Below are positions 1 through 64,000 of a stretch of DNA of 64,000 nucleotides, piece by piece. How positions within the stretch are numbered: the stretch's first letter is position 1; every line of letters starts with the position of its first letter. The stretch covers positions 71,796,001 to 71,860,000 of the forward strand of contig OX597814.1 of assembly GCA_951406725.2 (NCBI GenBank), in the 5' to 3' direction. The position numbers and the translations under genes are program-made. Under the pieces are notes generated by a model. The model did not search any database. It was given only the letters and a program-made list of their open reading frames with translations, and was not told the DNA's origin. The DNA is from Octopus vulgaris. Lineage: Eukaryota.

Positions 1-400
1 TTAAGCAAGTTAAATAGTAAATAAGATTTAGGGATTTGGAGAAATAGCAAGTCAGTGATAGATTGGTTCAGAGGAATTAGCCATAAGCGCAACTGCAAAT
101 CTACAAGAATAGGATAGCAACACATCTTGTCTGGCAATTGAAGGAGAATGACACCCGTCCTTTCAATATCAGCAGGACAGTTTTGGAACAAGCACCATCA
201 TACAAACATGGAGCCTATAGATGACCTATGAAATGTAATCTTTGCCTCTCAGAAATGTTCTTCATCCTGTTCCAGGGTAAACATGCATTGAAACAGAGAC
301 GTGAGCTCTTACATTCCTGCAGGCATGCTGTGAGGTTTAAAACATCAACTGAAAAATACCATATGGGTAAAATTTTTTGACTTCCACATTTGAATTTAGC
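1..400 (+). mobile_element. Decayed Penelope-like element fragments (RT piece and GIY-YIG C-terminal piece)
   Basis: Translated pieces LGIWRNSKSVIDWF and CNLCLSEMFFI resemble the PLE remnants at 4300-6600 and 28230-28640; many stops. Confidence 0.5.
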
Positions 401-491
401 TTTACACCTTATATATAGTTACATTTGTATTACAATGCTAGTTCATATTTTGACTTCACATTTATATTTTACATCCAACTTTTAAGAAGTT

Positions 492-2135
492 GGAAACTGG
501 AGATTGACGAATAGTTGATAAGGGCTGTACAGGCCATATACAGAGTAAGGTTAGGATTGGAAATGAGTATAGTGAACGATTCCAGGTAGAAGTAGGGGTC
601 CACCAAGGTTCAGCCCTCAGTCCCCTTTTATTCATCATAGTCCTCCAGGCAATAACAGAGGAATTCAAGACGGGTTGCCCCTGGGTGCTCCTCTATGCTG
701 ATGACCTGGCCCTCATAGCAAAATCACTACTGGAACTAGAAAAGAAATTTCGGGTATGGAAGCTAGGTTTAGAATCAAATGGCCTTAGAGTCAATGTAGC
801 AAAGACCAAAGTTCAAGTAAGGCAAACTCATCACACACACCCTCAGGTAGGTGGCCCTGCGCAATCTGTAGAAAAGGTGTAGGTAGAAAATACATAAGAT
901 GTACCCAGTGTAAGCTATGGACGCATAAGAGGTGCAGCAACATCAAAGGAAAATTAACCGAGAAGTTAGCTTTCAAGTGTGGCAGATACACTGGGGCAAT
1001 AGACACCACAGATACTCAGAAAACAGATTCCATCACACTCCAGGGGGAGAAACTAAAGGTAGTTGATAGCTTCCGATACCTAAGTGACCAAATTTGTAGT
1101 GGAGGTGGATGCTCAGAAAGTGTTACCACTAGAATAAGAATAACCTGGGCAAAGTTTAGAAGCTTCTACCTCTACTGGTGACAAAGAGTCTCTTGCTCAG
1201 TGTGAAAGGTAGATTGTACAATGCATGTGTGCAAACTGCCATGCTTCATAGCAGTGAAACATAGGCTGTGACTGCGGAGGACATGTGTAGGCTCGAAAGA
1301 AATGAAGCTAGCATGATCCACTGGATGTGTAATGTCAGTGTGCATACACGACAGAGCGTAAGCATCCTGAAAGAAATGTTGGACATAAGAAGTATCGGAT
1401 GAGGCGTGCAAGAGAGACGTTTGCGCTGGTATGGATGGATGAGGAGAGATGTGTGAATAAGTGCCACTCCCAAACAGTTGAAGGAATCCAGTGTAGAGAT
1501 AGACCCAGGAAGACATGGGATGAGGTGGTCAAGCATGACCTTCGAACGTTGGGCCTCACAGAGGCAATGACGAAAGACTGAGACCTCTGGAGATATGCTG
1601 TGACTGCGAAGATCCAACAAATAAAGTGAGTTCATGGCTGTATCCAACACAAGCTTCACATAACCAGCCCCAGCCCATTCAAAGTACCTTGGATCGCAGG
1701 ACGGCCTGCAGCACTTACCTTGGATCATAGGGTGACCTGCTGTGCTTGAGGAGACCTATTGAGTCAAGACATCAACATCAAAATAAAAATCAAATGGAGA
1801 TTGTAGTTGTGATATCCATGCCGGTGGCACGTAAAAAGCACCATCCAGACATGGCCAATGCCAGCGCCGCCTTGACTGGCTTCCTTGCTGGTGGCACATA
1901 AAAAGCACCAAGCGATTGTGGCCATTGCCAGCCTCCTCTGGCCCCTGTGCCAGTGGAACATAAAAAGCACCCACTACACTCACAGAGTGGTTGGTGTTAG
2001 GAAGGGCATCCAGCTGTAGAAACACTGCCAGATCAGACTGGAGCCCGGTGCAGCCTCCTGGCTTCCCAGACCTTGGTCGAACCGTCCAACCCATGCTAGC
2101 ATGGAAAACAGACATTAAACAATGATGATGATGAT
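492..2135 (+). mobile_element. 5'-truncated RTE-clade LINE (RT C-half, 3' UTR hairpin repeats, (GAT)n tail), degraded
   Basis: GVHQGSALSPLLF, LLYADDLALIA, RPRKTWDEVVKHDL; UTR units GTGCC-GGT-GGCAC-GTAAAAAGCACC; ends aatgatgatgatgat. Confidence 0.9.
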
Positions 2136-3055
2136 ATATTTACATATATATTTATTTGTATATTTGTATGCATGTCCATATGTGTCTGTATTTGTATGTA
2201 TGTTTGTATTTATGTAGATATGCATGTCATTTTTATATGTGTGCATTTTCAAGCTGAACGAAATATCAAACATTCGTTAGATACTTTTAGGAACACCAAC
2301 TTCCAAATCATCTTTCTCTCTACCTCTATCTATTCTTCTCTTTCTTTTTCTAATTTTCTGTTTCACATTCTTCTTTTCCATTTTACTTTCTACCATCATT
2401 TGTTATTCTCTCTGTTTTTCTTTAAGTTTTCTTCCTCTCGCCTGTAACAACTAAGTTGTATAAGCATACACCAGAAGATATTATGCGTGTGTGTGTACAT
2501 GGATACATATATATGCATTTGTATATATTTATGTTTTACCTATATTTGTCTGTATATGTATGTAGCCATGTACCAATGCTTGTATGTTTACTGTATATAC
2601 ATAAATATAGATTGTTTGGTATGTGTTTGTATTCCTAAATGTATATGTATTTCAGGATGTTATTTCTTTGTGAAAGTTTTTTTTTAAATGGATATATCTT
2701 TTAATTTATTTAAATTTATTATTATCATTTTTTTATCACTAATTATTTACCTTGGGTATTCAGGTCTTTTTCGTTCTACATAAGCTCTTTTTGATCTAAC
2801 GTTTTCTTCGATTTTTATATCATGATTTTAAACCACAATTATAATTTCATGCAACTGGTTATTGAAAAGACTACTGGTTTTGAGGACCAATAAAACAAAA
2901 CTATTTTCAAATGTGCAGCTATCAAAGTAATTGTATATTTATACATATAACCTTATTTTGTTTCATTCTAAACAACACTGTCCAACAATTGGGAACGTAA
3001 AACTTTGTGTAACAGTTTTTTGTGATATAAAAATATCTGCTATTTTTAATAAAGC

Positions 3056-3109
<54 letters not shown>

Positions 3110-3527
3110 ATTAGTTAATAAATCATATAGTATACACCTGGTAGCTTCCCAGTAAAGCATGTTCACTGGCTCAGTGTTCATTGGGTGTGTAATTCATGAG
3201 AGAGGCAGATGGAAGATACGATAATCTTTATTAATCACTACAAACATTTCAACCCATCTAGCCTCTATCTCTTGCAACTGGGATGGATACTGCACAACTG
3301 GTTTAGCCTTTCCTCACTTTAAAAAAAATCTTCTTGCACAGGCATTGTACGATAACAACATTGATTAAGCTTCGTGCAATGGCCATACTCGATAACGAGG
3401 GGGCAGCTACCATCCATGCATGCATGTATTTATGTATGTATGTATGTATGTATGTATGCATGCATGCATGCATGTAACATACGTATGTATGTATGCATGC
3501 ATATATATAATGTGAGTGTATAGAGAT

Positions 3528-6500
3528 AAGATTATCCAGGTGGGTACTGTGGTAGCTCTCTGGTATATTCCAGGTTACAGCTAACAGCATCAAGCAGTAC
3601 TAAGTAGCAATGATCAGTAAGTATTAGCAATCTCACTGTAATCCTTCCAATGGGTAACTACAGGTTAGTTTCCCTGGATTATGAATAATATCAGGAGTGT
3701 AGATTTCAGATAATTCTAAAGAATATGGAGATAGGTACATCATCAAAATCTAATTTTACAGTCAGTCATACAGCATAATTATTTGGTTGCAATGACCAAC
3801 ATGTGTTTATGTTGCACAGAGTATGTGCAGTTGCACAGAGCATGTGCAGTTGCACAGAGTATGTGCAGTTGCACAAGCAACCCAGTATGATCTTTTGTGC
3901 ACCTTCATTCAAGGTCCTTCAGCAGGTGTGGTTCAAAACAAACTCAGTTGATTTATTTACATGTGCCTAATTTTAGATACCAAGTGAAGTGATGGGGGAT
4001 ATGTTGAAATCTGATACAGCTACCAAAATTATATCTAGAATGACCTCTACTTAATACCAGTGCAGAGTGGAAAGCAGGGGTTTAATCTATGCTGAATTTA
4101 GGTTAAATCATATCTAGGCATTTTAACACGGTTTTTCCTAGAGTTAAAGGTGATTGAAAAGAAATGCTGTTAAAATTAGTTACTTTGATAGGATTTCATC
4201 AATATAACTTATAGTTTTACACTGTTTAATTGAGTTTTAGTGTTATTTATAGATTTCGATACCTTAATTTGTCACTATGATATCAAATTACCCGATATCT
4301 GCATGAAAATGGTTTTCCCATGCATGTATAAATATCTGAAGGCCTGTTCTTGTCTACTATTAAGTAATTTATGTTTGGATGTAAGAATCTAGTACATTTC
4401 TTTTATGCACAAATCACATCTCTTTCCCTCTGTTCTATATGAAGTAGCTGTACTAATTTTATCCCATTCTATACTAAAGTTAGTGTTCCTGTCTTTGAGG
4501 GACTGGATTAACTTGCAAGCTCATGCTATTCATCTTATTTTTATCCTAAAATGAATTTACATAATTTGCCAGTCAAATTAAAGCTTGTCAAGACTCAACC
4601 TATATATAGAAGTAGGAAAATTTTATTTGTTCCACAATTACAAAGATTTCTATCCTTGTTATCATTACCTATGTTAGTGGTGCTCATATTACATCTCCTC
4701 AGTGTTTGTATATCTAATGGTCTACTATTATTTGTATTCTGGTTATTGTCTAGGGTTTCCATACTGCTATTTCTAGCAGTCCCTTGATCTGCTCCAGTTG
4801 GGATAGAGGTTGTGGGTGTTGCGTTGCATCCCCCTGCACTACTCGCTACTCTTGAGCTATCTTCTCCCTGGTTGTATTTAATTGTAGTGTTTGTGATCAA
4901 CCCTGCTGTCTACAAAATATTCTGGCCCTCTATTCTTGGTTACTACTATTATTATGCCTGCTATTAAAGTAATTTCCCTTATCTATCTCATTATTATCAC
5001 CAGCTCTCTGGAAACTAGATAGTCTCCTAGCATTGTGTGCTGTTATGACTTCATCATCATCATCATCTAACATCCATTTTCCATGCTGACATACACTGGA
5101 TGGTTTGACAGGAGCTGGCCAGCTGAAGACCTGTGTGGGTTCCATATCTGTTTTGGCATGGTTTCTACAGTTGGATGCCCTTCCTAATGACAACCACTTT
5201 ACAGCAAGTACTGAGTACTTTTATGCAGCATCAACACATGCGCTTTTACATGGCACCAACATGGGTGCTTTTATGTGGCACCGGCATGGGTGCATTTTAC
5301 GTGGAGCTAATGTATTATTATAGTATCTCTCATTAATTTTAGATATTTCTTCATTAGCTGACAGTCTAGATATGCAGGTGGAAATGTTATTGACTATGGA
5401 TCCAGTTACACTGTTGGAGTGATTACTATTAAAGTTGATGATTTTAAGCTTTCATTAGGTTTATGGTACAGTTTAAATAAAACCTATACTCAGATCTAAT
5501 GTAATGTCTAAGAATTTAACTACAGTATGCTCTTCCTCTACAGAGACAGATAATCCTAAACCTTTGAGGAACTTGAATTTTTCCTATGTTTTCTATTTTA
5601 ACGTTAGTAGCTTTGTATAAAGCTATTGATGCAGAATAAGATGTATATCTCTATTAGGTCAGTCGTCTGAATGGAGTCACTAGATCCCATGGTAATATCA
5701 AACATATTTGGCCTATCCTTTCTAACCCAGTACTTTCCCTCAAATTTTGTAATAGATTTCCTAGCTGCTAATATGACATCTATTTGGACAGATTAGAGTT
5801 TTTCATAGCAAAACGTAATGTTTTGTTGAGAAGAATGGGGTTAATGGAGGCATAGTAGTTAGAGATATCTAGTTGGATGAATTTCGTTTGTTTTTTTGTT
5901 ACCTATTCTACTGAACCTATCAATTACTTCATATGAGCTAGACCAGAGATTAAGTTTTATGGTGTTCTAAGGTGTGGGTATGTATTTATCAATAATGTGT
6001 TTGTTAATCTTACCTAAATCAGATTTTGATGGGCACATCAGTCCTACAGAAGGGTTAGTAGTGAAGTTAGGACTATGGTCTTTCAGTGTTATATGAGTGG
6101 TTCTGGGCAGGTATGGTTCAGTCCTGTACTTTAATTTAAATTTTTCAATAATTTTTTTAGCCTGTAAATCTAGGTTAGTTATTTTATCAACATAAGTTAT
6201 TTTATAGTTTTTTAGTATTTTTTTATTAAGCAAAGAGTGGTATAAGATGAATTCTAAGAGGTACAAGTTACCAGTTTTGCCCACATGCATTCTAGTTTAC
6301 TTTTTGGGTTCCTTCACTAGTATGAATAACTTCCTTAGGTTCCTTCCCAAGGGGAATTTGTGGAATCTAATGTTCTTTATTATATTCCAAAGTTTGTCCC
6401 CAAACCTTACTAGTTTCAGATTTGGTGGTGCAAATTTCCAAGTTCTAAATAGATGCTGCATTATCTCATCATTTGTGGTGTTGTGTCTTCTCTCTTCTTC

Positions 6501-7396
6501 CCAATCAAAATGGTATGTGCACCACTTCATGTGGCATATAAAGGAATTGGTATTTTTGATGAGATCTTTTAAATATTTTTCAGGGTGACAACATATGTAA
6601 GTTTCTCCATATTATGGTAGACTACTTTAGTAGCTTATAATGCAAGAATTAATAATAAGAATTAAAAATTATCCAAGCGGGTATTATTGTACCTCGCAGA
6701 TATACTCCAAGTTATGACTAACTGCATCAAGTAGTACTAAGTTTCAATGATCACTGAGTATTAGCACTCCTGCTGTAGTTCTTCTGATGGATAACTTCAG
6801 GTTCACTTCCCTGGATTATGAATACTATCAGGAGTTGAGATTTCAAACTATTATAAGGAATAGGGAGACAGGTACATGTACAGTTATGGAAACCTATAAC
6901 ACCAAAACTCAACTACAAAGTGCACAAATATAAAATTTATTGATGAAACTCTATCAACATAACTAAGTTTAACTACAATTCTTTTCAATCTCCTTTAACC
7001 CTAGGAAAAACCACGTTAGAAAAACCACGTCTAGATATGATTTGACCTAATTCAACATAGATTAATCCCCCGTTTTCTGCTCTGCATTAGTGTTAAGTAG
7101 AGGTTGTTCTAGATATAAATTTTGTAGCCATATCAGACTTCAACATATCCCCCATCAATTCACTTGGTATCTAAAATTAGGCACATGTAAATAAATCAAC
7201 TCAGTTCATTTTGAACCACGCTTACTGAAGAGCCCTGAACAAAAGTGCACAGAAAATTATGCTGGGTTGCTTGTGCAACTGCACATGCTCTGGGCAGCAT
7301 AAACACTTGTTGGTCATTGTAACCAAATAATTATGCTGTATGACCAACTGTAAAATTAAAAGAAAATAAATTTTGATAATGTACCAATCTCCATAT
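3528..7396 (-). mobile_element. Degraded Penelope-like element with direct and inverted pseudo-LTRs
   Basis: Minus-strand remnants HVGKTGNLY, LMCPSKSDLGKINK, FDITMGSSDS (RT), LCNCG linker, SIEWDKIS..RCDLCIKE (GIY-YIG end); 3530-3740 recurs directly at 6670-6876; 3723-4245 recurs inverted at 6900-7396. Confidence 0.75.
5051..5300 (-). mobile_element. RTE 3'-tail fragment nested in the PLE
   Basis: (CAT)n then ccattttccatgctg...ggatgcccttcctaa, the same tail as other RTE copies. Confidence 0.8.
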
Positions 7397-9461
7397 TTTT
7401 TATGCCAGTATGGAAAACAGACATTAAAATGATGATGATGATATATCACTTAGGATGTGGAAAGTGGGGTTGAGTGTGGGATCTCAAAATAAGATTGACT
7501 TCATAGCACTAGCTGTCAGGAAAAGCTTTTCAGCCAATACAACAGAATGTAGCAGAAGTGGTTGGAGGGGGATGAGTGAATGCAACAGAGATAAAAAAAA
7601 AAAACAGCTAACAGAATTTAATATAAAAAGGTGGGGTCTGGTAAAAAGTTACACATGCAAGGTTTATCTTGAGACAATGAAATATATATCATAGAAAATG
7701 TGGCTGAAGTTTTCATGAAGTAGCCAACAGATGCGACCCAGATATGGTTTTTTTTTTTTGCTATCTATCTCTTAGTTCTGCTTATTCAATGAATATATTA
7801 TTCAATGTAAATTTCATTTCCTTTCTTCAAACTACTTCTAACTTTCCCAACCTCCTTCAAAAGAGATAACATAAGCAATCTCTTCTTCCTCAGAAGCTCT
7901 ATTCCACCTAATCAACAACAACTGAAAATATTCCAATTCTATATGCTGCACCAGTCATTTAATTTCCAGCAGTACTTTTATAAATAGCCCAGAATGCGAA
8001 TTTCAAGTCATTGACCATTTTAACAAACTCTGACCAACCATCTTTTGCATGACTTGTAAATCTTGTAAATTTTTATGAGGATGAAACCAGTTATCATCAG
8101 GGTGGTAACTTGAGCATGCACATATTCTGCTTTTGAAATAACACCATGAACTCTCCAAACAAATAACTGGACTGCACATTTCAATCTTCCAGGAATAGAA
8201 CTGTTCTTCAGTTTACAGGGGTTTCTTACACCATGGCTAAATCTACACAAACAAGTGCAGAGAAAAACATCGTAGAACTTCTCATAATCAACTTCCTTCC
8301 TCTTTAATATATTTACAATTGTACAACTTTGTTTTGTTATATTTTCTCTTTTCCCCACCCTTCTTCACTATTTGAAATTATCAATGCCCCCCCCCCTCGC
8401 CCCAGTTGTTGTCCCTTCTGATCTTTTTCCTTGCTTTTACTAGTTTTCATACATACCAGTGCTCACAATGATTGTCTTCTGCTTTTTATTGTTTTCTTCT
8501 CCCTAATAGTTAACTATATCCTTTTTATCCCATCCCTTAGTCTACACTATTTTTCTCCCTACCCACTATCGTTAGAAAACATTTTTCTCCCCACCCACTA
8601 TCATCAGAAAACATTACTTTGCAGTAAGTGTTCTTCTTTCTCAGTGGATATCATTTAATTCCATCACTTTAACTGTTTATACATAATAATTGTTGACACA
8701 GACCATCACTAGATTCTTTAAATCCTACTGTTTACACATAATTTACACTGTTTTCTTTCTTTTTTCTTTTATTTTCTTTTTTTTTTGTTTATCTCATTTT
8801 CCATCAACTACACAGCATGGAACACTGTCAAAATTCGTTTCAATGTCAATAAATACAAGAACTATTTTCTTTTGAAGTGTTCATAAAAAATATAGCATGT
8901 GTAACTGTACAGCTCCTTCTAATTTAAAACATTTTAGGTAGCTAACTTCCACCCTAAACTAGAATTATTGGTACTTTCTTAATAGTAAATAGTTGAATTC
9001 CTTAGTCATTTTCTTTGTCTTGAGCAGTTAATAATGATGTTATACATTTTGCATTATAAAATCACTGGTACTTTATACTCCTCTCAAAAGTGCTTTCAAC
9101 ATTCAGTAAGATGTCTTGAAATTACAGTCTCTTCATTGTCTTAATTGATTTGAAAACTGCCCAAGTTCTACAATTATCATCTTTGTTGAGTCCAAATAGC
9201 AGGCATATTTTTCGTTAAGCAACTTCTCATTGTCAATGAGAACAAGTACATCCATTTCTTTTAGTTTACTGTTTTCTTCTTTCTAGACATTCTAAGCCTG
9301 AATTCCTCAAACCCCAATGTCGAAGGCTAGCCACACACTTGGAACTCAGAGTACCAAGGAGTCTGAATCAAACTGTTTTGATCTGTACTAATTGTTGATA
9401 CAATAAATGTGTTGAGTGCCCTTCTTTTTTTTTGTCTACTCACTTGTATACACACACACAC

Positions 9462-9716
9462 CAGAGCGTCGGCTGCGGGGTCATTCTGAAAAGTTCTATC
9501 TGCGACGATTTCATCTCAATCCGGGTTGCAGATCCGTGGAACAAGCTGCCAGACGAGATGGTGAAGATGCCGACGACCGCTTTGTTCAAAGTCTCCCTTG
9601 ACCTCAAGTGGCCTGAACTCTTTACATGAACACCGCCCTGTACATAACTCCATGTCCCCCTACATGGCCTTGCTTTTTGCTTTTTGAGCCAAAAATTAAC
9701 TAACCAACTAACTAAC
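9462..9716 (+). mobile_element. 3' end of a CR1/L2-group LINE
   Basis: RRLRGH and RVADPWNKLPDEMVKMPTTALFKVSLD, typical of the ORF2 C-terminus; (AACT)n tail. Confidence 0.75.
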
Positions 9717-9729
9717 ACACACATATACA

Positions 9730-10212
9730 CTAGCAGCTAAGCCTGGTTTCACACAGTCAGTTTGGATGATGTGGCTGTAAAACCTGCTCTGTGTAAGCAT
9801 TCAACTTCTTTGGGCACACTTACGTTAAAAAACAATTTTAGAATGACTTTTTCTGTCAAAACGCTAAAAATAACAACTGACCAACAAAAGAAACAATCAA
9901 GATTCAACCAAATCAAAAAAATAAACCCAAATACTAAACTAAGAAAGCTGAACCATCCCACTTCCATCGTGCGCACACACGCGCAAACACACACACACAC
10001 AAACACACATGCGTGCACGCACACACATATTCACATGCTTTCCTTTTACATACACACACATATATTCACACAGAGTTGAAACGCTGTTTGATTTAATTTT
10101 TCAGTGCACAATTTTCAAGTACCAAGTATGACGTCACACCTTCCTTCCTTCCTTATTCATCTATCACCCCTTCCTTTCTCATTCATAAACACAAAAATAT
10201 TATTATAGTAGA
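9730..10212 (-). mobile_element. Non-autonomous Helitron
   Basis: Minus strand begins TCTACTATAATA and ends GCTAG, inserted between A and T; similar 3' end at about 41999. Confidence 0.6.
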
Positions 10213-10355
10213 TTATCTCGGTAGAAAAATACAAAGCCCAGCATCACCACTGGATCATTCTGCACATCTGTGCAATTTTTTGCACAATTCCACCCAGCCA
10301 TTTGACCATGAATCCCAAGACAAGAAAGAATTGCCCATGTCAAATTTATATGTTT

Positions 10356-10405
<50 letters not shown>

Positions 10406-10419
10406 GTGCGTTTCTGCAT

Positions 10420-10710
10420 TTGGCCCCTTGCTTGACAACCAATGCTGGTGTGTTTATGTTTCCATACCAAAGAATAAGTTTTGGGGTTGATTTTAAGGTT
10501 GAGCTCCAGTTTGGCAGCAGTCAAACGACTGAAACAAGTAAAAGAATAAAAGAATTTCTTCAGTAATTAAATGTTGATGCTATTTGCTCCCAAGGCTTTG
10601 GTCAGCCTCAGGTGATAATACATGACACTTGCCCAAGGTGCCACACACTGGAACTGAACCTGGAACCATGCAATTGGGAAGGAAACTGCTGACCACAGAA
10701 CCATGTGAGC
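10420..10710. mobile_element. Two fragments of the tRNA-derived SINE in opposite orientations
   Basis: gcttgacaacc...gactgaaacaagtaaaaga (+) and acttgcccaaggtgcca...gaacctggaaccatg (-) match the SINE at 48217-48617. Confidence 0.7.
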
Positions 10711-11312
10711 ACCTAGTAGCCATGCCTGCACCTAGCTGCCAGAAAATATCTTCATGGAATGTACCAAATGTAATATATCAAGCTTACTCCACATTAAACC
10801 AGGGCTATAGAAGGATTGGAATTCAGCAATACAAGTGAATAACATTGAGGCAATCACTAATTGCCTCACTATTTACTATAAGGGGCAGCATCCTCTTATG
10901 CTATCTATTTATTACAAAGTAGACTTAGTCATTTGAGAATCAATTTTCTTAAGGATGAACAGTAATATACTAGTGAGGGATAACCAATCATCTAAGTCCG
11001 CAGCTCTAGACAAATAAGTGTAATACAAAGCAACTGAGTTTAACTATGAAACCAACTGCTGCTTTCCAATATAAGTGATACCAATGTATTCAAGAAAGGA
11101 AACAAATAACAAATTTTAGAGTGGTCTAATAACTAGTGCTATGTTAAAAATTGCAATTTTCTTAATAAAAAATAAACTGGTACATAAACACATATTTCCA
11201 AACTAAAGTATAGGATAAAAGAAGAGTTTAGTAATTTATAGAAGATAGACAAGTATGGAGACTTAATAAATGAATTTAAAAATAATACAAGGTAGAATGC
11301 TTCACTACTTAC

Positions 11313-11840
11313 AGCAGAACAATCCGAACAACTGACATAATCACTACAAACAGGACACTCTGCTATATTGGTTATTAACAGATGATGAGCCATATCTCCT
11401 TTGCATTTGTCTTTAATTTCATTGTCAGTAAATTTGTTATTTGATATTTCAGTGTCATTTTCATCTCTTAATACACAACTTCTAGTCTCTACACACCATC
11501 CACAAGCATTGTCTGACAGACAACCAAGGCAATTATAATGCTGATCACAATTTCCTTCATAATAAGGCTGAAGGAACTCATAAGTAAGAGCTTGTTCATC
11601 AACTTCATTTTTTTGACGGAGATTGTTCTTTTTCTGTCGTATATTATTCCAAGTAATGTCAATGGTTGACTTGAATTCAGTGACACTATTTTGTGATGTA
11701 GTAATGTTGAGCTGTGCTTCAAGATCAACATAATATTTTGCACCTCTACTTCTATTTGTAAAAAGCCTTGAATCACCAATTCGTCTAGCTTTGTAAGCAA
11801 CAGATTTTTCATATCGATCACCGCTACCAGTTACTTTCTC
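11313..11840 (-). CDS. MEGF8: MEGF8-like exon (PSI domains), 528 nt, phase 0-0
   Basis: tttttcag|GAG...GCT|gtaagt; 176 open codons EKVTGS...SRLFTNRSRGAKYYVD...YEFLQPYYEGNCDQHYNCLGCLSDNACGWCVETRSCVLR...ECPVCSDYVSCSDCSA; matches my recall of vertebrate MEGF8 (FLEPY..C..Y.SCLGCLADQGCGWC). Confidence 0.88.
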
Positions 11841-13532
11841 CTGAAAAAGATGGAGCCGAAAAGTTTTTAAAAAATAAGATAACTTTAGAAAATAGTTTGA
11901 AAATTTACCAAAATAATTTCTATAATAAAAAAAAAATCAAATGTAATTATTAAGTTGCTAACATTGATTTTTTTTTTTTATGATGAATAAACAATGCAAC
12001 TGCTCTTAATATGTGACATCATAATGAATAAATTAATATTATAAATAAGCTAACTTATACAATTTAAACAAAAAAGTCAATATAGACAAAAATATAACTA
12101 GGAAGAAAATAGGAAATGCATGCAGAAATGACTAAGTAATCAAATCTTTACCAAATCACACCCAACTGTCTTAAAAAGGACAAGAACACATTTGATAATG
12201 TAGTCCTAATAATCCCCAAAAGAGACAATGTGGTCTTTGCTAGAATGCATTTAATGATAGATCTATCCAATCAATATTGAACAGCAGTAAAACAACAAAA
12301 AACTGTGCAAAGAAAATAGAAAAAGAAATAAGAAACATTCCAGTATATATTTTTGAATATATATTTAATTACTTAATTTAAATAAAATTATTCAATATAT
12401 TTATAAAAGTAAGTGCATATATGTATATCTGAATGCACAAAATACCATTAATGTATGCAAACACAGTGCACACAAATATATGTACACATTACCACTGGGG
12501 TAAAATTCTTAATTAACTGAAGTTGCATCCGAGTCAAGAATCAAGGATTAAAAATTGATTTATTCTTTCCATCAATTAATTTCATGAAACTAGCAAATAT
12601 GTCGCATTTTAGTTTTTTCTAGTAAATAAAAACCATACAGGTTTGCTAACATTCTTGATAACCAGGCAGTTGCTCAAGCAACTTGTGTTTAAGATAATAT
12701 CAAAATGTCATTGAAACACACCCAGCAAATCATATTTGACTCTTTTCTCTCTAGTCTTTACATGCCCAACAAGTTTGCTAGGATTCAGTTTTGATAGCAT
12801 CACTCCACAGAGGCATTGAAGCACATTTTCAAAGTCTATTTTTCTGTATGTTATACAAAAATTTCACATATGTATGTGGATGACATTTGCAGACAGAAGG
12901 TTAGGTGGTGTCCATATTGTGAGAAGTAATACTGAGCATGTCATTAATTTTCTGAAGTGTATGAAAAATAATCAGAAACTCAAATGCACTAAATTTTATT
13001 AAAAAAAAAAGGTAGAAGAAAGTTTTATTGATACACACTGCGGTAAAATAAGCCCAGAGCTAACTTCTAATTCAAGAGAGAAAAAAATTAATTATCTATG
13101 ATTAAGTAAATGATTCTTATGTTATGTGTGTCAAATGTTTTGACGATGTCAAGAGAAAAAGCCTTGCTTTTACTATAAAACAAAGAAAATATATTTCTAG
13201 CACATCTGACTCTACTAAAAGTGAACTAATTAGGAAAAAGGATTACAGGTTATGAAAGAGGTGATTATTTACAGCAGTTCCAATCATGTTAGAAATATTG
13301 GGAGTTAGAATGATATACTGCTAATTAACAGTGTCAGGGAGATCAATTTTATTTGGAGATAGAAATAATCTCAAATTTTCTCCAAATTTGAGATTATTTT
13401 AAAGTAGAAGTCAACAACAATAATAATAATAATAATAGCAATGATCCAAAACTATGATAAATTAAATGAAAGGCAACTTAAATTTTATTATTTTAAAACT
13501 CATAAAAATTATTCATGAAAAATGTCACATAC

Positions 13533-13751
13533 CTTATTTTTTTTGTATTTGTCTTTGCTTAAATATAATGTAATTTTAGCAGACGAGGTTCCAACTGTAA
13601 GCACAAGTGATTTGTTGTCATTTGGGGGTGGAAATTGTAGAGGATATATGAAGCCAGTATAATGGGCAACGTAAAAACCATTTTGGTCAACATCCTTTGC
13701 TAAGGTTGATTCAAATTTAAGATGACTCGCTGTTTCTCGAATGATCTCAGC
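13533..13751 (-). CDS. MEGF8: MEGF8-like exon, 219 nt, phase 0-0
   Basis: ttttctag|GCT...AAG|gtatg; AEIIRETASHLKFESTLAKDVDQNGFYVAHYTGFIYPLQFPPPNDNKSLVLTVGTSSAKITLYLSKDKYKKNK; compare recalled MEGF8 VYRGFIYP. Confidence 0.85.
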
Positions 13752-15760
13752 CTAGAAAATGCAACATCTATATCAGTTTTTTTATTGAAAAATTGCTATC
13801 TTTTGAATAGACACAAGAAAATAGACACAAGAAAACTTTGCAAAGAAAGGTATGAAAATGGTATTTATTTTCTCTACAAACCAAAATTGATGCCACTAAG
13901 ATTTACCCATGATAAAACTAATAAAGTAAGATTAATTTCATGCTCCATCACTGAAATATGAATCCAACAACAGGAAAATCTACTTTTCACTGAGAAACTC
14001 GCCCTTCACAAGAATAGTTTAACAAGTCATGGTTACTTTTTTCTTAATATTTTACATTGCAATTTTGTTTTCCACATGATATGCTAGAGTAAGAATTTTC
14101 CAGCAAAATGATCTCAATGTCAATCATTTGACTAACATTAAAACCTTCAACTCAAAAGAGAAAGTCAAGTTATGTATCTTATCTAATGGAATAATGGAAA
14201 TCATCCAATTCTCTTTGACTTAGTTACATCAAATGAGAAAGTATGCTGCCCAAATACCATAAGGTTCCTTTTAGATAGAAAAACTGTAAACTCAGAAGAA
14301 TAAAGATTTGTAATCTCAGAATTCCAAATAAAAAAGAGTTGCTTCAATCAGATAAATAACTTTCTTCCACATGTAGTTTAGAATGAATCTTAACTGAAAG
14401 AGCTGTGCTGCTTCAAGAATGAGAGCAAGGAATTCCTACATCATAAACATGATCAGCTATAAATAACAGCCAAACTCATGTTAAATCTATTTATTTAAAA
14501 CACAAGAACACAATAAATAATGTGACCCTTGATACACTATTTCTCAATAAAAGATGATCTTGATGCTAAACATCAGTTGAAAGAAAAAACTTTGTGAATT
14601 TTCAAAAAGTACTTAGTCAAAATTATCTAGGTCTTGAAAACATACAGTTTTGACAATAAGATTACAGGGCTTTAAGAAACTTACTAAAGACAGTAAGTTT
14701 TTGCATCTAAGAGAAGAAAACAGGAAGATTGTGTTTTTACATATTCCTATATATAAACAGAATATTTGATCTCTCTATCAAGATATACATAATGGCTTTA
14801 GCTGAGAAAATATGCTAAAGATAGTTAAGGTTCCATAGGATGATATATAATTAGAGAAATTTAGGAAAAATGGAGAGTCAAATGACTTGTATAAGAGTGA
14901 GTGTTGTTGGCTGTGGTGGCAAGTATGTCATTGATATGTGTGCGTGTGTAAGAAATAATTAAGATTCAGTTGAATTAGGTCAGTCCAGTATTGTCCACAC
15001 AGCTCAAAATTAGGTGAATAGAAAGCAAATAAGTAACAAGGATGTCCAGGTATTAGAGCATTATGGCTGTTCCAAGCGGCTTCATTTAATCAATCAATGC
15101 AAGCATTACATCAGTTTGAAATAACCCACTTTCCTTGGATGCATAACACCATATAGGTTTTCAGCATACAGGATACTCCATTATAATCTTTTAGCAAATT
15201 TTTCATCAGAACTAGAGAATAAAAGAAATACATGCTTATTGCTACTATTGTAGCAGAATGAACTTAGGGAGAAAATACAGAAAGCCTACTATAATTTGGA
15301 GTGGCAGAAGAAAATAACAATGGGGGTCAAGATATGGTAAAATAGCTACATTCCTTTTTCTCCTTAACACAATTAAAAGATCCAATGCAGCTGGTATTCT
15401 ACAGCTACTTAGAATTAATATCACTGGGATTTGACAGTTAAGTTCTCCATGCTGGTGATAAATTAATTAATGTCAGATATTCTTGCCCTATTTTACTGTG
15501 ACTATAAATTCACCATGACTACATAAAAAAAACATGCCTCAGAAGATACCAGCAAGATAATGGTATATATACAGAAAGAGAAATGGCAGGGGTGACTTAA
15601 ACTATATTATGATTATCAATTAAAAGGGGGCTAAAATAGAAAACAAAGGAGGTCGGGCATTAAGGGTAAGGGAGAGGGGGAATAGTATATCTAAATTGAG
15701 CAGATAATATGATATATTTGCAGAGAGGTTGCAGTCATCTCAGCGAGCGAGGCAGGCTAC

Positions 15761-15806
15761 CCTGAACTGACGATGAGCAATACACTCAGAAACATATGTC
15801 TTCAGG
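15761..15806 (+). ncRNA. Type I hammerhead ribozyme, predicted cleavage after 15800
   Basis: CCTGAA-CTGACGA-TGAG caataca CTCA-GAAAC atat GTC-TTCAGG: complete core, stems I and II paired, short palindromic stem III. Confidence 0.9.
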
Positions 15807-16102
15807 TGCCTTGTCCTGGCTTGTGGAGGTGATTGCCTCCCCTTTGCAAATATAAGGACACAGAAAATGTGTCAAAGCCGAGAGACGTCGATGTTTCCTA
15901 GGGCTAAATGGCGGTGGTGTAATTCCCTTACGGGACTGTCACATTGAGTTGACAGTATACGACCACTATATCGCTTCACCACCGCTCTGAGACATTTAGA
16001 AATTCAATATTTCTAATTTCGGTGATCAGTAAATAAATTTTACTGATAATATGATATATTTGCAGAGAGGTTGCAGTCATCTCAGCGAGCAAGGCAGGCT
16101 AC

Positions 16103-16148
16103 CCTGAACTGACGATGAGCAATACACTCAGAAACATATGTCTTCAGG
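16103..16148 (+). ncRNA. Type I hammerhead ribozyme, predicted cleavage after 16142
   Basis: Identical to 15761-15806. Confidence 0.9.
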
Positions 16149-17027
16149 TGCCTTGTCCTGGCTTGCGGGGGTGATTGCCTCCCCTTTGCAAATATAAGGA
16201 CACAGAAAATGTGTCAAAGCCAACAGGAGATGTTGATATTTCCTAGGGCTAAATGGCGGTGGTGTAATTCCCTTACAGGACTGTCACATTGAGTTGACAG
16301 TATATGACCACTATATATATTATTATATTTTATATATTAAATAATAAAATTTAGAAAGGGATTTAAGGACCAAGTAAAGAGAAGCCGGACAGATAAACCA
16401 ATGTAAGCTCTAAAAAGTGGGGTACTTTTATATAAAATAGAAGCCTCATAATGCTTCATCCTAGCATACTGTTATGGTGATCTTGATAAAACTATTCAAC
16501 AATGAACCCATAATTAAATTCAGATTTCATCCAAGAAGGGCTACACATTTTCTATTGACTGAAAACCAAAGATTAAGAGCAAAAAATAAGACAATCAATT
16601 CTATGACAGATAAACTTATTTAAAAACCTTGGAAAAATGTAACTAAATAAAAAAATTTCCAACATTACGAAAAAATTTTAAAGGATATAAGAAGGTATAA
16701 AAATATCACATATATACACAAAATAAATCATATATATATGTATATATAAAAATATATATATTATAATTATAAAATGTAAATACAAATAAATAAATCATTT
16801 TACATAATAATATCAGGGTAATTAAGATTATAGAAATTTTTACTATCAGTGGCCTAGCATATAGAAAAGTTAGTCAATAGACTATATATTATTCATATAA
16901 AATACAGTGTACATTTAAACACATTAAGAGGTATCCCTTATGCTAGAAAGAATAGCTAAAGTTCAAACCACTAATTAGGGATAAATTCTGCAAGGGAATG
17001 AAAAATAAAAACATTTACCATCTATTT

Positions 17028-17097
17028 CCTGGACCATGGTTTCTGACTTTTTTTTAGCAAATAAAATAATTTGCCAGGTGAAGTCTTCATCAACTTG
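17028..17097 (-). ncRNA. Degenerate hammerhead motif
   Basis: TTGATGA-aGACTT..AAGTCa-GAAAC catg GTC; palindromic ACCATGGT; C3U change and broken stem I. Confidence 0.5.
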
Positions 17098-17884
17098 ATA
17101 GCTTTTCCGAGAATAGCTGAGATTCTTCAGCTATTATAGGAGTTATTTTATGCTTGAAGAGGTGCAGGGCAGTTACAAGTAAACTACTTGGGTGACTTGG
17201 AAGACTGAGATTTTGTTGCTTATAAGGATGTAACAGGACAAACTCAAAAGAAGAGTTTCAGCCCAATTGTTTCTGATAATCAGGATTGAAGTAAATGTAC
17301 TACCAGGAATAAATGGCATAAAACTAGAGGAGTTCCAACCAGTCTGCTGACTTAAAGTGCTCTAGGTCAAGGGAAAGTGGGTGCTAAGTGCTAATATATA
17401 TTCCTACTCCCCTTCCTTTTGTATTCCTAGATTTGCAAAAAATTTGCACCCTTAATACTGAAAATATCTTCATTGTGATCTTTCTTTGTCCACATTTCTG
17501 GAACACAAATCACTCAGAATTGAGTAAAAAATTAGAATAATAACTTGCAGTCAAGCTGTGAATATTGATATGCAAAACAGAAAAATTTGTGCATTTTGAA
17601 CTGAATGTGTTTTCAAACCTAGTTAAATCCCAAAGTACAAGCCACAGGGATTTGAGTTTTGGTACAATTGTAGTAGGTATAGAACTAAATAAATCCAGAG
17701 ATTTTGGAACATGACTCCATTACAATAAAATTCTAATGGACTAATAAAAATGACTATAGCTAGTGGAGTATAATCAAACAAAAATGGAGATTTAGCTGTT
17801 GTTTCTAGCACATCCCACAACCACCTGCAACTTTTCTCGGGATTTTATGTAGACCTAGATTAAAAAACAAACAATATGTGAATC

Positions 17885-18503
17885 TGGGTTAGAGGGAGAC
17901 CCAGGAAGACACGTGATGAGGTGGTGAAGCATGACCTTTGAATACTGGACCTCACAGAGGCAATGACAAAAAACTGAAACCTCTGGAGGTATGCTGTGAC
18001 TGAGAAGACCCAGCAAATAAAGTGAGTCCACAGCTGTAACATACACCAGAGTCACATAACCAGCCCACTCAAAAGTACCTTGGATTGTAGGGTGACATGC
18101 CGTGCTTGAAGAGACCTATTGAGTCAAGTACATCAACATCAACAGCAATATCAAAATCAAATCAAATGGAAATTGTAGTTGTGAGCCCTGTGCTGGTAGC
18201 ACGTAAAAAGCACCATCCGAATGTGGCTGATGCCAGTGCCACTTTGACTGGCATCCGTGCTGGTGGCACGTAAAAAGCACCATTCGATCATGGTCGATGC
18301 CAGCTCCTCTGGCCTGTGCCCGTGGCACGTAAAAAGCACCCACTACACTCTTGAAGTAGTTGGCGTTAGGAAGAGCATCCAGCTGTAGACACACTGCCAG
18401 ATCAGATTGGGGCCTGGTGCAGCCTCCTGGCTTCCCAGACCCTAGTCAAACCATCCAACTCATGCCAGCATGGAAAACGGACATTAAACAATGATGATGA
18501 TGA
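17885..18503 (+). mobile_element. RTE 3' fragment
   Basis: RGRPRKT*DEVVKHDL remnant, three UTR hairpin units, (GAT)n tail. Confidence 0.88.
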
Positions 18504-19789
18504 CGTGAAAACTAATTCTTTGCTTTAAGCATTAAAAACATAAATTAAAGACATTAAAACAACTGTAACTTACAACAAACTCACTAATATGAAAGAGAGA
18601 AAAAACCCAAAATGAATGTGTAAATACTACCGACTATATTCAAAACTGAGATTAGAAATATATCATATCTGACTTCAATAATCTCCAAAATCATATTAAT
18701 TGCACAATATAATTTTTATAAGTGAAATTTGACCAATATTTCTTACAGGAAAATTAAATTTACATGTACAAGAATATTAGCTAGGTTTACCTAGTGCCTC
18801 TCCACATGTTTTCACAACAGCAAGAGGGAAGAAACAACAATCTCAATATGACAAATCCATGCAAAGTTTGGGCTCAATTTAGTGCATTTTTGGATAGAAA
18901 TATATGTTTACTTAGTAATTAGTTCATCCATTTCTTGAAATTCTGGCTCATTCTCGAAATTCAATCCCTTGGATTCCTGTCCTGCTTGACCTCTTGCTGT
19001 GCACACATATATATCAGTTTGGCAAGTAGCCTCAGTATTCTACCTTCTTTACTTGCTTTGCACTCTTTTGCCATATTGTGGTCAATTCAGCAATAACAAT
19101 ATTGAATTTGTCATAAAAATCTTGAAGAAAATATGTTCCTTTCTAAGTGAAAATGAACGAAAATTTTCACTTTTATAGTTCATAATGATTATCTGACTTA
19201 CCGCCATTGATTTTCATTCATATCAAAATAAAGCAAAAACATTCCTCTTCATGACTGCATGATTTTCCTCTCTGGTCTTGTCCTGTCTATTTCATCTTGT
19301 ATCCCTATCCTGCAGTATGTATCCCTATCTGCACAGGCATTTGCATCTCTCTCTCTCTCTGTCATGTGCATGTGTATGGGTTAGTATATTACAGTTTGTA
19401 GCCATGTCTTTGAATTTAACTCATTTTTGGATTACCTTGAAAACATCGTGTCAACATGGATATAGTAATTTGAATGGTATTTTCTGTATCTAAATATGCT
19501 GACGCAACAAACACAACAGTCAGCTTTGTAGAGATGTTATTTTTTTTATCTGTATTTTTGTTATCTAATATTCTGAATTACTTGAAATTCTTCTAAATAA
19601 TATTCGGATCTACTTGTCACACATGAGGAATTACCATGTTTATGTATTCTAATTGCAATTATTGGTGTCTAATTGTTTGATATAATTGACTAAATTCATT
19701 TAAAACTGAGCACTTTATATCTGCCTGTATTTTTTAATCCCTTTTGTATTCTGATTATATACTCTATTATTCTTTTCATTTAGAGTGCT

Positions 19790-22140
19790 TACAGTGGATT
19801 ATCCTTGAAATTGGAGAAAGTGTTTATGGATGCATCTTTAAAGGACATACGTTTACCACCTAAAAAAGAACATATAAAAAATCTCACTGATAAGACCCAC
19901 TCACTTATTCATCACACAGGATGGTGTGCACACTACTTTGACAAGAAGAATGGTTGTGATGGTTGATTTAATAATGATCTTAATAGTATCAAACAAATAT
20001 TTATGTCCTGAAGGTTAACTTTGGAATATTGTTAAAAATGTTAAATTCCATTGATTCCCTGTGAGAAGAAACCTTCATCTAAGAAAATTGCAGCAATTAT
20101 TGAAAGAATTTAGGATAAACCTGAAATATATGTTCATGCCGATAAAACTAGAAACCTTTATCATTTGGAACCTGAAATATACTTCTCTTTACTTAAAAAA
20201 AAACAAATTGCAATGGGTTATAAAATGACCTCTGAGGAAAAATGACTTAACATTTATTTAATTGTGAAAGACATAGTTGAAGATTTACAAGCTGACAATT
20301 GAACCTTACACTCACAAAACACCCAGAATTAACTTAAAAGATCATAAATACTGATCCACAAGTTAGACTTATTTGCCCATCTAAATCAGATATTGGTGTG
20401 ATTAGTAAATTTATTATTGATAAACATATTCCAAAGCTTAAACAAAATATTGATTAATCTTTATGGTCTTGGAAGTTATTGATTGGTTCATTAATATTAA
20501 GGATAAAAACATACTAAATTCATTCAGTTGGATATATCAAATTATCAGTCATCCATCAACCCTATACTACTAAATAAGGCTTTAATTTTAGGAAGAATTC
20601 AGATTTATCCAAATGTGAAGTTGATATAATACTAAAGGCTAGGAAAACCATAACTGAATTCGATTAAAGTACTACAATAGAACTGATAGACCTGATTATT
20701 TCAACATTACTATGGGCTCCAGTGACTCAGTTCAAGTAACCAATTTAGTGAGTATTTATATTCTTAATTGTATACATAGTGAAATTCCCAAATTATGAGA
20801 TGGATGATATGAATAGAGATTATGCTCTATTCATAAATATAGATTTCATAAGATTAATTTAGAAAGGTGATGACAAAATCTTTTCAAATTCTTTAACCCT
20901 TTTGATACTAACCCGGCTGAGAGTACCCATTGTTATTTAAATGTGAATTTAAGCACAAATCTCATTAGTACATTTGTGAAAATACGGGATTTCACTTTGT
21001 AAATAGTTGAGTTGTAGTATCTGACATTGCTTGACGTGATATCTGAACTTGGTGAATTTTGGGAGATTATTTTCCACATTTTCTCGGCATCGATTTTTCT
21101 TCAACTTTGAAAATGGATAGGAGTTTCATGTTATCAAGCAGTGATTCTGAATTTAAAGCTTTTTCAACGGAAAATATGGAGATATCGAGAAAAAGAATGA
21201 ATGAGGTACAAAAGCATGTGGTGTACAATAATGAATAGGATATTTCTGTATCTGAAACTGAAAGCAGCGATTCTGAAGAAACAAAGCAGCGATAGAGACA
21301 GCAAAGACAATTTTACATCGGAATGAAGTAAAAACTTCAAAAATGTTTTTATTAGCAATTTTTCTGAGGAGATAGAGTCTATCCATAGTCTTTCTTAGGA
21401 AGTGAAACCATTAGACTTTTATTTTTTTCAGTATGCTTGTTTGAAGCGATCACTGGATTTAAGTACTGAACTATACCAACCATATCATAAACCAAATGAG
21501 TGCTTAAGGTATGAGAATAAAAATTCTAATCATCCTAGAAGCATCATAAATTCAATCATTAAAAATATATCAACTCATATTTGAAGGTTTTTGGGTAATG
21601 AGGATTTATTTACACTTAAATCAAAATTACTATAGCCAAGCATTATTTGAAGCTTGGTCTAAAGACAAAATTTACAGTATCCAGAATCAAAATAATAATA
21701 AAATTCTTGGAAATGATAGAATATTAAATAAGTTGGAACTTGACAGGGAGTGTAATAAAAATAAATGCATAAAGCAATCTTCTTCTTCTTCTTCTTAGGA
21801 GGAGGAGGAGGAGGATGGAGGGGAGAGCAGGAGGATTCTACTGATATTTATAAATTTAGGAATAAAAATTATGGTAGGAAAAATCCAATGCTAACAATAA
21901 TAATACTAAGAAAAGCATATATATAAATAACAGAAAGAATAAATCAAGAGATATTATCTGGTATAATGCATCATTCACATACTCAATACCTACCAATATT
22001 CCTCAAAAATTCTTTGCTGCACTAGATATGTATTTCCTACCTTCAAGTATGTGTGGGAAATTATTTTATTGCCATAGTATAAAATTTTCATATTCAACCA
22101 CCATAAATTTAACTGAGATTATAGTAGGACATAATAAATG
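19790..22140 (+). mobile_element. Degraded Penelope-like element RT region, related to 3528-7396
   Basis: VHADKTRNLY, RLICPSKSDIG, FIQLDISNY, FNITMGSSDS, YQPYHKPNE...NSNHPRSII; many stops and frameshifts. Confidence 0.7.
20893..21450 (+). mobile_element. Old piggyBac-like remnant nested in the PLE
   Basis: Starts TTAA-CCCTTT; acidic SETESSDSEETKQ and KPLDF pieces resemble the transposase N-terminus at 38480-39544; right TIR not seen. Confidence 0.45.
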
Positions 22141-22343
22141 GAGAAGTTTATATGTATATAATGAATGGTAGACTGTATCCTAAATTAAAACAGAAGATAT
22201 CAGCTGTGTAATAATTTTCACATTTCTGTGTTGTTAGATTCAAATGAATGAATTGAAGAGGAAGCTGTCTTGTTCAGAATCAATGAATTAACTATACTAC
22301 ATTAACCTATTTCTCTAAATAAATGAGAAGTAAAATAACTTAC

Positions 22344-22516
22344 TTGGTCAGGATAATTTGGGTTCAAGGGATTTTGATATTTAAGCCAATGTAGTCCAGC
22401 AGGTCGGTCTTCTACTCTACACTGATTCACATTTGTCAGTGCTGCACTGAGACCTGCCCACCATCCAATTAATCCAGATTTGGTACCATTAGCAATCAGG
22501 CATGTATTTTGTGGAT
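22344..22516 (-). CDS. MEGF8: MEGF8-like exon, 173 nt, phase 1-0
   Basis: ctttacag|AT CCA...CAA|gtaagt; PQNTCLIANGTKSGLIGWWAGLSAALTNVNQCRVEDRPAGLHWLKYQNPLNPNYPDQ; compare recalled MEGF8 GWWG...C....PGLHLLTFQQPPNTSQPDK. Confidence 0.87.
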
Positions 22517-22784
22517 CTGTAAAGTCCAGAAAGATAGTAAAGCTATTCTCAATAAATCAGTTACAACAGAGTAATTCTTTATTTTCATAATCATGAATAA
22601 ATGAATGAGTGGGTGGTTTTGAATGGATGGATACACACTTACACAAATATAGCACATGTACACTTAATAAGAAAATGGAGGAATAGATTTCTTTCAATCA
22701 TCAAACAGAATAATACAGAATAAAACAGTACACATCAATAAGTAAGATAATACCATAAGAACAATACATATAAATATAAAATGG

Positions 22785-22916
22785 ATCTTACAGCTGTTTC
22801 AGCCTGTAGATAAGAGTATCTCATTATACTCCTATTAGTCAGATGTATTGAGGTAATATGCAGTTATAAATGAGTTACTTATATATATATATATATCTCA
22901 AGGCCTCATCAAAGAT
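22785..22916 (-). ncRNA. Hammerhead motif with long stem II insertion (C3U variant)
   Basis: ATCT-TTGATGA-GGCCT...AGGCT-GAAAC agct GTA-AGAT; perfect palindrome ACAGCTGT in stem III. Confidence 0.65.
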
Positions 22917-23566
22917 TATAAAGTACAATTATAAAGGTATAAAATGAAGATATAAAGTGCAAATATGAATATTAGAGAAGGTACACATATACAAAAATAA
23001 GTATATATACATATACATATAAGTGTATATACACCAACATATACATATATATAAGTATATACATAATAATATACATACACATAAGGTTACAGTTAATCAG
23101 ATCTATATACTAGAATATACATACATATATCCACATCAAAGTGTACATATACAAAGTCTAGAGATCATTGTATTACATTACAAGAGGCTATTATTATTAT
23201 TATTATTATTATTAATACCAATAAAAGAATATGTGCATTCTGCTATTCACAAAACATAGTAGATGGAAAGTACCACATAAAATACAGCACCAGCATAATA
23301 TAATACTATACAGTATAGCACGCCAGTAAATTACTTAATTCAATATAAAATATTCAATAAAATAATGCTAAATAATGTATAAAAAGTCACAATATACCAT
23401 GTCATAAATATATATTATACAGCTAAAAACGACAATTTAGTATACATCTACATTTATATATATACACACACACAAGTACCAACTAGCATATATGCATATA
23501 CATACATTGCGCATGTATGTATATGCATGTGAATATATGCTAGTTGGTACTTGTGTGTGTATTTAG

Positions 23567-25870
23567 CCAGAGGGGAAGCAGATAAGAAAAAATTTGCCAA
23601 TGTTCTGTGCTGTGAGTACGAAAGACTTGAGGTATTTTGTGTTGCAAGACAGTGTGTGTGAGAGAGAGTCGTGATGTGGTGGGAGAAAAATGTGTCTGCA
23701 TGGATGATGGCTCACTTGTGTTTAATGAGGCTGTAAAGAGAGATACTTGTGAGGCCACTATGAAAGGTTGCTAAATGACGAGAATGAATGGAAGAAACAG
23801 AGACTGCCGAATGTTGACCCAACAAAAGGAACAGCTATCCGAATTGACAGTACTTTGGGAGATAAAGCAATTAAGGGTTTCAAGACAGGGAAAGCCCTCG
23901 GCCCATCAGGAATCACTGCAGAGATGCTTAAAATATCTGGTAGTGTCGGCTATAGTGTCATCACCTGTATAGTCAATCAGGTGATACATGAAGGAGTCAT
24001 GCCCAATGACTGGTGTAGCAACACCCATAGTCAACTGCTACAAAGGTAAAGGTGATGCATTAGATACAAATAATTACAGAGGTACCTAGTTGTTGGACAA
24101 GGCAATGAAAGTCACGGAGAGGGTCATAGCCCAACTACTTAAGGAGAGAGTCATTTTAGACAAGATGAAGTTTGGATTTGTGCCAGGGAAAAGCACCACT
24201 GATGCTATATGTCTGGTAAGACAGTTACAGGAGAAATACCTAGCCAAAGATAAACCTATGTACCTGGTTTTGTTGACATGCAGAAAGCCTTTGACAAGCT
24301 CCCCTGATCCCTTATCTAGTGATCAATACAGAAACCAGAGATAGATAAGTGGTTAGTGAGAGCTGTACAAGCTATGTACAGGGATGCTGTCAGTAAGGTG
24401 AGGGTTGGCAACGAGTACATTGAAGAAATCCGGGTAGGGGTAGAGGTCTACCAAGGATCAGTCTTCAGCTCCCTCTTATTGATCATAGTCCTCCAAGTAA
24501 TAACAGAGGAATTCAAGACAGATTGCCCCTGGGAGCTTTCCTTTGCTGATGACTTTGCTCTAATTGCTGAGTCACTATCAGAACTCATTGAGAAGTTTCT
24601 GGTGTGGAAACAAGGTCTAGAATCGAAGGGCCTTAGAGTCAATCTAGCAAAAACCATAAGTAGGAAGGCAGAGAAACCACAAAAACCTTCAGGTAGATGG
24701 CCCTGCTCAATCTGTAGGTAAGGCGTAGATAGAAACACCATAAGATGTACCCAGTGTAAACTATGGATACATAGGAGGCGCAGCAATATCAAGGCTAACT
24801 GGGAATGCTCAGGGGCAATCAACACTGAAAATGTGCAGAAAACATCATCTGTCACATTCCAGGGGAAAAAACTACAAGTGGTTAATAGCTTCCATTACCT
24901 TGGTGATCAAGTCAGTAGCAGTGGTGGATGCTCTAAGAGTGTAGCTGCTAGAATAAGAATAACTTGGGTAAAGTTCAGAGAGCTCCTACATCCACTGGTG
25001 ACAAAGGACCTTTCACTCACAGTAAAAGGTAGACTGTATGACACATGTATATGAATAGCCATGCTACATGGCAGTGAAACATGGGCCATGACTCCTGAGG
25101 ACATGCGTAAGCTTGCAAGAAATGAAGCCAGTATGCTCCGCTGGATGTGTAAAGTCAGTGTGCATACACAACAGAGTGTAAGTGCCCTGAGAGAAAAGTT
25201 GGACATAAGAAGCATCAGATGTGGTGTGCAAAAGAGACGACTGCACTGGTATGGTCATGTGTTGCGTATCGATGAGGACAGCTGTGTGACAAAGAGTCAC
25301 ACCCTAGCAGTAGAAGGATTTTGTGGAAGAGGTAGACCCAGAAAGACCTGGGATGAGGAAGTGAAGCACAACCTTCGAACACTGGGCTTCACCGAGGCAA
25401 TGACAAGTGACTTAGACCTTTGGAGATATGCTGTGTTTGAGAAGACCCGGGAAGCCAAGTGAGACCATAACCATGGCCTATGCCAGTGCAGCATAACCAG
25501 CCCATTTAAGAGTACTTTTCAATTATCGGGCAATAAACTGCACTTGCAAAGACTTATTGAGACAAGTGAAGTTGTTGTTGAGGCTGATGACAGTAGTGCC
25601 TGTTTGATAAGCATGCTGGTGGCACATAAAAAGCACCATTCAAGCATGGCTGATGCCAGCACTGCCTGACTGGCAATTGTGCCAATGGCACACAAAAAGC
25701 ACCCACTACACTCTCATAGTAGTTGGTGTTAGGAAGGGCATGCTGCGGTAGAAATGTTGCTGGATCAGTTTGGAGCCTGGTGCAGCCTTCTGGCTTGCCA
25801 GCCCTCAGTCCAACAGTTCAACCCATACCAGCATGGAAAGTGGACGTTAAACGATGATGACAATGATGAT
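23567..25870 (+). mobile_element. 5'-truncated RTE LINE, frameshifted
   Basis: FGFVPGKSTTDAI, YQGSVFSSLL, FADDFALIAES, RGRPRKTWDEEVKHNL; (GAT)n tail. Confidence 0.92.
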
Positions 25871-25899
25871 GATATATATGTGTGTACATATATATATGT

Positions 25900-25944
<45 letters not shown>

Positions 25945-26050
25945 ATCCAAACAAGAAAATACAGAAAAAAAGAGAAAAAAACAGCAAAGCAGGACGTGAA
26001 ACAATTAAAGTATTATTGACGCTCAGGAAATATACATGTATGTATATATA

Positions 26051-26450
26051 TCTTTATATATAAAAGTAAAGTTGTGTGTCTGTCTCCTACGATTTAGATT
26101 CCTAACTACTCCCACATTTTGCGGTGCAGTTTAACCAAAACCGGGTATCTTATAGTCGTGATTCATATCGAGCCCTTCTGGGTATTAGCGCACGTCTACG
26201 ATGAGTCTACGATTTAAAAAAAAATTTACCATAATTTTACCGTATTTTTAATGCATTTTCGCTCGGTTTATATAAGGGAAGTAACTCTCTAAAAATGTAT
26301 TATTAAATCTCAGAACGTAAAAAGCTACAGTAACACCCCGCCCCCTTTGTGGTTAGCCATATTGAGATGGTTATTATACTTTACATCTCTAAAAATGTTT
26401 ATATAGTTATTTCCCTTACAAACCCTAGCAACGCCGGGTGATACTGCTAG
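26051..26450 (+). mobile_element. Non-autonomous Helitron
   Basis: a|TCTTTATATATAAAA...ccctagcaacgccgggtgatactgCTAG|t: 5' TC, subterminal GC-rich hairpin, 3' CTAG, A|T target. Confidence 0.75.
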
Positions 26451-26562
26451 TATATAATAATAATTAAAATGTAACAACAAAAGAATGAGACCTCAATATT
26501 AGAAAAATAGGGGATTATTTATATATGTTATAATTTAGAACAAACAGTAAAAGGTTGTCATT

Positions 26563-26621
26563 ATAGTACTTGGAGTTTCGAATGTCGAAGTGAAGAGCTA
26601 AGATACATTCTCATCAGCTAT
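26563..26621 (-). ncRNA. Type I hammerhead motif (GUA site)
   Basis: ATAG-CTGATGA-GAATGT..19 nt..ACATTC-GAAAC tccaa GTA-CTAT. Confidence 0.72.
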
Positions 26622-27000
26622 TAATGGCAATAGACGCGATGAAAAAAAAAAACCATTAAATAAAAGGGAAGTAATTCTAATTAGGTGGAAAAAGAAAAAA
26701 GATAAAAAACACACACAATCATATTCTTGCAATATATAGACATAAACCTTCTGCATTCACAATGTCTACATACGTACACACTCACACAAACATCTATACA
26801 TACATACATCCACACACACAAACATATATGTATGTACATACTCATACACGCATGTCCACACACGCACACATGTATATGTATATATGTATGCAACCACATC
26901 TTCATATACTAATAGGTGCTTACATGCATGCACGTAACATAATACATAAATATATATAGACATACATTCGCACTCCTGCATACACATATATATATCTATA

Positions 27001-27847
27001 CATCATCATCATCATCATCATCATTTAGCGTCCGTTTTCCATGCTAGCATGGGTTGGACGGTTTAACTGGGGTCTGTGAAGCCGGAAGGCTTCATCAGGC
27101 CCAGTCAGATTTGGCAGTGTTTCTACGGCTGGATGCCCTTCCTAACGCCAACCACTCCGCGAGTGTAGTGGGTGTTTTTTACGTGCCACCTGCACAGGTG
27201 CCAGACAGAGCTGGCAAACGGCCACGAAGGGACGGTGCTTTTACGTGTCACCTGCACGGGGGCCAGCCGAGGCTGGCAACGAACACGAACGGATGGTGCT
27301 TTTATGTGCCACGGACACGGGGCCAGACAGAGCTGGCAAACGGCCACGAACGGATGGTGCTTTTACGTGTCGCCGGCACGGGGGCCAGCCGAGGCTGGCA
27401 ACGGACACGAACGGACAGTGCTTTTATGTGCCACCGACACGGGGCCAGACGGAGCTGGCAAACGGCCACGAACGGACGGTGCTTTTACGTGTCACCGGCA
27501 CGGGGACAGGCGAGGCTGGCAAACGGCCACGAACGGACGGTGCTTTTACGTGTCACCGGCACGGGGCCAGGCGAGGCTGGCAACGAACACGAACGGATGG
27601 TGCTTTTACGTGCCACCGACACGGGGGCCAGACAGAGCTGGCAAACGGCCACGAGCGAATGGTGCTTTTACGTATCACCGACACGGGTGCCAGACGAGGC
27701 TGACAGTGGACACGAACAGATGGGTCACTTAACCCCTGCTTTCTGATATATGATTTGATTTTGATTGTTCTCACTGGTCTTGCCGGGTCTTCTGACGCAC
27801 AGCATACTTCCATAGGTCTCGGTCTCTGGTCATTTCCTTGGTGAGAC
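27001..27847 (-). mobile_element. RTE 3' fragment with an expanded array of about 9 x 61-nt hairpin units
   Basis: ORF end MTRDRDLWKYAVRQKTR, units recurring at about 61-nt spacing over 27170-27720, (CAT)n on plus strand. Confidence 0.88.
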
Positions 27848-28229
27848 ATATATATATATATATATTTATATACACACACATCCTCCCATCACAAACCTAC
27901 ACCTGCACATATACAAACATATGCATATTTGTATAAATAAAGGTGGCATGCGCATGAACGTCACACATATGCACCGGACACAGTCTTACACTCATATACA
28001 TACACATATATACACACACACACAGAGATAATATATGTACATACATATACACACATGTACACACTCACATAAGGAAAAAGGGAAAAAATGAAAAAATATA
28101 CAAAATAAAAGGTAAAAAATTAATGGAAGTTAAAACATATAGGAAAGCTTGTGCAGGAACATAGTAGAAATGTGGATTTTAGTTGTAATCTTGGGGAGGG
28201 CGCAAAACCATAACAGGTATTTTATGACA

Positions 28230-28640
28230 TATGTACATGATCCAAAAGTTCTTGAATTTAAGCATGTAGCAGGGTCTAAGGAACTTTTCCAGATGAGTCA
28301 TCTTTCCATATTACAAAAACCACACTTGACACTACTGTTGGTATAAGGTTTCCACTTGGCTAAGATCTTCAAGTAAATCCTGTAGTTGACACCTTGTTCT
28401 TTTAAGAACCATATATAACTGGAAAATTTGGTAGTATTTCGTTTATTCCAATATCTGAAGCTTTAGGTGTAATTGTGGAATCTTGCTTTGAAATTTCCCT
28501 CTCTGACACCCAAATATCTCTTGGATGAAATTGTATTATCAGCGTTTGTGGAATTTACGGTGGTTTCATAAATAATGGCTTTGGTCATACAGGCTCCATT
28601 TAGTGGGCACAAATCTTGATCCCTGCAGGAACAGTAGGCT
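28230..28640 (-). mobile_element. Penelope-like GIY-YIG endonuclease remnant
   Basis: DLCPLNGACMTKAIIYETTV, EGNFKARF, TTKFSSYIWFLKEQG. Confidence 0.65.
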
Positions 28641-28720
28641 TCATGTCATTGTGTTGTATTCCAACATTTGAAACTCCAAGTACTACAATGACAACCTTTT
28701 ACTATTTGTTCAAAATTGTA

Positions 28721-28773
<53 letters not shown>

Positions 28774-28778
<5 letters not shown>

Positions 28779-29038
28779 AGAAAACAAACAAGCTTTAAAT
28801 CTCTGATTGAGATCTGTGTAGTAACAGTACTGGATAGTAAAGTTTATTTGCCCACACAATGTGGCAGTGCTCACTAGGAGTATATTACTACTTTTTAATC
28901 CCAGGAAACCAACTTTTCCAGTCTGTTTATCGACATACGATCAGTGTCCGAGACATACTGTTGGCAAATAAACTTTACTATTCAGTACTGTTACTACATA
29001 AATCTCCATCAGAGATTTAAAACTAGTTTTTCTCCTTA
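28774..29038. repeat. Short foldback/MITE-like element with about 75-bp imperfect inverted arms
   Basis: aaggagaaaa...tttaaatctctgat...gtagtaacagtactggatagtaaagtttatttgcc is the reverse complement of 28962-29038. Confidence 0.7.
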
Positions 29039-29609
29039 CAATAACAGCAACTGAGAGTCACTTTGAAAAGTATACTGTGAAAAGGGTCAGCTGACTGCTG
29101 TCTTTAGCCAGGTGGTTGTCCAGCACCGAGGAAGGGAAATAACTTCAGTTAGTTTATTTTACTATCCACAGCAGATCTTCACATTGGTAAATCCATGTCT
29201 TTATAGTGACTGAATGTTGTCGGTAGAGAAGAAATAATAAATTAATAAGGAGAATAGAGATTTATATATCTAGTTTTATTCTGCTGTGAATCACGTCTTT
29301 CCATTTCTGCACCTACATATGTTTCTGCTAAAATTTTGTGCACAGTGCAAAATCTTGCTTCTTGGTGTGCATTTTAGCATTACTTGCTGCTTTTTCAGGG
29401 TACTATTAACTGAATTTTGGATACCATCTGAACTAAATACAAGTCCAAGCAAAAAATTTCATACACATGATGTTAGTATTTTAAAACCAGGCTAAATTCT
29501 GAAGTTTTCAACTCTCTAGCAGACTTGTTTGTCTCTCTGTCACACACTAACCTTTCATCATCTGACACAAGATTACCTCTTTCAATGCCCCCTCCCCTAT
29601 TAAAGATTC

Positions 29610-29911
29610 CTCATCTAGCAAAGTTACTTGGTGACCCTGCCAGTACTATTGCCACTTAAAAAACACACTGTAAGGTGGTCGGCATTTTCATAGATATCCA
29701 GCTGTAAAAACAATGCCAAAACTGACCTTGCTGAGTGCCACATAAAAACCACTCAGGCCACTCAGCAGGGTGGTTGGTGTTGGGAAAGGCATCCAGCTGT
29801 AAAAACCATACCGAAACAGACAAAGAAGTATGGTGCAGTCTTCTGCCTAGCCAACTCATGTCAAACCGTCTAACCCATACCAGCATGGAAGGACGTTGAA
29901 TATGATGATGA
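29610..29911 (+). mobile_element. Diverged RTE-type 3' tail
   Basis: ggcatccagctgtaaaaacc...cagcatggaaggacgttgaatatgatgatgat. Confidence 0.7.
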
Positions 29912-29955
29912 TAGCCAAATATACATACATACTTCAAGACATAAATATACATAAA

Positions 29956-31900
29956 CTAGATGTACCCACCATGACATGTTGGGTTACAACCACTCCAGGT
30001 TGAAAATGACAATGTGTGGTGGCAAAGGAAAAATAACTATTTCAAACTTTATGCAATAAAATTCTTAAATAATGCAGTTCTCCTGTCTTTGGTGTGACAA
30101 CATAAACACAACCCAGTATTTCTTCTGTGAAAACATTCAAATGGCCTTCAACTTTTTTTTTTTTTTTTTTGCTTTCTTTGGAGTAATTTCTCACACGGAA
30201 CACAGTTTACTTTGAACACTTTTGGCAAAATTTCGTATTTTAGAAGTTATTTTGTGTTAAAGTTGTCGTACTTGGGTAATTTTAACCAATCAACAACATG
30301 TATTCAGTTGAAGAAAGCTACTGCTGTTTGCAATAGTAATCAAAGAGGAATAACTTCCAGGTCATCTCTACTAAATGTCACCATTCTGTTCTCATGCATA
30401 CCTTACTCTTTCCATCTCTACTGGCAGACAGACACTTCTACACTATCAACTACCAATCAGCGAGCAAACTTTTTTCTGGGGTAAAAGCTGCTATTTTTTA
30501 ATTGGAAAATTTAGTGTGCTGCTTATAGAAAGGTGCACCTAATATGTGTACTTTTTTATAAGTTTCAGGAGGAAAATGATTTGTGTATAGAGATCGACTG
30601 ATTCCACTGATTTTTTTCAGAGGAATGGTCAGTTGGTGAACAATGCGAAAGACTACGGCTACAGTACATTGGTGCCTGGAAGTAAACAAAGCATATTTGT
30701 TTTGTTTTAACTTCATATTTTGATAATGGTATTTTTAATCTAATAAAGACTTTTGTATTGACGAAATGTATTTTGTTGCTGATTATAGTAAGATAAAACT
30801 ACTATAACAATACATCTCATAGTTGTAAAATAAGGCATTTTGAAACTACATACACATCAACAACAAAAAAGCTAGCTGTGGGCCCATAGCCCTATACATC
30901 TTTTAAACACCAGTGCACTTTATGTGTAGATAAAATCAAAATTTTCCCCCAAATTCAGCCCTGCGGCTTAAATACAGATGTCAAGCAAATGAATAAATAT
31001 TGTAAATAATATTTCTTCCTTCGATGTTTACTGGTTACTCTGACGTGAGAACCAACAAAAAAAAGCATGTAATATGCAACACAGGCAGTAAACAAAAAAT
31101 AAAATAAAACAGAGTGGTGAAATTTAGTAGAGATGACCTGGAAGTTGTTCCTCTTCGATTACTAACACAAACAGCAGTAGCTTTGTTCAATTGAATACAC
31201 ATCATTGATTGGTTAAAATTACCCAAATATGACAACTTTAATACAAAATAACTTCTAAAATACGAAATATTGCCAAAAATGTTCAAAGTAAACCATGTTC
31301 TGCATGATAAATTACACCAGTATATGAAGTTTCAAACTGTTTAGTTAAAAAAAATTAATTAAAAAAAATCTGAGCCAAACTGAACAGATCCCTTTCTTTG
31401 TTACTACTGTTCCAAGTGAAATACATGATTACTTCAGCATAAAGTAATGCTTTTGCAAAGTCATCATTGATGTAGAATGAAAAGAATTCTGTCAATGTTG
31501 TTCTCATATGTCTTACATTGACAGCCATATATATCTTCATTATTTCTGAGGAATATTCTTTGTTCATCTGTTTAAACTTTCAGTTTCACTATTGCAGGTG
31601 CTCTTTCATGAATTGAAAATCCTAAAATGTATGCAACTGCTTCAGATGGTCCAATTACCCAATATCCATCCATTAGATATTGACTAATTTCATTATCATT
31701 GTTTGTTTGAAAAGCAGATTGGTCATTTCCTTTCAGCGTGTACCTGATGATGTACTTAATTGACCTCCCTAAGGCAATGATTTCAACATTGCAGTGGCAT
31801 TTGAATAGTTTCATTATAAGGTACAACCCATTTGTTGTTGTTTCTTTTTCCATTCTTATGAGATTGAACTCCTCCCATTGCAACTGATCTTTGTCTATAA
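29956..31900 (-). mobile_element. Degraded Helitron with RepHel fragment
   Basis: HCNVEIIALGRSIKYIIRYTLKGND..NEISQY..SEAVAYILGFSIHERAPAIVKL and TTLTEFF..DFAKALLYAEV..YFTW (RepHel motifs); 3' hairpin CCCAACATG-t-CATGGTGGG then CTAG|T at 29956. Confidence 0.75.
30180..31318. mobile_element. Non-autonomous element with about 200-bp terminal inverted repeats
   Basis: 30180-30390 is the reverse complement of 31108-31318 (near-identical spurious ORFs 30212+ and 31035-). Confidence 0.7.
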
Positions 31901-32244
31901 AAAGATAGTTTGTCTGTTTTTCTGCCTTTTGATTAAAATGATAAAGATGAATATTTTATTTTAAATAAAATATTAATTTCTCCATTAACAAAAATAAACA
32001 AAAAATCAAATATCTGTGATTCAAAAAATATCTCATAAAAATATAAGAATTTCTCTTTCAAGTCCATTTCTATCTTTCAAGTCCAATGAGTAAGGAAAGA
32101 AAAAACAAAGTAAGAAAAAAGGATAGACAGTGGTAGCTATGGCGACTCTTCAAAATATTGACATTTTCAACTTGATTTTTTTTTCTTCAAGGGAGAAATG
32201 CCTATTTTATTTGTAATTTTTATCATCTTAACCAAATGGCAGGA

Positions 32245-32292
<48 letters not shown>

Positions 32293-32390
32293 TGCAAACA
32301 TATAGATATATAGAGTTGAGAAAAGGATATATACATGTATAGAGATGCAAATATACACAGGCATATATAGATATTCGTAGATCAGTGCAA

Positions 32391-32425
<35 letters not shown>

Positions 32426-32678
32426 TATATATATAGAGACATAGGCAATATCATATAAAAGCATGTACAAAAATATATATATATACAGACATAGGCAATA
32501 TCATATATAAAAACGTGTACCTATACATATATAATACACTTTATAATACAATTTACACAGAAGTACATGTATAGATATTTAGATACAGATATTTATACCC
32601 ATACACGAAAGTACCTACATCCTTACAGATGAACAAATATAAGCATGAGAATGCAGATTTATATGTATGTGTGTGTGT

Positions 32679-32712
<34 letters not shown>

Positions 32713-32716
<4 letters not shown>

Positions 32717-33146
32717 TCATCATCATCGTTTCATGACCGTTCTCCATGCTAGCATGAGTTGGAGGGTTCAACCAGGGATCTGGGAAGCCAGAAGGCTGCA
32801 CCCAGGCTCCAGTCTTATCTGGCAATGTTTCTACAGCTGGATGCCCTTCACTCCGTGAGTGTAGTGGGTGCTTTTTACGTGCCACCTGCACAGGTGCCAG
32901 GTGAGGCTGGCAACAGTCATGGTCAGATTGGTGCATTTTATGTGCCACCGGCACGGAAGGCAGTCGAGGCGGCACTGGCATCGGCCACGATTCGGATGGT
33001 GCTTTTTACATGCCACCGGCACGGAAGCCAGTCGAGGCGGCACTGGCATCGGCCACGATTTGGATAATGCTTTTTACGTACCACCAGTCCAGGGGTCCTG
33101 GCATCTGCCGGGTGCCAGTCATAGGATTGGTTCAATTTCAATTTCG

Positions 33147-33150
<4 letters not shown>
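32713..33150 (-). mobile_element. RTE 3' UTR fragment
   Basis: (CAT)n, RTE tail, four hairpin units. Confidence 0.85.
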
Positions 33151-33209
<59 letters not shown>

Positions 33210-33246
33210 TATTAAAAAACATTTAGACACATGTACACATGCATGG

Positions 33247-36200
33247 TCATCGTTTAACGTCCGTTTTCCATGCTGGTATGGGTTGGACAGTCTGATTGAG
33301 GACTGGCGAGTCAGGAGGAATCACCAGGCTCCAATCTGATCCAACAATGTTTCTACAGTTGGATGCCCTTCCTAATGCCAATCACTCCAAGAGTGTAGTG
33401 GGTGCCTTTTATATGCCACTGGCACAAGGGCCACTCAGGTGGCACTGGCATTGGCCAGGTGTTTGGATGGTGCTTTTTATGTGCTACTAGCACAGGAACC
33501 GGTCGGGGTGGATGGGAGAGTGGGGAACTGGCAGGGACCAAGTTCAGACGTTGCTTTTTACATGCCACTGGTATGGGGAGCCAGTCAGGCAGCACTGTCA
33601 ATGATCCATGTATGAATGGTGCTTATTGTGTTCCACCAGCACGGGAGCCAGTGAGGTGGCACTGGCATCAGCGACAATTACAATTTCCATTTGATTGTAA
33701 TTTGATTTGATTTTGATTTTACTTGACTCTCAATAGGTCCCCTCAAGCATGGCATGTCGCCCGACTATTCAAAAGTACTTTTAAAATGGGCTGGTTATGG
33801 GACACTGGTGTAGGCTACGGCTGTGATATCACTTTACTTGCCTGGTCTTCTCAATCACAGCATATCTCCAGAGGTCTTGGTCTTTCATCATTGCCTCTGC
33901 GAGGCCCAACATTCAAAGATCATGCTTCGCCACCTCTTCTGTGTCTTCCTGGGTCTCCCTCTTCCACGAGTTCCTTCAACTGTTAGAGTGTGACACTTCT
34001 TCACATAGCTCCTGTCATCCATATACAGCACATTACCAGTGCAATCGTCTCTCTTACACACATCTGATGCTTCTTATGCCCAACAAATCTCTCAGGGTGC
34101 TTACACTTTGTCGTGTGTGCACACTGACATTACACATCCAGCAGATCATACTAGCTTCATTTCTTTCAAACCTACGCATATCTTCAGCATTCATGGCCCA
34201 TGTTTCACTCCTGTGTAGCATGGAAGTTCACACACATGCATCATACAATCTATCTTTCACTATGAGCAAGAGGCCTTTTGTCACCAGTAGAAGTAGGAGC
34301 TTTCTGAACTTTGCCCAGGCTATTCTTATTCTATTGACTAGGACTTTGGTTTTAGCAACATTGACTCTAAGGCCCTTCAATTCTAAACCTTGCTTCCACA
34401 CCTGAAATTTCTTCTCTAGTTCTGGTAGTGATTCTGCTATGAGAGCAAGGTGATCAGCATAGAGGAGCTCCCAGGGGCAACCTGTCTTGAATTTCTCAGT
34501 TATTGCCTGGAGTACTATGATGAATAAAAGGGGGCTGAGGGCTGATCCCTGGTGAACCCCTACTTCTACCCGGAATTCTTAACTATACACATTGCAAACC
34601 TTAGCTTACAAACAGCAACCCTGTACAGCTCTTATTAACCACTCGTCAATCTCCAGTTTCCGCATCGCGCACCAGATAAAGTTTGGGGAATCCTGTCAAA
34701 GGCTTTCTCTAAGTCAACAAAAGCCAAGTTTAGGAGTTTATCTTTGGCTAGGTATTTCTCCTGCAGTTACTGTACCAGAAATATAGCATCAGTGGTGCTT
34801 CTACCTGGCACAAAACTGAAATGCATCTCATCTAAGCAGATTCTCTCCCTAATTAGTTGGGCTATGACCTTCTCCGTGACCTTCATCACCTAATCCAGCA
34901 GTTTGATAATACTGTAGTTATTTGTATCTAATGCATTACCTTTACCTTTGTAACAGTTGACTATGGTGCTGCTACACCAGTCATTGGGTATGACTCCTTC
35001 GTGAACTACCTGGTTTACAATATGGATGACTAGGCCATAACCCACACCATCAGATGTTTCAAGCATCTCAGGAGTGATTCCATTTGGCAGGCTCTCCTCC
35101 TCCCATTCATTCTCTGCACTCAGCAGCCTTTCATAATGGCTTCTCCAAGCCTCTTTCTTTGCAGAAGCATTAAAAGCAAGTGCACCATCATCTATGTGGA
35201 CACATTTCTTTCCAATGACATCACAATTTTCTCTCACACACTGTCTTGCAATCCGAAATACTTCAGTTCTTTACTCCTCATGTCGCTGAACATTGGCAAA
35301 CTTCTTTTCTGTTTTTCCCTTGGCTATGTATACCTGTCACCCAGCCTCCCTTCTGGCTATCTGGTACAGTTCCCAGCTACCCACACTCTTCCAGGATTTC
35401 CAGGCCTGTTTCTTTGCTCTAATGACCTTGTCTACCATATTATTCCACCACTACATTACTCTAGTTCTGGAAGGGACTTTGCACCAGCTGCAGATTTGGT
35501 CTGTGGCACTCAGTAAGCTGTCCCATAGGAATTTCCATTTACCCTCTGTGTCTGAAGTATGTAGCTCCTCCTCCCTCTCATCAAATTTCTCAGTGAGGAT
35601 GTCCCTAAATCTCTGACAACGTGAAGGGTTCTTTAGCTTCCAAATCTTTCTTATCTGGATTGGTCTGCTTCTTGGCATCCTTCTGGCCTCGAGTTTAAAG
35701 TCATTAATAACTAGTCTACGCAGGGGGGTACATTCTTCACCAGGGAGGGTCTTTGTATTTAAGAGTAACCTTGCATCTCGCTGTCTGGTGAGGATGAAAT
35801 CAATCTGGCTAGCAGTCACCTGATTGATAGGTTATCAGGTGGCTGTCTGGCTTCCTGAAGTTAGTGTTGCAGATTAATAGGTCGCATACATCACAGAACT
35901 CCAGTAGCCTAGTTCCCTCTTTGTTTCGGGAACCAAATCCATGGCCTCCATGAACACCATAGAAGATATCAGATTGCCGTACAACATGCCCATTAAAATC
36001 TCCAGCTGCAAAGATGAGGTCATTGCTACTCATCTTTGAGGTAGCCTGAAGAAGGTTATCATAAAAGTGGTCCTTCTGTTCATTTTGTAGGCCCACTTGT
36101 AGGGCATAGACAGAGATAATTGTAGCTATACTATTCTGCAGGACTAACCTGAGCTTAAGCACTCTACTGCATACCCTGACTACCTATATGACATTATCCA

Positions 36201-36420
36201 CCCATTTCTCCGCAAGGAGTATGCCTACACCCACTACTCTATCATTGTTACCTTCCTAGAAGATTTTATACCTATGTGCCTCACCTGTGGGGATCCTGGC
36301 TGAAGCTCTTCCCCCCCCTTTACCTCTTCTATGCAGCATACATCATGTTTGTTCAAGCATCTCTACAATCTCACTACACCTACCATTCTGTGTGCCTACA
36401 TTAACAGTGCTAACTCTAAA
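33247..36420 (-). mobile_element. Near full-length degraded RTE LINE (AP endonuclease plus RT)
   Basis: TIISVYALQ, AAGDFNGHV, SQIDFIL, PNDWCSSTIVNCYKGKG, ELLYADHL; internal deletions and stops. Confidence 0.9.
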
Positions 36421-37034
36421 AACTGAGAAAGGAATGTGGGAGGAGGCATGGGGAGAGGAGATTTTATTCAGTGCCTGAAAACAAGAAGGTTTCCATGGTC
36501 GTTTGATAGACATGCTACACCTGTTCTCACTTTTGGCCTGTCATCATTCAAACATTCAAGCATGTTAAGATTGTTGCCCCTACTGGGGGTCAGAGTAGGT
36601 GTTAGCAGCATTGTAAGTATAAGAATTATGAACATCATAAAAATGTAAATTTAAGCATTACTGGTGTTGCAGATATAAGTAAATCAATAAAAATAAATAT
36701 CAATATGCCAATGTTAGATTAAGAAAATGGACACCTAAACTATTTGCATTTGTTCAGGGAGAGGAAATTGCAGGTATGATAGAGGATACCACCAGTGAGG
36801 GAGGGGGGAATCCCAGTGAGAGAAGAGAGTAACAAGCACGCCCATATACACACACACACACACAAGAACAAGCATGCACACACACCCACCCACATGAGTG
36901 AGAGAGTTTCTGGTGAGAGAAAAGTGATATCCAGTGATGGTGGTGGGATTAGAGAGAGATATCCAGTATTGGTGGTGGGAGTGGGAATGGGCTGGCACAC
37001 TGCGAACAAGCAAGGGTTAATTTAGAGAGATGAT

Positions 37035-37624
37035 ACAAAATATATGTAGTCAACTTGAGAACACAGGAAGGAAGGAGAAATTTCATTTAGAAAATTACAT
37101 GAAGAATTAATGTGAAACAAAGGCCAAGAGAGAGAGAGAGAGATTAGGAAGTTATATATTGAATGGTCAATTTAAATAATAACTTATGAAAGTAAATATT
37201 AATAAATAATACATATTAAAAGTATTAATTGTGAATGGCGAATGAATGCCTGAGAAGATAGGAAAACGAGAGAATATCTTAGCTTAGCAATGCATAACTG
37301 GGCATCCAAGAACCATCTACATTGGGTGAGTTGAGTAAAAAAAACAAGAAGGGAACGTGAGAGTTCTACGACCGGAAGTGAAAATTATGGAACGGCGCTT
37401 TCTCTCTGGGCTGAAGAAAACAACAATGATAGTAGCAGAGAATAGCACAAGAAGCCATATTGAGTGGGAGGGAAATAAGACAATAGTACAAAAAATATTT
37501 AGCCAACATGAAACATGGAAAGATCAAGCAAGGGTTACAAAATATATGTAGCCAACTTGAGAGCACAGGAAGGAACAAGAGATTTCATTAAGAAAATTAC
37601 ATAAATAATTCAGGTGAAACGAAG

Positions 37625-37674
<50 letters not shown>

Positions 37675-37805
37675 GGAAGCTATATATTTAAGGGTTAATT
37701 TAAATAATTAGCATATGAAAGTCAATATAAGTAAATAATACATATTGAAAGTATTAATAGCGAATGGCAAATAAACTCATGAAAAGATCGAAAATCAAGA
37801 GAATA
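37035..37805. repeat. Diverged direct repeat (about 240-270 bp, about 500 bp apart) containing (GA)n
   Basis: acaaaatatatgtag.caacttgaga.cacaggaaggaa at 37035 and 37537. Confidence 0.75.
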
Positions 37806-37820
37806 TATATATATATATAC

Positions 37821-37976
37821 AGGATGTCTAGGATGTCTAGAGAACTCACATGTATTTTAGCTGATGAGTACGGGACACGTTTATATGCTGTAATTTTTGC
37901 AACTTTTAATAAAACCTGTCCTTGTATGAAACGATTGTACTAAAAACCTATCCATTCTTGTTGCTTCATTCTCGCG
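37821..37976 (+). ncRNA. Truncated copy of the 56399-57466 arm with an intact hammerhead at 37855-37945
   Basis: TTTTAG-CTGATGA-GTACGGGACA...TGTCCTTGTAT-GAAAC gatt GTA-CTAAAA; flanked by (TA)n. Confidence 0.8.
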
Positions 37977-38235
37977 TATATATATATACATATATAAATT
38001 AAATTAGAGATAAAACCACTATTAGGCAAATGAAACGGTGAAAAAACATAAACCAAAAAATAAAAATAATTAATATAAAATATATAAAATATAAAATTTA
38101 AATTATTTAAATTTAAAATTGAAATTATTGATTTATATTTATAAATTTTTATATTTTTATTTTTTTAATTTTTTTTATTAAATATATATAACTATCAAAA
38201 AGTATTAAAAAGTTTAATATAAGATAGAAAGTAAA

Positions 38236-38332
38236 ACCACTACATACATTTCATGCCCATAACCTAATTCGAATTACAATAATTTAAATTCAATTAACAA
38301 TTCGAATTATGGTTATAGTCAATCTTCAGGTT
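38236..38332 (-). ncRNA. Hammerhead-like motif with long stem II and weak stem I
   Basis: CTGAAGA, hairpin TATAACC-A-TAATTCGAATT/AATTCGAATTA-GGTTATG, GAAAT gtat GTA; in an AT-rich segment 37990-40300. Confidence 0.5.
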
Positions 38333-38479
38333 AAAGATAATAGTTAAATAAATAAGCAAATATATTTAAACAATATTTTTAAAGAAATAAATAAAATAAT
38401 AAATTTTCTTATAAAAAACTCTATTATCAAACTAGAAACTTTAACAATTATGATTATAATGTTAAATATTAATTTTTAA

Positions 38480-39544
38480 CCCTTTCGTTACTATATTTCT
38501 GACCAAAATACACCCCTTATGTGTTTCAATTAATTTCTAACATAATCATAAATTTAGTCTGGTTTCATTAAACAACTATAATTTTTTTATTTATCAATAT
38601 ATTAACGTAAAATTTGGAAGATAATTTAATGAAATGTTCTCAACCAATTCTATACTATAATTTTTGTCACAAAGTGACTCTAATTGCAGGTAGATACAGG
38701 TAAATTCAACAAAATATAAAATTATTAAAATTTTGTTCAAACATCGCTATAGAAAATGGATTATTAGCTAATATTCAATTGGGTATACAACAAAATTTTA
38801 CAATAGAATTTGTTATTCTGGGTAACTTTCTGATACCCATAATAATATTTATGGCAAAATAGTCTTAATTTCATTTAAGGTTATGGGAAACCACTAACTA
38901 TACTTTCTTTCATTTTGTTTACGTTTAGCGTAACGGTTCATTTCCGCCGTAATGATTTCAAATAGGCTCATTCAAAAAAGTAAAAAGAAATAGTCTAAGG
39001 CTTTACTCTTCTGGGAAAGTCTGTGGCTTGGTCCAGTTTCTTCAGAAAAATCACCGAAAGAAACAGTTTTTAAATTTTCACTCCATTCAGGTGCCAATTC
39101 ATTTTCTTTATCGCTGTCGGAGCTCTCGGATTCACTGTTTTCACTTTTGGAAAATGAAACATCAGATTCATTATCAAATACCACGTGCTTTTTTTTTTAG
39201 TCATAGAGTTAGATTTATGAAGGTCTTCAGTAGAAAATCCTTCGAATTCTGACTCACTGCTTGATATAATGAAATTCGTATCCATTTTTTGTCAGAATTA
39301 CAAATTTTGAAAACACAATAGGAACAAATTTCGGAAAAAAATCTCCCAAAATTCACGGAATTAAAATTACACTTCGATTTTTGTACAAAACTGTAGTTGA
39401 ACTCTTTACGAAGTATAATACGTATTTTCACGAATGTACTAAAGAGATTTGCTCTGATATTCTCATTTAAATATGAATAGGTAAATTCGGGCGGTTTGGT
39501 CACATTAACCAAAATTTTTTTCGGGCGGTTTGGTAACGAAAGGG
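38480..39544 (-). mobile_element. Non-autonomous piggyBac derivative, copy 1
   Basis: TTAA TSD on both sides; TIR CCCTTTCGTTAC/GTAACGAAAGGG; transposase N-terminal remnant FSEETGP...ALDYFFLLF...EIITAEMNRYA. Confidence 0.9.
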
Positions 39545-40305
39545 TTAAGGTAAGAATAGATAGAAAATGTATTTATCTATTCAGATATAATATGGCTTTA
39601 AAAAAAAAATAATAAACTCACGAATAACCTAATCTCAGTTATAGTCAATATCTAATTACCTAATTATTTAACAAAAAAATAATCAAAAAAATAATCACTA
39701 TTCATATTAAATTTAAGTTCAAATCAAATAATTATAACATATTCGAATAATAACTAAATTATCAATAAATATATATAAATATATATAAATATAAGAATTA
39801 AGATATAAAATTATTTCTATCAATAAATATATATATACGTATAATAAAAAACTATTACTTATGAAATATTTTAAAAATTAAAAGATTAAAGATGAAAAAG
39901 CAAATTGTAAACAGATAAACTATCTTAAAAGAACCCCATAACTATTTAGCGATCCATATATCTCGTTGGCTAATTAATAACTTACAAAAACCGTATAGTT
40001 AAGAACTAATAATGAAATAGTGAAATACATATCTTAAACAACTAAATACTTATACAATGAAATTATCAATCCGTACTTATATAGCATCCAATAAATACTA
40101 CGAATATATTTATCAATGAAAAACCCTACTACAAATTAGCAATTGAAAATAGCTATATATTAGCTATAATAGAACAAAGTCAACTATTAGAGATATTTAT
40201 GAATATATAAAATAGCTTAAAAAAACATAATAAACTCACAAATACCCTTAACTCAGTTATAGTCCAAAAATCTAATTACCAAATTATTTAACTAAAAAAT
40301 CGTTA

Positions 40306-40350
<45 letters not shown>

Positions 40351-40389
40351 GTATATGTGTGTGTGTGTGTATGTATATATATGTGTGTG

Positions 40390-40428
<39 letters not shown>

Positions 40429-40473
40429 GTATATATGTATGTGTGTGTATGTATATATATATGTGTGTGTATG

Positions 40474-40514
<41 letters not shown>

Positions 40515-40537
40515 GTATATATGTGTGTGTGTGTGTG

Positions 40538-40585
<48 letters not shown>

Positions 40586-41295
40586 AGAATTAACACTTCC
40601 TTCTCCAAGCCTAGATTCGAAACCGAATCCAAGAATTTTCGGTCTTCCAAACCACGACGATCAACAGGTGTGAAAACAGGTTTTCTTTGTCCTGTCAAAA
40701 ATTGATTGATCATCTCCCTTTGACCTGCAACCTCAGCATGTCAGGCGAAGTTCAACTGGACAGGGGCTGACCTATTTAGGTACAAACTCTGCTGCAGTAT
40801 GTCTCTCTTTCTAGCTGCCACTATTTGTTATAAATACGGTAGTGAATCAAGAAAGGAGGCAGACAAACGGGGCAGACAGACGAGATAGATCTATCTACGA
40901 CCCAAGGTTTTGGCAGACCGCAGAGACAGAGAAAATGTTCGAAGTGCCGATAGACTACTGTTTCAAATGAACAACGCACACACACAAACATATTCATTCC
41001 TGATATGACACCCACAAATGTACTCTGTATTTCTAACAACTCATAGCAGTTGCCAACATTTTGTATGTAGTGTACCTATAATGAATCAAACCCTGTAAAT
41101 AAATTCATTTCAATTATGAATCGGTTTACATATTTGTTTACATACACACTTAACCACTACATATATATGCACACATATATCTATATATATCCAAACACAC
41201 ACACATATATATATACACACAAACAAATCCATACATAGATATATATGAAAATATTTCATATAATATACGATATATATATATACACACACACACAT

Positions 41296-41793
41296 GTGGA
41301 GGCGCAATGACCCAGTGGTTAGGGCAGTCATTGGACTCGCAGTCATTGGATCACGGTTTTGATTCCCAGACCAGGCATTGTGAGCAAAAATCACTTAAAG
41401 CTCCACGAGGTTCCAGCTGGGGGTAGTGGTGTCCCTGCAGTACTCTTTCACCACAACTTTCTCTCACTCTTTCTTCCTGTATCTGTTGTACCTGTATTTC
41501 AAAGGGCCAGCCTTTTCACACTCTGTGTCACGCTGAATCTCCCCAAGAACTACGTTAAGGGTACACGTGTCTGTGGAGTGCTAAGCCACTTGCATGTTAA
41601 TAAATGAGCTGCGACATCACTGGTGCCAAGCTGTATCAGCCTTTGCCTTTCCCTTGGATAACATCGGTGACGTGGAGAGGGAAAGCTGGTATGCATGGGC
41701 GACTGCTGGTCTTTCATAAACAACCTTGACCAGACATGTGCCTCGGAGGGTAACTTTCCTGGTGCAATTCCATGGTCATTCATGACCGAAAGG
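41296..41793 (+). mobile_element. tRNA-derived SINE
   Basis: Head ggaggcgcaaTGACCCAGTGGttaggg (A-box-like) and GGTTTTGATTCCC (B-box-like), GC-richer body. Confidence 0.7.
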
Positions 41794-42475
41794 AGTCACA
41801 ATAATATATACATACATATATATAGATATATATACATATTTACATACATTCATATACCAATCGATGCATGTATATACAAATATTTAAGCAACACAAACAT
41901 ACACATATACATACATACAGATAGACATATCAAAATATTTAGATATAGACACTCATATATACTATATATACATATTATACATATATATTTATATTATACT
42001 AGCACCAGGTCTGTTTGGATGATGTGGCTGTGGTCGTTTTTGTTTAGGCATAATCTATAACAGCAATTCTCAACCATATCATTTCAGATCCCCTGTTCCA
42101 ATTTGAGCCTCCAGCTGTATGAGAATTTGCTGACTCCCCACCCCCTGTAAGAAAACACCATCAGGAGTTGCGAAGAACGAATTTATACGTAGTCTGTTTC
42201 TGAAAGCTGTTCTATTGCACCTCTGTCTAATCATTAAAACATTCATTCAATTATGAACATAGAAAGAAATTATACATTAATCCCAATTTTTGTAAGCAGT
42301 TGTATCCATAAAAAAATTTATTTGCAGAAAGCAGATATTGAAATAAGATATATGAAATTGACATGTATGTGTGTGAATGTGTGTGTATGCGTGTGTGTAT
42401 GAGAGAGAGAAAGAGGATGAAAAAGACAAATAGAGTGAGTGAGTGAAGGTACGTGTCGTGATGATCGTCTTTTAA

Positions 42476-43562
42476 CCCTTTCGTTACTATATTTCTGACC
42501 AAAATACACCCCTTATGTGTTTCAATTAATTTCTAACATAATCATAAATTTAGTCTGGTTTCATTAAACAACTATAACTTTTTTATTTATCAATATATTA
42601 ACGTAAAATTTGGAAGATAATTTAATGAAATGTCCTCAACCAATTCTATACTATAATTTTTGTCACAAAGTGACTCTAATTGCAGGTAGATACAGGTAAA
42701 TTCAACAAAATATAAAATTATTAAAATTTTGTTCAAACATCGCTATAGAAAATGGGTTATTAGCTAATATTCAATTGGGTATACAACAAAATTTTACGAT
42801 AGAATTTGTTATTCTGGGTAACTTTCTGATACCCATAATAATATTTATGGCAAAATAATCTTAATTTCATTTAAGGTTGTGGGAAACCACTAACTATCCT
42901 TTCTTTCGCTTTGTTTACATTTAGCGTAATGGTTTGTTTCTGCCGTAATGATTTCAAATAGGCTCATTCGAAAAAGTAAAAAGAAATAGTCTAAGGCTTT
43001 ACTCTCCTGGGAAAGTCTGTGGCTTGGTCCAGTTTCTTCAGAAAAATCACCGAAAGAAACAGTTTTTAATTTTCACTCCATTCAGGTGCCAATTCATTTT
43101 CTTTATCGCTGTCGGAGCTCTCGGATTCACTGTTTTCACTTTCGGAAAATGAAACATCAGATTCATTATCAAATACCACGTGCTTTTTTTTTTTTCAGTC
43201 ATAGAGTTAGATTTATGAAGGTCTTCAGTAGAAAATCCTTCGAATTCTGACTCGCTGCTTGATATAATGAAATTCGTATCCATTTTTTGTCAGAATTACA
43301 AATTTTGAAAACACAATAGGAACAAATTTCGGAAAAAAATCTCCTAAAATTCACGGAATTAAAATTACACTTCGATTGTTGTACAAAACTGTAGATGGAC
43401 TGTTTACGAAGTATAATACGTGTTTTCACGAATGTACTAAAGAGATTTGCTCTGATATTCTCATTTAAATATGAATAGGTAAATACGGGCAGGTTTGGGC
43501 GGTTTGGTCACATTAACCAAAATTTTTTTCGGGCAGCTTTGGGCGGTTTGGTAACGAAAGGG
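42476..43562 (-). mobile_element. Non-autonomous piggyBac derivative, copy 2
   Basis: TTAA TSDs, same TIRs, highly similar to 38480-39544. Confidence 0.9.
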
Positions 43563-44205
43563 TTAAGGTACACACACATACATAGAAAATGTTAGGTCAT
43601 CGTATAAAATTTTTACGATAGTTGATTTATGGAAAAGATTATTTAAAATTTTTGAAACGCAAATATGTGAATGGAAATTAAATTCAGACCTCTACATGGT
43701 AGACCTGACAGAAATAGCAGTCAAATCTCCTTCAAAACACCCTATTGTCTTAATCCAAAAATTCTGCCTATTATGCAGTTTGAAAGATTAAGATTATTAA
43801 CCCCACAAGAGGTGAAAGAAGAGAGAGAGCATAGCGAAAGTTTTGGTTGGCTGTCATACTGTACTCCCCTTGCTGCTAGAGAAATGGTGTATGCTGGCTG
43901 TGAAAGCAACTGGTTGTTTTAACAACGGAACAAACAGGGGAATTCCATTAGAAAACGTTATAATCGATTTTCTCGGTAAGTATGGGAGCTAGGAAAAAAA
44001 TACAAACTGCATTCCAATCTATGCACCCGTCTCCACCTGTGTGCCATTTTTCACATGAATGCACCCAGCCATTTGGCTGTGAACCTCAAGACAAAAAAGA
44101 ATACGATGATCGCCAATGTCCAATTTATATAATAGATATATAAGAATTACATATATAATATTTATATTATATACATATGTATTATATATATATATTATAT
44201 AATAT

Positions 44206-47200
44206 CATCGTCATCATCATCATTTAATGTTCACATTCCATTCTAGCATGGATTGGACAATTTGACTGAGGTCTGGCAAACCAGAAGGCTGCACCAAGTT
44301 CCAATCTCGATCTGGCAGAGTTTCTACAGCTGGATACCCTTCCTAACGCCAACCACTCTGAGAGTGTAGTGGGTGCTTTTACATGCCACCGGCACGAGGA
44401 CCAGTGAGGCAGTACTGGCAACAGCCATGCTCAAATGGTGATTTTTACATGCCACCTGCACAGGAGCCAGTCCAGTGGCACTGGCAACGACTTCGCTCGA
44501 ATGTTTTTTCACATACCACCAGCACAAGTGCCAGTAAGGCAATGATGGTAACAATCACACTCGAATGGTATGTTTTTTTTACGTGCCAGTAAGGTGACAC
44601 TGGTAACAATCACACACGAATGGTGCTTTTTATGTACTACCGGAATGGAAGCCAGTTAGTAGCTCTGGCAACGATCACACTCGGATGGTGCTCTTAGTGC
44701 TCCACTAGCAGAGATACCAGTCATCGAATTTGATTTCGATTTCACTTCCCTCAACAGCTAGAGTGTGGCACTTTTTCACACAGCTGTCCTCATCCATTCT
44801 CACCACATGACCATACCAGCACAGTCGTCTCTCTTGCACACCACATTTGATGCTTCTTAGGTCCAACTTTTTTCTCAAGGTACTAATACTCTGTTGAGTA
44901 TGCACACTGACATTACACATCCATCGGATCATACTGGCTTCATTCCTTGCGAGCTTACGCATGCCCTCAGCAGTCACAGCCCATATTTCACTGCCATGTA
45001 GCATGGCTGTTCTTACACATGATTCATACAGTTTATCATTTACTCTGAGAGAGAGGCCCTTTATCATCAGCAGAGGTAAGAGCTCTCTGAACTTTGACAG
45101 GCTATTCTTATTCTAGCAGCTACACTTTCAGCGCACCCTTCCTCCGCTACTGACTTGATCACCGAGGTAATGGAAGCTATCAACTACTTCTAGTTTTTCT
45201 CCCTGGAATGTGGCAGAGGTTGTTCTCTACACATTTTCAGTGTTTATCTTTGATTCTAATCCTTGTTTCCACACCTGAAACTTTTCCGCGAGTTCTGATA
45301 GTGACTCAGCAATTAGAGCAAGGTTGTCAGCACAGAGGAGCTCCCAGGGGCATCAGGTCTTGAATTCCTCTGTTATTTTCTGGAGGACTATGATAAATAG
45401 GAGGGGGTTAAAGACTGATCCTTGGTGGACACCTAATTCTACCCGGAATTCTTCATTGTACTCGTTGCCAACCCTCGCCTTACTGACAGCATCCCTGTAC
45501 ATAGCTTGTACAGCTCTCACTAACCACTTATCTATCCCTAGTTTCTGTATTGATCACCAGATAAGGGATCAGGGGAGCTTGTCAAAGGCTTTCTGCATGT
45601 CAACAAAACCAGGTACATAGGTTTATCTTTGGCTAGGTATTTCTCCTGTAACTGTCTTACCAGACATATAGCATCAGTGGTGCTTTTCCCTGGCACAAAT
45701 CCAAACTTCATCTCGTCTAAAATTACTCTCTCCTTAAGTAGTTGGGCTATGACCCTCTCCATGACTTTCATTACCTGGTCCAACAACTTGATACCTCTGT
45801 AATTATTTGTATCTAATGCATCACCTTTACCTTTGTAACAGTTGACTATGGGTGTTGCTACACCAGTCATTGGGCATGACTCCTTCATGTATCACCTGAT
45901 TGACTATACAGGTGATGACACTATAGACGACACTACCAGATATTTTAAGCGTCTCTGCGGTGATTCCTGATGGGCCAAGTGCTTTCCCTGCCTTGAAACC
46001 CTTAATTGCTTTATCTCCCAAAGTACTGTCAATTCGGATAGCTGTTCCTTTTGTTGGGTCAACATTCGGCAGTCTCTGTTTCTCCCATTCATTCTCGTCA
46101 TTTAGCAACCTTTCATAGTGGCCTCACAAGTATCTCTCTTTACAGCCTCATTAAACACAAGTGAGCCATCATCCATGCAGACACATTTCTCTCCTACCAC
46201 ATCACGACTCTCTCACACTGTCTTGCAACACAAAATACCTCAAGTCTTTCATCCTCACAGCGCAGAACATTGGCAAATTTTTTCTTATCTGCTTCCCCTG
46301 TGGCTAAATACACCTGCCTCCTAGCTTCCCTTCTGGCAGTCTGATACACTTCCCTGCTACCACCGTTCTTCCAGTCCTTCCAAGCCTGTTTCTTTTCTCT
46401 AATAGCCTTGTTACAACATTGTTCCACCACCATGTTATTTTGGGTCTTGAAGGGACTTTGCACCATCCACAGATCTGGTCAGTGGCTCTCAGCAGGTTGT
46501 CCCTTAGAAACCTCCAGTTGTCTTCTACCCCATGTGAAGCTATATCCCCTTCTATTTCGTCAAAGGCTTCGAGTAATATGTCTCTAAATCTCTGCCCATT
46601 CGTAGGATCTTTAAGCTTCCAGACCCTTCTACTCCATGTTGGTCGTCTTCTGGTTGTCCTCTTAGTCCTGATCCTAAAGTCACTAACTACCAGTCTATGT
46701 TGTGGGGTACACTCTTCGCCTGGGAAGGTTTTGGCATGTATAAGCAGCCATCTTTCCCTTTTTCTGGCAAGGATGTAGTCAATTTGGCTAGTATGTCGGC
46801 CCGATCGGTAGGTGACTAGGTGGCTGGTAGGTTTCCTGAAGTTAGTGTTGCAAACCATAAGATCATTCGCATGGCAGAACTCCAGAAGCCTCGTTCCCTC
46901 CTCGTTGCGGGAACCATAACTGTAGCCCCCATGTATGCCATGGAAGTCCCCAGCATGTTGTTCAACATGCCTATTGAAGTCACCAGCCACAAAGAGAAGG
47001 CCCCTGTTGTTTGTTGATGAGGTAGTCTGCAGTAGGGCGTCACAGAATCGGTCTTTCTGTCCATCGGGTAGCCCTGGCTGAGGGGCATGGGCCGATATAA
47101 TGGTTGCTAATCCATGATGAAGCACTAATCTTATCTTAAATATTCTGTTGCATACTCTGACTACCTCAATTACCTTATCTACCCATTTTTCAGCGAGAAG

Positions 47201-47700
47201 TATACCCACGCCCCCGACCCCGTCAGTGTTCCCAGCCCAGAAAATCTTGTACCTGTGTTCTTTGCCTGTGAGGAACCTAGTAGAGCCTCCTCTCCACCTC
47301 ACTTCTTGAATGTAACACATATCAACACATCTCTGTTCAAGCAACTCAACAATCTCGCCAGACTTATCTTTCAGTGTGCCAACCCTGAGGGTGTGGGAGG
47401 TGTGGGCCCTAGGGACCTTAGGACAGGGGACAGTAGCTTCATGTACCTGAAAAGAAAACTTGCATTTGGCAGGATTCATAGACAAACACTAGACTTAAGT
47501 TCAAACCGCGTACACTACACTATCATATTTTGCACTGTATGATCATTACCTTATATAGCAGTGGGTGGGGGTGGCGTAAGACTTTTGAAGTGTTCATGGG
47601 AGACAACTAAGGATGACAAAATTGGGACTTCCGGTAAAGGTAGAGGGCAGGTGCACCGCGAAAACTAGCAGCCATGAAGGGGCGCATCTCATCTCTTGGA
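44206..47700 (-). mobile_element. Apparently full-length, frameshifted RTE LINE
   Basis: 393-aa AP-endonuclease ORF 46304-47485 (IQEVRWRG, VAGDFN, SQIDYIL, QHRLVV), RT pieces, UTR repeats, (CAT)n; 5' boundary approximate. Confidence 0.92.
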
Positions 47701-48216
47701 GAAGGAATACTCCGTTGTAGGTATTAAGAGACATAATTCAGAGATATGTTGCAGATTTAGGGGAGAGGCATGAGCTAAGTTTATCTTAGACATCAATAAG
47801 TAAGAGGAACTATAGAATTATATATATGAGGCCTGAAGCAGAATTAGACAGAGTAAAACAGAATAGAGATAAACTAACAGGGTTAAATCTTAGACATTGA
47901 TAAGTAAGAGGAGCTATAGAATTATATATTTAACATGAGACGTGAAGCTGAAATAGACAGAGTATATATATATAATATAAATATACTATACATATCATAT
48001 ATATATATATTTTGCATAATGTATTCTTTTTTTATTTGTTTCAGTCATTTGATTATGGCCACGCTGGAGCACCGTCTTTAGTCTGGCAAATCAACCCTAG
48101 AACTTATTGTACATACATTTAATATATATATATACATACATTTAATATCTATATAAAAATGATCTTGATGCCTCTGATAAGGTTCGAAATTCGATTAAGG
48201 TTGTTCATCGTTTATA

Positions 48217-48617
48217 GGCGCAGGAGTGGTGTGCGGTAAGTAGCTAGCTTACCAACCACATGGTTCCGGGTTCATTCCCACTGCATGGCACCTTGGACAA
48301 GTGTTTTCTACTATAGTCTTGGGCCAACCAAGCCTTGTGAGTGGATTTGATAGACGGAAACTGAAATAAGCCCATTGTATATAGGTATATGTATGTGCAT
48401 GAATATGTTTGTGTATCTGTGTTTGTCCCCCCAACATCGCTTGACAACCGATGCTGGTGTGTTTACATACTCGTAACTTAGTGGTGAGGCAAAAGAGACC
48501 AATAGAATAAGTACTAGGCTTCCAAAGAATAAGTCCTGGGATCGATTTGCTCGACTAAAGGCGCTGCTCCAGCATGGCCGCAGTCAAATGACTGAAACAA
48601 GTAAAAGAGTAAAAGAG
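48217..48617 (+). mobile_element. Full-length tRNA-derived SINE (octopus-type)
   Basis: ggcgcaggagtgg...GGTTCATTCCC head; gtgagtggatttgatagacggaaactgaa body; gactgaaacaagtaaaagagtaaaagag tail; inverted tail fragment at 48020-48110. Confidence 0.78.
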
Positions 48618-48627
48618 TATATATATA

Positions 48628-49180
48628 GTGACGCATATTTGCCATTTCAATATGGCTACCCCTAAGGGTGGATGCTACTGTTGTTTTTAGCCCCAGGAGG
48701 ACACACTCTTCCAGCTGGCCATAGACACACTTTCTGTGCCCTGTCAGTATTTGCAAAGGGAAGTCATCCTTCCCGTCTTCAACTTATGATACACACGGAC
48801 TTGAGTTTCGAGGTATTGACCTCTCGTCAGCATGTGACAATCATAGTTGTCGCTGAGAATTAGATTTCCTTCACAAATACTTATACTTTTTCCAGCGTCC
48901 ACTGTCGCTGATATTGAAAAAGTGAAATCAAACAATGATAAATATCAAAGTGAGTTATATACAGTAGCGGTAACACATCGTGACGCATATTTGCCATTTC
49001 AATATGGCTACCCCTAAGGGTGGATGCCACTGTAGTTTTTAGCCCCAGGAGGACACACTCCTCCAGCTGGCCATAGACACACTTTCTGTGCCCTGTCAGT
49101 ATTTGCAAAGGGAAGTCATCCTTCCCGTCTTCAACTTATGATACACACGGACTCGAGTTTCGAGGTATTGACCTCTCGTC
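48628..49180 (-). mobile_element. Retrozyme-like tandem repeat, about 1.6 copies of a 352-nt unit
   Basis: 48628 recurs at 48980; hammerhead in each unit (the upstream one truncated); homologous to 15703-16316. Confidence 0.82.
48792..48836 (-). ncRNA. Type I hammerhead ribozyme, predicted cleavage between 48798 and 48797
   Basis: CACATG-CTGACGA-GAGG tcaata CCTC-GAAAC tcaa GTC-CGTGTG. Confidence 0.87.
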
Positions 49181-49209
49181 CTCCTGGGGCTAAAAACTAC
49201 AGTAGCATC

Positions 49210-50330
49210 TCAAAGTTTCTATGTCGATTTCTGTTGCAAGTCTGATCTCATCCTCTATGAGTTGAGCTGGGTAGTGTCTGTCAATTAGGGTGTTTTTGAG
49301 TTCTTGTAGTCTAAAGTTCCTGGTATTTTGTTCTGACACTATTGTGCATATCCTTCTTGCAAGGTTGAAATGGATGTTTGTTTTAGTGTGTCTTGGGTGG
49401 CATGAATCAAAAAGTAGGTATTGTTTGGCATCTGTGGCTTTGTAAAAAATGTCTGTTTCTATTTTAAAGTTAATTTTTTAAATTAGTATATCTAAGAATG
49501 GAAGCTCCTTTTGGTTGTATTCCATTGTGAACTGTATATTTGGATTGATGCTGTTCAATAGGTTTTTGAATTTTAGGAGTTTATCTGTGTTTTCATTCCA
49601 GAGTATAAAACAATCGTCCAGGAATCGTTTCCAATTCTCTTTTATGTATTGAGAGAGAGGGTTTCCAAAGATTGATAAAGATTCCTGGTAAACAACTATT
49701 TCCAGGTAGCCCATTGTTAGGTTTGCAATGACTGGTGCTGCCCTTGTACCCATAGCAATTCCGGATTTTTGACGGTAAAATGTATTGTCAAACATGAAGT
49801 GGTTATTATGCAGGATGAATTCAACCGATTTAGTAATGAATTCTTCACTGATCCTTTTTGGCTGCCACCATAACTACGTGGGGTCCACGGTACTATCACT
49901 CAGACGAAGATGCACACTGCATCGACAACAGATAGCATTCCCAGAATACAGAATGATACCCTTTAGTGAGCATATTGAGAAATGCGCAAAGTAACTACTA
50001 CCACTATTTTTAATCTTTCCATTTTATCAATGTGCTATTGGAACACCAACACAAATTAGACTAAACAAGGAAACATTCTTCATTGAAAAATATAAGCCCA
50101 AACTTAACCACTCTAACATTCTTATACAGAGAAACTCACAGCTTTAAGTAAAAGAGGCAAGAAATATAAAGCGATTATCTTCCTTACACCGGAAGAAATC
50201 CCTTCTTACCTCCAATTACCTGGAACTCTTCTTTACACTTCATAACGAAGTCGTAACACAATGTTTTGAGAAATTTGAAAAGTTAACACGAAACCGGTAA
50301 TTTCTTCAAGAACTATGTCACTGTATGAAA
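49210..50330. mobile_element. Penelope-like element with internal inversion: RT on minus (49210-49860), GIY-YIG and 3' end on plus (49861-50330)
   Basis: FYRQKSGIAMGTRAAPVIANL, WKRFLDDCF, LPFLDILI (minus); YVGSTVLSLRRRCTLH, RLNKETFFIEKYKPKLN (plus); decayed minimal HHR at 50268-50306. Confidence 0.85.
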
Positions 50331-50544
50331 AAATTTTATAACATTCTTCTGAGATAATGACTCAAATATATTTTTTTACCCTTTAAAACAAGCCTTCTGC
50401 ATATACATATATATATACATATACATATACATATATATATACATATATATATACATATATATATACATATACATATACATATATATATACATATATATAT
50501 ATATATACACATATATAAATACATATATATATATATACATATAA

Positions 50545-50585
<41 letters not shown>

Positions 50586-50620
50586 TAAATACATATATAT
50601 ATATATACATATAAATATAC

Positions 50621-50653
<33 letters not shown>

Positions 50654-50746
50654 TTATATACACATATATAAATACATATATATATACATATATATAAATA
50701 CATATATATATATATATACATATAAATATACATATATATATACACA

Positions 50747-50780
<34 letters not shown>

Positions 50781-51046
50781 ATAAATACATATATATATAC
50801 ATATATATATACATACATACATATATATATATATGCATACATATATATATATACATATTTATATACATATATATATACTTATATACATATATATATATAC
50901 ATATTTATATACATATATATATACTTATATACATATATATATATATACATACATATATATATACATATATATATACATACATATATATATACATATATAT
51001 ATACATACATATATATATACATATATATATATATACATATATATAC

Positions 51047-51221
<175 letters not shown>

Positions 51222-51249
51222 CATATATATATACATATATATATACATA

Positions 51250-51316
<67 letters not shown>

Positions 51317-51321
51317 TATAC

Positions 51322-51374
<53 letters not shown>

Positions 51375-51415
51375 TATACATATATATATACATATATATA
51401 TATATACATATATAC

Positions 51416-51530
<115 letters not shown>

Positions 51531-51535
51531 TATAC

Positions 51536-51650
<115 letters not shown>

Positions 51651-51687
51651 TATACACATACACACATATATATACACACATACACAC

Positions 51688-51734
<47 letters not shown>

Positions 51735-51748
51735 TATATACATATATA

Positions 51749-51791
<43 letters not shown>

Positions 51792-52198
51792 TATATACAT
51801 ATATATACATATACACATATATATATATACATATATATACATATATATATATATACACATATATACACATATATATATATATACACATATATATATATAC
51901 ATATATATACATACATATATATACATATATATATATATACACATATATATATACATATATATATATATACACATATATATATACATATATATATATATAC
52001 ATATATATATACATATATATATATATACACATATATATATATACATACATATATATATACACATATATATATATATACACATATATATATATACATACAT
52101 ATATATATATATATATATACACATATATATATACATACATATATATATATATACACATATATATATATATACATATATATACATATATATATAAATAT

Positions 52199-53242
52199 TG
52201 TTACAAAGGTGGGGAGCATCCGAAAACCGTTACGGAAATCCTCACACACATGCCCGATTCGATCAGCGAATAAGCTACGGAAACTCGGAGAGAGAGGAGA
52301 GGAGAGACGCAACAACAGCAAGGCAACAGAGACACAGAGAGGCAACCGGAGAGAGACACCAAAAGAGGCAAAACGGCAACAACTGGCAACACTGGCTTAT
52401 ATTCAACAACTAGTTTATATGACAATCAATGGTTACAACATCAAAGCATTTAAGGCAAACAACAAATCAATACATCATACGGGTATACCACAGATCAAAA
52501 GCATTTAACAACATACATGTAACAATATATCAGTCCGGAGACACAACAAGTCATATACAGTATTCCAAAGGTACACGTTACGTCACAGTCCAATCAGAAC
52601 ACTATAATCGACACATTATACAATGTTCGTATCACAACAATTCACGTTACAGTTCAAAGTTCATTATCGTCTACATCAGAGTCCTTCTGTTTCTCTCTTC
52701 TTTTCTCTTTCTTTTCTTTTACATCGTAACACGTATCAATACAATTAAATACCTTAGTTCCCAATTGAAGCGCCAGTGTCCCATTCTGCACTCATCTCTC
52801 AATACTGCTAATTCCTCTGTACATATTCCCTTCTGTGCTGCCAAGCTTTCTCGCATCCCAACCTGCTTGCTCCTAAGATTCCACCTCCTTGCCGACTTCC
52901 AGAATCCGACTGTGTTCTCTGACGACCGGCTCCCAACTGCCCAAAACCTCACTTCCTTGTCCTCACTTCCACTCCCTCTAATCTCCCTCTGTACTGCTCA
53001 TACCCTCTCTAACTGCCCTGCTCCCTTACTGTCAATACACTCTCCATCTGTTCTTAGATTCCCTTAATCTGTCTTCCTCTTTCACATTCCCACTGACCAT
53101 CTTCTCAGCCGCACGAGGTGACAGGTCATTCCAAAACCCATTAGTCCTCCATTAGACAAAAGACTGTCACATTTTCACCAGACATGATAGTGCCATTATT
53201 CCTATGTGGGTCAGAAACACTGCACTAGTTAAACCCGTAACA
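52199..53242. mobile_element. Probable solo LTR (about 1044 bp)
   Basis: TGTTAC...GTAACA termini, ATAT on both sides, no coding similarity seen. Confidence 0.65.
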
Positions 53243-53277
<35 letters not shown>

Positions 53278-53324
53278 CATATATATATACATAAATATAT
53301 ACATATATATATACATATATATAT

Positions 53325-53357
<33 letters not shown>

Positions 53358-53614
53358 TGTATATACATATATATATACACATATATATATACACATATAT
53401 ATATACATATATATATATACATATATATATACAAATATATATATATACATATATATATACATATATACATATATATATATATATACATATATACAAATAT
53501 ATATACATATATACATATATACAAATATATATACATATATATATACATATATATATACATATATACAAATATATATACATATATATATACATATATATAT
53601 ACATATATATATAC

Positions 53615-53683
<69 letters not shown>

Positions 53684-53862
53684 TATATACATATATATAT
53701 ATACATATATACATATATATATATACATATATACATATATATATATACATATATACATATATATATACATATATATACATATATATATACATATATATAC
53801 ATATATATATATACATATATATATACATGTATATATACATATATATATACATGTATATATAC

Positions 53863-53895
<33 letters not shown>

Positions 53896-54703
53896 CATAT
53901 ATATACATATATATATATACATATATATATATATACATATATATATATACATATATATATACACATATATATACATATATATATATACATATATATATAC
54001 ATATATATACGTATACATATATATATATATATACATATATATACATACATATATATACATATATATATATACGTATACATATATATATATATACGTATAC
54101 ATATATATATATACATATATATACATATATATATATACATATATATTCATATATATACATAAACATATATATACATATATATATATATACATATATATAT
54201 ACATATACATATATACATATATATATACATATACATATATATATATACATATATATATATACATATATATACATATATACATATATATATACATTTACAT
54301 ATACATATATATATACATATATATATACATTTACATATATATATATATATATATATACATATATATATACATATATATATACATATACATATATATACAT
54401 ATATATATATACATATATATATACATATACATATATATATATATACATATATATATACATATAATATATACATATACATATATATATACATATATATATA
54501 TACATATATAAACATATATATATACACATATATATATATATACATATATATATATAAAGATATGTATATATACATATATATATACATATATATATACATA
54601 TATATATACATATATATATATATACATATATATATACATATATATATACATATATATATACATATATATATACATATATATATATACATATATATATATA
54701 TGC

Positions 54704-54846
<143 letters not shown>

Positions 54847-54884
54847 CATATATATATACATATACATATATATATACATATATA

Positions 54885-55145
54885 ACTGCTCTCAGTTATG
54901 GTCACCGTCCAGTGTCAAGTTGATCACAGAGCTCGAGGCGATCCAACGTAGCTACATGAAGAAGATAGCCTCTACGCAGAATGTAAGCTACTGGGAAAGA
55001 CTCAAGAGATTAAAACTATATTTCCTGGAGCGTAGGCGGTAAAGATATACCATAATATACATCTGGAAGATCCTGGAGGGACGTGTCCTAAACTTTGGCA
55101 TCGAGAGTTACGCAAATGCCAGAACTGGGCGCCACTGCGCTGCAA
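54885..55145 (+). mobile_element. CR1-group LINE fragment, same family as 58647-60382
   Basis: [33 protein letters not shown]. Confidence 0.85.
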
Positions 55146-55156
55146 TTGTTATATAC

Positions 55157-55187
<31 letters not shown>

Positions 55188-55208
55188 TGTATACATAAAT
55201 ATATACAC

Positions 55209-55243
<35 letters not shown>

Positions 55244-55398
55244 CATGTATATATATACACATATATATATATACATATATATATATACATATATATATAC
55301 ATATATATATATACATATATATATATACATATATATATATACATTTATATATATACATATATATATATACATATATATATACATATATATATACACAC

Positions 55399-55440
<42 letters not shown>

Positions 55441-55464
55441 ATATATATACATATATATATACAC

Positions 55465-55495
<31 letters not shown>

Positions 55496-55510
55496 CATAT
55501 ATATATACAT

Positions 55511-55559
<49 letters not shown>

Positions 55560-55560
55560 C

Positions 55561-55591
<31 letters not shown>

Positions 55592-55930
55592 CATATACAT
55601 ATATACATATATATATATATACATATATATATATACATATACACATATATATATATATACATATATATATATACATATATACATATATATATATATACAT
55701 ATATATATACATATACATATATATATATATATACATATATATATACATATACATATATATATATACATATACATATATATATACATATACATATATATAT
55801 ATATACATATATATATATACATATATATATATATACATATACATATATACATATACATATATACATATACATATATATACATATACATATATACATATAT
55901 ACATATATACATATAAATATATACATATAC

Positions 55931-55975
<45 letters not shown>

Positions 55976-56010
55976 TATATACACATATATATACACATAT
56001 ATATATACAC

Positions 56011-56141
<131 letters not shown>

Positions 56142-56170
56142 CATATATATATATACATATATATATATAC

Positions 56171-56275
<105 letters not shown>

Positions 56276-56292
56276 CATATATATATATATAC

Positions 56293-56398
<106 letters not shown>

Positions 56399-57466
56399 GC
56401 GAGAATGAAGCAACAAGAATGGATAGCTTTTTAGTACAATCGTTTCATACAAGGACAGGTTTTATTAAAAGTTGCAAAAATTACAGCATATAAACGTGTC
56501 CCGTACTCATCAGCTAAAATACATGTGAGTTCTCTAGACATCCTAGTGGTTGAGGCTATACTCATGAAGTAATGTAGATAATTAAGTAACATAAACAGAT
56601 TTCAAAAGTTCATTAAAGTTCTTTAAAGATGATGTACAGTCTTAACACAGAATTTTAAAAAAGTCTTAATAGCATCACAGAGAAGGTGACCTAATCCATA
56701 GTGCACATATGAATTTCCAGGGATATGATGAGGGATTACATACTCACAGAAGACAAATTTATCCATTGTTAATTACAACGAGGTGGGTTTCAATTCCTGC
56801 TTATTAGCATTACAGAGAGGGTGAATTAATCCTTTGTATAGATGCACAATTTCCAATGGTGTAGATGTAAATTTCCAAGGAATTTCATATTCACAGGCGA
56901 TAAATTTATCAATGGTTGAACACAATGAGGTAGGTATCAATTTTGCTATATGATTAGGTATTTGCCACATTAATCACATTACTGCTATTTACAAGAGGCT
57001 GTAGCTATTTGGAAATTGTGCATCTATACAAAGGATTAATTCACCCTCTCTGTAATGCTAATAAGCAGGAATTGAAACCCACCTCGTTGTAATTAACAAT
57101 GGATAAATTTGTCTTCTGTGAGTATGTAATCCCTCATCATATCCCTGGAAATTCATATGTGCACTATGGATTAGGTCACCTTCTCTGTGATGCTATTAAG
57201 ACTTTTTTAAAATTTTGTGTTAAGACTGTACATCATCTTTAAAGAACTTTAATGAACTTTTGAAATCTGTTTATGTTACTTAATTATCTACATTACTTCA
57301 TGAGTATAGCCTCAACCACTAGGATGTCTAGAGAACTCACATGTATTTTAGCTGATGAGTACGGGACACGTTTATATGCTGTAATTTTTGCAACTTTTAA
57401 TAAAACCTGTCCTTGTATGAAACGATTGTACTAAAAAGCTATCCATTCTTGTTGCTTCATTCTCGC
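56399..57466. repeat. 458-bp near-perfect inverted repeat with 152-bp spacer; each arm carries a hammerhead (56429-56519 minus, 57346-57436 plus)
   Basis: 56399-56856 is the reverse complement of 57009-57466 (one mismatch noticed); HHR as at 37855. Confidence 0.9.
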
Positions 57467-57585
57467 TTATAATCACCCCACATTACTGTATTGTTAAATC
57501 AGTATAGTTTTTTTTGGTGCATCTAAGTTATGTACCATATTCAAGTAAATTCATTTAAATTAACTTGAATCTTTATTGCTTTTTG

Positions 57586-57733
<148 letters not shown>

Positions 57734-57792
57734 CATATATATATATATAAATATATATACATACATATATATATATAAATATATATACATAC

Positions 57793-57990
<198 letters not shown>

Positions 57991-58034
57991 CATACATATA
58001 TATATATACATACATATATATATATACATACATA

Positions 58035-58138
<104 letters not shown>

Positions 58139-58161
58139 CATACATATATATATATACATAC

Positions 58162-58244
<83 letters not shown>

Positions 58245-58247
58245 CAT

Positions 58248-58383
58248 TTGGCAGCTGTAGAAACATTGCCAAATTTAGACTGGAGCCTGGTGCAGCCTTC
58301 TGGCTTCCCAGAACCCGGTCGAACCGTCCAACCCATGCTAGCATGGAGAACGGACGTTAAACGATGATGATGATGATGATGAT
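58248..58383 (+). mobile_element. RTE 3' tail in (TA)n
   Basis: cagctgtagaaacattgcc...cggacgttaaacgatgatgat. Confidence 0.85.
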
Positions 58384-58385
58384 AC

Positions 58386-58432
<47 letters not shown>

Positions 58433-58439
58433 CATATAC

Positions 58440-58627
<188 letters not shown>

Positions 58628-58646
58628 TACATAGATATATATATAT

Positions 58647-60382
58647 GATTGATTGATTGATTCTAGTTTCAGCTTATGAGCTGTGGCCATGCTGGGGCAC
58701 CGCCATTTGGTGTTGCTACTTGGTTTCACTTCATGGAGGCTTTCTAGCAACTGCTATTTGGTGCATGAGCGAATTCGATGCAGCTGCCCTCATCTGCCCC
58801 TCCTGCCGGGAAGTTGGTTCATCTGGGACACCTGACAGGAAGAGATCAAGCTTCATTTTAAAGACATCTGTATCCACCCCATGCAGGTCTCTCAGGTTCT
58901 TCGGGAGGATATTGAAGAGCTGTGGGCCTCGGAAGCCCAGGCTATCACAGAATCTTGTCCTACATCTTGATGGCAGGTTTGGAGTCCTAGGCACCACGCA
59001 GTGGCGCCCAGTTCTGGCATTTGCGTAACTCTCGATGCCAAAGTTCAGGACACTTCTCTCCAGGATCTTCCAGATGTATATCTTTCCCACCTACGCTCCA
59101 GGGAATATAATTTTAATCTCTTGAGTCTTTCCCAGTAGCTTACATTCTGCATAGAGGCTATCTTCTTTGTGTAGCTTCGTTGGATCACCTCAAGTTCTGT
59201 GATCAACTTGACACTGGATGGTGACCATAGCTGAGAGCAATAGTCAAAGTGGCTTAGGACAAGTGTCTTCCAGAGGATCATCATGGTTTCTTGTTCTCTT
59301 GTTCTAAAGGTTCTAAGAATCCATCCAGCCAGCCGTCTACATTTCATTGTCAGTTTAGCAACATGTACATGAAATGTCGCGTCATCACTCATGTGAATAC
59401 CCAGGTCACGCACTGATTGTGCCTCTGGGATTGCAATCCCTCCGGGTCCAGTGTATTAATTGGGTATTGCATTCAGTTTTGCATGCTGATAGTATAAAGC
59501 TTGAAACTTTCCAGCATTGAACTGCATGCTATTCTTTTCAGCCCACTTGTATATTTCGTCCAGCTCACATTGCAGGTGTTTAGTGTCCTCAGGGTTCTGT
59601 ATTGCCTGTGAAACTTTTGTATCATCTGCATAACTTGTGATCGTGGCTCTCTGCGTGGCTGAGGGCATGTCTGAGAGGGCCATTATGAACAGTAGTGGTC
59701 CCAGAACAGTGCCCTACGGAACACCACTCACTATTTGTGTGTTAATGGAGGTGGCCCCATTGGCTACTACCACCTGACTTCTATCCTTCAGAAAGTCATG
59801 AAGCCATTCTCCCAGTTTTCCAACTATGTTGAGATCACGCAGTTTGTGACATATCATTCCATGATCGACTTTATCAAAGGCCTTTGCAAAGTCGAGATAT
59901 ATCACTTCCACATTTGAGTGGTTGAGCAGCCGTTTCAGCACCCAGTCATAGTGTTATAGGAGCTGAGTTAAACAGCTTCTCCCTGGTCGGAAACCATGTT
60001 GGGTGTCGGGCAGCAAGTCATTTTCTTCAAGGAAGGTGATCAGCTTCCTTCTGACTATTCGTTCCATGACCTTGCTGATGTGTGAGGTCAGAGAGATAGG
60101 TCTATAGTTCTTGGCTTCCACTCTGCTACCTCCTTTATGAATGGGGCATATTTTACCTTCCTTCAGTTTTCCTGGAAGTTTGCCAGCTGCAAGGAAGCTC
60201 TGAAAGAGGAACTGCAGTGGTCTTGCTAGGACTCTCTTACATGCTTTTAGGAGGATTGCCGGGAATCCATCGGGGCCAGTAGCTGAGTCTGTTTTCATTT
60301 GATCTATAGCCTTTATTACATCGTCTTCCTTTATATCGATGTAATCTATCGTCGCCGCCTCTGATTTTATATCTGCAGTGGT
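58647..60382 (-). mobile_element. 5'-truncated CR1-group LINE (RT)
   Basis: [55 protein letters not shown]; (AATC)n tail; few stops. Confidence 0.9.
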
Positions 60383-60410
60383 AAAAATATATATATATAT
60401 ATACATATAT

Positions 60411-60515
<105 letters not shown>

Positions 60516-60574
60516 CATATATATATATATACATATATATATATACATATATATATATACATACATATATATAC

Positions 60575-60647
<73 letters not shown>

Positions 60648-60830
60648 CATATATATATATACATATATATATATACATATATATATATACATACATATAT
60701 ATACATATATATATATACATATATATATATACATATATATACATATATATATACATATATACATATACATATATACATATATATATACACATATATACAT
60801 ATATATATACACATATATATATATATACAC

Positions 60831-60877
<47 letters not shown>

Positions 60878-60944
60878 TACATATACATATATACATATAC
60901 ATATATACATATATATATATACATATATACATATACATATATAC

Positions 60945-61019
<75 letters not shown>

Positions 61020-61037
61020 TATATACATATATATATG

Positions 61038-61151
<114 letters not shown>

Positions 61152-61198
61152 TATATACATATATATATACACATATATATATACATATATATATACAC

Positions 61199-61472
<274 letters not shown>

Positions 61473-61492
61473 TATATATATATATATATATA

Positions 61493-61545
<53 letters not shown>

Positions 61546-61548
<3 letters not shown>

Positions 61549-64000
61549 TCATCATCATCATCATCATCATCGTTTAACGTCCGCTTTCCGCGCTAGCACG
61601 GGTTGGACGGTTTGACCGGGTCTGGGAAGCCAGGGGCCGCTCCAGGCTCCAGTCTGAATCTGCCCTTCCTAACGCCAACCACTCCGTGAGTGGATTGGGT
61701 GCTTTTTACGTGCCACCTGCACAGGGGCCGGAGGGTCCGGCATCGTCACGATCGGTTCGAGCATTTTAACGTGTCAGCGGCACGGGGGCAACGAGGTCCG
61801 GGGTACTTTGGGAATCGGGGTACTTTGGGGATCCGGGGTACTTAGAATGGGTAGGGGGTATGTGGAATTGCTGCAGAAAGCAGCCCGGGTCTTTGTAGTC
61901 ACAGCATATCTCCAGAGATCTCGGTCCTTCGCCATTGCCTCAGTGAGGCCCAATGCTCTGAAGTCATGCTTGACCACCTCATCCCATGTCTTCCTGGGTC
62001 TACCTCTCCCCCTGATACCTTCAACTGTTTGGGAGTGGCACTTCTTCACACATCTCTCTTCATCCATCCGCAGCACATGACCATACCATCGGAAGCGTCG
62101 CTCTTGCACACCACATCTGATGCTTCTTATATCCAGCATTTCTCTCAGGATACTTACACTCTGTTTTGCGTGCACACTGACACTACACATCCAGCGGATC
62201 ATGCTAGCTTCATTTCTTTCAAGTCTACGCATGTCTTCTGCAGTCACAGCCCATGTTTCATTACCGTGAAGCATGGCAGTTCGCACACATGCATCATACA
62301 ATCTACCTTTTGCTCTGAGGGAGAGACCTTTTGTTGCCAGTAGGGGTAGGAGCTTTCTGAACTTTGCCCAGGATATTCGTATTCTAGTGGTGATACTCTC
62401 TGTGCATCCACCTCCGCTACTAACTTGGTCTCCCAGGTAGCGGAAACTATCAACTACTTCTAGTTTCTCTCCCTGGAGTGTGATGGAATCTGTTTTCTGA
62501 GTGTCTGTTGTGTCTATTGTCCCTGTGCATCTGCCGCACATGAAAGCTATCTTATCTGTTCATTTCCTTTAATGTTGCTGCACCTCTTATGTGTCCATAA
62601 CTTACATTGGGTGCATCTTATGGAGTTTCTACCTGTACCTTTCCTACAGGTTGAGCAGGGCCACCTACCCGAGGGGATGTGTGCTGAGTACCTCTTGCTG
62701 CTTACTAATACTTTGGTCTTTGCTACATTTATTCTAAGGCCCTTTGATTCCAACCCTTGCTTCCACACCCGAAATTTCTCTTCTAGTTCCGGTAGTGATT
62801 CTGCTATGAGAGCTAGGTCATCGGCATAGAGGAGCTCCCAGGGGCATCCCGTTTTGAATTCCTCTGTTATTGCCTGAAGGACTATGATGAATAAAAGGGG
62901 ACTGAGGGCTGAGCCCTGGTGCACACCTACTTCTACCTGGAATTCTTCACTATATTCGTTGCCAATCCTAACCTTGCTGACAGCCTCTCTGTATAGAGCC
63001 TGTACAGCCCTTATTAGCCATTCTTCAATCTCCAGTTTCCGCATCGACCACCAGATAAGGGAACGGGGAACCCTGTCAAAGGCTTTCTCCAAGTCTACAA
63101 AAGCTATGTAGAGGGGTTTATCTTTAGCTAGGTACTTCTCCTGCAGTTGTCGGACCAGGAATATAGCATCAGTGGTGCTTCTACCTGGTACAAAACCGAA
63201 CTGCATTTCATTTAAACAAATTCTCTCCCTAATGAGATTGGTTATGACCTTCTCTGAGACCTTCATCACCTGGTCCAACAGTTTGATACCTCTGTAGTTA
63301 TTTCTATCTAGAGCATCACCCTTACCCTTGTAGCAGTTGACTATGGTGCTGCTGCACCAGTCATTGGGTATGGCTCCATTATGAACTACCTGGTTTACAA
63401 TGCGGGTGACTATGGCATGGCCCACATAGCCAGCTGTTTTAAGCATCTCAGCAGTGATTCCTGATAGGCCAGGGGCTTTGCCTGGTTTCATATCCTTAAT
63501 TGCCTTATCTACAAGGGAGCTGTCTATTCGGGTAGCTGGTCCCTCTACTGGGTCAACATTTGGCAGGCTCTCCTCCTCCCATTCATTCTCCTCATTCAGC
63601 AGTCTTTCATAATGGCTTCTCCAAGCCTCTTTCTTTTCACTAGTAGTAAAAGCAAGTGCCCCATCATCCATGCGGACACATTTCTCTCCTATAACATCGC
63701 TATTTTCTCTGACACACTGTCTGGCAATCCGAAATACTTCAGCTCTTTGATCCTCGCGACGCTGGACATTGGCAAACTTCTTCTTTTCTGCTACATCTTT
63801 GGCAATGTATACCTGCCGCCCAGCCTCCCTTTTGGCTATCTGGTACAGTTCCCTGCTGCCCCCATCCTTCCAGGCTTTCCAGGCCCGTCTCTTTTCACAG
63901 ATGGCTTTATCTACTGCACTATTCCACCACCACGTAATTCTAGGTCTGGAAGGGACTTTGCACCATCCACAGACTTGGTCTGTGGCACTCAACAAGCTGT
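61546..64000 (-). mobile_element. Young RTE LINE running off the window end; RT open except one frameshift near 62560
   Basis: ORFs of 482 aa and 255 aa: VDLEKAFDRVP, GVHQGSALSPLLF, YADD, C4HC3 finger, RGRGRPRKTW; (CAT)n on plus strand. Confidence 0.93.

Follow-up and report, generated by a model that had tools for sequence, protein, structure and literature searches.

A non-LTR retrozyme insertion in Octopus vulgaris with compensated predicted RNA helices and likely mobilization by Penelope-type enzymes

The closest described relatives of the repeat analyzed here are the metazoan non-LTR retrozymes of PMC7229834. The octopus families resemble them in having non-coding tandem units of 170–400 nt with one type I hammerhead each and thousands of copies; unit sizes in the cited sections of that source are 350–390 nt in mussel and 331 or 353 nt in axolotl. 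The likeness extends to a self-paired predicted circle, to co-existing Penelope-like elements and to the presence of two families in one genome (PMC7229834). The canonical form of the type I hammerhead is defined in PMC4209133, where palindromic helix III is linked to dimeric activity. For Penelope-like elements, the "tail" equals the distance between two internal reverse transcriptase (RT) start sites in vitro (PMC11167929) and is often present at one end only (PMC8557442). Newt satellite 2, a hammerhead repeat, has an internal snRNA-type Pol II promoter (Coats et al. 1994, as cited in PMC2220036). On which enzyme moves animal retrozymes, and what that enzyme recognises, the case made in the cited papers consists of co-occurrence and pLTR likeness.

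We analyzed a 64,000-nt stretch of the Octopus vulgaris genome (GCA_951406725.2, contig OX597814.1, positions 71,796,001 to 71,860,000 of the forward strand), referred to below as the window. It contains a 1.6-unit insertion of a retrozyme family, B, on the minus strand, and an insertion of a second family, A, on the plus strand:
48829..49180, minus: full retrozyme unit of family B, 352 nt (unit position p lies at 49181 - p)
48628..48828, minus: partial second B unit (B1-201), stopping at the family B short 3' end
49178..49209, plus: inverted B piece (B127-158), 32 nt, at the 5' junction
48618..48627, no strand: (TA)5 target on the B 3' side, inside the tail of a common repeat
15692..16316, plus: family A insertion composed of A266-342, A1-342 and A1-203; it has two hammerheads, both complete
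The partial copy at 48628–48828 is identical to the full unit at 48829–49180 at 197 of 201 positions (98%). The common repeat at 48400–48617, which holds the (TA)5 target in its tail, is presumably SINE-like. Older B-lineage subfamily fragments lie elsewhere in the window (26299–26386 and 28795–29019), as do related 61–68-nt minisatellite arrays (27177–27723, 32867–33085, 44377–44535) and long open frames resembling decayed LINE ORF2 pieces (46307–47488 and 61777–63998, minus; 24323–25459, plus), which we take to be RTE-like.

A preliminary description of this DNA had proposed that the 352-nt unit aligns in order with a 342-nt unit. Global alignment of unit B with unit A of the window (342 nt, 15769–16110) scored 419, against 189±26 for 1000 dinucleotide shuffles (z 9.0, maximum 279), and 337 against 149±24 (z 7.8, shuffle maximum 219) once the hammerhead was removed; local alignment gave z 9.7, and z 8.9 without the hammerhead. 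The proposed alignment thus lies above all 1000 shuffles, also without the ribozyme, and the motifs and arm pairs described earlier are all present in the window sequence in the order given. The 342-nt unit is indeed present in the window, but the family A consensus measures 353 nt, the window unit carrying an 11-nt deletion. Likewise, A and B are related as described, but as two among at least 17 related subfamilies rather than as the only two members.

Copies were searched for across the genome (2.8 Gb, 227 contigs). Family B returned 2,424 candidates (178 matches in 40 scored loci, full units 92–98% identical) and family A 2,523 (88–95%). A third abundant family, G, has a period of about 365 nt, 1,744 candidates, a CCGAUGA core variant and two fixed ends (L030:535-888). 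One motif common to the superfamily gave 3,620 + 51 = 3,671 exact matches, with 0 for a reversed control; the superfamily comprises at least 3,671 copies of this motif and at least 17 subfamily consensuses. The 17 consensuses, built from fetched loci, form two lineages, with identity of 65–93% inside the B lineage and about 50% between the two main lineages; this set excludes singletons (36 B-like) and two chimeric clusters, and B31 and B33 were left out of the fold tests as short. Subfamilies differ by many 1–2-nt indels. Near-identical head-to-tail B arrays of up to about 6 units occur on many contigs, at scattered loci and with random 5' breakpoints, and most copies have fewer than two units. 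At L026:974-1360, degraded B pieces are interleaved with unrelated sequence beside a young B array, and L282 holds another diverged hammerhead repeat, with a U3-A8 core, known here only as a LINE target.

With respect to coding, the longest stop-to-stop frames across the unit reach 84–89 aa, and the predicted circular self-paired fold gave z -4.6 (B) and -8.0 (A) against 100 shuffles. A and B belong to one non-LTR retrozyme superfamily, a known class in which these families are new members. Metagenomes scanned with the common motif yielded 74 loci, none with a BLAST match past the motif or with an upstream hammerhead, and on these grounds we took them as chance and rejected them as relatives. 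The cited parts of the octopus repeat annotation PMC13282606 make no mention of a ribozyme or retrozyme, and a literature search (outside bioRxiv supplements, Repbase and Dfam) found no paper that treats these families, retrozyme tail marks or LINEs with retrozymes as their target. The B repeat may already be in a repeat catalogue (Repbase/Dfam) under another label.

Two hammerhead motifs lie at the B locus:
48792..48836, minus: the sole complete type I hammerhead (Rfam RF00163, below gathering score)
49150..49180, minus: incomplete upstream hammerhead, without C3-U4 and the helix I 5' arm (model positions 9-39 only)
The complete copy matched Rfam Hammerhead_1 at 26.6 bits (E 5e-4; the gathering score is 34), and at gathering level Rfam gave zero matches in the entire window. 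It has the canonical type I form, with a 6-bp helix I, a CUGACGA core (48824–48830), a 4-bp helix II with a CAAUA loop and a short, 2-bp helix III, palindromic save for one change; from hammerhead rules, the cut is predicted after the GUC at 48798. The palindromic helix III of the preliminary description is that of the upstream copy (ACTCGAGT); in the only complete hammerhead, helix III is ACTCAAGT, and this one change breaks the palindrome. The upstream hammerhead was damaged by 5' truncation and by the 32-nt inversion (49178–49209), cut inside the core, and the window copy by itself cannot excise a unit-length monomer. Among subfamilies the core pair covaries (C3-G8, U3-G8, U3-A8), helix III is palindromic in most, with differing sequence, and the loop 1 and loop 2 motifs are conserved in the full-length hammerhead. 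A CTGACGA at 52919 was rejected as a hammerhead, its context not being that of one.

Outside the ribozyme, two regions of the B unit stand out by their predicted structure:
49041..49092, minus: two conserved hairpins after the rod (B89-105, B109-140; RNAalifold; helices 3-5, 96-97% of cells paired)
48961..49033, minus: multi-hairpin domain with a closing 8-bp helix, B148-155/B213-220 (helices 6-7)
The suggestion that structure is conserved beyond the hammerhead was borne out by covarying pairs in numerous subfamilies. From 24 genomic copies, RNAalifold predicted 38 pairs, 18 of them changed on both sides. Seven named helices, scored on 24 copies picked by length among 246, hold 39 non-hammerhead pairs, taken from one B copy and selected after the alignment was seen, in which 95% of cells are paired; two-sided changes occur in 18 of these 39, against 9.9±1.9 in shuffled alignments (0/500) and 3–8 in slid controls. 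Helices 6 and 7 of the multi-hairpin domain show two-sided change in 5/8 and 2/5 pairs. A count of "further pair types" in the seven helices was not significant (92/500).

A selection-free test started from every pair with p >0.6 in circular folds of single sequences; for the null, partners were redrawn from bases of the same class. In the B lineage, double changes numbered 16 against 8.5 expected (p 0.005–0.012) and 11 against 4.7–5.7 (p 0.009–0.022), and were not significant with B12 as reference (8 against 5.1–5.9, p 0.12–0.23). The A lineage gave 13 against 5.2–5.8 and 16 against 6.6–7.1 (p 0.003–0.006), and all 17 consensuses together gave 40 against 25–25.5 and 46 against 26–29 (p 0.001–0.002). 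Six of the seven runs of these fold-based tests, which are our own and not R-scape, thus reached p 0.001–0.02. Broken pair states were about as frequent as kept ones (49 and 43 in B), mostly in the long rod, which slips. The order of the seven helices is unchanged across lineages only 50% identical. C21 of the upstream hairpin is retained even where unpaired (6/23 cells), which points to a sequence constraint.

The insertions end in and just after the multi-hairpin domain. The two fixed ends fall at B200-204 or B247-252 in family B and at A200-204 or A248-252 in family A, about 45 nt apart, and at two sites 49 nt apart in G; in most cases (TA)n adjoins them. The window copy uses the short end, not the long-end site:
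48930..48934, minus: family B long 3'-end site (B247-251), unused by the window copy (end mapping)
By hand count among 150 of 178 matches listed, the 40 B loci divide into 23 direct ones (18 short, 4 long, 1 other) and 17 mirrored ones (16 short plus long, 1 unclear). Nineteen mirrored A loci, also counted by hand, include 14 with a short and a long end, 5 with an arm ending elsewhere and 0 with two equal ends. One short and one long end per mirrored insertion is the Penelope "tail" mark. Direct B loci have TA on the 5' side in 13/13 cases (at least 6 nt in 11), and the window copy has no TA there. B insertions further show a (TA)n target, 5' truncation and inverted arms, with short fold-back inversions common at junctions. 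The short end, B201-204, lies inside the covarying domain at 48961–49033, from which we infer that the domain recruits or positions the RT; it is likely an RT-initiation domain. The RT-recruitment signal proposed in the preliminary description gains indirect support from the two fixed 3' ends, which fall in and just after the domain in A, B and G. Together, these sequence features suggest that the retrozyme superfamily is likely copied by Penelope-type retrotransposon enzymes.

A Penelope-like element directly adjoins the B insertion:
49208..49861, minus: young Penelope-like element, RT-region fragment (97% to other copies; 1.5% private changes)
49860..50399, plus: same Penelope-like family, 3' end (GIY-YIG region, 3' repeat); a 6-kb TA-rich microsatellite comes next
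The RT fragment and B overlap by 2 nt at their junction, which has no TA run. A minimal hammerhead-like motif, with U3-A8 in its core and helix III palindromic, lies in the 3' repeat (50250–50320, plus), and the protein has a CX4CxxC motif ahead of GIY-YIG, an arrangement assigned to Neptune and Nematis (PMC8557442). The family has at least 2,628 candidate copies, targets (TA)n, and follows the same short-plus-long rule with two ends 38 nt apart (L067, L072); one copy, L065, has an open stretch of 640 residues. BLAST of 11 copies gave no match to A or B. Private changes are similar on the two sides, at 1.4% and 2.5% in B and 1.5% and 3.0% in the Penelope arms. Very long TA-rich microsatellites, up to 6 kb, occupy 50401–56395, 57586–58646 and 60387–61546, and the first of them adjoins the Penelope arm, whose end it may have eroded.

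We next considered how the unit might be transcribed. One conserved helix contains a candidate promoter element:
48893..48912, minus: conserved hairpin (helix 1) whose 5' arm begins ATCAG(T/C)G; candidate Pol II snRNA-type proximal element
In this genome, ATCAGT (in one case ATCAAT) lies 57–61 nt upstream in 27/28 U1/U2/U5 genes (15 measured, the others by eye), the single exception having a LINE tail at +1, and a motif of this type was found at that position in 0/14 U6 matches. The retrozyme ATCAG(T/C) is present in 9/9 consensuses reaching the site, 81–89 nt before C3, a position that predicts a start near B327 (48854). A promoter matrix scan did not single out the site, with scores mostly 1.5–9.5 against 10–20 in snRNA genes and the best score within the shuffled range in 10/11 sequences, and the snRNA-type element is thus a candidate. 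An internal Pol II snRNA-type promoter is a moderate candidate, based on a 6–7-nt motif and its spacing. The Pol III promoter suggested in the preliminary description was not supported, since the conserved upstream motif fits Pol II U1/U2/U5 genes and not U6. A Pol III-driven SINE was likewise rejected: no tRNA, 5S or 7SL head or U6-type sequence matched in Rfam at E<=5, U6 upstream regions lack the common motif, and a T5 run inside the unit is crossed by RNA-labelled contigs. RT initiation and service as an snRNA-type Pol II promoter, not a Pol III one, are the likeliest roles of the outer structure.

Unit B was covered in 4/4 runs examined as contigs, whose RNA label is guessed. In 3/4 of these guessed-RNA runs, B had a depth of 10–140 and the adjacent, equally repeated Penelope piece 0–2; in the remaining one, X1, the Penelope piece was covered as deeply as B. 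Two runs, again with a guessed label, contained a 383-nt contig that returns to its own start once a single unit is complete. The depths suggest B-specific expression; the closed contig fits a circle, tandem read-through RNA or DNA equally.

Retrozymes also serve as targets for another element. In two A loci the retrozyme is interrupted at an identical base by a 1.62-kb element, accompanied by a 20-nt duplication; the element contains a zinc-knuckle-like ORF (Pfam zf-CCHC, E 0.015, under the cut-off). This ORF1-only LINE-like element (L249:86-1708, L250, L254-L304) has 149 candidates in the genome and sits 15–35 nt upstream of the hammerhead core, with 10–20-nt target duplications and sometimes in tandem. 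A search by its 5' part found 20/21 loci touching a retrozyme, the 21st showing short remnants, and a search by its 3' end found a retrozyme directly downstream in 24/30 (the first 30 of 75 matches); at least 3 loci are common to both searches. Host retrozymes come from both lineages, and the junctions fall into two classes, about 55–57 nt (2 loci measured) and 66–67 nt (4 loci) after the candidate promoter motif. At L260, insert and retrozyme lie inside a mirrored short-plus-long insertion, which makes it likely that retrozymes can take such cargo along. The search for an autonomous partner of the element yielded none. An RT-bearing LINE at L310 was rejected for this role, as 24/25 copies have their own 3' end and no adjoining retrozyme. 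Protein searches with the ORF1 product and the L310 fragment gave nothing at E<=0.001, and "Tx1" therefore denotes no more than a likeness. Similar polyadenylation tails are carried by other LINE-like 3' ends, which fall exactly on +1 of a U2 gene and on the retrozyme site used by the ORF1-only element (L342; L078, L093, L102, L233).

The explanation that we consider quite probable is that the locus is a 1.6-unit non-LTR retrozyme insertion with compensated helices, likely pasted by a Penelope-type RT/endonuclease and probably in one event with the adjoining Penelope fragments. Under this model, Pol II would transcribe tandem copies from the internal snRNA-type element, and two hammerheads, probably paired via palindromic helix III, would excise a roughly 353-nt monomer that is then closed into a circle. 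A Penelope protein would bind the conserved hairpin domain and cut both (TA)n strands, and cDNA would begin internally, at B201-204 and at B247-251. Head-to-tail units would arise as the RT runs round the circle, and the mirrored form by priming from both strands. At the window locus, one strand would have started on retrozyme RNA and switched to Penelope RNA, the other having started on Penelope RNA.

That the B and Penelope pieces form one mirrored insertion whose arms, one retrozyme and one Penelope, were made in a single event appears rather probable from the TA-free junction, the similar private divergence and the two-end rule common to B and this Penelope family, but both families target (TA)n, which makes a nested insertion possible. 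It is less probable, though far from negligible, that Penelope-type enzymes other than those of the neighbouring family mobilise the retrozyme, and that B inserted afterwards at the border of a Penelope fragment already in place, removing its TA. The neighbouring family has no sequence likeness to A or B, other Penelope-like families exist (tblastn matches 27–60% identical), and contact with a retrozyme was found in 1/148 loci searched, namely the window itself, where the large number of TA-targeting copies makes chance contact plausible. The end of the Penelope arm is also non-standard: it stops 28 nt before the short end, at the 6-kb microsatellite, where the two-end rule calls for the long end. 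A later landing is, however, at odds with a junction free of the TA seen at 13/13 direct B loci and with the matching ages of the two sides, and the three resolved inverted arms of the Penelope family begin at its 3' end, not mid-ORF.

Two further alternatives, each of which we regard as improbable to a similar degree, concern the RNA itself. Template switching or near-palindrome repair might keep the arms complementary, or the fold might be merely a stable circle with no specific signals, so that the outer helices would not be selected for RNA function. The frequent short fold-backs at junctions and the slipping rod with its many broken pairs would fit this, but the same seven helices in the same order in lineages so diverged, the double changes inside each lineage, the 3' ends falling in the same domain in three families and the retention of unpaired C21 argue for selection. 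The unit might instead be a linear non-autonomous Penelope derivative, a mini-pLTR or SINE-like, with tandems from read-through RNA or local duplication and no circle. The prevalence of copies below two units agrees with this, as do the in vitro activity of a Penelope that needed no hammerhead cleavage (PMC11167929) and the cleavage of only 1/9 Xenopus dimers (Li et al., bioRxiv 10.64898/2026.07.22.740005). A linear form accounts poorly for a hammerhead that is full-length, conserves its loop 1 and loop 2 motifs and covaries at the 3-8 pair, or for multi-unit arrays that are nearly identical, lie at scattered loci and break at random 5' positions, and circles have been shown in coral, mussel and axolotl relatives (PMC7229834).

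More tentatively, the retrozyme reading can be extended to three layers: a Neptune-type Penelope that would copy a circular retrozyme by RNA shape, not sequence, from two fixed priming sites, one per DNA strand, with a template switch caught here; an own snRNA-type Pol II promoter; and an ORF1-only LINE-like insertion at the start region in hosts about 50% identical. The octopus family offers a candidate enzyme (L065), two predicted start sites and natural compensatory variants for each helix, all of which fit the published in vitro Penelope assay directly. If the enzyme reads shape, this would provide a route to insert circular-RNA cargo at (TA)n, and the candidate promoter, if true, would extend the newt satellite 2 case to molluscs, although in octopus it depends on a 6–7-nt motif match and spacing only.

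Compared with the retrozymes of PMC7229834, whose cited sections mention no octopus or other cephalopod and report no covariation outside the ribozyme, fixed ends, target site or promoter, the octopus families present all four, the promoter as a candidate; circles were shown there, whereas circles and cleavage are predictions for the octopus families. The ORF1-only element is like Tx1L, Keno and Tx1-Mar (Kojima 2015, PMC4494074) in its site preference, multicopy-repeat target and target duplication, and unlike these Tx1-clade LINEs in having ORF1 only and a retrozyme as target, its clade being assigned by resemblance (PMC4494074). With EN+ Penelope-like elements, as described in PMC11167929 and PMC8557442, the retrozymes share two internal RT starts, AT-rich or (TA)n targets, 5' truncation, partial tandems, inverted arms and a tail at one end; they differ in lacking an ORF, in a hammerhead that is full instead of minimal and in a tail of 45–60 rather than 30–40 nt. 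The same proposal of Penelope origin and mobilisation has been made by Li, Clavereau and Pollet (2026, bioRxiv 10.64898/2026.07.22.740005), in the cited parts on the basis of co-occurrence and pLTR similarity, mainly in vertebrates. Octopus A and B have no pLTR similarity to the one Penelope family compared, and here the proposal draws instead on the tail, the TA target and the composite insertion.
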